From: Bdellovibrionota bacterium
Lineage (GTDB): Bacteria > Bdellovibrionota_C > UBA2361 > JBIKUX01
DNA length: 64,000 nt
NCBI GenBank assembly: GCA_044347345.1
Contig: JBIKUX010000001.1
Coordinates: 32,001 to 96,000 of the forward strand
Reading direction: 5' to 3'
Below the pieces are notes generated by a model that worked only from the letters and a program-made list of their open reading frames with translations, had not been told where the DNA came from and did no database searches. Shown here piece by piece: positions 1 to 64,000 of this stretch. The position numbers and the translations under genes were made by a program. How positions within the stretch are numbered: the stretch's first letter is position 1; every line of letters begins with the position of its first letter.

Positions 1-1
1 T

Positions 2-682
2 ATAGTAGAAAACCTTCCAGACTCCGTAGCATCTGCGCCAATAAATCCAAACGATCCGTTCTTTTCAAACAAAAACTATGGATCTTTAAATGTAAGAGCA
101 CTATTAAACAAAGATGCTTGCTCTTCCACATCAGATAAATACTTAGTACGCATTACAATCGACTTTTCCTCCGTTAATCGTGCGGTTCTTGGCTCTTCAA
201 TTACTATAAAAAGTAGACTGTTCACCGACGAATATAATGGGCGAACCTCCGCCTCGATTAAGCCTGAATCAGAAGGAAAGTTTTTTCCAAAGCCGTTAAT
301 TTTAATGAGTAGCTTGGGATGGAACGAATCAATATCAGTGAAACAGTGGAATAACGTAGCTCCGATTGGTCGCGGAGCAATACCCGTCAATGGTCGGGAT
401 AGAGTTTTTTGGCAAGGTTTAGTTTTAGCACGAGCGCCGATAGATAACTTACTCAGAGGTCGTAGCTCTATTGCAAGAAACTTTGCAACATCAAAACAAC
501 AGCAGCAACGTAGACGACGTCCAAGCAACAATAATAATAAAAAACCGACGTCATCAAATTCAAGTGGTAAAATCAAACCGGGAAAACGAGCTACATTTGA
601 ACTTTACACTCCTGATAAAGCATACGGAGTATGCCTCTCGGTAAAACGCTCGAGACAGCGAGTTAATGGGTATCCGGGCTAG
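2..682 (+). CDS. Hypothetical protein, 5'-truncated by the window edge
   Basis: Frame 2 is open from base 2 (IVENLPDSVASAPINPNDPFFS...) through the listed 305..682 ORF to the TAG ending at 682. No recognisable motif; basic low-complexity stretch near the C-terminus. Confidence 0.6.
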   Translation: MVENLPDSVASAPINPNDPFFSNKNYGSLNVRALLNKDACSSTSDKYLVRITIDFSSVNRAVLGSSITIKSRLFTDEYNGRTSASIKPESEGKFFPKPLILMSSLGWNESISVKQWNNVAPIGRGAIPVNGRDRVFWQGLVLARAPIDNLLRGRSSIARNFATSKQQQQRRRRPSNNNNKKPTSSNSSGKIKPGKRATFELYTPDKAYGVCLSVKRSRQRVNGYPG

Positions 683-689
683 AAATTAT

Positions 690-911
690 TTAATTATCTA
701 CACTTGGTGATTTTGTAGTAATTTCTTTTACTTTAGCTTTTACGCGGTCTAGAAGCTTTCTTGCCCATATAAACTCGGTACCAAGAACTGCAAGTCCTAT
801 AGGAATAACCACAAAAGCTGGTCCAGGAAGAACAAGTAAGGCTAAACCTATGGCAAGGATAGTGCCGCCTAACACCATCACTATTACTTTTCGAGCGGTT
901 TCAATTAGCAT
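690..911 (-). CDS. Small membrane protein, PGPGW-like family
   Basis: Two hydrophobic segments flanking LLVLPGPA, then LGTEFIWAR, the typical pattern of this family. Confidence 0.8.
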   Translation of the reverse strand: MLIETARKVIVMVLGGTILAIGLALLVLPGPAFVVIPIGLAVLGTEFIWARKLLDRVKAKVKEITTKSPSVDN

Positions 912-1572
912 GACAGTCTTTGCTCTTTCTCCAATCTAATAAAAGCGTAGCTACATTACTGGCCAGAGCGCCACCAAATTCTACTGGAGTTGGTATCCAT
1001 AAAGTATCTGCACCAAATTGCTTGGCGTATTCAATTAAAGAGTATGCTACATCAACTGATGAGGTCTCATTTTGCAAGTTAACCCCTATTCCACATCTCA
1101 GCCATCCTCCACGAGACTCAACCAACACACCAGCGACCTTTAGACCGCAATCTGAAAATAAAATATCGTTAGGCCATTTTACTCGCAATTGAAATCTTTT
1201 CTTACAGGGAATAAAGGATTCAATAGTAGCAAGCACTACTTGACCAATAGTAAGAGTTACCCCTTGCCATAACGCGTAAGTATTAGAGGTGCCGCTATTG
1301 CTGGTAGGTAACTCAGAAAAAAGTGGCACATAGAATGTGCCCCAAAAGCCCCCAGGGGGTGATATCCAAAGCTTTCCGTGCGTGCCCCGCCCTCCTGATT
1401 GACTTTCTGCCATTACTAGAGATACCGCATCGTACGGATGAGCCCCTTGTGGAGGATTATCCATAGTTGAAGATATACTCTTATAACATTCGACTTTAAA
1501 TAAAACAGGAGCAGATTCAGAAAGAAACTTTTCCCACAGGTGTAGACGTTTTGGAGCACATGCATCATCCAT
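901..1572 (-). CDS. birA: Biotin--protein ligase (BirA-like, no HTH domain)
   Basis: QSGGRGTHGKLWISPPGG (GRGR-like loop), KWPND, KVAGVLVE, GIGVN motifs. Confidence 0.85.
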   Translation of the reverse strand: MDDACAPKRLHLWEKFLSESAPVLFKVECYKSISSTMDNPPQGAHPYDAVSLVMAESQSGGRGTHGKLWISPPGGFWGTFYVPLFSELPTSNSGTSNTYALWQGVTLTIGQVVLATIESFIPCKKRFQLRVKWPNDILFSDCGLKVAGVLVESRGGWLRCGIGVNLQNETSSVDVAYSLIEYAKQFGADTLWIPTPVEFGGALASNVATLLLDWRKSKDCHAN

Positions 1573-1607
1573 CTTAGAAACATCCTAAGGGAAACAGCTC
1601 TACAGAA

Positions 1608-2495
1608 TTAAATCTTTTTCTCAAATTTTACGCGAGCAGAGATATCAACCGACCTTACGTTGGTAGTTAAAGAACCCATTGATACATACTTTATCCCAAG
1701 CTCTGAAATAGCCGTAAGTCTAGAATCAGAGGTAACACCACCAGATACCTCAACTACAGGTGATGATGATGATGGTGTCTTAAGACGAGCTATTTCATCC
1801 ATACAGGCTCTTATTGTATGGTCATCCATATTGTCTAAGAGAATAAAATCAGGAGAACCTGCCAAAACTATTTGCAACTCAGCAAGAGAGCGTACTTCAC
1901 ATTCAATAGGAGTATGCCAAGGCTTTCTAGCTCTTATTCTTTCAAAAAAAACTCTAGATTTTTCCGCATCAGTCACCCCCGCAGCGTCTAAATGATTATT
2001 CTTAATGAGAATCATATCTCCCAAAGATAACCTATGGTTAGTGCCACCGCCAATTAAAACTGCATACTTTTCAAGCACACGCCACCCTGGTGTTGTCTTA
2101 CGAGTATCGAGAAGATGCAACTTAGGATGCTTGAGTTTAAGCTGATGAACTTTAGTTGAAATACCGCTAAGTCGTTGCAAAAAATTAAGCCAAATACGCT
2201 CAAGAGAGAGAAGCCACTGCATCGAACCCTCTACTATAACCAAAGGTTCCATTTCACTACACACAGTACCATCAACAACTTTTGGGCTTATTGCGAGATT
2301 AGCTCCCACTTGATTAGCTATTCGCTCTATTAGAGTGATACCACAGACTACTAAACTCTCACGAGCGATTAATACCATGCTACCGCTTGCTGCCGAATCA
2401 ATAGCAAGAGCAGATGTAAGATCTCCAAGACCAAGGTCTTCTTGAATCGCAATCTTAATGAGATCATCAACCGTAGGTGACGCTAAATACGACAT
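1608..2495 (-). CDS. nadC: Nicotinate-nucleotide pyrophosphorylase (quinolinate phosphoribosyltransferase)
   Basis: EDLGLGDLTS, ERIWLNFLQRLSGI, DTRKTTPGWR, NHRLSL, ILLDN, EVSGGV motifs. Confidence 0.95.
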   Translation of the reverse strand: MSYLASPTVDDLIKIAIQEDLGLGDLTSALAIDSAASGSMVLIARESLVVCGITLIERIANQVGANLAISPKVVDGTVCSEMEPLVIVEGSMQWLLSLERIWLNFLQRLSGISTKVHQLKLKHPKLHLLDTRKTTPGWRVLEKYAVLIGGGTNHRLSLGDMILIKNNHLDAAGVTDAEKSRVFFERIRARKPWHTPIECEVRSLAELQIVLAGSPDFILLDNMDDHTIRACMDEIARLKTPSSSSPVVEVSGGVTSDSRLTAISELGIKYVSMGSLTTNVRSVDISARVKFEKKI

Positions 2496-2644
2496 AAACT
2501 ACAAACTCCTAAGGCTACACAACACCTTAACTATCTTTTCAGTAGAATGTAGCACTTCATAACAACTCTGTTTATAGCAAGTGATGTAATATTCTGACTA
2601 ACGCTGTAATCAGAAAATCTGACCAGAAAGATATAGACTTTAGG

Positions 2645-3676
2645 TTACCGTTCTCTTACAGCTACTTCAACCGCACCAGCTTCAGCTTGTGATAGCTTAA
2701 TCTTGACAGGGTAAAATTCCTTACACAATCCGATAACGCTTCGCGCAGTATCATTTAAGCCAGTTGCCACGAATGTTCCCCCACCAGCGGCGCACATAAC
2801 AGGTAACAGGATATGAGCGGCAGAATCGGTAACCGGAGCTTGAGAGGCAAGATAACTTTCAGCTTCTTTAGCAACCCCTTCAGCTATATCAGATAACGAC
2901 TTACCTTCAGTAACATAACCGGTAAATGCCTGCACTACAAATTCGCTTTCAAGCTCAATCACCACTGTATCCATAGAATCAAAACTTGCGGGTAAAAGCG
3001 ATATATTTAAAGCACCATCATCACAACCAGTAGCTTCTCGCAGAGTTAATTTGACTGTTTCTTGTGACTCAAAGTTTAATGAGCGAACCATAGCTATAAC
3101 ACGCTTGGCTCGTAATTTTCCCCGCTCTGCAAGATGATATCGTTTAATAAATTGGCTACCTTCTGTGGCAAGGCTAACCTTACCTACTCCACGAGGAGCA
3201 AATCCGGCTTGATGTAAGGTGAGATTCAAATCAAGCCCACCTGAGCGATAAAGCGGCAATACTACCCGATTAAAGTAGTCGTATGAAGGACCATCAGATT
3301 GATGGGTAGCTCCAAAAACTGTGACCTGAGATGATGAGTGAGCTAAACATAGGGGCAGAACTACACTTTCAATTACCTCAAATACATTTCCGGCAGTTCC
3401 TACACTAAATGTATACTTTCCAGATTTAAGCTCTTTTGGATAAAACTTAAAACAGGTTCGACCAAGCTCAACCCCCTCGCAATGACCTCTACTTACGGCA
3501 ACAGCGAGGTCAAGCATTGTAATGTGCCTTCGTTGTAAACCAGGACGTACCGAATTAACGAGAAAATTCTCGACAATTAACGGTCTACCAGTCAAAAGAG
3601 ACAAAGATACAGCAGTACGAACTACAGCTTCAGCGTCAGCTATCTCTAAAGCATTAATGAATACTGCTGAACTCAT
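2645..3676 (-). CDS. RNA 3'-terminal phosphate cyclase (RtcA)-like protein with degenerate active site
   Basis: Colinear with RtcA: RTAVSLSLLTGRP, RPGLQRRH, GTAGN, GATH...PSYDY, GFAPRGVGKV. The GEGGGQ loop, the DQ pair and the catalytic His region are substituted. Confidence 0.85.
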   Translation of the reverse strand: MSSAVFINALEIADAEAVVRTAVSLSLLTGRPLIVENFLVNSVRPGLQRRHITMLDLAVAVSRGHCEGVELGRTCFKFYPKELKSGKYTFSVGTAGNVFEVIESVVLPLCLAHSSSQVTVFGATHQSDGPSYDYFNRVVLPLYRSGGLDLNLTLHQAGFAPRGVGKVSLATEGSQFIKRYHLAERGKLRAKRVIAMVRSLNFESQETVKLTLREATGCDDGALNISLLPASFDSMDTVVIELESEFVVQAFTGYVTEGKSLSDIAEGVAKEAESYLASQAPVTDSAAHILLPVMCAAGGGTFVATGLNDTARSVIGLCKEFYPVKIKLSQAEAGAVEVAVRER

Positions 3677-3781
3677 GTGTCTTTTTTGCGACCTAAGATA
3701 TTACTGTTTGGATGCGAACTATTTAAAAAGGTCGGCTAACGAATGGTACAAGTTTACTCGAACTTCAAAATGAAATGATGT

Positions 3782-6700
3782 TTAGTAGAAAAAAAGCGCG
3801 GAACGACCCAAAAGCTGCTCACTTTCCTCGATTAGTGCCTCACTAGCTTCGACCCTAATTGTTTCCAAGCCATTTCTCAAAACAAGAGAGCGACCCTTAC
3901 CAAGAAAATCACCGATGACTAAAACAGAACAAGTGCCCTGATATTTTGCAAATAGCTGAGCTAAGGCCGAAAGCACTTCAGGCGGATCAGTTTCTCTTAA
4001 TTCTAAGCGCCCGATTCGAGATGAACGGGATCTAACTGCCGCAAACAACTCTATATTCTCAACAATTAGAGCTGTTCTTTCCTCCGAAATTTCTGCTTTA
4101 CCCTGCACAATAATAGGCTCTTCTGAACCTAAAAGTTGATGTACTTGCTGATAGATATCTGGCCAAACTACACTCTCAATAGTTCCATCGTAATCTTCCA
4201 ATAGAAACGAAGCATAACGGCCTCCCTTCTTAGTATTCTTAAGCTTTAGCGCAGTAACCATTCCGCCTATGCTTACTTTGTCACGAGGCTCTCCCTCGCG
4301 AACCTGAGCAGTAGTACGAAGACCGAGCCGAGGAATATCCTTCTTATACCGTTCGAGCGGATGTCCTGAAATGTAAAAACCGAGAGCTTCCTTCTCGAAA
4401 GCAAGTTTTACCTTTAATGACCACTCACTCAAATTCGACGTACGTAAAGTTAAAGCTAATGCTGACCCCTCTCCTTGACCACCAAACAATGACATTTGAC
4501 TAGATTCAGCATCTCTGCGATGCACTTGCGCGAGAGAAATAGACTCCTCTAAGCCCTCAAACAAGTCGCGACGAGTCTTGCCAAAATCATCAAATGCTCC
4601 GGATTTTATTAAACATTCAAAAGCTCTTTTATTGATAGCTCGAAGATCCGCTCCTTCGAGAAAATTCTCATAAGACGAAAAAGACCCTGTCTGCTCTCGC
4701 TGTGATAAGATTGCTTGAACTACTTTCTCACCAACTCCCTTAATTGCCTCAAGACCATATCTAATACCTCCCTGCTCTACTCTAAAAGACGCGCCACTAT
4801 GATTGATTGAAGGAGGGAGTATGGCGATACCTTGATTGCGACATTCATTGAGATTCTTGAGCGTTTTATCACTATCACTCATTTCAAAAGTCATTAGTGC
4901 GGTCATAAACTCAACAGGATAATGCGCCTTTAAATAAGCAGTTTGAAATGAGATCAAAGCATAAGCTACAGAATGGCTACGATTAAAACCATATCTGGCG
5001 AAGGTCTCCATTTGACCAAAAATATCCTCAGCCAAACTTATACTAATATCTCGCTCGCAAGCTCCAGCTACAAAACGCTCTTTTTGTTTAGCCATCTCCT
5101 CGGGCTTCTTCTTACCCATTGCACGTCTAAGCATATCAGCCTCTGCAAGCGAATAACCTGCAAGATCTCTTGCAAGCTGCATAATCTGCTCTTGATACAA
5201 AATAATTCCATAAGTATCACTGAGTACCGACTCCATCAAAGGATGGAGATATGTTACAGGCTCGCGTCCGTGCTTACGCTCTATATAATGGTCAACCATA
5301 CCCGCATCTAGCGGACCAGGACGATATAGCGCTAAAATAGCGACCAAATCATCAAAACAACTCGGCTTTAGCCTAATTGTCATCTCGGTTATTCCAGTTG
5401 ATTCAAGCTGAAATACTCCTACCGTATTTCCTGAACTGACAAGTGAGTATGTCTTAGAATCCTCTAGCGGAAGATGCTCCAATTGTAGCTTTTGCCCTTT
5501 TGTCTCATTAACAAGTTTCACCGCTTCATGAAGAACTGAGAGAGTTTTTAAACCAAGAAAATCAAACTTTACTAAACCTACTTTTTCAACATAACTCATA
5601 GCGTACTGAGTAACGTCATTTCCGTCTTTATCCTCCATCATAGGTAAAAGCTCAGTTAATGGACGATCACCAATAACAACGCCAGCGGCATGAGTAGAGG
5701 AATGACGAGTAAGGCCTTCGAGTTTAAGAGCCAGAGAAATTAATTCTTTTCCCTCACCTTCAGCATACTCCTTTAAGCGAGGCTCCATTCTAAGAGCCTC
5801 TGAGAGAGGATAATCAAATCCTTGTCGTGGAGCTGGAATTAGTTGCGCTATGCGATCCATTTCAGCGTAGGGCTTACCTAGTGCTCTCCCTACATCTTTT
5901 ACTGCGGCCTTGGCCTTCAAGGTACCAAAAGTTGCTATCTGTGCTACTCGATCTTTTCCGTATTTTTCACTGACATACCGAAGCACTCTCTCTCTACCAA
6001 AAATACAAAAATCGACATCAATATCTGGTAAACTAATCCTATCTGGATTCAGAAATCTTTCAAATAAGAGCTTATTTACAATAGGGTCAACATCAGTAAT
6101 CCTCATGGCATAAGCAACTAAAGAACCAGCTGCACTTCCACGCCCAGGACCAACAGGAACACCATTTTCTTTAGCCCAAACTATAAAATCGGAAACTACC
6201 AAAAAGTAGCTAGAAAAGCCCATTTTTTGGATAAGAGCTATCTCAAGTTCGAGACGATCACGATATTCCTCGATAGTTCTATCCTTAGGGATACCTGATA
6301 CCATTCGCCTGTCCAGCCCACTGCGAGCTTGCTTGGCCATTAATTCGTCGTGCTCATTATCTGAGCTTTCACTGAATCTTGGCATGTAATAACGATTAAA
6401 ATCAAAATCTAAACTACACTTATTAGCAATAGCTACAGAATTTGATAGGCTCTCTTCAATCTGAGGGAAATCGGCAAATTCCTCTCGCATTTCATCACAA
6501 CTTTTCAGAAATAAGGTAATATTTTCATGACGTATTCGATTTGGATCTAGTACTGTCTTACCGGTAGCAATACACATCAAAACTTCTTGAGCATAATGAT
6601 CATCTCTGTTGCAATAATGGCAGTCAGTAGTAGCAATCAAAGGTATCCCTAAATCACGACTAAGCTCAAAACAAGCTTGATTCAAACGACGCTGTTCTGA

Positions 6701-7243
6701 GATTGGATGCGGTTGAATCTCTAGGTAACATCTGTCCGGAAAATGCTTTGCGTAAAACTCCATCAGCGAGCGAGCTGATTTGTAATCACCCCGCTCAACA
6801 GCGTGATTAAGCTCACCAGCTAGGCAGCCTGTAAGAATAATTAGACCACTCGAATATTGAGATAAAAGTTCATGATCAACTCTTGGCTTATAATAAAAGC
6901 CCTCCTTATAAGCTAAACTAACTAGTCGACATAGATTTTGGTATCCCTCATAGCTTTGAGCTAAAACAGTTAGATGGAAGTTAGGCGATCCGCCCGCTTG
7001 CACGGAACGTCGGTCTAAGCGAGAACCCCCTGTTACGTAGAGTTCACAGCCAATTATAGGCTGAATGCCAACTTTTTTGGCTGTCTCATAAAACTCTATA
7101 GCACCATGAAGATTACCATGGTCTGTCATCGCTATAGCGGGTTGACCGAGAGAGAAAGCTCGTTCAACGATATCTTTTATTTTGTTGGCTCCGTCTAGAA
7201 GACTGTATTGAGTATGAAGATGAAGATGACAAAACGACCCCAT
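3782..7243 (-). CDS. dnaE: DNA polymerase III alpha subunit
   Basis: PHP motifs HLHLHTQYSLLDG, TDHGN, TDCHY; GRGSAAGS; PDIDVDF; KFDFLGL; YGFNRSHS; clamp motif QMSLF; C-terminal OB fold. Confidence 0.98.
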   Translation of the reverse strand: MGSFCHLHLHTQYSLLDGANKIKDIVERAFSLGQPAIAMTDHGNLHGAIEFYETAKKVGIQPIIGCELYVTGGSRLDRRSVQAGGSPNFHLTVLAQSYEGYQNLCRLVSLAYKEGFYYKPRVDHELLSQYSSGLIILTGCLAGELNHAVERGDYKSARSLMEFYAKHFPDRCYLEIQPHPISEQRRLNQACFELSRDLGIPLIATTDCHYCNRDDHYAQEVLMCIATGKTVLDPNRIRHENITLFLKSCDEMREEFADFPQIEESLSNSVAIANKCSLDFDFNRYYMPRFSESSDNEHDELMAKQARSGLDRRMVSGIPKDRTIEEYRDRLELEIALIQKMGFSSYFLVVSDFIVWAKENGVPVGPGRGSAAGSLVAYAMRITDVDPIVNKLLFERFLNPDRISLPDIDVDFCIFGRERVLRYVSEKYGKDRVAQIATFGTLKAKAAVKDVGRALGKPYAEMDRIAQLIPAPRQGFDYPLSEALRMEPRLKEYAEGEGKELISLALKLEGLTRHSSTHAAGVVIGDRPLTELLPMMEDKDGNDVTQYAMSYVEKVGLVKFDFLGLKTLSVLHEAVKLVNETKGQKLQLEHLPLEDSKTYSLVSSGNTVGVFQLESTGITEMTIRLKPSCFDDLVAILALYRPGPLDAGMVDHYIERKHGREPVTYLHPLMESVLSDTYGIILYQEQIMQLARDLAGYSLAEADMLRRAMGKKKPEEMAKQKERFVAGACERDISISLAEDIFGQMETFARYGFNRSHSVAYALISFQTAYLKAHYPVEFMTALMTFEMSDSDKTLKNLNECRNQGIAILPPSINHSGASFRVEQGGIRYGLEAIKGVGEKVVQAILSQREQTGSFSSYENFLEGADLRAINKRAFECLIKSGAFDDFGKTRRDLFEGLEESISLAQVHRRDAESSQMSLFGGQGEGSALALTLRTSNLSEWSLKVKLAFEKEALGFYISGHPLERYKKDIPRLGLRTTAQVREGEPRDKVSIGGMVTALKLKNTKKGGRYASFLLEDYDGTIESVVWPDIYQQVHQLLGSEEPIIVQGKAEISEERTALIVENIELFAAVRSRSSRIGRLELRETDPPEVLSALAQLFAKYQGTCSVLVIGDFLGKGRSLVLRNGLETIRVEASEALIEESEQLLGRSALFFY

Positions 7244-7393
7244 AACAAAAAACTACTTAAATCTAAGAGATGAAACTAGATACTACTACAGAAACTTTTT
7301 TGTTAAAAAGGAGGCCGTGATGTTTCACTAACCACAGATACTTATTTTACCCGTGAGGTTTAACTTACCGAATGCTATTTACCGACTTAAAGG

Positions 7394-8188
7394 TTATGTG
7401 GTTATTCTCTTTACAAGCTCTTGTATTCCTGAAAATCCGGCAGAGCTTAGCTTTACCTTAGAGCTTCTGCTTCCCACCTGAGCTAAGGCGTTAGCGTTTG
7501 AAAAACTAAAGAGTGAAAACTTAAGGTTAGGCCATTTTCGAGAAAAAAACCTGGCAGAGTCTCCATAAGATAAATCAAAAGCCCTGAAACCATATCTTTC
7601 AACCAAAAACGGCAAGGTAGCCAGACGATTAGGAGTCTTATCTATTCTGCTCGGGAAAATCGCCCCACCACGCTCTTCAACCTCATTTACAATAGAATCA
7701 AAAGGACGTGGTACAATGAAATCATCGTTAAACGCGGCCTCTGGAGGAACTCCTAATGCAGTTAAGAACTCAGATACATTTTCAGCTGCTCTATTTTCTG
7801 AAAACAAGCATGTAACAATCAAGTTATCACAGTTGTTTAGGGAGGTACGGAGCTCAACTCCTGGAATAACGGTTAATTGTGTCCCACGCGCCGCGTTTAT
7901 TATGGAGTCCAGAGAAAATCCGGTATTACGATCAGTTACAGCAATGATATCTATACCTTTAACAATTGCGAGTCGTACTAGTGCAGGAGCAGCTTGCAAT
8001 CCTGACAAGGGAGAATTGCCTATTAAAGATAATGGAGTCCTTACTTTCAGATCCAAAACGTAACTTTTAAGTCGAGATTTTGATATCTCAATTTTCTTGA
8101 CTAGCAAATCTTCTTCAACAGTACCAGCAACTCGAACATCATTGTTTGGTTTCGAAATATTGGTTGACTTAGCCTGTTCAGTAGTCAT
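7394..8188 (-). CDS. Standalone PHP-domain protein lacking metal-binding histidines
   Basis: PHP framework DLKVRTP / GIDIIAVTDRN / VIPGVEL / FPSRID / SNAN matches consensus DLHxHT / AITDHN / GxE / AH / SDAH with His substitutions. Confidence 0.8.
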   Translation of the reverse strand: MTTEQAKSTNISKPNNDVRVAGTVEEDLLVKKIEISKSRLKSYVLDLKVRTPLSLIGNSPLSGLQAAPALVRLAIVKGIDIIAVTDRNTGFSLDSIINAARGTQLTVIPGVELRTSLNNCDNLIVTCLFSENRAAENVSEFLTALGVPPEAAFNDDFIVPRPFDSIVNEVEERGGAIFPSRIDKTPNRLATLPFLVERYGFRAFDLSYGDSARFFSRKWPNLKFSLFSFSNANALAQVGSRSSKVKLSSAGFSGIQELVKRITT

Positions 8189-8468
8189 GTTGCAAAAAAA
8201 CGCTCCATCTATTGCACACTTTTTTACCGTCGCAGTAACTTTTAATCTAAAAAAGTCCCCGCCCCTTCTATTAGAAGCCTAATAAAGCTGCAAAGATTCC
8301 AAGCCAATCAATTAATTAACAAAAAAATTAAAAAAATGGTTGTTGATATTTTAAATCCTAACCTTTGATGCTTGGGCTATCCCACCGTAACCTGTAAATT
8401 ATAAGGAAACTAAACTTTTCAGCCTTCAGACGATTTAATACTGAAAAGATTTGAAGCGAGTACACTTT

Positions 8469-10715
8469 ATGGATCAGGCCACACGCGAAATACTTTGGAA
8501 TGTTTCTCATCCAATTCATTCGATTTTAATGTACGCACTTCTTCTGCTAGCGATAGCTGTAGGGGCTATTGGAGTTTTTAGAAAGGGCGAAATAATCCTA
8601 GGTGGTAAATCGTCACCCCAGTCGCCAAAGAGCTTTCTAAAGCGGCTTAGATCATTTTACCGAGAAGCGGTATTTCAACGTAGTACCAATAGAGACTCTC
8701 AAGCCATTCTTTTTCATTCTCTCATTTACCTTGGTTTCTTAGTTTTACTTTTTACCACCACAATGGTGTTTATAGACCATGATTTGGGATGGAAAATTTA
8801 TCGAGGTAAGTTCTATTTAGCGATTACAATACTTAGCGATCTATTCGGATTGGGACTTGCCGCAGGAGTATTAGTAGCCGCACATCGAAGATATATTCAA
8901 AGACCAAGCAAACTACACAATGAATGGGGTGATGCTTTACTCCTGTTTACTCTCCTAGCATTAGTCTTTCAGGGGTATGCATTAGAGGGATTAAGAATTT
9001 TTGTTACAAGTGACCCTTGGAAGTGGTATTCACCAATAGGAGCTCTTACATCACAGTTATTTTGGCCTCTCAGCGACTCATCAGCTCTGACAATGCACCG
9101 CAGTATATGGTGGATGCATACGTTAACAGTATACGCAGTAGTCGCTTTGTCTCCTTACACCAAATACTTTCACTTAATAGCTAGCGCCGCAAATCTCTAT
9201 TTTAGACCAGAAAGAGGGCCAAAGGGTCAACTTCTCCCGATAGGGGATCTAGAGACCTTACTAGAAAAAGACGATGCTTTATCTCTCGGTTATGAATCTA
9301 TTAACAATTATTCCTGGAAGCATCTCTTAGATTTAGCGGCATGCACTAGTTGTGGCAGATGCCAAACAGTCTGCCCCGCCTATATTTCAGGAAAACCGTT
9401 ATCTCCAAAATGGTTAATATTAAATACTCGCAACCACTCGCTTGCTCTTGAGGCAGAAGGTTTAACACAGACAGAGTCACTGCTTCCAAAACAAATTACT
9501 AAACTTGATAATTGGCTTGGTCGTAACATCGGATTAAGTAGTATCGGGGTACAAAAGATTTCTCAACAAAATTCGGACCAGGCTTTTTATCAAGGAGGAA
9601 TGATAAAAGAAACTAGCGAACCGGTAAGATCCTCCTTGTTACAGTTGGGTGGAGATACCAATGCTCGAATAGCCGGAATGGTAATGGATCCTAATGTATT
9701 TTGGTCCTGCACAACTTGTATGGCATGTGTTGAAGCATGCCCGGTAGGTATAAACCAAGTCGATCATATCATCGAAAATAGACGCAATATGGTGATGATG
9801 CACGGCGATATTCCCTCGGAAGCTCAAGCCACCCTACGAGCACTTGAAACTAGGGGTAATCCTTTTGGTGCTCCTCAAGACCGTATTAAATGGGCTGATG
9901 GACTAAACGTACCAATAGTAACTCGAGGTGATAAAGTTGATGTTCTCTACTGGGTTGGTTGTATCTCTGCTTATGATAAACGTAAACAAAAAATCGCTCG
10001 AGCGATGGTCGAGATTCTAAATAGTTCGGGAATCTCTTACGGTATTTTAGGTGAAGCTGAGTGTTGCACAGGAGATCCAGCGCGAAGATTAGGTGAAGAA
10101 AACCTCTTTCAAACATTAGCAAAACAAAACACAGAAACATTAAGAGGGATTCGATGTCAGACGATCGTAGCAAATTGTCCTCACTGTTTTAATTCAATAA
10201 AGAATGAATACGGCGAATTTGGTGGAATATCCCAAGACAACGACAAACAAATACCCCGAGTAATACATCACACCCAACTCATTAAAGAACTAATTGATAC
10301 AGGTAAGATCAAAATATCTCTTGATAGTAATCAAGACGAGATAACATTCCATGATCCTTGCTATCTCGGACGTTACAATGATGAATATGAGGCACCACGA
10401 GAAACATTAGTTAAAATAGGCTCACAAATTAAAGAAATGTCCAGAAATAAAGAAAAAGGATTATGCTGCGGCGCTGGCGGTGGACACTTTTGGATGGATC
10501 TAAAGCTAGGTGAAAGAGTAAATTCCATTCGAGTAAATGAAGCGGCCAGTACTAATACAAATAAAATCGCTACCGGTTGCCCGTTTTGCCTACAAATGAT
10601 GGAAGACGGCGTTAAAGCAACTGATAGAGAAGAATCGCTCAAGGTATTTGACATTGCTGAACTTGTAGCCGCTCGTCTAGCTACGAGGGCGTCGCAATCC
10701 GAAAAAACCTGCTAA
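8469..10715 (+). CDS. Membrane-bound Fe-S oxidoreductase (FadF/HdrD-like: TM domain, two 4Fe-4S motifs, two CCG domains)
   Basis: N-terminal TM helices; CTSCGRCQTVCP and CTTCMACVEACP; GC..ECCTG..CPHC and DPC..LCCGAG..CPFC. ATG at 8469 preferred over TTG 8451. Confidence 0.9.
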   Translation: MDQATREILWNVSHPIHSILMYALLLLAIAVGAIGVFRKGEIILGGKSSPQSPKSFLKRLRSFYREAVFQRSTNRDSQAILFHSLIYLGFLVLLFTTTMVFIDHDLGWKIYRGKFYLAITILSDLFGLGLAAGVLVAAHRRYIQRPSKLHNEWGDALLLFTLLALVFQGYALEGLRIFVTSDPWKWYSPIGALTSQLFWPLSDSSALTMHRSIWWMHTLTVYAVVALSPYTKYFHLIASAANLYFRPERGPKGQLLPIGDLETLLEKDDALSLGYESINNYSWKHLLDLAACTSCGRCQTVCPAYISGKPLSPKWLILNTRNHSLALEAEGLTQTESLLPKQITKLDNWLGRNIGLSSIGVQKISQQNSDQAFYQGGMIKETSEPVRSSLLQLGGDTNARIAGMVMDPNVFWSCTTCMACVEACPVGINQVDHIIENRRNMVMMHGDIPSEAQATLRALETRGNPFGAPQDRIKWADGLNVPIVTRGDKVDVLYWVGCISAYDKRKQKIARAMVEILNSSGISYGILGEAECCTGDPARRLGEENLFQTLAKQNTETLRGIRCQTIVANCPHCFNSIKNEYGEFGGISQDNDKQIPRVIHHTQLIKELIDTGKIKISLDSNQDEITFHDPCYLGRYNDEYEAPRETLVKIGSQIKEMSRNKEKGLCCGAGGGHFWMDLKLGERVNSIRVNEAASTNTNKIATGCPFCLQMMEDGVKATDREESLKVFDIAELVAARLATRASQSEKTC

Positions 10716-11516
10716 CGCAATAATCGCACCGATAATTCCGTAGCCACCTTCAACTCCATTTAAGGTGAACTTACTATTTTCTAATCCCCACCCTCCATTA
10801 CTTACCAATGGATCAGTAATCTTAACCTCTTCTTTTTGCTCATTTGCGGGGTAATCCCATGATAACAAGGAATCGAGACCAACAGATGACTTCTCAGTAT
10901 TTGTAACTATTTCTGGAACAAGTGGAGCTCCTGTTAGCGAGAATGATTCAAAAATTGCTTTTCGCCAAACATCATGATGTTCGTATTGTCTCGTTTGATC
11001 GATATAAGTGAGAATATAATATTCGTCATCAGAAGGTACCAAAGCGACTAATGCTGTAAATAATTCAGCTTTTGCCAAAAATTTAAGATGAATTACGGGA
11101 GACTTTCCAACTGCACCAGGAAAATTTCTCCAAAAAGAGCGCACAAGCCCCACCTGATCAAGACCAAGAGAGCGATATTCTCCTAAAACTCGTTCTGCTA
11201 CCTGACTTAATGATTGAGAGTTAAAACTTCCGGCCTGACGAGTGACATTAAATGATGGATACCGAAACTTTTTTCCACTATCACGTCCATTAAACCTACT
11301 TTTTTTAAAACCACTGGAAAGAGCAACTATAACCTCAGAATAGTCTAATTGAGGATTACTATTTAACTCACTCGGGTAATAAAAACTTATCCCAGTAGAC
11401 TTATCTGAAAATATTTGAAACTCAGCTACTACCTCAACTGGGCTAGCTAAACCAAATAAAACCAACACAACTGCAATGTAATTAGTGAGAAAAAAAAGCT
11501 GATATTTAAGACTCAC
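10677..11516 (-). CDS. Exported hypothetical protein (PsbP-like start motif) with C-terminal membrane anchor
   Basis: GTG at 11516 has GGAG about 10 nt upstream and begins a signal-peptide-like stretch. FSDKSTGISFYYP follows. C-terminus is GG + hydrophobic helix + RRPRS. The longer listed ORF start (11753) is doubtful. Confidence 0.55.
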   Translation of the reverse strand: MSLKYQLFFLTNYIAVVLVLFGLASPVEVVAEFQIFSDKSTGISFYYPSELNSNPQLDYSEVIVALSSGFKKSRFNGRDSGKKFRYPSFNVTRQAGSFNSQSLSQVAERVLGEYRSLGLDQVGLVRSFWRNFPGAVGKSPVIHLKFLAKAELFTALVALVPSDDEYYILTYIDQTRQYEHHDVWRKAIFESFSLTGAPLVPEIVTNTEKSSVGLDSLLSWDYPANEQKEEVKITDPLVSNGGWGLENSKFTLNGVEGGYGIIGAIIALAGFFGLRRPRS

Positions 11517-11833
11517 GCTACGAAATCTCCAAAAAAATACAATCAGAACACTAAAAACAACAAAAAACCCCTGTAAAATGACCCTTCTCAACATTTTTCG
11601 TGTTGATTCCTTTAAACACTTCCTCCTATAGTGAACAAAGCTAACGCTAAACAACAGTGAAAACTGTAGTATTAAGCTAAGTGAGCTAAAAAGTACTAGC
11701 CTGACTGCGAAGATAATCGAGTAAGCTGCGCACAACTCGACGAGGGATAACAAGCCACATCGAGTCGAAGTGAATGGTAATCTGGATGACTAGCTCAGGC
11801 ATAAAAGGTAAATGTTGCAAAAGGAATTTTTGT

Positions 11834-12343
11834 ATGGCAGCAAAAGCAGGGAAAAAACCGGCTAAAAAAATCGATAAAAAGAAATCAACTCCGGCAAAGG
11901 CAGCTCCTAAAAAGAGTAAAGTAGCGAAAGCCGCAAAGCCAGCGCCAAAGAAAAAACCATCAACAACAACTGCGACGACAAAAACGTCAGCACGTGTTGT
12001 GAGTGCAGATGCTAGCGAAACAAAAAAAAGTCGCCAAATAAATAAGCCACGAAGTTCGAGTGGAACATACACTCAGTCGGAATTTATTGAGCATCTTTGC
12101 GCTTTTTGCGGGCTCTCAAAAAAGAGCGAAGCAAGAGAACTTGTTCACGATATTTCGGCTCTTGTAACTGAGAGTCTAAAGAAAGGTTATAAACTTCCTC
12201 TGTTTGGTTTAGGTAAACTATTTGTTAGAAAATCCGATGCCAGAAAAGGAAGAAATCCAGCTACTGGAGAAGAAATAACAATTCCAGCTAGAAAAAGAGT
12301 TCGTTTCACACCAGCGAAAGCACTAAAAGATTCGGTATTATAA
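11834..12343 (+). CDS. HU-family DNA-binding protein with Lys/Ala-rich N-terminal tail
   Basis: C-terminal HU fold (GLGKLFVR..ARKGRNPATGEEITIPARKRVRFTPAKALKD). About 75 aa AKK/PAK-rich N-terminus. ATG 11834 is preceded by AAGGA. Confidence 0.92.
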   Translation: MAAKAGKKPAKKIDKKKSTPAKAAPKKSKVAKAAKPAPKKKPSTTTATTKTSARVVSADASETKKSRQINKPRSSSGTYTQSEFIEHLCAFCGLSKKSEARELVHDISALVTESLKKGYKLPLFGLGKLFVRKSDARKGRNPATGEEITIPARKRVRFTPAKALKDSVL

Positions 12344-12390
12344 CTTTGAATATTTTAGTTCTGAATTAGAATCTTAGTACAATTTTTTAT

Positions 12391-12449
12391 GTTGGCCGTA
12401 AAAAGCTTTTGCAGGCTCTGTCTAAAAAGCAAGGTTTTTCACGGCCAAC
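12391..12449. terminator. Inverted repeat between convergent HU and nuoN genes, likely terminator
   Basis: gttggccgtaaaaagcttttgc ... gcaaggtttttcacggccaac forms a long imperfect stem. Confidence 0.6.
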
Positions 12450-12476
12450 TACAGTAAGCAAAATTAAAAAAGCTGA

Positions 12477-14204
12477 TCAGAAATTAGCCATTATCAAAAC
12501 GAGCTGTTGATATAAAGGTGAAGGATATAATCCAAGACCAATAACTAGTACGCTACATAAAAATATAATAGTCACAAGGCTAGCATATTTTAGGCTCGAA
12601 CCAGCTCCACTAGTACCATATGTATCTCCACCGATACTATTACCGATATAAACATTAGTTGCATTATTACTATAAAGGAGTGTTTCGTCACTGCGAGGGA
12701 TATCACTGCGAGGGATATCACTGCGAGGGATATCACTGCGAGGGATATCACTGCGAGGGATGTAAAAATACATCTCAACTATAAAGCGTAAATAATAATA
12801 GCAAGAGATGGCGGAACCAATCAAAGCTATTATTACTAAGCCAAGGTACGAACCGTGAACAGAAGCACTAAGTAAATAAATTTTCCCAGTCATTCCTGCC
12901 ATACCTGGTGGTAGCCCAGCAAGAGCAAAAAGAAATACTGAAAATGACGCCGCAATAAATGGTGTCCGGTATCCTAAACCTCTAAAAGCAGAGATATCAA
13001 AACGGCTTATTCCCTTTACTCTATTACCTTCATCTTCCCTAATCTGGACTTCGACCGAGGGTACTGCAAACTTCTGATCATGACCAAGAAATAAAAGAAC
13101 CGCAAAGGCCCCTAGAGTCATAGCAGAATAGCTAACCAAATAAAAAAGCATTGCCGCGCCACCTTGTAGCTCATCAAGTGGAAGCAATAATCCCATCAAC
13201 AAGTACCCGGCATGAGATATACTTGAATAAGCCAACATACGCTTAGCATCGCGCTGTCTCATGGCAACAATATTACCAAATATGATTGTCGCCGCTGATA
13301 CAGTCCATAAAGGACCTATCCAGAGGTCTGGTACTTGTCCTAATGTTATCCAAAAAAGGCGCAAAGCAGCCACAATCGATGCGCTCTTGATAACCGTGGC
13401 CATGAAGGCAGTTACTATAGTGGGGGCTCCGTCATAAACATCGGCTACCCAAAAATGTAGTGGTACGCCACCAATTTTAAAAATAATACCGAGGAACAAG
13501 CATCCTACAGCAAATGCCACAATGGGAGCTTCAGTTCCACCCAAATTAGTGCTTATATCGCCTACAATCGTGGAACCCGTTAAGCCATATAAAAGAACAA
13601 TACCAAATAAGAAAAAAGCTGAACTATAAGAGCCTAGCAAAAAGTATTTAAGAGCTGACTCAGATGATAGCCTCTCTGATAAAGTTAGTTTACGGGAAAG
13701 AGAAGAACCACATAAAGCGTATAGAGCTAGCGACATAATCTCTAACCCTAAAAATAATGTCATTAACTCTGTTGCAGATGAAAAAAGCACTGCTCCAAAC
13801 AAAGATAAAAGGAATAAAACGCATACCTCACTGTGTGAAACTACGCCGTCTTTATTTTGGCCATCTGTCCTCAGTAGAAAGGAGCATAAAAAACTAACTC
13901 CGATTAATAGAGAAGAAGAGAAGCCACTTAAAGTATCAACAGCTAAAAAACCACCAAAAATGGTCTTGCCAGATTGAGCAAACATCCCAGAGTAAGCAAC
14001 AGATATGTAGACTGAGATACTAAACGCAACAAATAGAGTTATCTTGGTTGTTAAAACACTTAAAGACTTAAGTTTAACAAACCCCTCACAAATTAATAAC
14101 ACTAAAGCTCCAACAGCAAGACAGATCAAGGGACTCGCCAACAACATCTGTGAAGCGAGTGATGTAGCTGTAGATACCGAACTATTCATGTTATTTACTC
14201 TCAC
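12477..14204 (-). CDS. nuoN: NADH-quinone oxidoreductase subunit N
   Basis: LGLEIMSL, ESALKYF, FKIGGVPLHFW..DVYDGAP, KRMLAYSSISHAGY, LAGLPP; last gene of the nuo block. Confidence 0.95.
   Translation of the reverse strand: MRVNNMNSSVSTATSLASQMLLASPLICLAVGALVLLICEGFVKLKSLSVLTTKITLFVAFSISVYISVAYSGMFAQSGKTIFGGFLAVDTLSGFSSSLLIGVSFLCSFLLRTDGQNKDGVVSHSEVCVLFLLSLFGAVLFSSATELMTLFLGLEIMSLALYALCGSSLSRKLTLSERLSSESALKYFLLGSYSSAFFLFGIVLLYGLTGSTIVGDISTNLGGTEAPIVAFAVGCLFLGIIFKIGGVPLHFWVADVYDGAPTIVTAFMATVIKSASIVAALRLFWITLGQVPDLWIGPLWTVSAATIIFGNIVAMRQRDAKRMLAYSSISHAGYLLMGLLLPLDELQGGAAMLFYLVSYSAMTLGAFAVLLFLGHDQKFAVPSVEVQIREDEGNRVKGISRFDISAFRGLGYRTPFIAASFSVFLFALAGLPPGMAGMTGKIYLLSASVHGSYLGLVIIALIGSAISCYYYLRFIVEMYFYIPRSDIPRSDIPRSDIPRSDIPRSDETLLYSNNATNVYIGNSIGGDTYGTSGAGSSLKYASLVTIIFLCSVLVIGLGLYPSPLYQQLVLIMANF
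12688..12761. repeat. 15-bp tandem repeat x5 inside nuoN (encodes IPRSD x5)
   Basis: Unit tcactgcgagggata: four perfect copies plus one 14-nt copy. Confidence 0.97.
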
Positions 14205-15834
14205 TTCCTGAGACTAAAGACGATATAAAACTAACCGGCCGTGCCACAAAATCGATATCATCTCCATGTCCTCGCTGGTTTCTATCGAGATATCTATCAT
14301 ACCTATCTAATACCCTTCCACGACGCTCTGTTGCTTTAATTAATACATTTACTGAAGGACGAACGACATCAATTAAATATTGAGGAAAACATCCAATAAA
14401 AATTACCAAAAAAATTACCGGCACTATCCCAGTAATCTCTACGACACTTATATCAAAGGAACTTCCGCTCCTAGTATTGACTGCTTCTATATGCTGAACT
14501 CGCCTCGGGCCAAACATTACGGCCTTATAAAGATGTAGCATGTATACAGCACTGAGAATAACTCCCATTAAAGCTAATCCAACTAGAACTGGATACTGAT
14601 TAAAAGCGCCCCCTAAAATCAAAAACTCTCCCACAAAACTACTCGTAAATGGAAGAGAAACAGCAGCCAATGTGACTAGCATCAACATAACTGCCGCAAG
14701 AGGCATCTGCCCTGATAAACCTCCAAAAGATACCAGATCGCGTGATCCAACTCTCTCAATCAACATGCCTGCAATAAGAAATAATGCGGCAGTTGTAAGT
14801 CCATGGCTTACCATCTGAACCATTAACCCAGTAGTAGATACCCCATTTAAAACTACGGCTCCTAGTACACAGAAACCAAGATGAGAAATCGAAGAAAATG
14901 AGATAAGTCGAACGAAATCAGTTTGTATCCAAGCAATCAAGGCTCCGTAAATTATCCCCATCACAGCAAGCACAGCAAGCACATCCGCCCAAGCGGCTCC
15001 ACCAAGCGGAAAAAGTGGAAGGGCGAATCTTACCAAACCGTACAGACCCATTTTTGAAAGCACACCAGCGAGAAAAGCTGCAACAGGAGGAGATGCTGCT
15101 GAGTAAGTTGTTGGTAGCCAAGTATGAAAAGGAAACAGCGGAATCTTTACTGCCATTGCAAGAGCAAACGCACCGTAAAGCCACCACTGCTCAACGCTTG
15201 TAAGACGAACGTTTAATAGATCTCTAAATAAAAAAGAAACCTCTCCACTCTGGTCGGCGTAAGTCCATACTGTGTAAAGGATAGCGACCAACATAAAGAT
15301 ACTACCGCCTACAGTGTAGACTAAGAACTTTTGAGTGGCTCGGAGCTTGTCTCCTTCACCCCATATACCTATTAAGAAATAAGCGGGAATAAGCATAAGC
15401 TCCCACGCTAAATAAAAAAGAAAGAGATCAAGTGCCAATATCGCAGCTACTACTGAGCCCTCTAAACAAAGAAAAGCTGCGAAGTAATCACGTTGATAGC
15501 GAATTGATGGAGAACTGACCAGTAATATAATTGGCGTAAGAAATACGGTAAGTAAAAGTAAACTTAAACTTATCCCGTCTATCCCAAGGGCGTACCACAC
15601 CCCTATCTCTTCAATCCACCTAAACTGCTCTGTTAATTGCAACCCACCATCACCAACCGTAAATCGCGCAGCGACCCCTAGACTTAACCCTAACTCAATA
15701 AAAGTAACAACTAGAGTTAACCAGAAGCTAACTCGTGAGCCTTGCCCCTTGGGAAAAAGATACAACAAAAGTGCTCCTATGAAAGGAGTCCATACAAGAG
15801 CACTTAGGAATGGGAGTGAATTGGAAGCGTTCAA
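14191..15834 (-). CDS. nuoM: NADH-quinone oxidoreductase subunit M
   Basis: LGIDGISL, FYLAWELMLIP, VKIPLFPFHTWLP, SSISHLG, SHGL, FVGEF. Confidence 0.95.
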   Translation of the reverse strand: MNASNSLPFLSALVWTPFIGALLLYLFPKGQGSRVSFWLTLVVTFIELGLSLGVAARFTVGDGGLQLTEQFRWIEEIGVWYALGIDGISLSLLLLTVFLTPIILLVSSPSIRYQRDYFAAFLCLEGSVVAAILALDLFLFYLAWELMLIPAYFLIGIWGEGDKLRATQKFLVYTVGGSIFMLVAILYTVWTYADQSGEVSFLFRDLLNVRLTSVEQWWLYGAFALAMAVKIPLFPFHTWLPTTYSAASPPVAAFLAGVLSKMGLYGLVRFALPLFPLGGAAWADVLAVLAVMGIIYGALIAWIQTDFVRLISFSSISHLGFCVLGAVVLNGVSTTGLMVQMVSHGLTTAALFLIAGMLIERVGSRDLVSFGGLSGQMPLAAVMLMLVTLAAVSLPFTSSFVGEFLILGGAFNQYPVLVGLALMGVILSAVYMLHLYKAVMFGPRRVQHIEAVNTRSGSSFDISVVEITGIVPVIFLVIFIGCFPQYLIDVVRPSVNVLIKATERRGRVLDRYDRYLDRNQRGHGDDIDFVARPVSFISSLVSGSESK

Positions 15835-15852
15835 ACCAGGCCTTTTCCGTTT

Positions 15853-17871
15853 TTATATTAGAAAATAGAATACAAGTAAGCCAACAGAACAAAAAAACGT
15901 TAGAAGAACATAATGGCGAACCTGCCCCGACTGAGAGAGTCTGGATACCTCACCAGCCATCTCAACAGAAGAACCGATTCCCTCAACTACGCCATCAATA
16001 AAAACTACTTCTACTACTTTAGAGCATACAAAAGCGATACCCCGTAGAGGTAATACTATTAATACATAATAAAACTCGTCTATAAACAATTTGCCGCGCA
16101 GAATAAATAAAAGTGGCTTAAAAAATTTTAATAAAACATTTAAAACTTGTGGGTACCATAAATAACAAACGGCAGAAAAAGTAATTCCAATTACTCCGCT
16201 CAGCGAACCTATAAAACATTCAAAAAGATAATTTATCCAACCACCCTGAGCTGAAACATGAACGGATACCGGTATACTCGATGATATAAATGTCGGAAGA
16301 TATACAGCTCCGATTATACCTCCTACAACAGATAAGAGGCCGAGCACTACTAAAGGAAAAGTCATAATAAGCGGCGACTCATGAGGTTCCTGAACATTGC
16401 TTGAGCTGGTAGGAGACTTAGTTACTGTAGGGTCACTATTCTCTCTTCCACGATATGAGCCACAAAATGTTAAAAATACCATTCTGCCCGTGTAAAATGC
16501 AGTAAGCATTCCGATAATTTTAGTTAACCAGATAAAAACCGAACCACTTTGCAAAATGAGAGGATTACTACTTGAAGTGAAAGATTGCACTATCGCATGC
16601 TTTGAAAAATAACCTGCAAACGGAAAAATACCTGACAGTGCCAGAGACCCCAAAACAAAAGTTACAAAAGTTATCGGCATAGACTTTCTTAGTCCACCCA
16701 TTCGACGCATATCCTGCTCGCCATTGCATCCATGGATTACAGAACCGGCACCTAGAAACAATCCTGCCTTAAAAAAGGCATGCGTGACTAAATGAAAAAG
16801 CGCAAATACATAAGCACCAGCACCAATCGCAAAAAACATGATGCCAAGCTGACTGACAGTAGAATATGCAAGAACGCGCTTAATATCAGTTTGAACTAGA
16901 GCTATAAGGCTTGCACCAAGAGCAGTCACTCCTGCAACTATACTTAAAAAAAGCCCAACGCTCGGCACTAAATCAACTAAAAAGTAGAGACGAATAAATA
17001 AATATATCCCAGCAGTAACCATTGTAGCGGCATGAATTAGAGCCGACACGGGAGTAGGTCCAACCATAGCGTCAGGCAACCAAACATACAGAGGAAATTG
17101 CGCACTTTTTGCCGCAGCAGCGACCAAAAAGCATATCACCACCTGCCAATACACCGGACTTACAAAAGGCGAATTAGCGACGGCCTCTCTTAGCTGAAAA
17201 AAATCGAGAGTCCTAAATTGCTTGAGCAGTAAAAACATCCCAAGTAAAAAACCAACATCACCTATTCGGTTAACTATAAAAGCTTTTCTAGCAGCAATCG
17301 CATTGTTAAGTTCTTTTGACCAGAAACCTATTAGAAGGTAAGAACAAAAACCTACTCCCTCCCAACCCATAAATAGAACAGCAAGATTACCTCCCAAAAC
17401 AAGTAAAATCATCGCGGCTAGGAATAGATTTAAGAAAGCGAAATAACGGTGACGTGCCTCATCGCCTGCCATGTATCCCACGGAAAACAGATGAATCAAA
17501 CTTCCGACCCCCGTGACAACAAGTAGCATAACGGCAGACAATGTATCAGCTCGAAGAGTGGCATTTATTAAAAATTCTGGTAAATCAATCCAAGCAAAGG
17601 GTAGCCACTCTAAAATTACAACAGACTTTTCAACTGTTTCTGAGAAAGACCCACATACTTTGTAACAAATCACTAGCGAGACAAAAAAAGTACTACAAGA
17701 TGCTAAGGAAGCAACTATTCCTGAAATATCTTTCTTAATCAGAGAAAAAGGCGCACCACACAAACATGATAAAAAAGCGCCAAATACAGGCAACCCTAAA
17801 AGCAACGCAAAAAGCATCTGTCCGTCGAGTACCGAACCTGCAATCATCGAGGGATTAAATTCCACACCCAT
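15853..17871 (-). CDS. nuoL: NADH-quinone oxidoreductase subunit L
   Basis: GWEGVG, NRIGD, KSAQFPLYVWLPDAMVGPTPVSALIHAATMVTAG, HAFFKA. Confidence 0.96.
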   Translation of the reverse strand: MGVEFNPSMIAGSVLDGQMLFALLLGLPVFGAFLSCLCGAPFSLIKKDISGIVASLASCSTFFVSLVICYKVCGSFSETVEKSVVILEWLPFAWIDLPEFLINATLRADTLSAVMLLVVTGVGSLIHLFSVGYMAGDEARHRYFAFLNLFLAAMILLVLGGNLAVLFMGWEGVGFCSYLLIGFWSKELNNAIAARKAFIVNRIGDVGFLLGMFLLLKQFRTLDFFQLREAVANSPFVSPVYWQVVICFLVAAAAKSAQFPLYVWLPDAMVGPTPVSALIHAATMVTAGIYLFIRLYFLVDLVPSVGLFLSIVAGVTALGASLIALVQTDIKRVLAYSTVSQLGIMFFAIGAGAYVFALFHLVTHAFFKAGLFLGAGSVIHGCNGEQDMRRMGGLRKSMPITFVTFVLGSLALSGIFPFAGYFSKHAIVQSFTSSSNPLILQSGSVFIWLTKIIGMLTAFYTGRMVFLTFCGSYRGRENSDPTVTKSPTSSSNVQEPHESPLIMTFPLVVLGLLSVVGGIIGAVYLPTFISSSIPVSVHVSAQGGWINYLFECFIGSLSGVIGITFSAVCYLWYPQVLNVLLKFFKPLLFILRGKLFIDEFYYVLIVLPLRGIAFVCSKVVEVVFIDGVVEGIGSSVEMAGEVSRLSQSGQVRHYVLLTFFCSVGLLVFYFLI

Positions 17872-17931
17872 GCCAGAGATACCTCTTTGATTAAACTTAT
17901 TTTACCAAACTTACTTTAACCACCAACGCTT

Positions 17932-18237
17932 TTACCACTTAAGCTCACTGGCTTCTTGCGTTTCAATGGAACTACTAACCCTAAATAGAGATAACATGAT
18001 TGCTAACCCAACAGCAGCTTCTGCTGCTGCGAGCACCATAACAAAAAATACAGCTACTTGACCATCGAGATTACCAGTGTGTCGAGAAAGAGCGACAAAC
18101 GCCACGTTCACTCCATTTAACATCAATTCAATACACATAAATACAACTATTGAATTGCGCCTTATACCAGCACCAACTGCTCCTATAAAAAAGAGTACTA
18201 CTGCAAAAACAAGATAAAAACTTGTCGGTACCGCCAT
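17932..18237 (-). CDS. nuoK: NADH-quinone oxidoreductase subunit K
   Basis: [22 protein letters not shown]. Confidence 0.96.
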
Positions 18238-18298
18238 TTAAAATACCACCATCTTACTTTTTGTTAACTGTTTTCTCCGCAAAGAGGCTCCCTATAAT

Positions 18299-18832
18299 TT
18301 AAGCTTCTGGTTGATCTACTCTCCTAGAAACTAATACTGCTCCAACAATTGCAACAATTAAAAGAATTGAGGCAACTTCGAAAGTAAAAAGATATTTAGT
18401 AAAGAGTAAACGTCCGATATTTTTTACCGTACCCTCTGACCCAGCTAGTTCAAACCCAATCCTACCAAGATCACCAGCGGGTAATTTGTAAAAAGAATCA
18501 TGCAAAATTGGAATTACAAGATATAAAAAACCAGCTCCAACAAAAATAGCACCTAAAGTTCCGAGCAACTGACCAACAGAGCGACGTTCATACTTTACGT
18601 TAAGTAACATAAGTACAAAAAGTACAAGCACCATAATCGCGCCTGCATAAACTGTGATCTGGGCTATAGCAAGGAAGTGTGCTCCAAGATTTGCAAATAT
18701 AGTAGCTACACCTAGGAGAGTTACTAAAAGTGACAGAGCACTATAAATGGGATTAACTAGAGCTACTACCCCTATTGCTCCGCAAATTGCTAAGAGGCTT
18801 GCAATTGTGAAGCTGATTAGTTCTCCATTCAT
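18299..18832 (-). CDS. nuoJ: NADH-quinone oxidoreductase subunit J
   Basis: NPIYSAL, QITVYAGAIMVLVLFVLMLL, FEVASILL. Confidence 0.95.
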   Translation of the reverse strand: MNGELISFTIASLLAICGAIGVVALVNPIYSALSLLVTLLGVATIFANLGAHFLAIAQITVYAGAIMVLVLFVLMLLNVKYERRSVGQLLGTLGAIFVGAGFLYLVIPILHDSFYKLPAGDLGRIGFELAGSEGTVKNIGRLLFTKYLFTFEVASILLIVAIVGAVLVSRRVDQPEA

Positions 18833-18915
18833 TCTTAATCTTTCACCTTTCTATTATTCTCTCTATTTTTTAAAAAAAACCCTTTTAAAATCTGCTTAAC
18901 TTTTATTGCACCCGC

Positions 18916-19989
18916 TTAAACTAAAACCAATAAAGCGACTATAAGCAGATTTACCATACTTAAAGGTAAAAGAATTTTCCATCCAAGATTCATAAGTTGG
19001 TCATAACGAAATCTTGGTAAAGTCCAACGGATTACTATTTGTAACATACAAAAAAATAAAACTTTCAGCATTAGTACAACGTGACCAATAAGAGCCGTCC
19101 ACCAAGTGCCTAAAGGTAACTCAATAAAAGGAATGTCCCATCCGCCAAAAAATAAAACTACTAACAGAAGAGCAAAAAGAGCTATTTCAGCAAATTCTCC
19201 CAGCCAAAAAAGTAGAAACTTCATACCCGAATATTCAGTAAAATATCCTGCTACAAGCTCCGACTCGCTCTCGGGGAGATCGAATGGACCTCTTTTAGTT
19301 TCCGCCATACCAACAACCAGAAGAATCAGAAACGATAAAGGATTCTGAAATATTCCCCACCAGCCATTTACTTGAGCTGTAACGATTTCGTAAAGGTCTA
19401 GTGAACCATAATTCAAAATAACCGCTACAAAAGTAATCCCCATAGCTAGCTCATAAGATATAATCTGAGCAGCAGCTCGAAGAGACCCGAGCAAAGCAAA
19501 CTTACTATTACTAGTCCATCCGGCAATAATGACCCCGTAAACTGTCACTGAACCCATTGCTAAAATAAACAGCAAACCGGCATCTATCGAAGATACTTGG
19601 GCCCTAATAGTTTTTCCAAATACCGTAAAATCAGGAGCAAGTGGAACTAACGCAAATGCAAGAAATACGGGAAGTACTGAACAAAAAGGACCGAGGCAAT
19701 GAAACCATTGAGACACCCCTTTTGGCAGAAAGTCTTCCTTGGATAAAGCTTTTAGAGCATCACATACCAGAGTATTAATTATACCAAGCCAACCAAAAAT
19801 TCTGAGTAAAGAAAAAACTGGCTTTAAAAAAATGTTATCAGTTGTAAGGTAGGCTCCAGCTCGATTAGCCCCTACCCTATCCTGAATCAACGCTGAGCCT
19901 TTTCGCTCAAACCAAGTACAAAAAGAAGCGAGACCTAGAATAAGTTGCAAAGTGATGCCGACCTTTACCGCAAGGAGTATAAAATCCAT
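18916..19989 (-). CDS. nuoH: NADH-quinone oxidoreductase subunit H
   Basis: ERK..IQDRVG, LRAAAQIISYE, AETKRGPFDLPESESELVAGYFTEYSG, RWTLPRFRYDQLM. Confidence 0.97.
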   Translation of the reverse strand: MDFILLAVKVGITLQLILGLASFCTWFERKGSALIQDRVGANRAGAYLTTDNIFLKPVFSLLRIFGWLGIINTLVCDALKALSKEDFLPKGVSQWFHCLGPFCSVLPVFLAFALVPLAPDFTVFGKTIRAQVSSIDAGLLFILAMGSVTVYGVIIAGWTSNSKFALLGSLRAAAQIISYELAMGITFVAVILNYGSLDLYEIVTAQVNGWWGIFQNPLSFLILLVVGMAETKRGPFDLPESESELVAGYFTEYSGMKFLLFWLGEFAEIALFALLLVVLFFGGWDIPFIELPLGTWWTALIGHVVLMLKVLFFCMLQIVIRWTLPRFRYDQLMNLGWKILLPLSMVNLLIVALLVLV

Positions 19990-20055
19990 TTCAGTGTTGA
20001 TCCTGCTACATTAAAATTATTATTACGAGAAACTTCTTAAACTTCAGAAGCAAAA

Positions 20056-21897
20056 CTACCCCTGATCTTTACTCTCATTACGTGATAAAAGCACCCCCCC
20101 TGCAGATATAGACCGAATCGTTAATCCTGTTAGTCTCGGATCATTTAAAAGAAGTATATTGGTTGCATCTCGCTCCGAGGAGTATTCATTAAGATGCCCC
20201 CCTAACACCGGACATCCATTTGCACTACCCATAGCACTAATCTGTTGCCAAAAAGGCAACACTCCTTTAGGAGCCTTCAAAATAGCCTTAGTATACTGAA
20301 GGCGATTCATTTTATTTATCAATAGACCAGAGCATTCAAGAATTGAACGTATCGGTACCACAGTTCTCACGGAGCGTTTTAACGGATGATTATTATCTGT
20401 GAACCATCCGACGCTTTGCTCGGTTGCTCTTAAACCATCCTCAAGTCGGGGAATAAGGTGAACGGCATCTCCTAAATCCTCCCGGCATGGTAGCGCTCTA
20501 TCACCAAAAGCTACAACTGAAGCAAAACGGCCATTAATGATCCCATCCAAAACCTCTTGGTACCTGGCTTCCAGCCGACCTTCAACTAGCCCAGCGAATA
20601 TAGCTCCACGATAATTAGCGGCATAATCTGGACTAATTAGGATGCTCTCTACTTTTGACAAATTTCTTTCACGATAAGCCAAGGCAATAATGTATGGACT
20701 AGGTAAGGCATTTAAAAGGTGAGAAAGAGCAAAATAATCTTCTAAAAGTAAATCTGGAGAAATGAGTACAGCTAGCGGGCCACTAGATTCACGTAGAGCA
20801 AGAAAACACTCATCGTAAGCGCGCTTTCGCTCGATGGACTTACCATCTTTCTCACAAACAGTCAGACGTGATTCAGGAATAAACCGATGAAAACCATATC
20901 TACCTTCATCACAGAGCCATTCTTTATTTACTGCGTCATTAGCACGAGCCTTAACTTGCACTACTACTCCGTCACGCTCAGCTACCCGTACGTTACAGCC
21001 GGTTGAGCATCCTGTACAAATTGAATCTTCCTGAGATGTAAACCAAATGCGAGTATTGAAACGCCACTCGCGGTGCGTAAGTGCGCCAACTGGACATAAA
21101 TCCACCACAGTTCCTGAGAGAGGGTTATCTAAATTTCGCCCAGGAGCGACAGCAATTACGCTTTTATCACCCCTGTTTAACATTCCAAGTTCAGAAGTTT
21201 GTGTAATTTCATCGCAGAAACGTACACACCTAGTACACATTATGCACCGCTCACCATCAAGAACAACTGTTGGCCCTAACGGTTGTGCTTTAACTTTGTG
21301 CTCCTTCTCTTCAAGAAATCTACTGGGCTCACCATTAAACTCATAATGATAGTCTTGCAACTTACAATGTCCGGATTGGTCACAGACAGTACAATCAAGA
21401 GGATGATTAATAAGGATAAACTCTAAAGTGGCCTTTTGAGCGTTTTCTACCAATTTACTAGTATGGTGAGTTAATACCTCCATACCCTCACGAACTTCAG
21501 TATTACACCCGATCGTAAGTTTGGGGGTTCCTTTGATTTCAACCTGGCACATTCGACAGTTTCCAGCCACTGAGAGATGTGGATGGTAGCAATAATGCGG
21601 TATAGCTACACCGATACTTGCGGCAGCAGCAATTAAATTAGTACCTTTCGGTACAGTAACACTGTTACCATCTATCGTAAGCGTTACAAACCCAACAGAC
21701 GCAATAGCTTCAGCGGATGACGGCGACGAAGATGACGGCGACGAAACTGTCTCCGCTAAGGTAATTTGATTGTTATTAGCAGTCGAATTGCTGTTGGCAG
21801 TACGCCTAGCTGAATCAACCGAACTATCCCCTTTCGAACAATTAGGCTCTATTTCTCTGATAGGCATCTCTGGTGAACTGGCCTCTGTTACTGTCAT
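20056..21897 (-). CDS. nuoG: NADH-quinone oxidoreductase subunit G (low-complexity N-terminal extension, short C-terminal domain)
   Basis: IPHYCYHPHLSVAGNCRMCQVE, NHPLDCTVCDQSGHCKLQD, CIMCTRCVRFC, CPVGAL, CTGCSTGCN, WLCDEGR. Confidence 0.93.
   Translation of the reverse strand: MTVTEASSPEMPIREIEPNCSKGDSSVDSARRTANSNSTANNNQITLAETVSSPSSSSPSSAEAIASVGFVTLTIDGNSVTVPKGTNLIAAAASIGVAIPHYCYHPHLSVAGNCRMCQVEIKGTPKLTIGCNTEVREGMEVLTHHTSKLVENAQKATLEFILINHPLDCTVCDQSGHCKLQDYHYEFNGEPSRFLEEKEHKVKAQPLGPTVVLDGERCIMCTRCVRFCDEITQTSELGMLNRGDKSVIAVAPGRNLDNPLSGTVVDLCPVGALTHREWRFNTRIWFTSQEDSICTGCSTGCNVRVAERDGVVVQVKARANDAVNKEWLCDEGRYGFHRFIPESRLTVCEKDGKSIERKRAYDECFLALRESSGPLAVLISPDLLLEDYFALSHLLNALPSPYIIALAYRERNLSKVESILISPDYAANYRGAIFAGLVEGRLEARYQEVLDGIINGRFASVVAFGDRALPCREDLGDAVHLIPRLEDGLRATEQSVGWFTDNNHPLKRSVRTVVPIRSILECSGLLINKMNRLQYTKAILKAPKGVLPFWQQISAMGSANGCPVLGGHLNEYSSERDATNILLLNDPRLTGLTIRSISAGGVLLSRNESKDQG
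21716..21745. repeat. 15-bp tandem duplication in the nuoG N-terminal extension
   Basis: gatgacggcgacgaa x2 (SSPSS x2). Confidence 0.85.
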
Positions 21898-22002
21898 GAG
21901 AATATCGTTACCGTATATCTGTTAATATAAAAAGTTTTAAAGATTTTCGTAATTTTCATTCTACGCTATTACCTGTACCCAAATTTACATCTTTGCCCTA
22001 AT

Positions 22003-23379
22003 TTACATCTCTGCACTAGTCGTTGTTGCATTACTGCCCATTGCAGCTACACCCGAATCTTTCGACCCTACTCTTTGGTTTATCTTCACTGAAGCTGTAT
22101 TAGCCTTAGATAAACTAGCTTGGCGTATCTTTGACTCAAATTCTTTAGGAAATTTTTGCATGATGCTTAATGCTGGAGTAGCAAGTGCATCACCAAAGGT
22201 ACATATCGTATGCCCTGATATTTGATCACATACATTCTTGATAAGATCTGTATCACCCGGCAAGCCCCGACCAGTAGCAATTCTAGTAAAAATTTTTTCA
22301 ATCCAGTGCCCTCCTTCTCTACACGGAGTGCACTGCCCACAAGATTCATGAGCATAAAAATGGGCTAGATTTCGCGCGACCTCTACCATATCAGTGGTCT
22401 CATCCATAACGATAAAACCCCCTGAGCCTAAAATTGATCCAGCGTTACGCAATGACTCATAGTCCAAACATACTCCTTCAAGCTCATCAGCCCGCAAAAT
22501 TGGCACGGAAGAGCCGCCTGGAATAACGGCTTTGAGAGATTTTCCACCCAACACGCCGCCGCATTCATTTTCTAAAAATGACAAAAGAGGATATCCTAGC
22601 GGAACTTCATATACTCCTGGCCGATTTATATGACCTGATGCACTAAAAAGTTTGGTGCCTTTTGATTTCTCTGTACCAACTTTAGCATACGCCTCTGCAC
22701 CGTGTTTAATAATCCAGGGAAGATTAGCCAGAGTTTCTACATTGTTTACAACAGTCGGACAACCATATAGCCCCGTTACAGCCGGAAAAGGCGGCTTTAG
22801 TCTGGGCTGACCCTTTTTACCTTCTAGAGATTCAATCAATCCCGTCTCTTCACCACAGATATATGCCCCGGCTCCTCGGTGCACTACGATGTTATGAGAA
22901 AATGAAGACCCAAAAACATTATTTCCTAGAATACCAGCAGCATAAGCCTCTTCCACTGCTCTCTTTATTCTAGTGTAGGCAAAACTATATTCACCACGAA
23001 TATAAATGCAGCTCCAATTACTTTGCAGAGCCCACGCAGCAATCACCATTCCTTCTATAATCAAATGAGGATCAAACTCAAGAAGCACCCTATCCTTAAA
23101 AGTACCAGGTTCGCTTTCATCTGCATTGTTAATTAAGTAAACCGGTTTACCGGTATCTCGAGGAACAAAACTCCACTTAACGCCAGTAGGAAACCCTGCT
23201 CCTCCTCTTCCCCTTAATCCAGATTGCTTAACCTCTTCAATGATGGATAGAGGATCAACTGATAAGGCTTTGCGAGCCGCTTCATAGCCACCGGTTTGCT
23301 CATATACCGATAAACAATACTGCTCGGTGTTATGAATGTTTGCTAAGAGTCTCTGAGGATTAGGTACCACTAAACTCAT
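22003..23379 (-). CDS. nuoF: NADH-quinone oxidoreductase subunit F
   Basis: SGLRGRGGAGFPTGVKW, NADESEPGTFKDR, GAGAYICGEET, HESCGQCTPCREG. Confidence 0.97.
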   Translation of the reverse strand: MSLVVPNPQRLLANIHNTEQYCLSVYEQTGGYEAARKALSVDPLSIIEEVKQSGLRGRGGAGFPTGVKWSFVPRDTGKPVYLINNADESEPGTFKDRVLLEFDPHLIIEGMVIAAWALQSNWSCIYIRGEYSFAYTRIKRAVEEAYAAGILGNNVFGSSFSHNIVVHRGAGAYICGEETGLIESLEGKKGQPRLKPPFPAVTGLYGCPTVVNNVETLANLPWIIKHGAEAYAKVGTEKSKGTKLFSASGHINRPGVYEVPLGYPLLSFLENECGGVLGGKSLKAVIPGGSSVPILRADELEGVCLDYESLRNAGSILGSGGFIVMDETTDMVEVARNLAHFYAHESCGQCTPCREGGHWIEKIFTRIATGRGLPGDTDLIKNVCDQISGHTICTFGDALATPALSIMQKFPKEFESKIRQASLSKANTASVKINQRVGSKDSGVAAMGSNATTTSAEM

Positions 23380-23426
23380 AAGGTTATAAATTAACTTTTA
23401 ATCATTTTTTTGCGGTAGTACCGCAG

Positions 23427-23492
23427 TTTTTATCTCCACTGGATTTTTATCTCCACTGGATTTTTATCTCCACTGGATTTTTATCTCCACTG
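23427..23492. repeat. 17-bp tandem repeat x4 in the nuoE-nuoF spacer
   Basis: Unit tttttatctccactgga: three full copies plus one 15-nt copy, no spacers. Confidence 0.95.
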
Positions 23493-23503
23493 ACACCACT
23501 CCT

Positions 23504-24277
23504 TTACGAAGATTTACTGATAACTTCAGAGAATCCATAATGCGATAATCCAGCGCCCAACTCATCTTTAAGTGTCGAAAACCTCAAATCAGGATGATTG
23601 GACTCTATTAAATTCATTAGCTCATCTAATTTCTCAGGTGAAAGATTCTCAAAATACCTATCATTTATCTCACACATCGGTGCTGTACCGCACGAACCAA
23701 GGCACTCTACTTCCTCATAACTCCACAAACCATCAGATGTAACTTCTCTAGGAGCGACCTTACATCGATTTTGAAGATATTTAGTCAGAGCTTTTGCTCC
23801 TCGCAATGAACACGACAGGGTTCTACACACCTGAACATGATACTTACCCACAGGTTTTTTATAGAACATCGTGTAAAATGTTGCCACCTCCATAACTTGC
23901 ACAGGTGGCATCCCTAAACGCTCTGAAACCCAATTAATTGCAGCCGATGAAATAAAGCCGAAATGCTCCTGTGCCAGATATAAGGCAGGCATTACCGCTG
24001 AACGAGTATTAGGATAGCTAGTTAGTAATGCAGTAAGTCGTTGCTCAATATCCGGTGAAAGTTCTAGAATAGATTGATTTTTCACCTTACCACCTTTTGT
24101 ACTAGACGTCCCAACATCTAATTCACCCACATCCGACTCTCTAGCGCTTATCTTCTCACCATACTCTTCTACAGAGTATCTACTTGGACTTTCACTTGTA
24201 GTAAAAGATACAAGTGGTTTATCACTTTCTTCCAAATTAGCAGTTTGTGAGGTATTATCGGTCACACTCCCCCCCAA
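23504..24277 (-). CDS. nuoE: NADH-quinone oxidoreductase subunit E (start uncertain; possible N-terminal extension)
   Basis: EVATFYTMF, VCRTLSCSLRG, VECLGSCGTAP. Alternative GTG start at 24265 overlaps the nuoD end. Confidence 0.93.
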   Translation of the reverse strand: MGGSVTDNTSQTANLEESDKPLVSFTTSESPSRYSVEEYGEKISARESDVGELDVGTSSTKGGKVKNQSILELSPDIEQRLTALLTSYPNTRSAVMPALYLAQEHFGFISSAAINWVSERLGMPPVQVMEVATFYTMFYKKPVGKYHVQVCRTLSCSLRGAKALTKYLQNRCKVAPREVTSDGLWSYEEVECLGSCGTAPMCEINDRYFENLSPEKLDELMNLIESNHPDLRFSTLKDELGAGLSHYGFSEVISKSS

Positions 24278-25502
24278 TCATGTTGATCATCCCAAAAGTC
24301 GGTATTACATCAGCCACTGTATGACCTACGATCATAGTTTTCATTATCCCCATGTGAATAAAGGAAGGAGCTCTTACATGCACCCGATAAGGCCGACCAG
24401 TTCCATCAGAAACAACATAGAACCCTAATTCACCATTTGCACCTTCAACTCCACAATATACGTCCCCTTTAGGAGGCTCAATACCACAGATAACCATCTT
24501 AAAATGGTTAATCATACCGTCAATAGAACCATATGCTTCATCTTTAGGGACGAGAGTGATACGCGGATCCTCTACTGAAAGGGCTCCTTCAGGAAGATTA
24601 GCTATTGCTTGCTCGCATATACGCATTGATTGATTTATCTCCTCAAAGCGCACAATAAACCTATCGTAATTGTCTCCCTTGGAACCTACAGGAACGTCAA
24701 AATCAAATTCCTCATAAGACGAATAAGGAAAATCTTTTCTTAAATCATACTTGACACCAGTAGAGCGCAAAACAGGTCCAGTTAAACTGTAGGCTAATGC
24801 ATCTTTAGCCGATACAACAGCAATATCGCTCATTCGATCAATAAATATTCTGTTTCTAGTAAGCAGGCGGTCACAATTTTTTAAATGAGTGCGAACCTCC
24901 TTAAATGCAGCTAACATTCCTTCTTCAAATCCAGCTGGAAGATCACCCTTTAGACCTCCAATGCGACCGTAAGAAACGGTTAAACGCGCACCGGTGACTG
25001 ATTCAATAAGATCCCATAATTCTTCCCGAGCCTCCATCATGTACAACATGACAGTAAATGCACCAAGCTCCATGGCAGAAGCACCAAGACATGTTAAGTG
25101 GTCACATATCCGCGACAGCTCAGACATCAATACCCTGAGATACTGACACCTCTTTGGCACCGTAATGCCCAATAACTTTTCAATTGTTAAACACCACCCC
25201 ACATTATTAATAATTGGAGAAACATAATTTAGCCGATCGGCGTAGGGCATCACCTGATTGTAATCGACTGTTTCAGTCATTTTCTCAAAACCTCTATGAA
25301 GATACCCAACCTCCACATCAGCGTCGATAATCTGCTCACCAGAAAGCTCAACTACTATCCGCACAGTTCCATGAGTTGCGGGATGAGTAGGACCCATACT
25401 GAGAATCATAGTCTCTGTATGAAGGTCATCGTTAAGTTTTTTGGGTCGACGATGAGTAACTACTCCGCCATAACCGTAGTCAACATTTAAAAGTTCGCTC
25501 AT
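24255..25502 (-). CDS. nuoD: NADH-quinone oxidoreductase subunit D
   Basis: MGPTHPATHG, GYLHRGFEK, DRLNY, GELGFY, C-terminal GECDR. Confidence 0.97.
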   Translation of the reverse strand: MSELLNVDYGYGGVVTHRRPKKLNDDLHTETMILSMGPTHPATHGTVRIVVELSGEQIIDADVEVGYLHRGFEKMTETVDYNQVMPYADRLNYVSPIINNVGWCLTIEKLLGITVPKRCQYLRVLMSELSRICDHLTCLGASAMELGAFTVMLYMMEAREELWDLIESVTGARLTVSYGRIGGLKGDLPAGFEEGMLAAFKEVRTHLKNCDRLLTRNRIFIDRMSDIAVVSAKDALAYSLTGPVLRSTGVKYDLRKDFPYSSYEEFDFDVPVGSKGDNYDRFIVRFEEINQSMRICEQAIANLPEGALSVEDPRITLVPKDEAYGSIDGMINHFKMVICGIEPPKGDVYCGVEGANGELGFYVVSDGTGRPYRVHVRAPSFIHMGIMKTMIVGHTVADVIPTFGMINMIGGECDR

Positions 25503-25504
25503 TG

Positions 25505-26086
25505 TTAACCCTTCCTTGGAGAAATTTGCACCAAGTCTCCCCCTAAACTTGGCCTATGCATATAGCGAGCTGTATTTTCAACTTCTGGATACCTTAACTG
25601 CACTCTCGGCTGCTTTAACTGAACAGGATAATCCTTACGAAGGGGGTGCCCCTTGAATTCATCATACATGAGAATACGAGTAAGATTAGGGTGACCTTCA
25701 AACACTACTCCATACATATCCCAACATTCTCGCTCCATGAAATTAGCCCCAGGCCAGAGAGACACGATTGAAGAAATTGTGGGATTATTTTCGGAAACAC
25801 TCACTTTCACGCGAATAAGCGCAGCTTGCCTACTCGCCGCAAGATGCAAACTCCTCAGGTGGTATACTACTTCAAAACGCTCAGCTGCGGCATCAAGATA
25901 ATCAACAGCTGTTACACTGAGCAAAAGAGTAAACCTTAAAGCTGGGTCGTCTCGCAAAAAAGCAAGCACCTGTTTCAACCCCTCACTGGCTACCCGCACT
26001 TCAAGGTCACCTAAGCTAAGTGATACAATTTGAACATGCTCATGTTGCTTCTGTGAAATATATTCAATAACTTCTTGCGTTAGCAT
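25505..26086 (-). CDS. nuoC: NADH-quinone oxidoreductase subunit C
   Basis: TAVDY, RFEVVYHL, ERECWDMYGVVFEGHPNLTRIL..GHPLRKDYP. Confidence 0.96.
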   Translation of the reverse strand: MLTQEVIEYISQKQHEHVQIVSLSLGDLEVRVASEGLKQVLAFLRDDPALRFTLLLSVTAVDYLDAAAERFEVVYHLRSLHLAASRQAALIRVKVSVSENNPTISSIVSLWPGANFMERECWDMYGVVFEGHPNLTRILMYDEFKGHPLRKDYPVQLKQPRVQLRYPEVENTARYMHRPSLGGDLVQISPRKG

Positions 26087-26242
26087 TTAGCCCTGGCTCC
26101 GCCGATTTTGACTTTTATGAAAATAAAATTTATCCGTGCTGGCTTATCGTACCTAATCCAGTTAAGAAACAACAACACGCAAGATGCTACAATAGACTTG
26201 AGAATAACTCACTAACCGCCTACGATCTAGTCTTTTTCCATT

Positions 26243-28417
26243 TTGATAATGATACCAAACAATCTCTCTGACCAAGCTATCCAAAACACCCAAGAACCTG
26301 AAATTACCTATGATTCAGATATACCAGAAGATGCTAAAAATTTGATTAAACAAGAAGAGCACACGCTAAAACAAACTCTCCAAACTCTTCTTTCGTTACT
26401 TGACCGACATCTTCACCGACGCAACCTAGAAGAATCTAGAGCGCGAGAGCTTACAGCCTCACTAGTAACTGCGAGGCGAGACGAAGATAAACAGCTAATC
26501 GCATCCGATGAAGCTGTCTCACATGCTCTTAAAGAGAAAGCTCGGGATGATATTAAAACTACCAACGCTCTACTCAACAGACCATATTTTGCTCGAGTTA
26601 TATTGGAAGAAGAGGAGGAAAACGGTACTACAAAGACTATTGAATTTAAACTAGGTATCCATTCAAATACCGATGCTCGTATTATTGATTGGCGCCGTGG
26701 TCCACTCGCACGTTTGTATTATAATTACCGTGAAGGCGAGGAATACGGCGAATTTATTCAAGGCCGAGAGAGAACTGGAAAAATAAAATTAAGAAATCAA
26801 CTTGATATACAAAACGGCGATTTAAAGGGGATTATTTGTCGCTATGGCCGATTAACAAAAACCGGCCATAGCTGGAAACAAGCGATCACTCAGAGAATAT
26901 CAAGGCGATACGATCAATTACCTGATATTCTATCTTTAATTTCACCAGAGCAATTTGATTCAATTACAACTGAAGCTAATACAGCAGTGCTTGTTCAAGG
27001 AATTGCTGGTTCAGGTAAAACGAGTGTAGCACTTCATCGCCTTTCATGGCTTCTTCATGAGGGAAACTCACCACTTCAACCAGCTGATTGCGCAATAGTG
27101 GTGGTAAGTAGAGCGTTAAAGGAATACATTAAAAATTCCCTTCATCACCTTCAAATCTCTGGTGTTCACACTTTTACTCTCATTGAGTGGTGTAATGAGT
27201 GCCTACCGTGTCGACCACTGAGAAGTGACTCTCCATTGGTTTACGCGAGAGACAAGCTTCCAAGAACTTTAGCTAGATTAAAAGCTTCAGACGCTTTACT
27301 CGCCTCAATAGAATTAATTTTTAAGACCAAAAATCAATCTATACTAACTAATGGATTTAGTAGCGACTCGTTAGATGCGTTTGAACAATACATAAATATC
27401 TGCAAGTTAGTTCTTGAATGTCCAGGCGAACTTACTGCCAATGACTCTACTAAACTGATAGATGAAGAAAGCATAAATCATCTTAAAGAATATCTCTCTC
27501 ATCAGCTTACTCAGGGAGATATCGACAGATATGACTTAGCTCTCATGGTTAGAATACAACAGCTCACCGCTGGTAGCATTCGAATTCCTCCGCAAGATAG
27601 TGCCCTAGGCTCCTCTTCCGCTCATGTTTCAGAAAACAAGTCTCGATTCGGTAAATATGGTCACTTAATTGCAGATGAAGTGCAAGATTTGAGTGCAGTT
27701 GAACTTGCAGCACTCGCCGGAGCTGTACCATCAGTAAGAGATTTAACTCTTGTAGGAGATACAGCCCAAGCTATCACCACTTCTCATTCATTTCCTGGAT
27801 GGACAAATCTTATGTCCCGATGGAATTTAACCGATGAAAGTTCTAGATTTATACTTCTAACAATCTCACATCGCTCAACAGCGCCAATCATGAGATTAGC
27901 TCAGTATGTTTCAACTGGTTCCATACATCTAGCGCAACAAATCAAAGGTAGAGAAGGACGTGTTCCTATTTTTTTCCAATCTCGTGAGGAATCTCGGGCT
28001 ATACACGCAGCTATTGCGTGGCTTAAAAAAGCCCTGGAGCGTTATCCCACCGCTATTACCGCTGTTTTATGTCGTAACATCAGCGAAGCCAAACAAACCT
28101 TCTCTCTTTTAAGACCAACGTTTGGCGATACAGTCAGATTAGGTAACGATGATGACTGTTCTCTGGAGGAGGGTCTTTTAGTCGCACCAGTTGGAGATGT
28201 AAAAGGCCTTGAGTTTACCAATGTCCTTGTATGGAATCCAACTCAGTCCAGTTACTCTACAACAGATGAAGAGAGAAATCTGTTGTACGTTGCGCTCACT
28301 CGTGCAGAAGAAAATCTTGCATTAGTTTCGTGGCGTCGCCCCGCAAAACATCTTCCCCAGTTGGATAGCCCTTTTGTGCGTGGCATCAGTCTTGATGCAG
28401 ATGAGGAGGAAGTATAA
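26243..28417 (+). CDS. HelD-like SF1 helicase/ATPase (RNA polymerase recycling factor family)
   Basis: N-terminal PYFAR ... IIDWRRGPLARLYY, Walker A VQGIAGSGKTSVALHR, DEVQD, VGDTAQ, KGLEF, LYVALTRA. Start is uncertain (TTG 26243 or ATG 26249). Confidence 0.8.
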   Translation: MIMIPNNLSDQAIQNTQEPEITYDSDIPEDAKNLIKQEEHTLKQTLQTLLSLLDRHLHRRNLEESRARELTASLVTARRDEDKQLIASDEAVSHALKEKARDDIKTTNALLNRPYFARVILEEEEENGTTKTIEFKLGIHSNTDARIIDWRRGPLARLYYNYREGEEYGEFIQGRERTGKIKLRNQLDIQNGDLKGIICRYGRLTKTGHSWKQAITQRISRRYDQLPDILSLISPEQFDSITTEANTAVLVQGIAGSGKTSVALHRLSWLLHEGNSPLQPADCAIVVVSRALKEYIKNSLHHLQISGVHTFTLIEWCNECLPCRPLRSDSPLVYARDKLPRTLARLKASDALLASIELIFKTKNQSILTNGFSSDSLDAFEQYINICKLVLECPGELTANDSTKLIDEESINHLKEYLSHQLTQGDIDRYDLALMVRIQQLTAGSIRIPPQDSALGSSSAHVSENKSRFGKYGHLIADEVQDLSAVELAALAGAVPSVRDLTLVGDTAQAITTSHSFPGWTNLMSRWNLTDESSRFILLTISHRSTAPIMRLAQYVSTGSIHLAQQIKGREGRVPIFFQSREESRAIHAAIAWLKKALERYPTAITAVLCRNISEAKQTFSLLRPTFGDTVRLGNDDDCSLEEGLLVAPVGDVKGLEFTNVLVWNPTQSSYSTTDEERNLLYVALTRAEENLALVSWRRPAKHLPQLDSPFVRGISLDADEEEV

Positions 28418-28469
28418 GTCTTGGTAGAATTTTAAAAGTTTCAAACGTCAACTGAGTAAACGGCTTTTT

Positions 28470-28790
28470 ATGTTTAAACATAAACGCAAACCAAAAAATC
28501 TTGATATTGATGTCTCTGTATTAAGTACACTTTTAAGTGTTCCAGAGCTTAATCAAAACTGTGATCAAGCTAATAGCCTCCAGTATAACAATCATGAGTC
28601 TCACAATCACAGCGAAACAGCTAAACGGCAAAGTGTTAAATTTTTATCAGTAGAAGAACTAAAGATTAAATTTCCAAAACTCAATCTTCCTAAAGATACC
28701 GAAGGTGGTTGGATTACAGAAAGTGGTGATAGAATTTTTTTGGTAGTTGGAGGTATACACCACCTTACTACTCCGGTCTTAACCAATTAA
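28470..28790 (+). CDS. Small hypothetical protein, possibly Trm112-like
   Basis: LLSVP near the N-terminus and GGWITESGDRIFLVVGGIHHL at the C-terminus resemble the Trm112-like pattern (L.CP ... YPI.DGIP.L). Weak. Confidence 0.4.
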   Translation: MFKHKRKPKNLDIDVSVLSTLLSVPELNQNCDQANSLQYNNHESHNHSETAKRQSVKFLSVEELKIKFPKLNLPKDTEGGWITESGDRIFLVVGGIHHLTTPVLTN

Positions 28791-28816
28791 TAGCCAATTA
28801 AAATTAAGTTCCCTCG

Positions 28817-31684
28817 ATGAAAGAAGATAAAAACCTAGAGGGACTACTTAGCAGATGTGACCAAGAACCTATTCATATACCAGGCTCAATTCAACCTCAC
28901 GGCATTCTATTAGGTATAAATAGTGCAGACTATCAAATATGCGTGGTAAGCGAAAATATCTCTATCTGGTTAAATCTCTCTCCAAAAAAGATCATCGGTT
29001 CATCGCTAGACACAATTTTTGAAACCTGTGTAAAAGATGATATTGATGCCCTAAAATCTACGTTATCAGAAAAGCCAGATACTCTTTTACCGCTAAAGAT
29101 TCATTTTAAACCGTCAGTATTAAAAATTTTATCGAATGATAAATCAGCTATTGCTGACTCAAATTCAATAAATATCGGATTTGTTCATCAAGTAGGATCT
29201 TTATTTTTGCTAGAGATTGAACAAGTAGCACAACCTTCGTTGAAAGAGAAATTAGACCCTCACATTGAGTTAAGAAGTTCAATTTCTCAAATGTATCAAT
29301 CTAATTCTATATTAGAAGCTTGCGATATAGCAGCAAATGAAATTCGTCGTATTACGGGATATGACCGAGTAATGATCTATAGATTTGATGAGGATTGGAA
29401 TGGCCAAGTAATTGCAGAGGCAAGAGAATCAACTCAAGATTCATTACTTCATCTCCACTATCCTGCGAGTGATATACCTACTCAAGCTCGTACACTCTAC
29501 ATTAAAAATAAACTGAGAATCATAAGAAATAGAGACTACATACCCAGTAAATTACATTATCACCAAAATTTTAATGATCCCGTTGCTTTTCAAAGTAATC
29601 AATACTTATCAACAAGAGAATTAGATTTATCTCTAGCATCCCTAAGAAGTGCTTCTCCGATACACTTACAATACTTAAAGAATATGGGGGTAACTGCTAC
29701 CTTAACCATGTCCTTAGTAGATGGAGACTCACTTTGGGGACTGATAGCTTGCCATCATTCAAGCCCGAAACATATTTCATACGAACAACGAATATTTTGC
29801 GAATCAATTTCTCTGCTGTTCTCTTGGCTACTAAACGCAAAGGCTCGTCAAACTGATGAAGAACAACGGTTATATTCTCGAGCTATTCTTAATACATTGA
29901 AAGATTCGGTAACTAAAGTCTGTATTTCAGCAAATACGGACTCTCTCTTTAGCGCACTAAATAATTTTGACTCAGTAAATAAAAAAGAACCAGATATACT
30001 AAGATTTGTCGATGCATCTGGGGCGATAATATCCTTACATGATAAACTATATTTTTACGGAAAGTGCCCATCTTTCAATGATTCTAAAAAACTCATTGGT
30101 TGGCTTACAACGCTAAATCTCAATAAACCATTCGTTACACATTGCTTAAAAAATTATTATTCTGAAGCTCAATCTATTACCCATTGCGCTAGTGGTCTAA
30201 TGGTTTTACCCCTCCTTCAAAATGCTCGCGATTTCATAGTTTGGCTGAGGCCCGAATTAATTGAAACTGTTAAATGGGCTGGAAAGAACAGCACTACGAC
30301 AAACACAAACAATCTGAAGGAATTAGAATTATCTCCTCGCAGATCGTTTGCTACTTGGATAGAGCAAAAATTGGGAGAATCCGCACACTGGCTTTATTGG
30401 CAAACTGACCACGCTGAACGCCTAGTGTTATTACTAACTAAAATTATAATCGATAATATGGCGCGCTTAGAAGATTTACGCGCTGTTAACAAAGCAAAAG
30501 ATGAGTTTATTGCTGTTATATCTCATGAACTGCGAACTCCAATCCATGCTATCCTTGGATGGATTGAACTTATTCGAGACAAAAAATTCGATAGCTTGGA
30601 CTTACCCTTTATCCTTGAATGTTTGAAACAGAGCGTATTGTCTCAAGCTAAAATTATAGATGACCTTCTCGATATAGGCAGAGTTTCGCGAGGATCCATG
30701 CATATCGAGCCCTTACGAACTTCTTTAACAGAGGTCGTTAATCGGGCAATTAACTCATTTCAGTCAATAATCACTGATAGGCAAATTAAAATTATTGTAT
30801 CTAGTAACAACAATCTTCCCTCTGTTTTTGTAGATCCTGAGAGAATACAACAGGTATTTGCGAATATATTGAATAATGCAATAAAATTTTCCCCTCAGGG
30901 TGGACAAATAAATATCTCACTTCAGGGTAACAACAAGTCTATACTTTGCCTAATTAGAGATGAAGGATGTGGCATTGAATCTAATTTATTAGAATTTATA
31001 TCAAGTGGTTCCAAATTAGAGAATCTAGCCTTTAATGAGTCTATCCCAAATGCTAAACAAAGCGGTATAGAGAAAAATAATTTAGGGAAAAAAGGTCTCG
31101 GGCTAGGATTATCAATATCGAAGCACATAATTGAACTTCACAATGGTCAAATTAGTATCGCCAACAATACAGAATCTAAGGGAACAACAGTTAATATAGA
31201 AATTCCCATAAATCATCAAATAAATAACTTCTTGCCGTCAGATTATCAAAAGGAGTTTGATTCAAATAATATCCAAGTGTCGCAGAAAATTTGCGATGTA
31301 AATAATAATAAAAAACATATCCTTTTGTTGGAGAGGGATTCCGAATATGTACAATTTTTTTCTAATCATCTAAACGATAAAACAATCGAGATTACTCATA
31401 CAAACCGCGGAGATACTGGTCTTGAGCTCGCATTATCGCGCTTTTACGACTTAATAATATCGGATATCACTTTACCATATATGAATGGAGTTGAATTTAT
31501 TACTCGACTCAATACGCACTATCATCTGCGTGGCCTTAAAATTCCGAGCAGTATCGCAGTATCATCCTCTTATCGCAAAGAAGATATAAGTCAAGCACTT
31601 GCCGCTGGATTTACAGTGCATCTTACAAAACCTATCACAGTTTCAGCTTTAATGGAGGCAGTAACCACGCTTCTTTTTGCGTAA
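28817..31684 (+). CDS. Hybrid bacteriophytochrome histidine kinase (PAS-GAF-PHY-HisKA-HATPase-REC)
   Basis: CDQEPIHIPGSIQPHG (N-terminal bilin Cys), GYDRVMIYRF, YPASDIP.QAR, SPIHLQYLKNMGV, LWGLIACHH, PHY tongue SPRRSF, SHELRTP, NILNNAIKFS, DEGCGI, GLGLGLSI, REC ISDITLP..NG and TKP. Confidence 0.95.
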   Translation: MKEDKNLEGLLSRCDQEPIHIPGSIQPHGILLGINSADYQICVVSENISIWLNLSPKKIIGSSLDTIFETCVKDDIDALKSTLSEKPDTLLPLKIHFKPSVLKILSNDKSAIADSNSINIGFVHQVGSLFLLEIEQVAQPSLKEKLDPHIELRSSISQMYQSNSILEACDIAANEIRRITGYDRVMIYRFDEDWNGQVIAEARESTQDSLLHLHYPASDIPTQARTLYIKNKLRIIRNRDYIPSKLHYHQNFNDPVAFQSNQYLSTRELDLSLASLRSASPIHLQYLKNMGVTATLTMSLVDGDSLWGLIACHHSSPKHISYEQRIFCESISLLFSWLLNAKARQTDEEQRLYSRAILNTLKDSVTKVCISANTDSLFSALNNFDSVNKKEPDILRFVDASGAIISLHDKLYFYGKCPSFNDSKKLIGWLTTLNLNKPFVTHCLKNYYSEAQSITHCASGLMVLPLLQNARDFIVWLRPELIETVKWAGKNSTTTNTNNLKELELSPRRSFATWIEQKLGESAHWLYWQTDHAERLVLLLTKIIIDNMARLEDLRAVNKAKDEFIAVISHELRTPIHAILGWIELIRDKKFDSLDLPFILECLKQSVLSQAKIIDDLLDIGRVSRGSMHIEPLRTSLTEVVNRAINSFQSIITDRQIKIIVSSNNNLPSVFVDPERIQQVFANILNNAIKFSPQGGQINISLQGNNKSILCLIRDEGCGIESNLLEFISSGSKLENLAFNESIPNAKQSGIEKNNLGKKGLGLGLSISKHIIELHNGQISIANNTESKGTTVNIEIPINHQINNFLPSDYQKEFDSNNIQVSQKICDVNNNKKHILLLERDSEYVQFFSNHLNDKTIEITHTNRGDTGLELALSRFYDLIISDITLPYMNGVEFITRLNTHYHLRGLKIPSSIAVSSSYRKEDISQALAAGFTVHLTKPITVSALMEAVTTLLFA

Positions 31685-31760
31685 TTTAATCAAAAAACTT
31701 CATCTTAGATTTAAGAAATATTCTTAAAAAACCGACTTTACACCGGAAGATAAAACGATC

Positions 31761-33839
31761 GTGCATATAATGATGGATGAGGAAGATTTTCGAGAATTTC
31801 TCATTGAAAGCTACGAATCTGTAGAGTTTATAAGTAAAAAACTCTCCGAACTTGAAAAAACAAATTACGTTTGTGACGTTATTGATGAAATTTATCGTCG
31901 TGTTCATAAGATTCATGGTATTAGTGGCTTTCTGGAATTTAAAACTCTCGAAAATATTTCAAAACAAGCTCAATTTTTACTGGTAGAATTAAGAAAGGAT
32001 CCAAGTAAGACCTCAAAAAACGAAAAACAAGTTCTGGTTACTTTTAACGATACCGTAAAATTAATCCTCACAAACATTCAAACACAAAAAAATGAGGGAC
32101 GATTAAACATAGAGCAACTTAATAAGGATTTTACCAGCACTATTGCTGAATTAAGAGCGAAAAATAGTGCTAGTTCTCAAGAAGCACAAAAACAAGATAA
32201 CGTAAGTGATCCGGAAGATTGGGATAAATTATCCCATAATATCTCCAGTAACACCGACAAGAATCAAATATTAATAGATGTCACAATTCTAGATAATTTG
32301 CTCGACCTCGTTAACGAACGCTTAGTGACACTACAAATACAATCGGACAATAGACACGAAAAGTATCCGGCAAACTGCCCAGATTTAAAAAACGACTTTG
32401 AATTTTTGACCACAATAATAAAACTTATAAAAAACGTAAGATTACAGTCACTAAAAAGTATGCGAGAGGAGCTTTTTCCTTTTGTTAACGACATGTTAGC
32501 TAAGTACAATAGAAAAGTACGAATTATAGTTCAAGATGACGATATCGAAATTGATAAACTAGTCGTAACGACGATTAAAGAGGCAGTATATAAAATCATT
32601 TTTTACTTTTTAAAATTACCACAACCTAAGATAAACACCCAAACTAACGACACTCAGGGATTGAGCCTCGACACTAAAGAAAATAAGCAATCCGACATTA
32701 TCGTTAAATTATCCTACGATATGGGCAGAATTAGCCTCGAAATACTTGAAGGTTCTGCTAAAGAAGAATCATGTTTAAATCCAGTTCAAATAATTACCAC
32801 TAATGAAGTGAGAACTACTCTAGAAACTCTCAACTTAAAAATAAAAAGCCTAGGTGGAAAGCTTGATCAGTTTGGAGTGTCCGGAAAATTAACGTCAGTC
32901 CGTGTAACACTACCTAGTGCTATAATGGCCGTACCGATGCTCATGGTGGAAAGTCATGGAGAACGCTTTCTGCTTCCAAGAGGAAATATTGTAAAATTGT
33001 TAAAGATCGATAATCTGCAAATAAGAGAGCAGATCGAAGAAATAGATGGAATCTATTTTTATAAAAACTATCATACACCACTTCCAGTTATACCCTTATC
33101 ACAAGCTCTTAATATCGAAACAAACCCAAACTTAAACCTCAAAGATAATATAAATCTGATAACTGTACGGGTACACTCTGAGGAATTTGGAATTATAGTC
33201 GATAATATTTATCAAATTGAAAGCTCCCTCATAAAACCACTAAATAAGTTACTTGAAAATCATCAATTATTTTCAGCTGTGTCTATTTTATCTGATGGAA
33301 GTATCGCTTTTGTATTAGATTGTTCGAAAATTGGTGATAAATTTTCTTTAATTCGAGACAACCGCATCCCTTCAGTTATTGAATCTTTTGAAACTGTGAC
33401 TACTAAATCATCTAATCACCAAGATCGCTTAATTGTGGTAAAAATCGATCAAACCTTTCAGGTTGCAATCCCAATTAATAAAGTAAATAAACTTGAAAAA
33501 ATCTCCTCTGATAATTTAATCAGACAGAACCAAGAGCTTTTTATCAAACTTAAAAGTCAAGAAGTGATCCCGCTTATTATTTACGGAGCTCATGAACATA
33601 CAAAACAGAATCTTTTTGAGCTAAATGATTTTATATCTACTGTCATAATAACAGATGGCGAGAAAACTTTAGCGCTCCTAATAGAGAGCATCATTGGGAT
33701 AACAGAGCAATCAGGCGATGATATCAATACCAATCTTAGCCTTTTATTTAATGACAAAAGTGAGGGTTTCATAACTAGTCAAATATCAAAAATTGTAAAT
33801 GTTGATGACCTAAAAATACTTGAATCAATGTATCACTAA
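31761..33839 (+). CDS. CheA-like protein: Hpt, dimerisation domain, degenerate HATPase, two CheW domains
   Basis: Hpt EFLIES...IYRRVHKIHGISGFL; dimer IDVTILDNLLDLVNE; VRLQS...EIDK; CheW domains ERFLLP...FGIIVD...IKPL...ILSDGSIAFVLD and VAIPINKVNKLEKI. N-box and G-boxes not recognisable. Start may be ATG 31770. Confidence 0.85.
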   Translation: MHIMMDEEDFREFLIESYESVEFISKKLSELEKTNYVCDVIDEIYRRVHKIHGISGFLEFKTLENISKQAQFLLVELRKDPSKTSKNEKQVLVTFNDTVKLILTNIQTQKNEGRLNIEQLNKDFTSTIAELRAKNSASSQEAQKQDNVSDPEDWDKLSHNISSNTDKNQILIDVTILDNLLDLVNERLVTLQIQSDNRHEKYPANCPDLKNDFEFLTTIIKLIKNVRLQSLKSMREELFPFVNDMLAKYNRKVRIIVQDDDIEIDKLVVTTIKEAVYKIIFYFLKLPQPKINTQTNDTQGLSLDTKENKQSDIIVKLSYDMGRISLEILEGSAKEESCLNPVQIITTNEVRTTLETLNLKIKSLGGKLDQFGVSGKLTSVRVTLPSAIMAVPMLMVESHGERFLLPRGNIVKLLKIDNLQIREQIEEIDGIYFYKNYHTPLPVIPLSQALNIETNPNLNLKDNINLITVRVHSEEFGIIVDNIYQIESSLIKPLNKLLENHQLFSAVSILSDGSIAFVLDCSKIGDKFSLIRDNRIPSVIESFETVTTKSSNHQDRLIVVKIDQTFQVAIPINKVNKLEKISSDNLIRQNQELFIKLKSQEVIPLIIYGAHEHTKQNLFELNDFISTVIITDGEKTLALLIESIIGITEQSGDDINTNLSLLFNDKSEGFITSQISKIVNVDDLKILESMYH

Positions 33840-33855
33840 ATACACCATACTATTT

Positions 33856-34341
33856 ATGAATAACTATTCTGAATTAACTCCAGAAATTAACTATGAATAC
33901 TTGGCTAATTTCCGATTAGGTAACTTACTTTTTGGTATTAATGTAGCATCTGCTTTGGAAGTCTTAGAATACCAAGAGCCTAAACCATTTTTTTACCGGT
34001 CTAAAGAGGAAAAAGAATTTATAATTGGAATCATAAAATATCGGAGTATGATTATTCCTGTTGTTAGCCTTCATGCAACACTAGGTTTGCCAGAAATTGA
34101 TAATTTGAATAAGGCATTTTTCTATGTAGTGAGCACTCCTGAGTGTAAATTTAGTTTACTAGTAAATGAAGTTGGAGATGTCATAAAAGTGGATAGAAAT
34201 CATTTTGAAGATGTACCAGCAACTATTAGTAATCGCATCAAAGCTATTCTTAAAGGTGTTTATAGAATTAAAAACTCTCTTATATTAGTAACAAGCCCAA
34301 AAGATATTTTGTCTGTTTTTAAACAACATCTGCCGAATTAA
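33856..34341 (+). CDS. cheW: Chemotaxis coupling protein CheW
   Basis: FRLGNLLFGINV..EVL, GIIKYRSMIIPVVSL, SLLVNEVGDVIKV..FEDVP, KGVYR. ATG 33856 preferred. Confidence 0.85.
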   Translation: MNNYSELTPEINYEYLANFRLGNLLFGINVASALEVLEYQEPKPFFYRSKEEKEFIIGIIKYRSMIIPVVSLHATLGLPEIDNLNKAFFYVVSTPECKFSLLVNEVGDVIKVDRNHFEDVPATISNRIKAILKGVYRIKNSLILVTSPKDILSVFKQHLPN

Positions 34342-34387
34342 AAATTTATAACAACTAGACTATCAAAGATTTTTATCGTGGTTCCAG

Positions 34388-35251
34388 ATGAGAAACCCAA
34401 AACTTTTTCTTGGTATTCAACCTATTTGCAGCATAGTTTCTGATATACTCAGCTATATACCTCATAAAACTGTAACTGACGTAACCGATGCAGATTATAT
34501 TGTTTTTCCTCAACACATCCCCTCAGGAGCGGTATCAGAAGACATGGCGCTCACACTTGTGTCCTATAAATACTATGCTGAAGATTTTAATAAAACCCTA
34601 ATCATTTTTGTAATGTCTGATTTTACTGATCCGTTTAAAGGCTTTGATAATTCTATTATCTACAGAACATCTCTTTATAGGTCTGAATGCCTTAAGCATG
34701 AGCGCATATTACCATATCTTTGGATAAACAATTGCTTTTATAAAATTAAACCAATAATAAATAATCGTCCTCGAATAAATTTCTGTGGAGCAATTACCTA
34801 TCCCCAACGAATATTTGAATTGGAGGCTATTTTAACATCTTGCGATAAGTGGCTGGATTGTGACTTTACCATCAGAGATAAACCCTGGGGAGAAGGAGTA
34901 AGTAATGCTCATCAGGAATTTTTTAATGGATTGAGTAATGCTCAATTTATCTGTTGTCCACGCGGTGTAGGAAACTTTTCAATTCGATTTTATGAGACAC
35001 TTTGTGCCGGCAGAATTCCAGTTTTTGTTAACACAGATATGATTCTACCCTTTGAAGGCGAAATAAATTGGAATGACGTAGCTGTGATTGCACCAAACAT
35101 AGATGAACTACCTAACTGCTTAATTAATTTTATCAAGCGAAAAAATCTGGTTGAATCTCAAATATTGTGTCGAGATATTTATGATAAGTACCTCTCACCC
35201 GCTAAGTTTGGTGAATACTTACATCGTTGTATGTCTTCGGGAAAATTTTAA
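34388..35251 (+). CDS. Exostosin-family (GT47-like) glycosyltransferase domain protein
   Basis: INFCGA and FICCPRGVGNFSIRFYETLCAGRIPVFV..D.ILPF..INW, the typical exostosin C-terminal motif. Confidence 0.8.
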   Translation: MRNPKLFLGIQPICSIVSDILSYIPHKTVTDVTDADYIVFPQHIPSGAVSEDMALTLVSYKYYAEDFNKTLIIFVMSDFTDPFKGFDNSIIYRTSLYRSECLKHERILPYLWINNCFYKIKPIINNRPRINFCGAITYPQRIFELEAILTSCDKWLDCDFTIRDKPWGEGVSNAHQEFFNGLSNAQFICCPRGVGNFSIRFYETLCAGRIPVFVNTDMILPFEGEINWNDVAVIAPNIDELPNCLINFIKRKNLVESQILCRDIYDKYLSPAKFGEYLHRCMSSGKF

Positions 35252-35369
35252 AGCTGTTATGTAAATCTTTGACTAGTCTTTTATTTGCACCAAAGGATCA
35301 GATTTTTTATCCTCCCCATCATTTGAAGAATTGTCGTAGATTTTTACAACTTAAATATAAGCTGTAAAT

Positions 35370-36965
35370 TTAAAGATTTTCGAGCGAAGTTTCCCGTAAT
35401 TGTTTAATTAGTTGTGCATACCGATTCAGATCTGCTGTAGCAGTCTTTGTCTCTTTTGCTTGCTCAGAAGTATTAATTACCACTTGAGAGGATTCTTTGA
35501 CCTTATGATTAATCTCCTGTAGAGACATTTTTACTGTGTTAAATGAATCGACTATTTTTCCTGAGACAACTCTTTGATCCCCAAGTAAGTTATCAATCAA
35601 AGCACAAAAACTATTTACTTTATCTAGGCCACTACTTATTTGCCGTAAATAGACACTTACTTTGTCGATTTTTTCTTGAACTGCTTGCCTAGTTTTCGAA
35701 ATTTCATTGACTTCTTGAGCGGCACCACAAACGATATTTTTTACCTCATTAACTACTACACTAAAGCCTCGACCCAAATCTCCAGCTCGCGCTGCCTCGA
35801 TACTACCATTAATAGCTAATAAATTCGTTTGTTCAATAATATTACCTAGGACTTTTAATGGATTGTCCATTCCATTCTGAGCGCTAGACACAGTGTCAAC
35901 CAGCGTAAAGCCCTCACCAGCTACTTTTATAACCTCCAAAATCACCTGCACAGCTTGAGCCATCTTCCGAGTGATATCGCGAATGATTGACTCTGAAAAC
36001 TCATTCGCTTTTTCACCCTCAATTATATCTTCCTCTAATTTATCAGGTCTCGGCAATACAGATTTAAGTTGATGTACCGATTGTTCTGCATTAGAAATTA
36101 AAGCGCCAGTTAAGACATCAACATCTTCTAAAGACTTGCTAAATTGAGTAGCAACTTCAACCAGTTCTTGACTGATTTTTTCTTGATGAGCTTTATAGGA
36201 GGTTATATCAGTTAAAATCTTAATTATCGAAACTACTCTTCCTTCTTGGTCGCAAACAGCAGAATACAGAGCGCTCACCCATACTTCACGGCCACCTTTT
36301 CCTAACCCTAAATATTCTACTGCTATATCCCCCTCACCTCTGTTTAACTTTTCCCATAAACGCTTGTAATCAGCAGATTGAGCATACTTAAGCTCACAAA
36401 ACAAACTATCGTGACGTCCTCTTACCTCATCAACTGTATAACCAAACATTGAGAGAAACTTGCCATTCGCAGCTCGTACTGTTCCGTCAGGCTCAAACTC
36501 TACAATTGGTTGTACTTGATTTAATGCTTCTAATTGAGACTTAACACGAGATTCATTAACGACACGCTCAGTAGCATCGTGAGCAAATTCTACAATCTTT
36601 GACACTACACCCGTAGCATCTCGTACAGGAATATAAATAGATGAAATCCAAACGAGACTTCCGTTTCGTCGGAATCTTTTAATAATTCCCGAGCAGGAAT
36701 AACCCAAAGCAAGTCTCTGCCAAAAGTCAGTATACTCTGAGCTCTTCGCATAAGACGATTCATGAAATTGCGCGTGATGCGTATCGATTAATTCTTCCCG
36801 ACGGTATCCCATTAATTTTTGAAAAGCTGGACTCAGATCAATAATACGACCGGTAGGGGTAAATTCTATGTAAACTACTTCCTCAGATCGAAGAAGATTG
36901 GCAGCTAGGTCGCCCTTTGGTAACTCGGATGTACCTAACTGCACTATCTGAAGACCATCACTCAT
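35370..36965 (-). CDS. Soluble methyl-accepting chemotaxis protein with two PAS domains (BdlA-like)
   Basis: Two PAS repeats (EF.P.G..GY..E...H..F..Y...W..L..G..VW..Y..V.D..G.V..I...D.T), hairpin [31 protein letters not shown], no TM helix. Confidence 0.9.
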
Positions 36966-37088
36966 ACGGTGGCTCCCATCTTAAAAGCAAAGATTTATAT
37001 TTTCCCTCTATTAACTTTCAACCCAGCAGTTAGAAAAACGAGTAGAACAAAACCAAAGAGAGGGGCTCTCGCAATGTAATGATGACGA

Positions 37089-38462
37089 TTAAAGATACGA
37101 GGATGCATAGGAAGGAGTATCTTCAACTAACGGAAATGCCGCTGAAGGTGGTACTAAGGCAAGCTCTCCGTGTTGAGTTAGGTCAAGCCCCTCAATCTCT
37201 TCAGCGGTTGTGATTCTTAGAGGGCATATACAATTTACTAACTTATAAATTAAATAAGATGCCAAGAATACGGCAGGTAGAGTTATCAGCAACCCTAAAA
37301 GATGTGTTAAAAAGAGGGTTGTCTCTCCTGTTATCAGTCCGCCATTTTTTGCAAATACAGCCGTTAGTAACATCCCGACTATTCCGCCTAACCCATGACA
37401 AGAAAAAACATCGAGAGTATCATCAAATCCAAAACGCTCTTTGAAATGCACTGCTACATTACTAATAGTGGCCGCTATCAACCCAATAATGACGCTTGCT
37501 ACCACGGAGACATGTCCCGCGGCTGGAGTAATTGCAACTAGCCCTACAACGGCTCCTATGCAGGCACCAACAGCACTAACTTTTTTTCCGCGCATTCCCT
37601 CTAGACACATCCATACAACCAATGCAACAGAAGAGGCCATATGGGTATTTAAGAAAGCAAGAGCCCCTTCACCATTAGCCTTTAAAGAGGAGCCTGCATT
37701 AAATCCGAACCAGCCAAACCACAAAAGACCAGTTCCAAGAAGTACAAATGGAACATTTGACGGCACCAAAGTTTCCCGGCGTTTATAAGCATTGCGCGGC
37801 CCTAATACGAGAGCACCAGCTAATGCGGCCATTCCGGCAGAGATATGTACTACTGTTCCTCCAGCGTAATCAAGGATACCCCATTTCATAAAAATCCCAT
37901 CTGGGTGCCAAGTGAGATGAGCTAGCGGTGAGTAAACTATAATGGTCCATAAAGCTATAAATAGAAGATAACTTGTGAATTTAATCCGTTCAGCAAAAGC
38001 TCCAGTAATTAAAGCCGGCGTAATTATGGCAAATTTCAACTGAAATAACGCAAAGAGAACAAAAGGAAGAGTTTTACCAAGCTCAGAGTGCGGAGATGCA
38101 CCCACATGATGAAACATTAAATAAGTAAAAGGATTTCCAAAAAGCCCACCAATTGAGTCGCCAAACGCAAGACTAAATCCTACGACGAGCCAAACAATAC
38201 TTACTACTCCGACAGCAGCAAAGCTTTGAAACAACGTGGATACAACATTTTTTGCGTTAACCATCCCCGCATAAAAAAAACCCAAACCCGGTGTCATAAG
38301 TAGCACTAATCCAGATGCTCCCAACATCCAAGCCGTATCAGCTCCATTAATTTCACCATTAACTAATAAATTTGCTGTTTCATTTGCACGAAAGCCATCA
38401 AGCCCGATACAGCAGATAGCTAAAAGTAAAAATCCCCATCCGAACTTCTGTTGCACAAACAC
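37089..38462 (-). CDS. amtB: Ammonium transporter
   Basis: DTAW, LMTPGLGFFYAG, FQLKFAIITPAL, DYAGGTVVH, WFGWFGFNAGS, DDTLDVFSCHG (twin His present). Confidence 0.95.
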   Translation of the reverse strand: MFVQQKFGWGFLLLAICCIGLDGFRANETANLLVNGEINGADTAWMLGASGLVLLMTPGLGFFYAGMVNAKNVVSTLFQSFAAVGVVSIVWLVVGFSLAFGDSIGGLFGNPFTYLMFHHVGASPHSELGKTLPFVLFALFQLKFAIITPALITGAFAERIKFTSYLLFIALWTIIVYSPLAHLTWHPDGIFMKWGILDYAGGTVVHISAGMAALAGALVLGPRNAYKRRETLVPSNVPFVLLGTGLLWFGWFGFNAGSSLKANGEGALAFLNTHMASSVALVVWMCLEGMRGKKVSAVGACIGAVVGLVAITPAAGHVSVVASVIIGLIAATISNVAVHFKERFGFDDTLDVFSCHGLGGIVGMLLTAVFAKNGGLITGETTLFLTHLLGLLITLPAVFLASYLIYKLVNCICPLRITTAEEIEGLDLTQHGELALVPPSAAFPLVEDTPSYASSYL

Positions 38463-38641
38463 CTCACAGATAATTTTTATTTTTAAATTTTGAGTATCGA
38501 AATGCTGGTATTAAATTGGTTCTCTAGCACCATAATTTCTCTTTGAGTAGCCCTAAAAGCGCTTTGCTAACGTTGCCTCACAGTATTTTACTCGCTAACC
38601 TAGAGCTGTATTAATTGTAAAGGCAGTTTTTCGGTTCAACT

Positions 38642-39205
38642 ATGGCAATTAAAGCTACAACTATTCGGAAAGGTAAAGTAATTCTTCACAACAATGCTCC
38701 GCAGCGTGTTTTAGAGTTTCAGCATCTCACTCCTGGCAATTTACATGCTTATGTAGCAGTAAAATTACGAAATCTTCTATCAGGCAATCAAACGGAAACA
38801 CGGTTTAATGCCGATGAAAAAATCGAAGAGGCGGATGTTCATGTAACAAAGGCAACTTTTCTTTATCAAGACTCCGAAGGCTATCATTTTATGACTAGCG
38901 AGACATATGAGCAATACGCTGTCTCAGCAGAAATTATGGGAGATGCTGTCTACTATCTTCAAGATGAAATGGAGGTTGGCCTCACTACTTTTAATGGCGA
39001 TCCCATAGGAATTGAGCTTCCTCAAACAGTAATACTGACTATAGCTGATACGGAACCAGAGTTAAGAGGTGCTACGGCTAGTAATTCTCCAAAACCAGCT
39101 AAGACCACAAGTGGTCTTAGCTTATCTGTTCCACCATTTGTAAAAATTGGTGATCGAATAGTAGTTAATACCGAAGAGGGAACTTACGTAAAACGAGCTG
39201 AGTAA
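38642..39205 (+). CDS. efp: Translation elongation factor P (PGNLH loop)
   Basis: FQHLTPGN, FLYQD..YHFM..ETYEQ, TEPELRGATA..SPKPA, VPPFVKIGD.IVVNT..YVKRA. Confidence 0.95.
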   Translation: MAIKATTIRKGKVILHNNAPQRVLEFQHLTPGNLHAYVAVKLRNLLSGNQTETRFNADEKIEEADVHVTKATFLYQDSEGYHFMTSETYEQYAVSAEIMGDAVYYLQDEMEVGLTTFNGDPIGIELPQTVILTIADTEPELRGATASNSPKPAKTTSGLSLSVPPFVKIGDRIVVNTEEGTYVKRAE

Positions 39206-39341
39206 GGCTGTATCAATTAAAGGCGATTAAGGGATGATAACGAGAAAATACTCGCCCAACTTATGCTTTTTAATCAGAGCTGGCCTCTTAGGACTCTCTA
39301 ACCAACGGGAGTCCCTAACCAATTTATATTTCTGCTTTATA

Positions 39342-40682
39342 TTACTGCGAGGCTACCTCTGTCCTATAGAAAGCATTAACTGGAACCGGATAAATAGAAC
39401 CGCTTTCGCTAGCTCTGAATAGAGAGTGATCAACAATTACTAAAAGCTGGCTCCCTAATGATGAAGTGCGTCCAATTTGCACAATCTCACCGGTCATGGC
39501 CAAGCTAATAGGGTCTAAATGGGCTTCAGTCAGTCTCCAATGCATTATGTCACCATCACGTCCAACGGTGAAAACAGAACCATCTTTATCATCAACTGCT
39601 AAATCATATATTAAACTTTTATGAGCTTGAACTTGTGCAATTTTTTTCATGCCTCTTGTTCGCCATACTTCAACTAAGCCGGAAGTTCTCGCTATCCAGA
39701 GAAATTCACCCTGTGGATCTAGAGATGCCTCAACCACACCCCCTTCTGTAGAAGAAGCAGGAGACGGCATGCCGGCAGAAAACTTAGTTGGGGTATCAGT
39801 GAAATACCGACCAGAAAAAATATTGCGGTCATAAATTCCGCCATGTAGGTCAGCATCGTATGTTTGCCATAGATTGAAAGCTCCGCCTAAATCACCCGAA
39901 AAAAAAGCCTTGGCGAATGGATGAAAAATCACAGAACTAACTACACTATTATGGCTTACGTACCTCTCCAAAGTTCGCTTCTTTGCACTGAGCGAGTGTA
40001 CCGCTCGCTCGCGTTTAAAAAGCCACCGATAAATCTTACCATCAGAGGCACCCACTAAAAGAGACTCTTCGTCTGGGCTGAATCCAAGTGCAGTTACCCT
40101 CGCTGATACTGGAGGTAAACGCTGACTAACTTCAAAGTTAACATCACCCTTTCTCGTAAAAAGGTTTACCTCTAACGTAGAAGATACCGCGAGAAATGTA
40201 CCATTAACTGAAAGAGCACAACGGCTGATACTAGAATTTAACTTAGTTATCAAACGAACATCGATATCGTCGTTAAAATTTTCATCCAGATTCCAAATAC
40301 GAATTGAGCCATCTTTATGACACGATAAGATGGTGTTTTTTTTGAGGTGCTTAACATCTGGGGCTTTGTCTTTAAACATCTTCCCACCAGTGATGATGTT
40401 TGTGCTATTTGTGCCTATCCTATCTCTTGGGATAGCCCACAAACTCACTATCTGGCTAAACTCATGGTTGATATGGTTCTTGATAAAGCTCGTATCACGC
40501 TTTATCACTGTATTATCTAAAATCACTGTGTTATCTAAAGAACCTCTATCAAAAATTCTATTTTTTAAGTCATCTGAATCTGCCAAGGAATCTGTGGTGG
40601 CCCAAAAAACCATCTCTGCCAAAAAAGAAGTGGCACAGCACAAAAGCAGGCGAAAAATGGTGTTTTTTACAGATATCCTCAC
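39342..40682 (-). CDS. Exported WD40-repeat beta-propeller protein
   Basis: Signal-peptide-like N-terminus; repeats such as DGSIRIWN, LGFSPD..GASDGKIYRW, HNSVVSSVIFHP, AHKSLIYDLAV..TVGRDGDIMHW. Confidence 0.8.
   Translation of the reverse strand: MRISVKNTIFRLLLCCATSFLAEMVFWATTDSLADSDDLKNRIFDRGSLDNTVILDNTVIKRDTSFIKNHINHEFSQIVSLWAIPRDRIGTNSTNIITGGKMFKDKAPDVKHLKKNTILSCHKDGSIRIWNLDENFNDDIDVRLITKLNSSISRCALSVNGTFLAVSSTLEVNLFTRKGDVNFEVSQRLPPVSARVTALGFSPDEESLLVGASDGKIYRWLFKRERAVHSLSAKKRTLERYVSHNSVVSSVIFHPFAKAFFSGDLGGAFNLWQTYDADLHGGIYDRNIFSGRYFTDTPTKFSAGMPSPASSTEGGVVEASLDPQGEFLWIARTSGLVEVWRTRGMKKIAQVQAHKSLIYDLAVDDKDGSVFTVGRDGDIMHWRLTEAHLDPISLAMTGEIVQIGRTSSLGSQLLVIVDHSLFRASESGSIYPVPVNAFYRTEVASQ
40504..40539. 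repeat. 18-bp tandem duplication in the WD40 gene (LDNTVI x2)
   Basis: atcactgtattatctaaa followed by atcactgtgttatctaaa. Confidence 0.85.
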
Positions 40683-40965
40683 TAAGACATTCCTTCTCTC
40701 AAGTATTCCTTAATCTAAGGCTCACTCGGGTACTTGCCTTTTACTAGGGTGAGGGTATCTTTATGTGACGCTGATTACCAGCGGTTCACATTAGTTATAA
40801 AGATTAATTTTTAGGAAATTATATACTAAGATATTCTGAAGCTTAGCATTCGTAGTCGCGCCAAACAGTAAAATTACATGGGTTATAAATAGACTACAGG
40901 TGGTTTCAGGATAAAACTCTGGTAAAGCTATGGTGAGATTATGAAGACTTAGTGATACACTTAGG

Positions 40966-41256
40966 AAGTAATAAACCCAAGTAAGTAATAAACCCAAGTA
41001 AGTGGTAATCTGACTAAGTAGTAATCCGAGTAAGTGGTAATCCGGGGATAGGTCTTAAAAGGCCTCGTATTTTAGGTACGTACGGTATGTACGCCCCAGA
41101 GACTAAGTAAACAGAGACTAAGTAAGCCCTGCAGAGAGTTTATCCTTGTAGGCTACTAGGTAGTTTTACTAGACCCTGTAGGTTACATAAACTGAGCTAG
41201 ACGCACTCTTCTTAGAGGGAGGTTTTCTTAGAGGACGGGCTTCTTAAAGGACGGGT
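40966..41256. repeat. Cluster of four short tandem repeat tracts in a long intergenic region
   Basis: aagtaataaacccaagt x2 (40966-40999); aagt(g/a)gtaatc(t/c)gnnn x3 (41000-41047); cagagactaagtaa x2 (41097-41125); ttctta(g/a)agg.. 16-mer x3 (41209-41256). Confidence 0.85.
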
Positions 41257-41316
41257 TGCCGTTGGGTAAAGGCCAAATAAAAATCAAAACATACTCTTTT
41301 AAAAAAAGGCTTAGTA

Positions 41317-43329
41317 ATGCAAGAGGAATCAAAAAATCTAAACGAAAACAACGACAGTCACACTGACAAGTCAGAATACTTTTTTCGCCTCACTGGAAGC
41401 GCCGTAGCCTCAGATTTAGCTTCTAAACTCAAACTTACAGAGCCGTTTCCTGTAGGCGAAGAATTCTTTTCTCAATGTTATTCAGGAAGGGATTCAGTTT
41501 TTATCAACCCAAATGAAACAGTATTTCCTGCTCTAATTGGGACTTTTTTAGCCAGTGTCAAGGAACGAGATAGCCGTCGACGAGTCGCTATTGTGGTGGC
41601 TGACACTACCGAACCGGGAGAAATTAGAAATATCTTAAAGAAAGGGGGGTTAACATGTGACCCAGTTACCGACATCGAACTTACAGGTAGCGGTTACACC
41701 GGTGATGTAATTGTTGGAACACCTCAAGAGACTCATTTATTTTTTCAAAGCGAGGCATCAAGAGCTACCGACATCGGCAAAGTTATCATAGTAGGAATTA
41801 CTCCTGAAATGAGAGTAACCCTAGATGCAGTTCTTGAAATCGCCTCAAAAAGAGCCAAAAGACCTCAGTTCATTAGCATGACTTCTAGCCGCTCGAGTGA
41901 GGTAGAGGCTCTCACCGTTAGGTACTTTCAACTTCCGCGAGATTCACTCACTCACGTTCAGTTTGAGCTTGAGGGAGATGTTCTTGCTAAGCCCAATGCT
42001 TTGGCAGCTCTTCTCGAATCTGAGGGAAGATGTCCAACTCTCGTTTTTTGCAACCAGCCATCAGATGCAGATTTTATAGAGGTACTACTCAAAAAAGCTG
42101 GCCTTACAGCCACAAAGCTTATCGGTAATGCTCCAGCTTCAAAGGTTCAGCAAGCTCTAAGCAGAGTCCTTTCAGGACAAACTGTTGCTCTTATAGCGAC
42201 TGATGTAGCAGCTAGACTAATTGACCCTCACGAATTTGAACTAATCGTCAACTATTCGATTCCAAGTGACCCTGAGATATACATTCATAGAACAGAAAGT
42301 TCAGGAACAGGGCAATCCCTCAGAAAAATAGTCAATCTAGTTGGCCCACTTGATAGGGCTAATTTCCATTACATTAAAAAAGTAGTTGAAGCTAACTTCA
42401 TAGAAGGAAATCTTCCTCCCGCAGAAGCTGTCTTGGGAGCCAGAGTTGGACAACTTAGAAAACGTGCTCTTGAAGCTGCTCCTCTCATATCATCAGAACT
42501 TCAAAAAATAGCTGAACTTGTCGATCAAGGTGGAAGCCGTACCGAAATTATAGCTTATCTACTATCTCTTGAGGTGGAGCATTCTGAAACATCTCAACAA
42601 TTCAGAAGCTCAGAAGACGATATATCTCACGACCGTAATCGAGATCGCGACCAACGTAGTGGTAGTGGTGCCGGAGCTGGTCGGCGAGATCGTGACCGCA
42701 ATAGCGGTGGAAGTAATGACCGTGGCAGAGAAGGCAGAGGAGACGGACACAGTCAAAGCCGAGGTCGTGATAGAACCAACCGCCGCCATGATAGTAACGA
42801 CAGAGACAGTAGTGACAGGTTTGATAATTACAGCGACCGAGATCAACTGCGTGGTGAAAGAGGTAGTCAGGCTCGAGACAATGAAGAAAATCAAAAGAAA
42901 CCTGAACCAGTTCCTACCGTTTCTATAGCTCGACTTTATGTTGAATCATCAGGATCATCTAAACTATCTGAAGCTCAACTAAGAGAGGCTATTAATTCTG
43001 TAGACCCAGAACTAAATAAAAACATAATAAGAGTAAGCTCACGCCAAAATTACACCTTTTTAGATGTTCTAGAGTCAACAACAGATAGAATTCAGACTAT
43101 CCTTGAGCAAACTAAATTTGGAAAAAATGAATCTCTGGGAGTACTCAAAGCTTTAAGCCTTTCTGTTCCAACAGACCGTCCTTCAGAAGATAAAGAAGTC
43201 TCTCAATCAAACTCCAATTTAACTGACACTAACAGCGATATCAGCGATAATGATAATAAAGAGGCTCAAGACAGTCAGCCTCAGGGGTCACCCTCTGTAG
43301 TTGATTTTGATGAAATCGCGCATGCCTAA
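41317..43329 (+). CDS. DEAD-box RNA helicase-like protein (DeaD/DbpA architecture) with degenerate ATPase motifs
   Basis: VIVGTP (Ib), LVFCN (IV), IATDVAARLID (V), VNYSIPSDPEIYIHR (VI start); R/D/G-rich linker; DbpA-like C-terminal domain (RLYV...NYTFLDV). No GKT, DEAD or SAT. Confidence 0.85.
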   Translation: MQEESKNLNENNDSHTDKSEYFFRLTGSAVASDLASKLKLTEPFPVGEEFFSQCYSGRDSVFINPNETVFPALIGTFLASVKERDSRRRVAIVVADTTEPGEIRNILKKGGLTCDPVTDIELTGSGYTGDVIVGTPQETHLFFQSEASRATDIGKVIIVGITPEMRVTLDAVLEIASKRAKRPQFISMTSSRSSEVEALTVRYFQLPRDSLTHVQFELEGDVLAKPNALAALLESEGRCPTLVFCNQPSDADFIEVLLKKAGLTATKLIGNAPASKVQQALSRVLSGQTVALIATDVAARLIDPHEFELIVNYSIPSDPEIYIHRTESSGTGQSLRKIVNLVGPLDRANFHYIKKVVEANFIEGNLPPAEAVLGARVGQLRKRALEAAPLISSELQKIAELVDQGGSRTEIIAYLLSLEVEHSETSQQFRSSEDDISHDRNRDRDQRSGSGAGAGRRDRDRNSGGSNDRGREGRGDGHSQSRGRDRTNRRHDSNDRDSSDRFDNYSDRDQLRGERGSQARDNEENQKKPEPVPTVSIARLYVESSGSSKLSEAQLREAINSVDPELNKNIIRVSSRQNYTFLDVLESTTDRIQTILEQTKFGKNESLGVLKALSLSVPTDRPSEDKEVSQSNSNLTDTNSDISDNDNKEAQDSQPQGSPSVVDFDEIAHA

Positions 43330-43340
43330 AAAATAAAAAA

Positions 43341-43403
43341 GATCAAACCGCCTAACTCAATTAAATAACAAAAATAATAACTGAGCTTAGATGCGGTTTG
43401 ATC
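43341..43403 (+). terminator. Inverted repeat after the helicase-like gene, possible terminator
   Basis: gatcaaaccgc-ctaactca ... tgagcttag-at-gcggtttgatc; no strong U tract. Confidence 0.5.
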
Positions 43404-43412
43404 AATTATTAA

Positions 43413-45278
43413 TTGCAAAATATTCAAGCTATAAAACTTTTTGCCTTTCAAGAACTATCCACAAAGTTTGCATTAAAAGTCAAAAATCACTGGTTAGAAA
43501 TCTACAGGAGAATTTTTTTGAGAGGATTAACTAATAATCTATCATTAAAGATATTTTTACTTTCCTGCCTCATTTTAACAGGCACAGTAATACCCATCAT
43601 AAAATATTGTGAGTTACTAAATAATTTTGCTATCAATATCCCGGCTTGGGATGACTTTGATTCTACCCTCAATTTTCTTTTAGATTTTCAGTCCGCTCCT
43701 GATGTCCAAACAAAAGTATCCTTAATTCTCAGTCAGCATAACGAGCATAGGATCATCCTAAATAGGCTTATTTCTTTAGTTCAATATTGGCTCTACGGAT
43801 CGGTAAATTTTAGATGGCAAGTCATTTTTGGAAATGTTGCGCTAATCATTTGGTTTTTGGTAGCATATCGGGTTCTTCGCAGAGTAACTGATTCATCGAA
43901 AACAGAGAATAATTTTCTTCTTCCCTCTTTTCTTCTTTTACCAACATATCCTTTTTTGCTTCAACCTCAATACGGCGACGGTATGCTGTGGTCTTCAACA
44001 GTGATCGGCAGTTTTTGGTCTATTGCACTCGCTATACTAGTTTTGCATCTACTAAAGGTAAAATTTTGGCATGCGTGCTTGTTGATGCCATTAGCTGTAT
44101 TTACTCAAGGTAACGGTGTCGTACTACCTATTTGCGGTGCATGTAGCTTAGCTCTCAGTAAAAGATGGCGCGAGCTAGGGTGGTGGATACTTATAACTAT
44201 CTTTGCGCTTGGCCTATATTTTAACGGCTATAAATCTCCTGTTGGTCATCCTTCGCCAATCAATGCTCTTATGCATCTAGAGCGTACTAGCAGTTACTTT
44301 CTAGCTTTCATAGGCTCTGGTTTAGGATTCAGCAATCTTTTATTATCTCAGATTTACGGTAGCCTAGTTTTAATCATCTTTATCTATTGTTTTATCTTCA
44401 GAGCCGACAAACGAGCCCCGGAGTTATTCTTCACCGTTGTATTTTTACTAGGTACAGCGGGAGTAAACTCTCTTTCACGAGCAGAATTTGGCTCTAGCTA
44501 TGCTATTCACCAAGATAGATACCGTTTTATCTCATGTGCCTTAACGGCCACTACTTATCTTTTAATCATCTCATTACAATCAGCAAAATTACGTAAAGTT
44601 ACCACATTAGTGGTACTACCACTATCAATAGCTTTCTGTTGGAAGAGTTATGACACTTACAGCTGGCGCTTAAGATTATTTCACACCGATTATCTAGTTT
44701 CAGATTTATTTGAATGGTGCTTCGGCGGATCGAAACTAACCTATCCTTGGTCTGATCGCTCTGAGCCTATAATTAATAGGAGTCTACAGTCTGGAATATA
44801 TACAATTCCTGAATCATCACTAAGTGTTCAAGCTGCTAAGCATGAAATAAATATCTCGCTGGTAAAGCCACCAAAACTAGCCACAGCTATAGACCGTGTT
44901 TTTACCACACCTAAATATTTTATCGTGTCAGGATGGGCATATAAGTCTAAGCTTCGCCCAGATAAGAGTACTATTCTTATCGCCATACAATCACCATCAC
45001 AGGCATATCAAAAAGAAGATGTTCAAACGGTTAATCAAATCTTTAAACCCATGCGAGTAATTCGCCCAGACGTAAAAGAACATTTTAAACGTACCTATCA
45101 TGACAAAACTGGCTTTGTAGCTGTTATTCCGAGGCACTTAGTTTTAGCAGACTCAGTGATGCGAGTAATAGTTGCAGACTCTAAAAACTCTGTGGCATCT
45201 ACACTTACTGTAAAACTTAACTCATCAGAACCAGATATCAATAGACCATCTAATCTTAGATGTTTTATTGAAAGCTAA
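43413..45278 (+). CDS. Polytopic membrane protein, probable GT-C-type glycosyltransferase
   Basis: PAWDDFD..QHNEHRI in the first loop, about 10 hydrophobic segments, soluble C-terminal domain (VSGWA...RPDV...TGF). Start uncertain. Confidence 0.6.
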   Translation: MQNIQAIKLFAFQELSTKFALKVKNHWLEIYRRIFLRGLTNNLSLKIFLLSCLILTGTVIPIIKYCELLNNFAINIPAWDDFDSTLNFLLDFQSAPDVQTKVSLILSQHNEHRIILNRLISLVQYWLYGSVNFRWQVIFGNVALIIWFLVAYRVLRRVTDSSKTENNFLLPSFLLLPTYPFLLQPQYGDGMLWSSTVIGSFWSIALAILVLHLLKVKFWHACLLMPLAVFTQGNGVVLPICGACSLALSKRWRELGWWILITIFALGLYFNGYKSPVGHPSPINALMHLERTSSYFLAFIGSGLGFSNLLLSQIYGSLVLIIFIYCFIFRADKRAPELFFTVVFLLGTAGVNSLSRAEFGSSYAIHQDRYRFISCALTATTYLLIISLQSAKLRKVTTLVVLPLSIAFCWKSYDTYSWRLRLFHTDYLVSDLFEWCFGGSKLTYPWSDRSEPIINRSLQSGIYTIPESSLSVQAAKHEINISLVKPPKLATAIDRVFTTPKYFIVSGWAYKSKLRPDKSTILIAIQSPSQAYQKEDVQTVNQIFKPMRVIRPDVKEHFKRTYHDKTGFVAVIPRHLVLADSVMRVIVADSKNSVASTLTVKLNSSEPDINRPSNLRCFIES

Positions 45279-45279
45279 T

Positions 45280-46941
45280 TTAATTAAGTCGCAGTTTCTG
45301 ACCCGCTACTAGTCGTGAATTACTTCCGAGCATATTTAGTGCTTGCAGTTTTTTTAACGGAATCACATTTTTTTTTGCTATCGTTGCCAAGTTATCCCCA
45401 GGACGAACGGTATAATATCTTTTAGAAGTGGTAACTGTTGATTTTTTGTTTGTTGCAGAGGCAGCTTTCTTAGAAGATTTAATTGGAACTCTTAAAACTT
45501 GTCCAACTTTGATTTTTGACTTTACTATTTGATTTGCTTGCATCAGTTCAGCTGGAGATACTTTCAGACGAGTAGCTATCATGGAGAGCGAATCACCTTT
45601 CTTTACTGTATAAATTGTAGAATTTTGACTCCTAGGCGATACATCTTGACGAGTACGGACAGACGGCTCTTCTAAAATATTGGATAGTTGTATATCTGAA
45701 GAAAAATCCCGCAATTCTTTTTTGCTATATGCTACGTTAATTGTAGCGGAAGGAGGAAGCCTAAGATTAAATCCTTTCGGTATAGGATACCTACCCTGCC
45801 ATACTGCCGGCGTTAATGCATAATTAAGAGACTTTAATTCATCTAAGTCTACTGCAAAGCTAGCCACTGCTTCTCTCACTGAGATTGCTCTTGCTATACG
45901 GTGGCTACGATATTGTGCCGGTGCATTTAACCTGATTTCAGGAAAATATTTTCGACGATCACGAAAAACCTCTACAGCAGCTAAAAACTCTGGATAAAAA
46001 TTTCCAGAAGCAAAACCAAAAAAACGCTCTGACGGATGCTCAATTATTGCTGATATATCTATGGTACCTGCCTCTCTTACCTTTCGAGCCACACCTGCTA
46101 CACCATGGTTGTAGGAAGTAATGGCTAATGGCCAGGAGCCAAGTCTTTGATAAGCTGAGCTTAAATATTTTGCGGCAGCATGAGTAGCTACAACTGGATC
46201 TCGACGCTCATCTACTACTCTACCAACATGCATAAAAGAACGCGCGGTAGCTGGCATGAACTGCCAAATTCCTGCAGCTCCCACTGAACTATAGGCCGAG
46301 TAATCAAACGACGATTCAATAAAGGGCAATCGAGTTAAATCGCGCGGTAGTCCGTACTGTGCAAAAATCTCCTCCATCATCGGAAGATATTTACCTGAAC
46401 GTTCAATAGATGCAGCAAACTTATCTCGAATCCCAGTTTGTGATCTGATAAGTCCTTCACTAATGACTCTTTGATACTTAGCTATTCCACTACCACTACC
46501 ACTACCACTACCACCGGGCACACCCTTCATCACCTTAACTATCTGGTGCTGCAACGCTGTCTGAGGTAATTCACCGGAGGCTAAATGCTTAAATGCCCTT
46601 TCAATTTCAGCGGAATGCTCCAAATCAACTTGCTTTTTAACGGCGTAAAACTGAACTTCCCCATATTTCTCTCGCAGAGGAGTAAGATCAACAACCTTAA
46701 ATATTACTTGAGGGAATTCTCGATGATGAAATACCAAATGACCAGCACCATATTTCGTAAAAATGTATTTCCAAAATTCAACACGCGGTCTAAGCCTAGC
46801 TGGAACTGCAAATTGAGTTTCAGCCAAAGCTAGGCTTTTTGGTGAGATTATTTGCACACTCTCAACCAAACAAAGCACGGATATAATAAAAATTAGGCGA
46901 ATAAAAAAGTATTTTGGTAAGTTCATCACAACAATAACCAA
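45280..46941 (-). CDS. Lytic transglycosylase (MltD-like) with C-terminal LysM domains
   Basis: SLT motifs IESSF, AGIWQFMPAT, SYNHG; LysM YTVKKGDSL and YTVRPGDNL. Confidence 0.92.
   Translation of the reverse strand: MVIVVMNLPKYFFIRLIFIISVLCLVESVQIISPKSLALAETQFAVPARLRPRVEFWKYIFTKYGAGHLVFHHREFPQVIFKVVDLTPLREKYGEVQFYAVKKQVDLEHSAEIERAFKHLASGELPQTALQHQIVKVMKGVPGGSGSGSGSGIAKYQRVISEGLIRSQTGIRDKFAASIERSGKYLPMMEEIFAQYGLPRDLTRLPFIESSFDYSAYSSVGAAGIWQFMPATARSFMHVGRVVDERRDPVVATHAAAKYLSSAYQRLGSWPLAITSYNHGVAGVARKVREAGTIDISAIIEHPSERFFGFASGNFYPEFLAAVEVFRDRRKYFPEIRLNAPAQYRSHRIARAISVREAVASFAVDLDELKSLNYALTPAVWQGRYPIPKGFNLRLPPSATINVAYSKKELRDFSSDIQLSNILEEPSVRTRQDVSPRSQNSTIYTVKKGDSLSMIATRLKVSPAELMQANQIVKSKIKVGQVLRVPIKSSKKAASATNKKSTVTTSKRYYTVRPGDNLATIAKKNVIPLKKLQALNMLGSNSRLVAGQKLRLN
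46487..46514. repeat. 6-bp repeat (ccacta)x4+ encoding a GS linker in the transglycosylase
   Basis: Encodes GGSGSGSGSG. Confidence 0.85.
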
Positions 46942-46945
46942 ATGT

Positions 46946-48388
46946 TTAATAGTTTTTGTAAAGAGACTCTATGAACCTCCGCTCTTCCTCAAGAGCACGA
47001 CTACGACTTTTTGTACTATTTTGGATGACAGCAAATACTATTTTTTCACCACTATGTGGTACAAGAGTGCCAGCTAACCCATTAACTCCAGTCAAACTTC
47101 CTGTTTTAGCTCTAAGATGATAAGGGGGAATGCTAAACTTTCTACTAAAAAGGGTTCCCGTCCGTCCTGTAACTGCAAAAGAGCGTTCAAATTCCACGCC
47201 AAACTCTGGGGAAAGTACTGCTGCACGAATAAGATGCGCTAGTAAGCTAGCGGAGAGCCGATTTTCCCTACTGAGTCCCGAACCATCTCGAATCACCACT
47301 TCAGCCTTAAAAGTACTTTTTATAGCCTCATAAATCCTGTCTCGCCCAAGTTCATAATCAAACATTTCAGCCTCTTTCTCTTTTCCGAGAAGATGGACAA
47401 GCTGTTCAGCAATTACATTATTACTGAAAGTGTTCATATCTGCTACGAAAGCAACGAGAGGCTTAGAACGATATTCTTGAAAAAATTTCATTTTAGCAGT
47501 GTCTACCGGACTAGTACTTATTCTGATAGCACTTCTATTTAATTCACCGAAAGGGCGCACCAAGCCGTGTAAAAATCCAACAAGTGTTTGCGCAAAATAT
47601 TCCTCAGGTTGGGGAACGCTCCGATAGATCGTGCGACACTGCGCATTAATACCAATAGCTCCATCAATTCTCACAATACCAGTACCGGCAGGAATATGAA
47701 CACTAATATTATTTCCAGAGCCTGGAACTGTCCGTACTGTACCCTTAATAGTCCGTCCGTATTCTGCCGGCTCAAGTGCTATTTGCGCAAAATTACCCAC
47801 TGACTGCGCTGGGCATACTTCAACCCCCAGTGCATTAAAATTGAGAAGAAGAGAACTTGATCCTGCCTCATAAGCTCTTTCTCCTTTGATGCTAGAACCT
47901 CCTTTGAATCTTGAAGTATCTACTACAATCTCATCAATCTGATTAATACCTCGCCGTCTGAATAAAGAGGCAATAATATATAATGACTCTGATGTTACAT
48001 CTGGAGCCCCTCCTCCTGTAATTACTAATCGACGCAATTGTCCAGACGAAGTTCCTAATTCTCCCTTAAAAAGAGTGCTAACCGAAAAGTCAGGTCCTAG
48101 CTTAGTCAAAGCCGACCAACTCGTAACGAGCTTCATAAGACTAGCCGGAACTAGGAGCTTATTACTACCACTTTCAAAGAGAATTTTACCAGATTGTAAT
48201 CTAAGCACCATTACCCCAGCATCTGATGAAAACCAACTACTACTCGTGTGGCCACCAAGTGAATTATTAAACGACTGAGATTCTGCGAAGGGAATTTTCA
48301 CACCAATTGTGCAAAGTATTAATACAAACCAAAATACCTGAGATTGAACAAATAGCTTTTTTAGCATTGGGCTAAAAGTGATTAACAT
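46946..48388 (-). CDS. dacB: D-Ala-D-Ala carboxypeptidase/endopeptidase PBP4 (peptidase S13)
   Basis: SxxK PASLMKL, SxN FSNN, DGSGLSRENR, KTG AKTGSL. Confidence 0.92.
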   Translation of the reverse strand: MLITFSPMLKKLFVQSQVFWFVLILCTIGVKIPFAESQSFNNSLGGHTSSSWFSSDAGVMVLRLQSGKILFESGSNKLLVPASLMKLVTSWSALTKLGPDFSVSTLFKGELGTSSGQLRRLVITGGGAPDVTSESLYIIASLFRRRGINQIDEIVVDTSRFKGGSSIKGERAYEAGSSSLLLNFNALGVEVCPAQSVGNFAQIALEPAEYGRTIKGTVRTVPGSGNNISVHIPAGTGIVRIDGAIGINAQCRTIYRSVPQPEEYFAQTLVGFLHGLVRPFGELNRSAIRISTSPVDTAKMKFFQEYRSKPLVAFVADMNTFSNNVIAEQLVHLLGKEKEAEMFDYELGRDRIYEAIKSTFKAEVVIRDGSGLSRENRLSASLLAHLIRAAVLSPEFGVEFERSFAVTGRTGTLFSRKFSIPPYHLRAKTGSLTGVNGLAGTLVPHSGEKIVFAVIQNSTKSRSRALEEERRFIESLYKNY

Positions 48389-48491
48389 TTTCAGTACTTA
48401 AAAAGTCATACACAGATTAATTGAACGAAAACATCTCGCCTCATCAAAAACAAGTGGTAATAATACTATAAGATTCTTTTACGAGAAGAAG

Positions 48492-49736
48492 GTGAATAAA
48501 TACTTTACCGATGTTTTAATAATTGGTGCTGGTATCAGTGGGCTTGCTTGCGCCCGGGCTCTGAAGGAGCACGGCTGTTCTTCCATCATAATTCTTGAAG
48601 CTACGGATAAAATAGGTGGTAGAGTTGCTACAGATTACAGTGACGGATTTCTTCTCGATCACGGTTTTCAAGTCCTTATAGACGGTTATCCTGAGGTAAA
48701 ACGGCTAGGAATCGTGCACGATTTAAGAGCAACCTGCTTTGCTCACGGATCTATCATAAGAATCAAAAATAATTTTTATCATCTTCCAGATCCTTTTCGT
48801 CACCCATCCAAGGCCATAAGTGCACTGTTTTCACCTGCTATTACTTTTGTCGACAAACTAAGATTAGCTCTTCTTCGCATGAATATTCATAGAATGCCAG
48901 TCATCGCCAATGAAACAACATATGAATACCTAAAGCGGTTAAAATTTTCGGATAAGGCTATACAACACTTTTTTCAACCGTTCTTTGGCGGAGTATTTTT
49001 AGAGAATAATCTTAATACTCCGGCAAACAAATTTACCTATTTATTTGATATTTTCAAAAAAAGTAACATTTTACTCCCTGAACAAGGGATAGGAGCAATA
49101 TCAAAAATACTTGCCTCTCCTCTTGACCAATCCAGTATTCTGCTAAAGCGCCGTGTAGTAGCAATAAATCGCTATAGTGACAATCTAGGAGTTGTCTACA
49201 CTGAAGATGAGACTTTTGAAGCAAACAAAATAATCTTAACAAGCGCAAACTTAGAAGGTCTATTGCCAGACAGTATTAGATTACCAAGCTCAACGTCATT
49301 TAACTCGGTATCTTGTTTATACTTTAGCGCCACTTTTATTCCCTATCCACTAAATCTCCCTTACCTTATTTTAAATACTAACGGAAGTGAATTAATCTTA
49401 CACATGTGTTGCTTATCAAACATACAGCCTTCATATTCACCAAGAGGATCTCACCTAATTAGTGTAACAGTAATAAATAATTCTCAACTAACTTCACTTG
49501 AAATCGTTATCCGGGAGGAATTAGAGGCGTGGTTTGGTAAAAGCGTTGATGGCTGGCAACTACTAAAAATATTCCACATTGAGCATGCAATTCCACAAGG
49601 ATTTCCAAACAATCCTATATGTATTGAGTCTCCTTGGCTTTATCGGGCTGGTGATTATGTACTAGAAGCTACTTTAAACGGAGCACTAAAATCAGCTTGG
49701 CAAGTAGCTGATGAAATTTACAAAAATTCGATATGA
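48492..49736 (+). CDS. FAD-dependent oxidoreductase (amine oxidase/protoporphyrinogen oxidase-like)
   Basis: [39 protein letters not shown]. Confidence 0.85.
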
Positions 49737-49748
49737 ATAACCATTTAC

Positions 49749-50912
49749 ATGAACACTAAGCCACACTTAAAGCCACCTGTAACAATAATTGGTGGTTCAT
49801 TAGCTGGGCTAGCAACAGCTCTTACACTTGCCAAGCACAACATACCCTCACTAGTGCTGGATTCAACTACTTTTCCACGACGTAAAGGATGTGGAGAAGG
49901 CTTGACAGCGGCAGGAGTTCTTTCAATTAAAAGACTTCTACATGATTCGCCTCTACCCCCTCATCAAAATTTAACTGGCTTTACACTTTATATAAAAGAT
50001 AAGTCATTTTTTTTCCCGGCAATAAAATCTTCGAGACAGGTGTTTAATCAGAATCCTTGGGGTGTTTCAAGACTTAATTTAGATGATGCTCTTTTTAATG
50101 CTGCTAAAACCACCAACCTTATTGAGATTTATCAGGCAAGTCGAGTGCGCTCAATTAAACATACTACAAAAGATACCTTTGTTATCGAAGCTGATAAAAA
50201 TTATGAAAGTAATTTTGTAGTGCTTGCAGGAGGAAAAAGTGCGCGAAAACTTTTTCCTTATCTCTACCATGAAGAAAAAAGTCGTGCTGTTAAGGAAAAG
50301 CGCATTGGCGGAAGTATTTATATCTCGGTAAGGGAATCCTTACTGGCTTCAAATCAAGTAACTATTTGGCTTAAAGAGGACTGTGAGTGGTATATAACAC
50401 CAACACAACCAAATCGTATCAACCTTGCCGTTTTAGGCTACCCAGAAGCGGTAAAAAACGCCAAAAAGCAACTTTGTGGAGCTCACCTTGATTCACTTCT
50501 TGAACGGTTTGGCGTTGTAGGGAGTCCTTTAAACAATTTCTGTGGCGTAGATGGGTTTGGTGGTCGTCTTAATCGTGTAGCATTTAACACAAATAAAAGT
50601 GCTCTCTTTGCAATAGGAGATGCAGCTGAGAGCATGGATCCTATCGGTGGGATGGGCATGACTCAAGCCCTGCTTACTGGAGAAGAAGCTGGCTATGCCT
50701 TAAGCATGATTATAAATAAAACCAGATCAACTAAAGACAGTGTCTTGCTATTTGAACGTAATCACCGAAAAATTAGCCTTGTATTACGAACCATGACACA
50801 AGTTATTTCTCATACATGTTTAAAATCCCATTCAAACCTTTACTTAAGGGGATTACAATGTCTATCGAATAAACTACCAGTATCAACAATTCTAAGGCTA
50901 CTTTTACCTTAA
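49749..50912 (+). CDS. FAD-dependent oxidoreductase (geranylgeranyl reductase-like family)
   Basis: IIGGSLAG, FPRRKGCGEGL, SR..LD..L, IGDAA..DPIGGMGM..AL. Confidence 0.8.
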   Translation: MNTKPHLKPPVTIIGGSLAGLATALTLAKHNIPSLVLDSTTFPRRKGCGEGLTAAGVLSIKRLLHDSPLPPHQNLTGFTLYIKDKSFFFPAIKSSRQVFNQNPWGVSRLNLDDALFNAAKTTNLIEIYQASRVRSIKHTTKDTFVIEADKNYESNFVVLAGGKSARKLFPYLYHEEKSRAVKEKRIGGSIYISVRESLLASNQVTIWLKEDCEWYITPTQPNRINLAVLGYPEAVKNAKKQLCGAHLDSLLERFGVVGSPLNNFCGVDGFGGRLNRVAFNTNKSALFAIGDAAESMDPIGGMGMTQALLTGEEAGYALSMIINKTRSTKDSVLLFERNHRKISLVLRTMTQVISHTCLKSHSNLYLRGLQCLSNKLPVSTILRLLLP

Positions 50913-50943
50913 TAGCTCTCTCTACACTATACAAATCTCTACA

Positions 50944-51447
50944 TTATGCAAAATCTATTATCCTATTCCTATTCGATGGTGATGGTGATGGTGATGGTGA
51001 TGGTGATAGTGATGGTGATAGTGATGGTGATGGTGGCGAAGCAGGGCGAGTATTGCCGTATTCCTCTATGAGAGGAATGTCATACTGTGAGAGCCAGACC
51101 AATTTTTGACCATCTTTCTGCCAGAGGCTCATCACTAACTTGCTAGGCAAAATACTCAAAGAAGTGAGAATATCTTGACCCTCCGTTTCACTCAAATATA
51201 ACGGTAAACCAAAAAAATTCTCCATTACTTTGTTGAATGTAAGTTTAATCTCTTGAAATAGAACATCGAGCACAGTGGCTCCAAGAGGCTCTCGATTGAA
51301 AGAGATCTGTATATTCTGTTGTTGAAGGGTTTGCCGATTGAGTTCCGAAGGAGTGTTATTATCACTAATAGGCCTAAATTCGCCATACAGAATAGATAAT
51401 GGATTGACGAATCTCCGAGCACCAATTTCACTATTAATGCTAATCAT
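50944..51447 (-). CDS. Hypothetical protein with C-terminal Ser-Pro repeat
   Basis: ATG at 51447 lies just downstream of the previous gene's stop (the listed TTG 51489 overlaps it). No known motif. Confidence 0.55.
   Translation of the reverse strand: MISINSEIGARRFVNPLSILYGEFRPISDNNTPSELNRQTLQQQNIQISFNREPLGATVLDVLFQEIKLTFNKVMENFFGLPLYLSETEGQDILTSLSILPSKLVMSLWQKDGQKLVWLSQYDIPLIEEYGNTRPASPPSPSLSPSLSPSPSPSPSPSNRNRIIDFA
50975..51034. repeat. 6-bp tandem repeat gat(g/a)gt x10 (Pro-Ser/Leu-Ser)
   Basis: Ten units, eight gatggt and two gatagt. Confidence 0.92.
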
Positions 51448-51466
51448 AAAATTAATTCCGATAAAA

Positions 51467-52093
51467 CTATCGATTAGAACTACCAACAATATTGTTTATA
51501 AAATTAACGAATGGGCTAAATCCTCCAGCAATCTGTAGTCCCAAACCCTCTGGGTGAATTATAAGTGGTACAAGAGAAAATGCTATATGAACCATATTTG
51601 CATCTGGTTGCGTGCTATTAAAAAGATGAGAATAAATGGTACGTATACAATTTAATAATTTTGCACTTTGTCCGAAGGCTTGAATTACTTGTGTCGAAGG
51701 CTCAGTCTGCGATGAACTTAGTAATTTTAAAAATTCATCAATACCATCAAATGTATTTAACCTATATTCGCTTTCAAGCTCCGGTATTACTTTATTAAAT
51801 GCTAGGTCAATTAAATAGGTAGCCCTAAAATGTGGATTATCCCCATACCTTTTAAGGTCATTTATTATGTCCCCTACTTCGCCTGGATTGTTACGAAAGT
51901 ATTCTGCACCAATTATTCGTAAATCATCTAACGTTATAGCACGTGGATCAAGTTCATCCAATTTGGCAAGTATATCTTGAGGAATGTAACTTTGACTTAA
52001 AAGCAGTTCAGGAGGTTTAGGAGGAAAACTTGATCTGTTAACGCCAAAGTCACCGGAGCTTAAATCTTGATCATATTGTTGACTTGCAAACAT
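51467..52093 (-). CDS. Hypothetical protein
   Basis: 208-aa ORF with a GGAG RBS 7 nt before the ATG. Confidence 0.65.
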   Translation of the reverse strand: MFASQQYDQDLSSGDFGVNRSSFPPKPPELLLSQSYIPQDILAKLDELDPRAITLDDLRIIGAEYFRNNPGEVGDIINDLKRYGDNPHFRATYLIDLAFNKVIPELESEYRLNTFDGIDEFLKLLSSSQTEPSTQVIQAFGQSAKLLNCIRTIYSHLFNSTQPDANMVHIAFSLVPLIIHPEGLGLQIAGGFSPFVNFINNIVGSSNR

Positions 52094-52261
52094 AAGATAT
52101 CTCCAAAAGTACTTTTACTAGTTAATTAAAAGTAGTAATTACTACAATCGGAAGAAAAACTTTTTGATTCAACTCAAACCTACAAAATATGGGTTTTTGT
52201 CAATAAATTACGAAATAATTGTACAGTTATTTAGATAACTTTTATTTATAGTTTTATTTAT

Positions 52262-54628
52262 CTAAGGAATTGGTTTTGGAATAACAGGAGAAGCGGGATT
52301 AGAAATAGGGTTCTGTTGAATACGCGCGGGGGTTCGTGTCTCAAACAAATTCAAAAAGTTTACGTTTATATCCATTTTGGATGTAACAATTGGCTCAAGA
52401 GAGCCAAATTTTTGCGTGAAAGGCGAAGTAGTGTTAGATAATAACTCAGCGGTAAATATCTCTAAAGGGTCGCCAATTTCAAGCTCATATACTTCTTTTG
52501 GTACTAAGGCTAGAGAAATTGTTAAATCAGCGATTGTAGTGATAGGAAGTCTTCGCACCCGTAGTGACAGTATTGTATTGTAAATGACTCCAGCACTTAA
52601 CCGGCTTATTTCATAAGCAGCTCGCTCTCCTGGAGTCAAGCTACTTGAATATTCTAGTAAAGGAATATGTCGCAAAGCCTGTGGAATCAATTCTGGCGAA
52701 AAACTAGTGTTCTCTACTGTCTGACCCTGAAGTCTTCCTAAAAGCCATCCTCTTGCTACAATATTTCGGTATGACTCGAGTGTTGTCTCTGAACTGAGAT
52801 TTATTCTTGTTACTTCCTCAATGGGTACAAACTGATTCCTCTCTTTGTCGTAAACCTGAGAACCCGTAATAATAAATCGTCCAGCATCAATAACTACTCT
52901 TTCATTCCAAAGAGATACACTTCCTCGGAAAGTTGGTGACCATTCTACTCGACCATCATCAGAGAAACTTTTTAAACTCCATCCAATTGACCCATCTCCG
53001 TTTACTATCATAGCTACATCTGGAACACTTTTACTTTGAAGAGCTGGTTGCCCATTTATCAAAATCAATTGTCCGTCAATATTTGGCCCCCAATGACGGT
53101 TACCATTAGCATCAGGTACACTTGATATTCTTATTGAAGGCCCCTCACCACCTGGCCGCACCAAAACCCTTTGCCCTGACGTTAAAAATGGACTATCTAA
53201 ATCAATATACATGGCACCATCAAGAACAGTTAAAGTGCCAGATACTGGCTTTGAATAGGTACCATCAGGCAATATCATCCTGACACCGCCATTACCTACA
53301 AAGAATTTATCATTATCAAAAGCTACTTGAAGTCCACTTATCTCACTTGTGCCACTAATACTTGGAATAGTAACTGGCTGAGCAAAAAATGGTTGTGATA
53401 AACCGTTAGAGCCAACAAATCGAATACGACCGTCAGGTAAATAAATTAGCTCTATATCATTCCAACTTGTTTTAACTCCAGGAAGTGTTTCTCCACTCTG
53501 AAGCCTATTTAAAACAAAGGTTCCCTCAATAGCAGAACTGTAGCTTAAATCACTATTCCTAAATCTTATAGTTCCCGTGTTATCTCTATTTGCTCTAATT
53601 AGAGTTCCAGTTTCTATATGCTGACTATGAAGCTCACCTCCTAAAATTGTAGGTCGGTAGTTAGTGCTACTCCAAGGCTGAGAATAACCTTCACCTCTAT
53701 TTTGCAATCTAAAAGTATGGTCGGTTTGATGGAATATTGTACTGCCATCTTGCCTTCTTTCAATAATCCCAAAGTTTCGAGAATCTCCAACTGTTAATTC
53801 AGCAGGTATACCATTTGGAATTGAAGGGCCCCACTGACCATTAGCTAGTGGTACACGCCAACCATCACTTGCCAAAAGTCTCCTTCTATCAGGTGTTACT
53901 ATTACATCTCTTCCGTTATATCTCTGAACAGTTCCGCCATCAGGAGACCACTCGATTCGACCATTTGCTCTTCTTATACCTAGTTCAAAACTTCGCCCAG
54001 GAAACCGAGTGTCTGGCACATTAACAATAATGTCACTGCCGGGTACCTCAAGAATAATATCACCATTGTTGAGATGTCTAAACCTTCCGTTATTTCTTAT
54101 TCTTTCTGAAGTTCTCGGATCAAGCCCTGGAGTATTTGAAACTACATATCGAGCTAGATTCGTAAAAACATCTCTTGCTGTTTCGCCAGGGGCCTGCATC
54201 CCCTGCTCAATTAGATCACGTACTTCCCTTATAGTACGTCGAGGATGAGCAATCATATCGCTAACAAGCTCTGGTGTGTCTTGTATAATATTTAGAGCTG
54301 TACCAGCCGTTCTTCTTACTGTACTTACAACTGGATTTTCAAGGAACCCCTCAATCAAATTGGATCCAGAGTCCAGTAATTCTTGTGCACGAGTTACTAG
54401 TCCTCTCACGGAATCTACAAGCCCAGCTACGAGAACAGGATCACAATCAGGAGAAAGTGTGACTGTTATGTTAGGGTCTTCTAAGAGTTCAGGCTGGAAA
54501 TCGCTTACCCTAGGTAAATAGGAATGCGAGAAATTAACCTCTCTTAATTCGAGGGATAAGGGGACAGGTCTCTCACTATTATGATTAACTGCCACGTTAC
54601 TACTCTGGAATTCTCTACGTTTTTCCAC
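52262..54628 (-). CDS. Large hypothetical protein with internal Gly/aromatic beta-type repeats
   Basis: 788-aa open frame; recurring R..x.(N/D)G..(W/Y)(S/G).P..G units in the central part. Confidence 0.75.
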   Translation of the reverse strand: MEKRREFQSSNVAVNHNSERPVPLSLELREVNFSHSYLPRVSDFQPELLEDPNITVTLSPDCDPVLVAGLVDSVRGLVTRAQELLDSGSNLIEGFLENPVVSTVRRTAGTALNIIQDTPELVSDMIAHPRRTIREVRDLIEQGMQAPGETARDVFTNLARYVVSNTPGLDPRTSERIRNNGRFRHLNNGDIILEVPGSDIIVNVPDTRFPGRSFELGIRRANGRIEWSPDGGTVQRYNGRDVIVTPDRRRLLASDGWRVPLANGQWGPSIPNGIPAELTVGDSRNFGIIERRQDGSTIFHQTDHTFRLQNRGEGYSQPWSSTNYRPTILGGELHSQHIETGTLIRANRDNTGTIRFRNSDLSYSSAIEGTFVLNRLQSGETLPGVKTSWNDIELIYLPDGRIRFVGSNGLSQPFFAQPVTIPSISGTSEISGLQVAFDNDKFFVGNGGVRMILPDGTYSKPVSGTLTVLDGAMYIDLDSPFLTSGQRVLVRPGGEGPSIRISSVPDANGNRHWGPNIDGQLILINGQPALQSKSVPDVAMIVNGDGSIGWSLKSFSDDGRVEWSPTFRGSVSLWNERVVIDAGRFIITGSQVYDKERNQFVPIEEVTRINLSSETTLESYRNIVARGWLLGRLQGQTVENTSFSPELIPQALRHIPLLEYSSSLTPGERAAYEISRLSAGVIYNTILSLRVRRLPITTIADLTISLALVPKEVYELEIGDPLEIFTAELLSNTTSPFTQKFGSLEPIVTSKMDINVNFLNLFETRTPARIQQNPISNPASPVIPKPIP

Positions 54629-54792
54629 ATAGAGTATCGCTTGCTTTAAAGTAGCTCTTTAATACAACGTTATTGATACTAAGTAGTAACTGAATGTAAC
54701 CACTATAAAATGCTGAACAGTGCGATTTTTACGCAAAAAAAATGCGTTCCTTACTTAGATTTTATATCAACAAAATTGCACAGTACATTTGG

Positions 54793-56493
54793 TTAATATT
54801 TACAGGTAGACATCAAAGCTTTTAGAGTATCCAAGGAATCAGCATCTTCTAAGCATTTATCACGACGCCACCGTAGAATTCTGGGAAAGCGCACCGCAAG
54901 CCTAGCTTTATGCCGAGAAGAAGGCAAAACACCCTCAAAGGCTATTTCAAAAACAAGCTTTGGTGTAACTGTTCTTACTGGTCCGTAACGCTCTTTAGTA
55001 TTTGACTTAACAAATGAATCTACTAAAGCAAGCTCTTCTTCAGTTAACCCAGAATAAGCTTTCGCAAAAGAGACTAATGAACCATTATTCCAAACAGCAA
55101 AAGTAAAATCAGTATAAAGATTTGCGCGACGTCCATGTCCTTTCTGTGCACTTACTAATACAGCATCAACTACATAAGGATCAATTTTATATTTCCACCA
55201 ATCACCTCGTACTCTGCCGGATCTATAAGGAGAATTGCACCGCTTTAACATCACCCCTTCTGCGCCATTATAACGGGCTATATATCTAAACTTAATGATC
55301 TCCGATATTGAACTTACAAAAAAAACAGGAGATAACTGAAAATTAGGATAATCAAAAAAATTTGTAGCTAAATGCTTAAGCATTTCTCTACGAGTTATAA
55401 AAGAGAGATGGCGAATATCCTTCCCGCTTTCTTCAAGCAGATCATACGCAATAAAGGCTACTGGATATTGATTACAAAATTTTACTGATGGTGATTTTCT
55501 GCCAAGTCTTGGTTGAAGTTGAGAAAATGGCGCTACTTTAATTTTATTATTATCCCATGCTACAATTTCACCATCAATTACTAAGCAATTATTTGCAGAT
55601 TCTGCTAATATTGAAGATAATTCCGGAAATTGCGTTGTAATTATTTCTTCGCCTCGTGACCAAATTAGTGGTTTTTCTGCACGCTTAACTAGCTGAGCTC
55701 TTATACCATCCCATTTATATTCTACTGCCCAGTCATCACATGTACTCAGTAACTTTTCTCGTGCATTTCCATCCGGTAACGGAGACGCTAGATAAAATGG
55801 ATAAAGATGGTCTGAATTATTAGTATTAGCTACACAGTTAAATAATCTTTCGTAACAATCAGATGATGGTGCCCAATTTCCAGTTAGCCTCAGTGCTACT
55901 GTTGAGGCGTCTATATTGTTTACCTGAGCTAATGCCCGAAATACTAGACTTTTAGCTACTCCAACCCTTAATCGGAGCCTAGATCCTCCAAGGATTAACT
56001 TAACTAATAAGAATAAATGAAACTGATTAAATTTTTGAAAAATAGTGCCTAATTTTTCGACTTGTTCCTGAAGATTATACTCTTGCAATGCTGTAAGTTG
56101 GGCGATCACCCCCGAAAGCGTAAACTCTAAATCAGATAAAACTTTTGAGGGGGATGCAACAAGTAACGAAATTGTTTCAGCTAAATCGCCCACTGAATAA
56201 TAACTTTCCTCTATTAACCATTTCGGAAGCTTAGTGGCGTAAGAAGTAGCATTTTTAATTGTTGTTGATGAATATCTCGGTATTACCTTCTTTCCCATAA
56301 AAAGAGAGAGCGCCCAGCTCTTTTCTTCCAGGTCAGCATGCTGAAAAAAATATACTAGCGAGGAGCATTTATTATTTAGTTGAGATGTAGCATCAAGCTC
56401 CTTATAAAGCTCATCAAACTGAATAGCTCTGTGTTCATCTTGACCAACAACTTTCTCATCATTGCTTGGTTTAACTTGATTCATGAATTGCAC
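54793..56493 (-). CDS. ATP-dependent DNA ligase
   Basis: VGDLAETI, EYKWDGIRAQ (adenylated Lys), IDGEI, AYDLL, EGVMLK, WWKYK, VRFPRILRWRRDK. Start may be ATG 56484. Confidence 0.95.
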   Translation of the reverse strand: MQFMNQVKPSNDEKVVGQDEHRAIQFDELYKELDATSQLNNKCSSLVYFFQHADLEEKSWALSLFMGKKVIPRYSSTTIKNATSYATKLPKWLIEESYYSVGDLAETISLLVASPSKVLSDLEFTLSGVIAQLTALQEYNLQEQVEKLGTIFQKFNQFHLFLLVKLILGGSRLRLRVGVAKSLVFRALAQVNNIDASTVALRLTGNWAPSSDCYERLFNCVANTNNSDHLYPFYLASPLPDGNAREKLLSTCDDWAVEYKWDGIRAQLVKRAEKPLIWSRGEEIITTQFPELSSILAESANNCLVIDGEIVAWDNNKIKVAPFSQLQPRLGRKSPSVKFCNQYPVAFIAYDLLEESGKDIRHLSFITRREMLKHLATNFFDYPNFQLSPVFFVSSISEIIKFRYIARYNGAEGVMLKRCNSPYRSGRVRGDWWKYKIDPYVVDAVLVSAQKGHGRRANLYTDFTFAVWNNGSLVSFAKAYSGLTEEELALVDSFVKSNTKERYGPVRTVTPKLVFEIAFEGVLPSSRHKARLAVRFPRILRWRRDKCLEDADSLDTLKALMSTCKY

Positions 56494-56577
56494 CTATTCA
56501 AGCTAAAACGGTTGCATCTACTGAAAGTGCGTAAGACTCTAAAGAAAGCAACAAAAATAATTACGATAATTATTAAC

Positions 56578-57126
56578 ATGCTTTCAAATACCGATATTCT
56601 TTCAGCAATCACAAATAGTGAATTAACTATCACTCCATTTAAACCGCAGATGATACGTGGATGCAGCATCACTCTTCATTTGGGACCACTTCTGTTGCAA
56701 CCAATACCGGGTAAAGTAGCAGACCCACGCGAACATACCGTTCCTGAATACACTTCAATCAACATAAGTCGTACTCATCCTTTCGAGTTAGCTCCTGGTG
56801 GATTTTTGCTTGGACATACACTCCAAAAAGTCACAGTAGGTCCTACCCTCGGATTTTTAATTGAAGGACGCAGTACCTTAGCAAGATTAGGCTTAACAAT
56901 CGTACAAACTGCGATGATAGTCTATCCAGGTCATCGAGACAGAGCAGTAACGCTCGAATTAGCAAACCACGGTCCAAATATAATTAGGCTTTATGCTGAG
57001 ATGAAGATAGCTCGAGTAGCTTTATTTCGCTTTCCCACCCCAAGTTCACTCACCTACGATGAAGACGGTAAGTACCGTGATCAATCACAAGTGGGCCCAC
57101 CAATTTTTGAAAATGAGTTCTTTTGA
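56578..57126 (+). CDS. dcd: dCTP deaminase
   Basis: MLSNTDI start at 56578; LAPGGFLLGHT, EGRSTLARLGL, PG..VTLELAN, GKYRDQ. Confidence 0.88.
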   Translation: MLSNTDILSAITNSELTITPFKPQMIRGCSITLHLGPLLLQPIPGKVADPREHTVPEYTSINISRTHPFELAPGGFLLGHTLQKVTVGPTLGFLIEGRSTLARLGLTIVQTAMIVYPGHRDRAVTLELANHGPNIIRLYAEMKIARVALFRFPTPSSLTYDEDGKYRDQSQVGPPIFENEFF

Positions 57127-57199
57127 TTATTTGACTAATTCTTCTACAGTACCACGGGTGATACTTGACAGCTTTTGAATGCGATTGAAAACTTTATAA

Positions 57200-57276
<77 letters not shown>

Positions 57277-57349
57277 TCATTCCTTTAATAATAAAATATT
57301 TAGATTACTTGGTCAAGCCTTGTTACCTAGTCTGTCTATCTCTGAATAA

Positions 57350-58132
57350 TCATCCACTATTAATTAACTCGTTTTTGAATTTAGAAAATTCTTTAAAAGT
57401 TAGGTGCCTTAATTCACCTGGTTTTAATGATCCAATAGAAAAAGGGCCATGTGCAATGCGGGCTAAGTCTAAGACAGGATGATTTAGTGCGGCGCAAAGT
57501 CTTCTAACGATACGGTTACGCCCCTCAGTTATCGTTACTTCAATCCAAGTTGAAGGTAACTTATCTTGTTTATCTAAAGAGTAACTTGCATTAAGCTTTC
57601 TCAAACTAATCATCGAGCTCAGGAATCGTACCTTCGCAGTAACAATACCATCAGACAATCGCACCCCTTTAGCACACTTTTGTATTAAACTGTCATCCAC
57701 TAAGCCTCGAACTCGAGCATAATATACTCTACTATGTTGATATCGCGGATGAGTCAGAATTTGAGCGAAATCTCCATCATTAGTCATGATTAGAAGACCA
57801 GACGTATCATAATCAAGACGACCAACGGGAAAATAAGACTCCGTTTTTTTTGAAAGATACTGCCGAACAGTAGGACGCCTCTCTTGCTTGCTCAAAGTTG
57901 TAAGTACTCCCCTTGGCTTAAATAGAATAAGAGCACCCTTCTGAACTGGCCGTACCAGACGCCCATCTAATTTGACGCGATCTTTGGTTAGATCTACTTT
58001 TTTACCAAGCTCTTTAACCGCAACCCCATTTACGGTCACCATACCACTAATTATTAGTTCTTCTGCTTTTCGCCGCGAAATATCACCACAAGCGGCCAAA
58101 TATCTCTGTAGACGCATGTAAGATACTGTCAT
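57350..58132 (-). CDS. rluB: rRNA pseudouridine synthase (RluB/RsuA family)
   Basis: S4 domain RLQRYLA..SRRKAEELI..G.V.VNG, KPRG, VGRLDYDTSGLL..TNDG, EGRNR.VRR; lies downstream of scpAB. Confidence 0.88.
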   Translation of the reverse strand: MTVSYMRLQRYLAACGDISRRKAEELIISGMVTVNGVAVKELGKKVDLTKDRVKLDGRLVRPVQKGALILFKPRGVLTTLSKQERRPTVRQYLSKKTESYFPVGRLDYDTSGLLIMTNDGDFAQILTHPRYQHSRVYYARVRGLVDDSLIQKCAKGVRLSDGIVTAKVRFLSSMISLRKLNASYSLDKQDKLPSTWIEVTITEGRNRIVRRLCAALNHPVLDLARIAHGPFSIGSLKPGELRHLTFKEFSKFKNELINSG

Positions 58133-58175
58133 TGAACCTAACTAATTGCCTGTGTAAAAAACTAAAAATTAAGAA

Positions 58176-58823
58176 TCAGCATCTTTCTGCTTCTTCCCCA
58201 TTTTCTCGAGCAAACATTACAAACTCCCTAAGAGAAGGAAGCTCTGGAAGAGACTTTAGTCCAAATATCTTTAAAAACTCCTCGGTAGTTCCATATAGCG
58301 CAGGTTGACCAACTGTAGCTTGCTGCCCAGCAATTTTGATTAATCCTCTATCGAGCAAAGTCTTAAGGGTAGGTGAAGAATCAACTCCGCGAATTTTTTC
58401 AATGTCACTTTTTACAATTGGCTGACGGTATGCAATGACCGCCAACGTTTCCAGAGCCGCTGCGCTTAGCCTCTTTGGTTTAGCTGCCTTGAGTAATCTA
58501 ACGGCAGGAGCACAGACAGCTTTAGTTCTTAAAAGATACTTTCCCGCAACTTCCACTAATTCTACTCCCCTAGGAGCCATAGCAAGCTCATCGGCAAGAG
58601 CTGCCAATGTTGCTCGAGCAGTACTAGTTGCAAGACCCGCTACCTCAGCTAATCGACGTAAAGGAAGCTCTTCACCCGAAGCAAAAAGGAGAGCTTCAAG
58701 AGTGGCGATGTCTTGAGGCCGTGGCTCACCATTATAAACTACTGATTCATGTTCTACAGTATTTTCTTCTGATAGCTCGGCAACTTCTTGATGCTGAATC
58801 TCACCGATTTCATCTGGTTTCAC
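58176..58823 (-). CDS. scpB: Segregation and condensation protein B
   Basis: LEALLFAS, LSAAALETLAVIAYRQPI...IRGV, LYGTT.EFL..FGL..L.ELP. Confidence 0.95.
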   Translation of the reverse strand: MKPDEIGEIQHQEVAELSEENTVEHESVVYNGEPRPQDIATLEALLFASGEELPLRRLAEVAGLATSTARATLAALADELAMAPRGVELVEVAGKYLLRTKAVCAPAVRLLKAAKPKRLSAAALETLAVIAYRQPIVKSDIEKIRGVDSSPTLKTLLDRGLIKIAGQQATVGQPALYGTTEEFLKIFGLKSLPELPSLREFVMFARENGEEAERC

Positions 58824-58854
58824 CTTTCAAACTCCTGCACTATTTTTTAACGGG

Positions 58855-59667
58855 TTACATTAACTGTCTAATTGATTGATCACCTGAGATTGCTGTTGTT
58901 GAACGAGCGAGGCGAATCTCTGAAAAAGGATCTTCTTGAAGCACAATCAGTGCACTCCGTTTGCACAACTCAAGCAAAGCTAAAAATGACGATATCAAAA
59001 CTGAAATACTTTCCCCATCGCTAAATAATTCAGGAAAAGTTATCTCTCCTCCAACCGAATCTACTTTATTTAGTATCATCATCATTCGATCAGCAATGGA
59101 TAGTGAGTCAACAGTTATCGAGAAAGACGCTCGGCTCCCCTTTACTCTTTCAAGTAACCGCTTAAAAGCAAGACCAAGAGTCATAGGATCATGGCTTTTG
59201 AGTGGAGCATTTTTTTCAGACTCTGATAGGGTAAATCCAACGGATGGGAACACATCCACCCAAAGAAGTGCCCTAGAACCCAACTCTGTGGCAGTTTTAC
59301 GAAAAATCGCAGCTTCTCGCAGTTGCTTGAGAAGCTCCTCATTTGGGTCAAGGATGTCTTCATCCCCATCAAGTGACTGATCATTGTCTTTTTGGTCACG
59401 CGCACCATGACTATCCTCACCAAGTAGGTGCCGAGCTTTAAGTGAGAGAAGAGTTGCAGCTATCACCAAATATTCCCCAGCTGATTCAAACTCTTGACGA
59501 GTAAGAATCTCAACACAGTCAAAGTACTGCTGTGCAACCTCCAAAAGTGAAATTTTATCGAGAGGAAGCTCACGCCGTTTTACCAAGTGAAGTAGAAGAT
59601 CCACTGGCCCATCGAATATACCAAGGGAAACTTCAAAAGTTTTGATATTAGGAGAAGGTAAATTCAT
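58855..59667 (-). CDS. scpA: Segregation and condensation protein A
   Basis: FDGPVDLLLHLV, EYLVIAATLL..KA..LL, FLALLEL, Q..PFSEI. Confidence 0.93.
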   Translation of the reverse strand: MNLPSPNIKTFEVSLGIFDGPVDLLLHLVKRRELPLDKISLLEVAQQYFDCVEILTRQEFESAGEYLVIAATLLSLKARHLLGEDSHGARDQKDNDQSLDGDEDILDPNEELLKQLREAAIFRKTATELGSRALLWVDVFPSVGFTLSESEKNAPLKSHDPMTLGLAFKRLLERVKGSRASFSITVDSLSIADRMMMILNKVDSVGGEITFPELFSDGESISVLISSFLALLELCKRSALIVLQEDPFSEIRLARSTTAISGDQSIRQLM

Positions 59668-59797
59668 AATACTAAGAGGCTAATAGAATAGCCTGCTAAG
59701 TAACAAGAGGTATTGGAGTGCATAGGAGGCTTATTTTAATAGTCTAGTTATTCCATAAAATTAATTGTTTCATCAATAAAAATCATTTATTCCCACC

Positions 59798-60661
59798 TTA
59801 CTTAAGTTTCTCTCTAGAGGCTAAAGACCAATGCCAAGTAAATACTGCCGCTGCTTGAGCCACATTAATAGAATCAATTTTCCCTGCCATTGGTATTGTA
59901 AATTGTAGCCTGCACCTACTTTGTAGTAGCTGAGGAATTCCCTCTGCTTCGCTACCTAATACCAAAAACATCTTTGATGGAAGCACACTAACTGTATCTA
60001 TTGGCACTGCTTCAGCACTACAGGTAAGAGCTACTGATGAAATGTTGAATTCATCTTGAGCCTTAATTATTGCCTGACTGAGATTAGGAACTGCATAAAC
60101 AGGAATAAATTCTGAAGCTCCAGCACTGACTCTTGAAACAGCGGGACTCAGACCTACCGACCTATTTTTGGGAATCACGATTCCTTGTGCACCAAAACAA
60201 TGAGCGACCCTTAATATTGCACCAAAATTGTGGACATCGGTTATGCCAGCAAGAACAAAGAAAATGGAACTTTGGTTAAGCTTTGATAACGCCTCCATAA
60301 GCTCAGTTGTGCCTAAGGCATTTCTCGGTTTAGTTAAGGCCAAACAACCCTGATGATTAACTCCTCCTGAACCCACCACCATTACCATCGCAGATATCTC
60401 ATCTTTTGCAAGAATCCGCTTGGAGAATTGCTCAATATCAATACGTCCTTCAGCACTATTCCCGTCTTTCTGCATGCGCATCCACTCAAATGCTTCTTGA
60501 GTAAGATATAATTCTAGAATACGCCCAGCATTGTATCGAATCATCTCTCTTACTGGTTTACGCCCAACAACAAAGTGAACATTCTGCGGAGGAAATACAG
60601 GCCTTCGCTTATTTGGACTTTGAGAAGAGATGTGAGAAATTTTTGAAATTTTTTTAGGCAT
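59798..60661 (-). CDS. rlmB: 23S rRNA (Gm2251) 2'-O-methyltransferase, TrmH/SpoU family
   Basis: HQG, DVHNFGAILR, SAGA, LVLGSEAEGI, IPMAGKIDSINVAQA. Confidence 0.82.
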   Translation of the reverse strand: MPKKISKISHISSQSPNKRRPVFPPQNVHFVVGRKPVREMIRYNAGRILELYLTQEAFEWMRMQKDGNSAEGRIDIEQFSKRILAKDEISAMVMVVGSGGVNHQGCLALTKPRNALGTTELMEALSKLNQSSIFFVLAGITDVHNFGAILRVAHCFGAQGIVIPKNRSVGLSPAVSRVSAGASEFIPVYAVPNLSQAIIKAQDEFNISSVALTCSAEAVPIDTVSVLPSKMFLVLGSEAEGIPQLLQSRCRLQFTIPMAGKIDSINVAQAAAVFTWHWSLASREKLK

Positions 60662-60774
60662 AGAAATTTTACTATAAATGTTGGGTAGCTAAGCTAGTTA
60701 ACATTGATTACACTTTGGGCAAGTCGTACGGTATACCCTTCCAAGATAGTATACACTCAAAAATCTAAAAAATT

Positions 60775-61908
60775 ATGTTAGGGCGAGGCATTTTAAGCAG
60801 CAAAAGTTCCTCATTAAGGTCAAATTTGAAGGCACCTGCCTTATTTACTAGTTCAAGATATCCTGCTTTTTCTCATTTTATGAAAAGTAACGTAAAACAA
60901 AAAGTACACGTCTTAAATAACGGGCGTCTTAAAGCACCGTTTATAATAAGTTACGATCGAGAATTAACGAGCAATCTGCCCTACTCTACTGAAATAAATG
61001 GTAAGTTAACATTTAATGGTCCTCCCCATGAGTTCATCCCACCTAATGAAGAAAAATTACATAAACTCGACAAAAAATCTTATAGCTTGAAATCGTTTAT
61101 TTTATCTCAAAGAGATATTTCGCCATCACGAATCTTAATCAAGGGTAAACATTTCTATTCAAAAACAGCCCAATTTTTAGGTAAGGTTATAAAATTTAAC
61201 CTAATCAACCAAAGGAGCTCTAACACTCGTTTCCAAGATCCACAAAACGACTCTAACAAACAGCTTGAGTTCAAAGTTCCAAAACAAATACTTCTAAAAC
61301 GGGCGTGCTGGCTTACGGCAGTGCTCCTTATACTTACAGCCTCCCTCACGATGTCAGTGCGATTAAGTACTGCGCTTGCACGCGAGGTTGATACTCTTTT
61401 TTTCAGCTCAGCAATAAGGATCCCTCCTCCTGGGGTATATATTTCTCAGATGCGTATCGTGCCGTTTGTAAGTGCTCACGGGATTCCCATATTTATGATA
61501 ACTGGATTGGTAAAAAACGACACTGAAGATAATTTCAGCGATGTCACCATAGAGGGATTAACGTACGATCCAGAGGGAGCAATTATTGGGCGCAGTGTTG
61601 CGACTGCTGGTGTTACTACTTCTGGCGTAAGTAGTTTTTCTGATGCTTTGCCTAGTACTTCTTCTGATAACTTTTCTAATGGCCTTTCTAATTCACTTTC
61701 TAATTATAATGCCCCTTCGGGAGCCGCGATTAAAACTTTAACTCAAGACGCTATCTTTTTACTAAAAAAAAATACTACCGCACCAAGCAAGCTACTGCGT
61801 GGTCAAAGCATCCCATTTAATTTGATAATCGAACCTACTTCGGCCATCTCCAATGAAAAGAACATCCCTAGCTCCTATTCAGCTCGAGTATTTACAGTAG
61901 AAAAGTAA
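60775..61908 (+). CDS. Hypothetical membrane-anchored protein with Ig-like C-terminal domain (FxLYD/DUF3426-like)
   Basis: Single TM helix, then ITGLVKNDT...VTIEGLTYDPEG...GQSIPF. Start uncertain. Confidence 0.55.
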   Translation: MLGRGILSSKSSSLRSNLKAPALFTSSRYPAFSHFMKSNVKQKVHVLNNGRLKAPFIISYDRELTSNLPYSTEINGKLTFNGPPHEFIPPNEEKLHKLDKKSYSLKSFILSQRDISPSRILIKGKHFYSKTAQFLGKVIKFNLINQRSSNTRFQDPQNDSNKQLEFKVPKQILLKRACWLTAVLLILTASLTMSVRLSTALAREVDTLFFSSAIRIPPPGVYISQMRIVPFVSAHGIPIFMITGLVKNDTEDNFSDVTIEGLTYDPEGAIIGRSVATAGVTTSGVSSFSDALPSTSSDNFSNGLSNSLSNYNAPSGAAIKTLTQDAIFLLKKNTTAPSKLLRGQSIPFNLIIEPTSAISNEKNIPSSYSARVFTVEK

Positions 61909-61939
61909 GCTACTTCGAATTCTTTTTTCCTGTTGATGG

Positions 61940-62194
61940 TCATGTTGGTACGTTATTTTCTTTAGAATTTTCTTTAGCGCTTTTCTCAGTAGATAAATTT
62001 AGTTTCTCAGCCTCAAGTTTCTTTTCAGCTTCTTGAGGAGTCACATCAATAGCACTTCCCTCTCGAAAAGCCTTACGAAAATTACTAATACCCTGGCCTA
62101 AACCGGAGCCTAACTCCGGCAACCGCTTAACCCCAAATAATAATACCACTACTCCAGCGACTACTCCGAGCTCAAGCGGACTAAGACCCATCAT
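61940..62194 (-). CDS. tatA: Twin-arginine translocase subunit TatA/E
   Basis: GLSPLEL..VLLFG.KRLPELGSGLGQGI.NFRK. Confidence 0.93.
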   Translation of the reverse strand: MMGLSPLELGVVAGVVVLLFGVKRLPELGSGLGQGISNFRKAFREGSAIDVTPQEAEKKLEAEKLNLSTEKSAKENSKENNVPT

Positions 62195-62298
62195 ATTACA
62201 CCCCGTTTAATTGGTTAAATGAGCAAATCCTTACATACCTTGCTTTGCTCGCCTAAAAAATTGACCACACACCTTTATTTTTTTCTAACTTCCAAAAC

Positions 62299-63477
62299 GT
62301 GCAGGCCAAGCTCCTCAAGTGTACTGTAGTAAGGATGACAAGCTCAATAACTCGTTACAATTCAATTCCAACAACAATAACAAGCCTCATTGTATCAGCA
62401 GTACTTCATCTCCTGATTTTCATCGCACTTTTAGCCACATTGAAGTTCTCTTCGACTACTCCTTTGTCAGAAGCATTAAAGGTTGAATTGGTTGCACCAC
62501 CCCAAATAAAAAAAAGTTTCTCTCCGACCCTGCCCCCTCAAACTATTCCGTTAAACAAAAAACAGATAGTTTCTCCTCACGAAGCCCCTATAGTCACTAC
62601 CCCTCCACCAGATGCTAAACTATTATCAGATCAAAACACCGCTACAAAAAAAGAGGTGATAAAGAGAGGAATGCCAGCAAAACAAGCTTCACTCTCATCT
62701 AAAGTCTCTTCTCAGAGCTTGCCTCAAACCTCCGCTTTACCTTCAAAAAAAGTAGAGTCTCCAAAAACGGTTACTAAACAGGCGAAAAATAATCAAATAG
62801 CGTCACAAACTAGATCAAAACAACAGTCCATAACCGTTAAAAATAATCCTTCAGCACTTACCTTAAAGCTTGATGAGAACACAGCGCTAGCTAAATTTGG
62901 GTTAGAGAAAAGAAATAATGGTTCAGAAGAAAATAGCTCTGCATCTAGGATAGCTCGGTCATCATCAAAACAGAGTGTTCCATCGGCATTTTCACGTCCT
63001 CCAGGTTCTGGTGCCGCCTTCCTTGGTGCGAGTGGAGTTCCTGATTTTTTACCGAATCTGCCGGATGGTGATTTAACTCTCCTTAACACCAAGGCGAATC
63101 AGTTCGCGGTATTTGTACGTAGAGTTGCTCTTCGCGTTTTTCAAAATCTTAGAAGAGGTGGGTGGGAAGCTATGACCGCTAGGGACATCTTACGTATTGC
63201 CGACAAAGTAAATGTTGAAGCTATACTAGAAAAAAACGGGACTTTACGAGAGGTAAATCTTACTGTTTCCTCAGGAAGTGACGCGTTTGATCAGGTAGTT
63301 GTGAGTGCGATTAAGGAAGGAGCACCAGACCCAAATCCACCAGCCGCTGCGACGCTGGACGACGGGACTATTCGTCTCTTCTTTAACTCTCAGAGCTGGG
63401 TTAGACAAGGATATAACCCTCGAACTGGTGCTCCTCGCGAAGAACGATGGATATACTTAGGAACAGGACTCCGTTAG
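62299..63477 (+). CDS. TonB/TolA-like energy transducer
   Basis: TM helix with SAVLH, Pro/Ser/Lys-rich linker, C-terminal SSG...FD...AI..AP.PNPP. Start may be ATG 62335. Confidence 0.75.
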   Translation: MQAKLLKCTVVRMTSSITRYNSIPTTITSLIVSAVLHLLIFIALLATLKFSSTTPLSEALKVELVAPPQIKKSFSPTLPPQTIPLNKKQIVSPHEAPIVTTPPPDAKLLSDQNTATKKEVIKRGMPAKQASLSSKVSSQSLPQTSALPSKKVESPKTVTKQAKNNQIASQTRSKQQSITVKNNPSALTLKLDENTALAKFGLEKRNNGSEENSSASRIARSSSKQSVPSAFSRPPGSGAAFLGASGVPDFLPNLPDGDLTLLNTKANQFAVFVRRVALRVFQNLRRGGWEAMTARDILRIADKVNVEAILEKNGTLREVNLTVSSGSDAFDQVVVSAIKEGAPDPNPPAAATLDDGTIRLFFNSQSWVRQGYNPRTGAPREERWIYLGTGLR

Positions 63478-63481
63478 ATTG

Positions 63482-64000
63482 ATGAAGAAAAAAATAAAAA
63501 AAGGATTCGCCATAGCGTCTCAAAGTGGCGTCAAAGGCACTTTAAAATGGATGCTTAATGGAATTTCTTGGGAGCTAAAAAAAGTTAATCCCACATTTAG
63601 AGCAAGATTAAAAGAGCATCTTTCATTTGATGAAAAGTACGGTGTAGAGACCCTGACGCCAGTGTTTCCAGAATCTCTCGATATTCCGTATACCACCGAA
63701 ACCGAGCCTGGATGGTATGAGGCCGCTGAACCATGGATAGTTCGTGAAATAATCAAAAAAGCTCCAGTTGAACCAGCACAAACAACATTTGTTGATATTG
63801 GTGCTGGTAAAGGACGAGTTATGTGTATTGCTGCCTTACATGGTTTTCAATCAGTAGTAGGTATTGAGCTTTCATCATCACTTGCCGCAATCGCTCGCAG
63901 TAATATCGCAAAACTCTCTTCTAATCTTCCAACTTCTTCAACCCAACTAACAATTACAATCATTGAGGCAAATGCAGCTGAATGTCACTATCCAGATGGA
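63482..64000 (+). CDS. Class I SAM-dependent methyltransferase, 3'-truncated by the window edge
   Basis: Not in the ORF track. ATG 63482 opens MKKKIKKG...FDEKYGVET...TFVDIGAGKGRVMCIAA..F..VVGIELS, running to the window end. Confidence 0.85.
   Translation, partial: MKKKIKKGFAIASQSGVKGTLKWMLNGISWELKKVNPTFRARLKEHLSFDEKYGVETLTPVFPESLDIPYTTETEPGWYEAAEPWIVREIIKKAPVEPAQTTFVDIGAGKGRVMCIAALHGFQSVVGIELSSSLAAIARSNIAKLSSNLPTSSTQLTITIIEANAAECHYPDG

Follow-up and report, generated by a model that had tools for sequence, protein, structure and literature searches.

In the available text of a survey of 13,673 CheAs, the kinase domain is treated as universal, the split between CheA3 and CheA4 is called unique, and the CheAs of the F5 class, exemplified by Azospirillum Che1, R. 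centenum Che1 and Caulobacter, lack P2 and carry a duplicated CheW domain in 99% of cases (PMC10782961). CheA3 of Cereibacter (Rhodobacter) sphaeroides, which belongs to a cytoplasmic array, has, besides a degenerate HATPase, a CheW domain and a P1 that can be phosphorylated; as described in the available parts of PMC10782961 and PMC6829392, it is phosphorylated in trans and doubles as a CheY6 phosphatase. It has also been reported, in the accessible portion of a preprint, that in the off state P1 is held on the kinase core through the action of receptors (bioRxiv 2020.03.27.011866).

The locus described here encodes a CheA pseudokinase (CheA*), a CheW adaptor, a soluble receptor and a bacteriophytochrome. 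Its best explanation, to which we give slightly less than even credence, is that it is what remains, after stripping, of the order's F5-type chemosensory operon, kept by selection and with the P1 domain of CheA* fed in trans.

Organization of the locus and genomic inventory

The window, that is, the whole stretch of 64,000 nt analysed, corresponds to positions 32,001-96,000 of contig JBIKUX010000001.1 in assembly GCA_044347345.1 of a Bdellovibrionota bacterium, a flagellated lake organism whose genome is 95.8% complete. Five open reading frames had been proposed in a first-pass annotation; their coordinates are correct and all of the frames are intact (Table 1). The co-oriented, closely spaced arrangement closed by a convergent MCP, also described there, is borne out by the measured gaps: 76 bp between the phytochrome gene and cheA*, an overlap or 16 bp between cheA* and cheW (depending on the start of the latter), 46 bp between cheW and the GT47 gene, and 118 bp between the GT47 gene and the convergent MCP gene. 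In databases, the start of CheA* is placed at ATGs 31770/31773.

Table 1. Features of the locus, in coordinates of the window.
Feature	Position	Strand	Basis or remark
Orphan ORF, 106 aa	28470..28790	+	26 bp upstream of phytochrome; membership doubtful
Bacteriophytochrome hybrid kinase, 955 aa	28817..31684	+	Pfam, alignment with 19 relatives, motif positions
CheA* pseudokinase, P1(Hpt)-linker-P3-P4(dead)-CheW-CheW	31761..33839	+	Pfam, orthologue alignment, structure model
P1 phospho-His motif HKIHG	31905..31919	+	Alignment
Destroyed ATP site: N-box/G1 remnants and junction of deleted ATP lid/G2 box	32583..32825	+	
CheW adaptor	33820..34341 (probable start ATG 33856)	+	Pfam, column comparison
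Exostosin/GT47-like glycosyltransferase	34388..35251	+	Pfam E 8e-12, above cut-off
Soluble PAS-PAS chemoreceptor (MCP)	35370..36965	-	Pfam, hydropathy, alignment

Neither a family nor a homologue was found for the orphan ORF. The GT47 gene, which has no homologue in any of the fetched che or phytochrome loci, is a co-oriented passenger. A scan for promoter-like sites (19 found, 33 expected) and terminator-like sites (6 found, 4.9 expected) was uninformative. Contigs from RNA libraries (three runs of one study, in which DNA contamination is possible) cover cheA*, cheW, the GT47 gene and the MCP gene in part, with partial cover extending from cheA* to efp, little on helD, and none in the phytochrome bins 28706-31411; since this last gap is uninformative, the contigs speak neither for nor against co-transcription of the phytochrome gene with cheA*.

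It had been claimed that cheY, cheR and cheB are missing from the window, and this is confirmed, its single receiver domain being the REC of the phytochrome. In the whole 95.8%-complete genome, the only cheA, cheW and MCP genes are those of the window, and cheR, cheB and cheX were not found, while CheY-like genes are present on contigs other than that of cheA*, with candidates at C37:73380 and C63:75637. A P3-P4 profile returns CheA* and weak matches to ordinary kinases, with no second CheA-type kinase found in the genome; there is one CheW-bearing CheA, and a CheA4-like partner with active P3-P4-P5 was not found. Any phosphate donor to CheA* must be a receiver domain. Besides the phytochrome and P1, the genome encodes two Hpt domains (on contigs C5 and C7) and no fewer than five hybrid kinases.

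Nineteen kin of the order carry an F5 operon with cheW, a PAS MCP, cheY, cheB and cheR. No phytochrome occurs in the fetched flanks of these orthologous operons, the phytochrome gene occupies the position that a stand-alone Hpt gene has in seven fetched kin loci, and the MCP gene is flipped with respect to its arrangement in the operons of kin. Ten kin lack all of these window genes downstream of helD. Only 5 of 91 genomes of the order carry a phytochrome, and in 168 other phytochrome loci, 90 of them of at least 15 kb, a cheA-cheW pair never adjoins the phytochrome. Some match to a che profile is present in 11 of these loci (one full CheA, two MCPs, three CheB or CheB-CheR, and five weak Hpt/kinase matches), the full CheA lying about 5.5 kb away with photosynthesis-like genes in between.

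Domains of CheA*, the receptor and the phytochrome

CheA* is an F5-type CheA with paired CheW domains. Pfam returns a weak Hpt (E 0.0045) and two CheW domains, without matches to HATPase_c or H-kinase_dim. P4 has lost the ATP lid and all four boxes (N, G1, F and G2); of 85 columns that do not vary among 19 orthologues it keeps 15, and the domain spans 158 residues, against 184 in all 19 orthologues, which amounts to a net deletion of 26. The earlier claim of a dead kinase is thereby upheld, and CheA* is predicted to be incapable of autophosphorylation. In the structural model (alignment of 111 rows, pLDDT 79), which matches CheA structures 1b3q and 3ja6 as well as P4 structures, P4 is still predicted to keep its GHKL fold. 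P3, without a Pfam match and with 9 of 32 invariant columns kept, is modelled as two helices; the CheW domain of P5 is present, and there is no C-terminal REC.

The phosphorylatable histidine of the Hpt domain, whose presence had been noted from the start, is His49 (31905-31907), aligned with the His of the solved P1 structures 1tqg and 1i5n. Its motif keeps this His and the Gly at H+4, with three changes around it, in the Lys/His/Glu network of the P1 of active CheA kinases: Lys to His at H+3, His to Lys at H+19, and Glu to Gln at H+22, the replaced residues being conserved in 166, 166 and 167 of 167 CheA relatives, respectively. According to sources available in part, the H+4 Gly is required for relay transfer (PMC6341664), and a role has been reported for Glu67 of P1 (PMC3904827). 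Taking into account that 15 of the 25 invariant columns of P1 are kept, the retention of His49 alone is unsurprising. The solved Hpt 3myf also carries HKxHG, and Gln occupies position H+22 of 8rqj, of Ypd1 and of the C7 hybrid Hpt of this genome. Among the non-CheA Hpts of the class (43 parsed, 10 of 53 unparsed), H+3 is Lys or Arg in 40 and His in none, and H+22 is Glu in 39 and Gln in none; the residues of CheA* are thus tolerated elsewhere without being a relay signature, and convergence of P1 on a relay motif was rejected as not diagnostic.

The CheW adaptor keeps 23 of 42 invariant columns. In the receptor, no transmembrane stretch was found (maximum 19-residue hydropathy, 1.48). Its CheA/CheW-binding tip (35763-35831) is kept, with 59% identity to kin versus 16-19% for the remaining hairpin, and the methylation helices are eroded. 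The receptors of F5 systems belong to heptad class 38H, and the hairpin aligns without gaps with the operon MCPs of kin. Each of the two N-terminal PAS domains has a Trp at the same motif, which may be equivalent to the FAD-binding Trp of AerC; the ligand is probably FAD and the signal redox.

The phytochrome, which has the only PHY domain of the genome and whose nearest relative is 35% identical, shows the Pfam order PAS_2-GAF-PHY-HisKA-HATPase-REC. Its chromophore motifs are present (N-terminal Cys14, PASDIP, His283, WAG and PRRSF), as are the H-box His570 and the N, G1 and G2 boxes of the kinase, with a degenerate F box; the REC keeps Asp883 and Lys938, with its first acidic pair degenerate. 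Judging from these motifs, the protein carries the residues needed for a His-Asp relay. Profile PF01126 found no heme oxygenase across the genome, and none adjoins the phytochrome gene; a profile built from phytochrome-adjacent heme oxygenases detected a heme-oxygenase-like gene, a candidate source of biliverdin, at G000:C3:65765-66487 (E 2e-28), whose product reaches only E 0.054 in Pfam. A complex prediction for the phytochrome REC (828-955) with P1 of CheA* (1-130) scored 0.21, against a mark of 0.32, and was used neither for nor against an interaction.

Selective decay and alternative explanations

Among 1.84 billion representatives, nothing related to CheA* falls in the range from 28% to 100% identity, and a metagenome scan with it as query, in which records of its own genome may have been withheld, gave no locus; it is known from one species only. 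In a quick tree, its branch is 10, against a median of 0.64, and CheA* was not placed. Since FliM stays near the level of kin (72% identity to kin, 77% among them) and the CheA* branch is far longer, the acceleration is gene-specific. The architecture of CheA*, together with the presence of kin among its best matches (183 bits, the best reaching 196), points to a vertical origin, and an ordinary GC3 speaks against acquisition from a low-GC donor.

Decay has been uneven. The retention ratio, defined as query-to-kin identity divided by kin-to-kin identity, is highest among the CheA* domains for P1 (0.58, 0.47-0.70), followed by the first and second CheW domains (0.50 and 0.45), P3 (0.30) and P4 (0.26, 0.19-0.34). 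Compared with P4, retention is roughly double in P1, in the CheW domains and in the receptor tip. Together with the loss of the ATP-site boxes, these ratios support the view of a CheA* that would not autophosphorylate and in which array contacts and P1 were selectively kept. As this decay spared P1, the CheW domains and the tip, it suggests that the array was maintained after the death of the kinase. When the neutral decay of 160 P4 codons to 25-40% identity was simulated, none of 300 runs remained stop-free at any of three targets; the actual frames are all open despite the very long branch of CheA*. The persistence of the CheY-binding motif in FliM was rejected as functional evidence because the motif is also found in 11 of 11 examined kin without che genes.

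It is proposed that a cytoplasmic array without adaptation is still assembled from MCP, CheW and CheA*. In it, P1 would act as an Hpt to which a receiver domain donates phosphate in trans and from which CheY or another regulator obtains it, as CheA3 does with CheA4. More tentatively, the PAS-PAS receptor could dock P1 on the dead P4 and in this way gate access to it, and the phosphate could come from the hybrid phytochrome encoded immediately upstream, through the sequence His570, Asp883, His49. This role of the phytochrome as donor to CheA* is not supported so far, gene adjacency being its basis, and we hold it to be doubtful. The same doubt applies to the fuller proposal that a light sensor has replaced the kinase, with a red/far-red relay through REC to P1 gated by the redox array, so that the flagellar motor would be controlled by two inputs and without adaptation.

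Somewhat unlikely is that the array is a phosphorylation-independent scaffold for positioning or for an unknown effector, with a structural P1 and with the phytochrome as an unrelated insertion, either signalling through the C5 Hpt or using its REC as a sink. The three residues lost around the P1 His would fit such a scaffold, as would a spot resembling a site of insertion or rearrangement, with its inverted MCP gene, the inserted GT47 gene and orphan ORF, and ten kin without these genes. However, P1 is the best-retained domain, even though N-terminal domains are easily lost, and neither a ParA-like gene nor any other effector gene lies within the locus.

We consider it quite unlikely that the locus is a relic on its way out, its function recently lost or, in a small genome, very weakly selected. 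That some kin keep flagella without che genes is consistent with such a fate, 16 of 54 FliM-positive kin having neither CheW nor a CheA dimerisation domain, and so is the GC content of cheA* at codon positions 1-2, at the 0.4th percentile of 1385 ORFs with an ordinary GC3. Strain alleles from one DNA run point the same way (9 nonsynonymous to 2 synonymous in the phytochrome REC, 7 to 3 in CheA*, for a pooled omega of 0.96; the neighbours have 0 to 4; all from single contigs at depth <5): within-species variants look near neutral, in a small sample with few variants. Nevertheless, four frames have stayed open along a very long branch, and decay has been strongly non-uniform, favouring array contacts; a loss would need to be recent.

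In a last and very improbable reading, the phytochrome kinase would bind CheW or the second CheW domain, take the place of the dead kinase within the array and phosphorylate CheY itself, with P1 bypassed. The second CheW domain is indeed retained (0.45), but hybrid kinases normally favour their own REC as a target, and P1 retention would be left unexplained. A precedent is Ppr of R. centenaria, whose kinase domain, in the available part of PMC2993699, binds CheW with a KD of about 130 nM, and probably CheAY.

A receptor, an adaptor and a CheA scaffold are kept in a genome in which no active CheA was found, and, whatever the function of the locus, this indicates that selection can act on array assembly and P1 without autophosphorylation. 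If the phytochrome were the donor, a chemotaxis array would have been naturally rewired into a phosphorelay fed by light, and the locus would offer a direct test of whether receptors can signal by control of P1 access alone; as all of the proteins are soluble, in vitro testing should be easy.

Comparison with described systems

The arrangement had been noted as unrecognised among described systems. A targeted literature search, with most subscription papers outside it, returned no description of it, but its parts are precedented by CheA3 and Ppr in the accessible texts. As far as those texts describe them, CheA* resembles CheA3 in being a pseudokinase with a P1 His and a CheW domain, and differs from it in its F5 architecture with two CheW domains; the CheA3 operon includes a dedicated CheA4 together with CheB, CheR and CheY, whereas here CheA4-like, CheR, CheB and CheX proteins were not found. 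With the F5 class, as covered by the available survey text, it shares the duplicated CheW domain and the lack of P2, the differences being a dead kinase, the missing C-terminal REC, adaptation and phosphatase genes that were not found, and an inverted MCP gene.

The hybrid bacteriophytochromes share with the phytochrome the PAS-GAF-PHY-HK-REC order and the chromophore and kinase motifs, from which it departs in its 35% identity to the nearest relative, its degenerate F box, the lack of an adjacent heme oxygenase gene and its unique neighbourhood. As in AerC of Azospirillum brasilense, one of the PAS_FAD2 soluble receptors, compared here by description (available part of PMC13401364), the MCP is soluble and carries a pair of PAS domains at its N terminus, but its methylation helices are eroded. 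Finally, as with Ppr of Rhodocista centenaria (PMC2993699, in part), a phytochrome-type kinase is linked to CheW/CheA, here by gene adjacency only; Ppr has a PYP domain and stands beside an active CheAY, whereas in this locus a PAS-GAF-PHY-HK-REC hybrid stands beside a dead CheA.

Setting and origin of the locus

The five genes recognised by the first-pass annotation, encoding a bacteriophytochrome hybrid kinase, a CheA-like protein (CheA*), CheW, a GT47 protein and a chemoreceptor (MCP), are intact and lie where it had placed them, on contig C45 of a 2.53 Mb genome; none of the 60 nearest genomes compared belongs to its family. The window DNA occurs in lake and freshwater sequencing runs. FliM and FliN are encoded, with nine flagellin-domain matches, and the genome's only CheW gene, only CheW-bearing CheA and only MCP all reside in this locus. 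Searches of the whole genome (95.8% complete) for CheR, CheB and CheX, with Pfam and with profiles made from relatives of the same order (kin), found none; the first-pass annotation had remarked the absence of cheR and cheB within the window. Stand-alone CheY-like genes are present. Chemotaxis loss with flagella retained is common in this order: among 54 kin with FliM, 16 lack any CheW or CheA match, and 11 of these 16 are at least 90% complete.

In kin, the operon comprises a cheA whose product carries a doubled CheW domain, the mark of class F5 (PMC10782961), together with cheW, a PAS chemoreceptor, cheY, cheB and cheR; upstream there is often a stand-alone Hpt gene. The window locus is such an F5-type operon cut down to cheA, cheW and MCP, in which, compared with kin, the MCP is inverted, a GT47 gene has been inserted and the phytochrome occupies the upstream slot. 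We infer vertical descent of CheA* from this operon; the tree left its very long branch unplaced. Elsewhere in the order, several kin have cassettes in which a hybrid kinase and CheA are naturally paired.

Features of the window, the host genome (G000; C, contigs) and individual loci (L)
Feature	Coordinates	Remarks
HelD-like RNA polymerase recycling helicase	window 26243-28417	NF041464, below cut-off; in 18/20 kin searched; different downstream surroundings in 10 kin fetched
Phytochrome	window 28817-31684 (+)	
CheA*	window 31761-33839 (+)	
CheW	window 33820-34341 (+)	
GT47	window 34388-35251 (+)	
MCP	window 35370-36965 (-)	downstream of amtB
amtB-MCP gap	window 36965-37089	123 bp; terminator-like hairpin at 37070-37058; spanned by RNA-library contigs from two runs
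Divergent allele patches	window 31548-31689, 33114-33278	short; alleles 6-9% divergent in sequencing run X12, contigs otherwise identical
Heme-oxygenase-like gene	G000:C3:65765-66487	divergent; missed by Pfam in the genome search, its protein only weak in Pfam; unlinked to phytochrome
CheY-like genes	C37:73380; C63:75637	latter after fliA
FliM CheY-binding motif	G000:C63:65844-66875; L323-L333	kept in 11/11 examined kin without CheW match
MshEN-T2SSE type II/IV secretion ATPase	G000:C7:7746-10136 (L061:7746-10109)	fused C-terminal receiver domain; adjoins REC-Hpt protein
Stand-alone CheA-P1-like Hpt genes	L031:10869-11246; L032:5232-5609; L039, L041, L042, L043, L049	upstream of F5 cheA; His, Lys, His, Glu intact
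REC-histidine kinase, stand-alone REC and active CheA cassettes	L057:4843-8309; L058:7926-11415; L059:363-3891; L060:4541-7832; L031:13549-17892	every CheA box intact; no cheW or MCP gene adjoining in L057-L060
cheA-cheW, twice on contig	L036 (G053:C67)	exact inverted copy; probably assembly artefact
Microcoleus-type loci	L151:2838-3728 (also L218, L219)	297-aa protein, CheA-like Hpt start, just upstream of phytochrome kinase

Kinase loss and selective retention in CheA*

Aligned with 19 kin CheAs from these operons, the ATPase domain (P4) of CheA* retains 15 of 85 invariant columns, has lost its N, G1, F and G2 boxes and is shortened to 158 residues, against 184 in 19/19 kin. Judged from its sequence, CheA* is kinase dead, in agreement with the earlier proposal that it cannot autophosphorylate, and no second CheA-type kinase was found in the genome. 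Its structural model (111 alignment rows, pLDDT 79) matches CheA 1b3q, 3ja6 and isolated P4 structures, a fold towards which the input alignment itself biases it.

The Hpt domain (P1) keeps the phospho-His, His49, as had been claimed, and the Gly at H+4 (four positions after it). Three other residues are changed, H+3 Lys to His, H+19 His to Lys and H+22 Glu to Gln, which are conserved in 166/167, 166/167 and 167/167 relatives. The H+22 Glu is tied to autophosphorylation (PMC3904827), for which the P1 of CheA* has no further need. Certain relay Hpts share the altered residues (3myf has HKLHG; 8rqj and Ypd1 have H+22 Gln), which are absent from 43 parsed non-CheA Hpts of the class (10/53 unparsed); the motif therefore allows for a relay role without pointing to one.

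Decay has been selective. The retention ratio relates the identity of each domain to 18 kin (a truncated row being left out) to the identity that these kin share with one another. It is lowest for P4 (0.26) and P3 (0.30), reaches 0.50 and 0.45 in the two CheW domains and is highest for P1 (0.58), part of this last figure perhaps being explained by folding constraint alone. CheW retains 23 of 42 invariant columns. In the MCP, the tip shares 59% identity with 15 kin receptors and the flanking and methylation helices 16-19%, a pattern consistent with CheR and CheB having been lost. FliM is without such acceleration (72% to kin vs 77% among kin). In simulated neutral decay of the P4 codons, using the query as ancestor and excluding indels, 0/300 runs were stop-free at each target. 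Taking into account this retention and the stop-free P4 frame, array contacts and P1 were under selection long after the loss of ATP binding.

The phytochrome as candidate donor

The phytochrome retains Cys14, PASDIP, His283 and the PHY tongue motifs, together with the H, N, G1 and G2 boxes, Asp883 and Lys938; changes affect its F box and, in REC, the first acidic pair. Its closest relative is 35% identical, and PHY domains occur in 5/91 genomes of the order and 8/124 of the phylum. Biliverdin could be supplied by the putative heme-oxygenase-like gene on C3. As a rare, apparently acquired hybrid kinase encoded just 76 bp before the one CheA in need of a donor, the phytochrome is the strongest single candidate to load P1. 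Two other Hpt domains and no fewer than five further hybrid kinases are available in the genome as alternative partners. No CheA* relative between 28% and 100% identity was found among 1.84 billion representatives; the MCP likewise lacks a close relative. In 0/168 phytochrome loci does cheA-cheW adjoin the phytochrome, the sample being made up of the 80 best from each of two sets of about 600 matches and of 8 loci from the phylum. RNA-library contigs from one study, possibly containing DNA, cover parts of cheA*, cheW, GT47 and MCP, some bridging cheA*-cheW, cheW-GT47 and amt-MCP.

Proposed working and comparison with known systems

The reading that we favour, held tentatively at a little under even likelihood, is that MCP, CheW and CheA* would form a non-adapting cytoplasmic array whose P1 is loaded in trans with phosphate from a receiver domain, the loaded P1 then serving as relay or sink for CheY. 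The P1 of R. sphaeroides CheA3 has this role (PMC10782961; PMC6829392). Receptors are reported to sequester P1 at the core of the kinase (bioRxiv 2020.03.27.011866), so that access to P1 could be gated by the state of the MCP. The complete model of the first-pass annotation, with the phytochrome as the P1 donor, is rather unlikely.

It is unlikely that the array is a phosphorylation-independent scaffold, a reading that the strong retention of P1 speaks against. Still less probable is that the locus is a recent relic. Alleles of the REC and CheW1 stretches in one DNA run show 16 nonsynonymous and 5 synonymous changes (omega 0.96, near neutral; P 0.0009 against omega 0.2), and those of helD, GT47 and amt in the same run four changes, all synonymous, these data coming from single contigs at depth under 5; the divergent patches may stem from recombination or from a second strain. 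The selection on array contacts and P1 weighs against a relic. Docking of the phytochrome on CheW, as in the PYP-phytochrome kinase Ppr (PMC2993699), is very improbable.

Returning to the trans-loaded array, CheA3 is the most similar in its working to the CheA* system, but the CheA3/CheA4 split kinase includes CheA4, no counterpart of which was found in this genome; CheA* likewise falls outside the active CheAs. Within its limited coverage, the literature search found no account of a dead CheA in an operon with a phytochrome, in keeping with the earlier impression of an unfamiliar arrangement. The CheA* system is distinct in that its His is kept, no active CheA has been found in the genome and a phytochrome adjoins it.

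Follow-up and report, generated by a model that had tools for sequence, protein, structure and literature searches.

In a survey of 13,673 CheA proteins, the ATPase domain is the most conserved and the defining part of the family, and a dead one is described there in CheA3 of Cereibacter (Rhodobacter) sphaeroides only (PMC10782961). CheA3 combines a working, His-bearing P1 domain and a CheW domain with a degenerate HATPase domain from which the Mg-ATP residues are missing (PMC10782961); it has a partner kinase, CheA4, encoded in its operon, and a cognate CheY6. The F5 class of CheA (Azospirillum, Rhodospirillum, Caulobacter, and Azorhizobium) has the domain order Hpt-P3-P4-CheW-CheW without P2, two CheW domains in 99% of its members, and a cheA-cheW gene pair (PMC10782961). 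ChpT and Spo0B are kinase homologs that shuttle phosphoryl groups between receivers, the former being a pseudo-histidine kinase (PMC9981736), and yeast Ypd1 is an Hpt protein fed by a receiver, with the residues H64, K67, G68, and Q86 (PMC6341664).

Here, we analyzed a 64,000-nucleotide window from the genome of a Bdellovibrionota bacterium (GCA_044347345.1, contig JBIKUX010000001.1, positions 32,001 to 96,000; all positions below are counted within the window) that carries a CheA homolog, hereafter the focal CheA (Table 1). It shares with the F5 class the domain order, the lack of P2, the two CheW domains, and the pairing of cheA with cheW, and we call it F5-like on the basis of this architecture; it differs in having neither an ATP site nor the Lys/His/Glu residues of P1, and the operon genes cheY, cheB, cheR, and cheX were not found. 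It would work most like CheA3, but it is compact, has two CheW domains, comes from another CheA group, and has no cognate CheY6 that we could find; a partner of the CheA3/CheA4 type was found neither by BLASTP nor by a six-frame profile search of an assembly in which a small gap remains. A CheA with a dead P4 is already known in CheA3; what is distinctive here is the missing partner kinase. No partnerless kinase-dead CheA was found in the literature searched, outside of which lie subscription journals and supplements, and more degenerate CheAs could be listed in the tables of PMC10782961. The role that we propose resembles that of ChpT and Spo0B; their His, however, sits on the DHp helix of a class I kinase, whereas that of the focal CheA sits on a P1 tied to CheW domains, and their relay function is proven, whereas that of the focal CheA is a proposal. 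With Ypd1, the focal CheA shares the His, the Gly at H+4, and the Gln at H+22 (the last matched by spacing), whereas the H+3 Lys that Ypd1 keeps is a His here and a Lys stands at H+19 (PMC6341664).

Table 1. Features of the focal locus, with positions in the window
Feature	Position	Strand	Description
Hybrid bacteriophytochrome	28817..31684	+	PAS-GAF-PHY-HisKA-HATPase-REC; H, N, G1, and G2 boxes intact; no Hpt
Focal cheA, F5-like, predicted kinase-dead	31761..33839	+	P1-linker-P3-P4 (dead)-P5a-P5b; 692 aa; start may be 3-4 codons downstream
P1/Hpt domain	31779..32165	+	residues 7-135; His49 at 31905-31907; Gly53 kept
P3 dimerization helices	32265..32444	+	residues 169-228; eroded
P4, predicted GHKL fold without nucleotide site	32445..32915	+	residues 229-385; lid and G2 box deleted
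N-box position of P4	32583-32615	+	reads AVYKIIFYFLK
G1 candidates of P4	32715-32729 or 32745-32759	+	two alignment registers
First CheW-like domain, P5a	32916..33338	+	residues 386-526
Second CheW-like domain, P5b	33417..33815	+	residues 553-685
cheW	33820..34341	+	only stand-alone CheW found in the genome
Exostosin/GT47-like glycosyltransferase gene	34388..35251	+	between cheW and receptor gene
PAS-PAS chemoreceptor	35370..36965	-	only MCP found; no membrane-domain family match

Domain architecture and the ATP site

The focal cheA starts with GTG and, as the earlier note on this DNA had said, runs for 692 codons without an internal stop; about 53 stops would be expected for random codons of equal composition, and the remaining five frames across the region contain 32-82. 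Its start varies by 3-4 codons between sources, falling at residue 5 in the protein collection (688 aa, P0001) and at residue 4 in the ESM Atlas. A compensated frameshift in the ATP-site stretch can be set aside, since both other plus-strand frames there hold stops and no kinase boxes. In ten sequencing runs, seven of them marked as possible DNA sources, a fraction of 0.94 or more of the words sampled from region 28817-37000 is present, so assembly error is unlikely; the runs containing the genome are lake and freshwater metagenomes.

The product is a CheA homolog over its full length. CheA chains of the PDB are its top sequence matches, a profile built from the 149 best representatives matches it at E 1.9e-89 while skipping residues 281-358, and the order P1-P3-P4-P5 is recovered by profile, by PDB sequence matches, and by structure matches. 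A tree built from 59 proteins places it together with the intact two-CheW CheAs of its order (support 0.965, with the caveat of long branches). Two CheW domains and no P2 are common to it and its intact relatives, so that these traits, which had been noted earlier from the sequence, are confirmed as traits and not as degeneration, both being ancestral to this type of CheA (PMC10782961).

What has degenerated is the ATP site. In a 78-row alignment, the helix that should carry the N-box reads AVYKIIFYFLK, without a single Asn and without RNxxDHG, just as first noticed. The F-box, the ATP lid, and the SGRGxG (G2) box are missing from the alignments, in agreement with the earlier claim for the lid and the SGRGVG box. 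Gaps occupy 27 of the 108 core columns around the ATP site in the 78-row alignment; the net shortening is about 21-27 residues, and six of the 46 conserved ATP-site columns are retained. The G1 box is lost in either of two registers: in alignments by BLAST, MAFFT, and HHalign, DDGxG falls on YDMGR (residues 319-323), whereas a profile of the preceding hairpin and a single-sequence model (strands 312-320 and 323-331) favor LEGSA (residues 329-333). DxGxG is absent from both; the earlier note was thus right about the loss of the box, and its assignment to LEGSA is one of two ambiguous choices. Pfam identifies both CheW regions and, below threshold, an Hpt, and reports neither HATPase_c nor H-kinase_dim at E<=1; a survey of CheA that relies on the HATPase domain would overlook proteins of this kind, just as Pfam overlooks the domain here. 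From its sequence, we conclude that the focal CheA is predicted to be unable to bind Mg-ATP or to autophosphorylate.

The N, G1, and G2 motifs are intact in 139 of the 149 best CheA relatives, and the N-box is present in all 16 P4-bearing ORFs of CheA length examined at the relatives' loci. The ten representatives that fail a strict N+G1+G2 test, a few of them with G2 clearly lost, are all far nearer the consensus than the focal CheA; they indicate that partial decay recurs in this CheA group. In four other two-CheW CheAs (P0079, P0080, P0109, and P0075), the N-box is altered and the G2/G1 boxes are lost or deleted, and these are possible independent steps toward pseudokinases.

The P4 fold nevertheless appears to persist in models. 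An alignment-guided model contains all domains (mean pLDDT 77.8) but is biased by intact homologs and was therefore not used for placing pocket residues. Two checks with less bias point the same way. The model from the ESM Atlas itself resembles P3-P4 of CheA with TM 0.54-0.62. When residues 225-391 are folded without an alignment, at a low pLDDT of 51.7, ATPase domains of the histidine-kinase type fill the 50 matches listed, the best with Z 9.1 and an rmsd of 3.8 over 108 residues; Spo0B (1ixm) and 4qpj, which we take to be ChpT, are among the fold matches. The dead P4 is thus modeled as retaining the GHKL fold.

The P1 domain

The alignment-guided model of P1 superposes on the P1 of CheA3 (3kyi) with Z 19.6 and an rmsd of 1.7 over 127 residues. 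The motif around the phosphorylatable position reads HKIHG, and the earlier description of a kept His and a replaced Lys proved accurate (His49 and His52). Among 26 conserved P1 positions, 18 are identical, five are changed conservatively, and three non-conservatively, namely Lys to His52 at H+3, His to Lys68 at H+19, and Glu to Gln71 at H+22. In 215 P1 motifs of the family, these positions hold Lys in 214, His in 212, and Glu in 215; the focal CheA has exchanged Lys and His reciprocally, and of the four residues expected of an active CheA, it retains only the His. The three positions align with T. maritima CheA, where they are presumably Lys48, His64, and Glu67. The Lys/His/Glu trio around the P1 His is an activating network. 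Glu67 touches the phospho-His and is thought to aid autophosphorylation (PMC3904827); our literature search found no mutagenesis paper on the P1 Lys/His/Glu residues.

The residues that matter for exchange with receivers fare better. The Gly at H+4, required for His-Asp transfer (PMC6341664), is kept on a predicted Hpt bundle, and helices A and B, which lie toward the receiver in the CheA3-CheY6 pair (PMC2817712), retain 11 of 14 conserved positions; the exposed residues E16, E19, E32, and R46 of these helices are kept. Back-transfer from a phosphorylated receiver to the P1 of CheA has been measured in R. sphaeroides (PMC2924250). Conserved columns are retained more often in P1 (18/26) than in the other non-ATP regions (48/125; P=0.005) or in P3 (8/26; P=0.012), whereas the difference from the first CheW domain is not significant (P=0.056); these Fisher tests treat columns as independent and share a single underlying alignment. 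The pattern of residues therefore suggests that the requirements for ATP-dependent phosphorylation have been lost and that much of what receiver docking requires has been retained. Two cautions apply. The H+3 Lys, which in Ypd1 is the active-site K67 (PMC6341664), is replaced by His52, with a Lys at H+19 instead, so that His49 may be chemically dead, and the change from Glu to Gln at H+22 could just as well have become permissible once phosphorylation of any kind was lost. Prediction of a complex between P1 and the receiver of the neighboring phytochrome gave scores of 0.26 and 0.28 against a mark of 0.32, which counts neither way.

Rate and pattern of sequence change

Six intact CheAs of the order are 47-61% identical among themselves, whereas the focal CheA shares 22-24% identity with them, and its terminal branch in the tree of 59 proteins measures 2.99 against a median of 0.61. 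FliM of the same genome stays 64-74% identical to that of 12 relatives, and the acceleration of cheA is therefore gene-specific. The excess comes to about 1,060 substitutions; were it neutral, the gene's own nonsense-to-missense ratio would predict about 67 stops, and none is observed. Erosion is also uneven. In the 78-row alignment, conserved columns are retained in 6/20 cases in the N-terminal part of P4, 5/10 in its C-terminal part, 23/51 in P5a, and 6/18 in P5b, and hydrophobic columns in 27/28 cases in P1, 14/17 in P3, 41/47 in P5a, and 30/30 in P5b. The uneven erosion, the fold retained in models, and the missing stops lend support to the view, first put forward in the earlier note, of an open frame that is under selection and would encode a pseudokinase.

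Variants seen in one sequencing run (X12) add little, as they come from one contig each at a depth below 5 and are too few. At this low depth, where differences may be errors, P5a shows six non-synonymous and three synonymous codons, including a conserved Lys, and the phytochrome shows eight non-synonymous and two synonymous changes. Since the phytochrome, with its intact boxes, has an even higher non-synonymous share (8/10), the variants do not single out cheA. In the X12 contig, 13 differences fall within 31548-31689, and the part of P1 up to 32140 is free of them. Short clusters of differences in this run (31548-31689, 33114-33278, and 40287-40600) could be divergent recombined tracts or errors.

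No ortholog of the focal CheA was found. A protein search returned 59 matches among 7,999 scored candidates, consisting of the protein itself and intact CheAs at no more than 28% identity; there is none among the best 150 of 9,537 representatives, with at most 28% identity to the 149 best, none in 41 genomes, and none confirmed among 109 pattern matches of a metagenome scan. The function proposed below is therefore inferred from one gene, and the retained residues are not demonstrable as conserved across species.

The remaining chemosensory genes

The genome (95.8% complete, 68 contigs) is the sole member of its family among the genomes compared, and it is that of a flagellated bacterium, with FliG, FliM, MotA, FlhA, and nine Flagellin_N matches. 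Within this 95.8%-complete assembly, BLASTP found no second CheA, a six-frame profile search found no CheA-type P4 elsewhere, and neither CheR nor CheB, nor any MCP or CheW beyond one of each, was detected; there is no cheY at the che locus, and the operon CheX was not found either. Of a complete chemosensory system, an MCP and a CheW are thus present, and an active CheA, CheR, CheB, and a cheY at the locus were not found. In six annotated relatives, the operon reads cheA-cheW-(mcp)-cheY-cheB-cheR-(cheX), preceded in four by a stand-alone hpt, the annotation covering 61 of 192 ORFs from 11 loci. Here, the focal cheA, cheW, and the PAS-PAS receptor gene are left, the last of which is inverted and separated from cheW by a probably unrelated gene.

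All three genes are accelerated. CheW is 27-37% identical to that of six relatives, which are 45-60% identical among themselves. The flanking arms of chemoreceptors carry methylation sites. The receptor tip retains 23 of the 34 columns that do not vary among five relatives, and the flanking helical arms retain 13 of 59 (Fisher P=2e-5); the loss in the arms is in step with the missing CheR and CheB. Receptor tip, P5, and CheW form the interfaces of arrays (PMC13098124), and the gene set retained, together with the conserved tip, indirectly supports the array scaffold proposed in the earlier note; for the Hpt carrier that the note gave as the alternative, the kept His and H+4 Gly speak in favor, and the three replaced residues around the His and the failure to find a kinase partner speak against. 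Contigs from RNA libraries of one study, which show neither strand nor level, cover 31905-32138 within P1 as well as most of the receptor gene. A search for sigma-28-like sites upstream of cheA, mcp, and the flagellin genes was negative, and the single sigma-54-like match near cheA occurs at the background rate (0.2 per 260 bp).

A CheW-family match is missing in 11 of 37 FliM-bearing relatives (G006, G007, G008, G013, G025, G026, G028, G031, G035, G037, and G040), eight of which are at least 90% complete, and these are flagellated lineages that apparently lack chemotaxis; loss of chemotaxis is therefore tolerated. The N-terminal LSQ/LTQ-x-EI motif of FliM is present in 10 of 10 CheW-less relatives checked, and a CheY-like match of 45-48% in 4 of 10. 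We had considered the FliM N-terminus and a CheY-like gene of the focal genome as evidence of an output, and rejected both: they also occur without CheW in relatives and therefore do not point to the focal CheA. Several relatives carry two or more CheAs.

The neighboring phytochrome and other Hpt proteins

The phytochrome gene ends 76 bp upstream of cheA, and the acidic pair of its receiver reads ERD. Receivers of such hybrid kinases are relay intermediates (PMC9981736), and the phytochrome is the most obvious candidate phosphodonor to the focal CheA. Four of 40 relatives have phytochrome matches, none of them on a contig with a cheA match. The phytochrome gene has no cover in two RNA runs, a contig-based result that proves nothing. 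The genome also encodes a stand-alone Hpt protein (C5:248-625, L041), which is CheA-P1-like with the His, an Arg at H+3, and a Glu at H+22, and an Hpt-bearing hybrid protein; both could serve the phytochrome instead, and the stand-alone Hpt is an alternative relay partner. Because this Hpt lies at a contig end, we considered whether it leads into an unassembled cheA, and rejected the idea: C5 joins C51, and no cheA was found there.

Possible functions

The focal CheA, CheW, and the receptor suggest a sensing complex that has been reused as a scaffold or phosphate relay, and not simple decay. An F5-like operon, which in relatives comprises hpt-cheA-cheW-mcp-cheY-cheB-cheR-cheX, would have been reduced to its three array-forming parts. 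The focal CheA would stay folded and, by means of its P5 domains, would probably assemble with CheW at the tip of the PAS-PAS receptor; the His site of P1 would receive its phosphoryl group from a receiver domain that is itself phosphorylated, not from ATP, and would pass it to another receiver or drain it. The dead P4 might act as a structural spacer or as a dock for P1, and the state of the receptor might, speculatively, gate access to His49. The reading that we prefer, a receptor-tethered His relay or phosphate sink fed by a receiver, is offered tentatively, at somewhat less than an even chance. A more specific version, with the array as a receptor-gated phosphorelay in which the intact phytochrome phosphorylates its own receiver, that receiver feeds His49, and the PAS-PAS receptor gates passing to a CheY-like regulator or draining, is quite improbable; if true, it would integrate light and a PAS-sensed cue in a flagellated bacterium without an active CheA.

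The same three proteins could also form a phosphorylation-free complex that localizes or sequesters partners, with P1 as a binding module and His49 incidental. Replacement of all three residues around the P1 His, the failure to find the operon CheY, CheB, CheR, and CheX, and the retention of both P5 cores and of the receptor tip would all fit such a scaffold, yet it leaves unexplained why His49, Gly53, and the four exposed helix residues are retained over P3 (P=0.012), and it has no evident output; we regard it as somewhat unlikely. Slow decay, in which chemotaxis is being lost and the trio no longer has a signaling role but persists because misfolded or truncated products are weakly selected against, would account for the acceleration of all three genes and for the inverted, split-off receptor gene, and other members of the order have lost chemotaxis (the 11 of 37 without a CheW match). 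A pN/pS near 0.7 among the nine variant codons also points that way, but the phytochrome variants of the same run are even more non-synonymous. Against decay stand the roughly 67 expected stops, none of which is present, the three separate genes that remain open, and the sparing of interfaces and cores by erosion, and we consider this explanation unlikely.

Two further alternatives would keep ATP-dependent phosphorylation. P1 could be phosphorylated in trans by a P3-P4-P5 partner encoded outside the assembled contigs. CheA3/CheA4 is a direct precedent (PMC10782961), and the 95.8% completeness, the 68 contigs, and the two or more CheAs of several relatives leave room for such a partner; with no CheA-type P4 in the six-frame search, no further CheW, MCP, CheR, or CheB, and the P1 Glu that assists ATP-dependent phosphorylation lost, however, such a split kinase is very improbable. 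The idea of a highly diverged but active kinase using non-canonical residues is barely credible: the GHKL fold is intact in models, and in the LEGSA register a Glu-Gly pair lies close to the position of the G1 Asp, but there is no N-box Asn and there are no G2 glycines, the lid is deleted, and the activating Glu of P1 is lost.

That the only CheA is dead while the trio appears to be under selection suggests a kinase-independent role of chemosensory complexes, and a receiver-fed relay or sink would suggest that the P1 of CheA can be converted into such a site. The genome may also represent an intermediate stage of chemotaxis loss, within an order in which 11 of 37 FliM-bearing relatives lack a CheW match. 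These considerations concern a single gene from a single uncultured species.

Flanking genes

GC content is 31-37% over window positions 29000-36000, which span the phytochrome, cheA, cheW, and GT47 genes, compared with 40% for the genome. Upstream of the phytochrome lie a UvrD/HelD-like helicase gene (26243-28417), for which the HelD label is our assumption, and a 106-aa ORF without a Pfam match (28470-28790). The GT47-like gene has no counterpart in the annotated che operons of six relatives and is probably unrelated to the che system. The receptor gene adjoins an ammonium transporter gene (37089-38462), which at 58% is the best match here to the amt that follows cheR in one relative (G012), an adjacency hinting at an inherited locus. 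Elsewhere in the focal genome (G000), two FHIPEP genes besides flhA (C45:1126-3174 and C7:38307-40058) are possible non-flagellar type III export gates, and two hybrid-kinase-like proteins with REC and Hpt-like parts (C7:5198-7753 and C37:29687-31693), whose H-box looks degenerate by eye, are possibly further pseudokinases.
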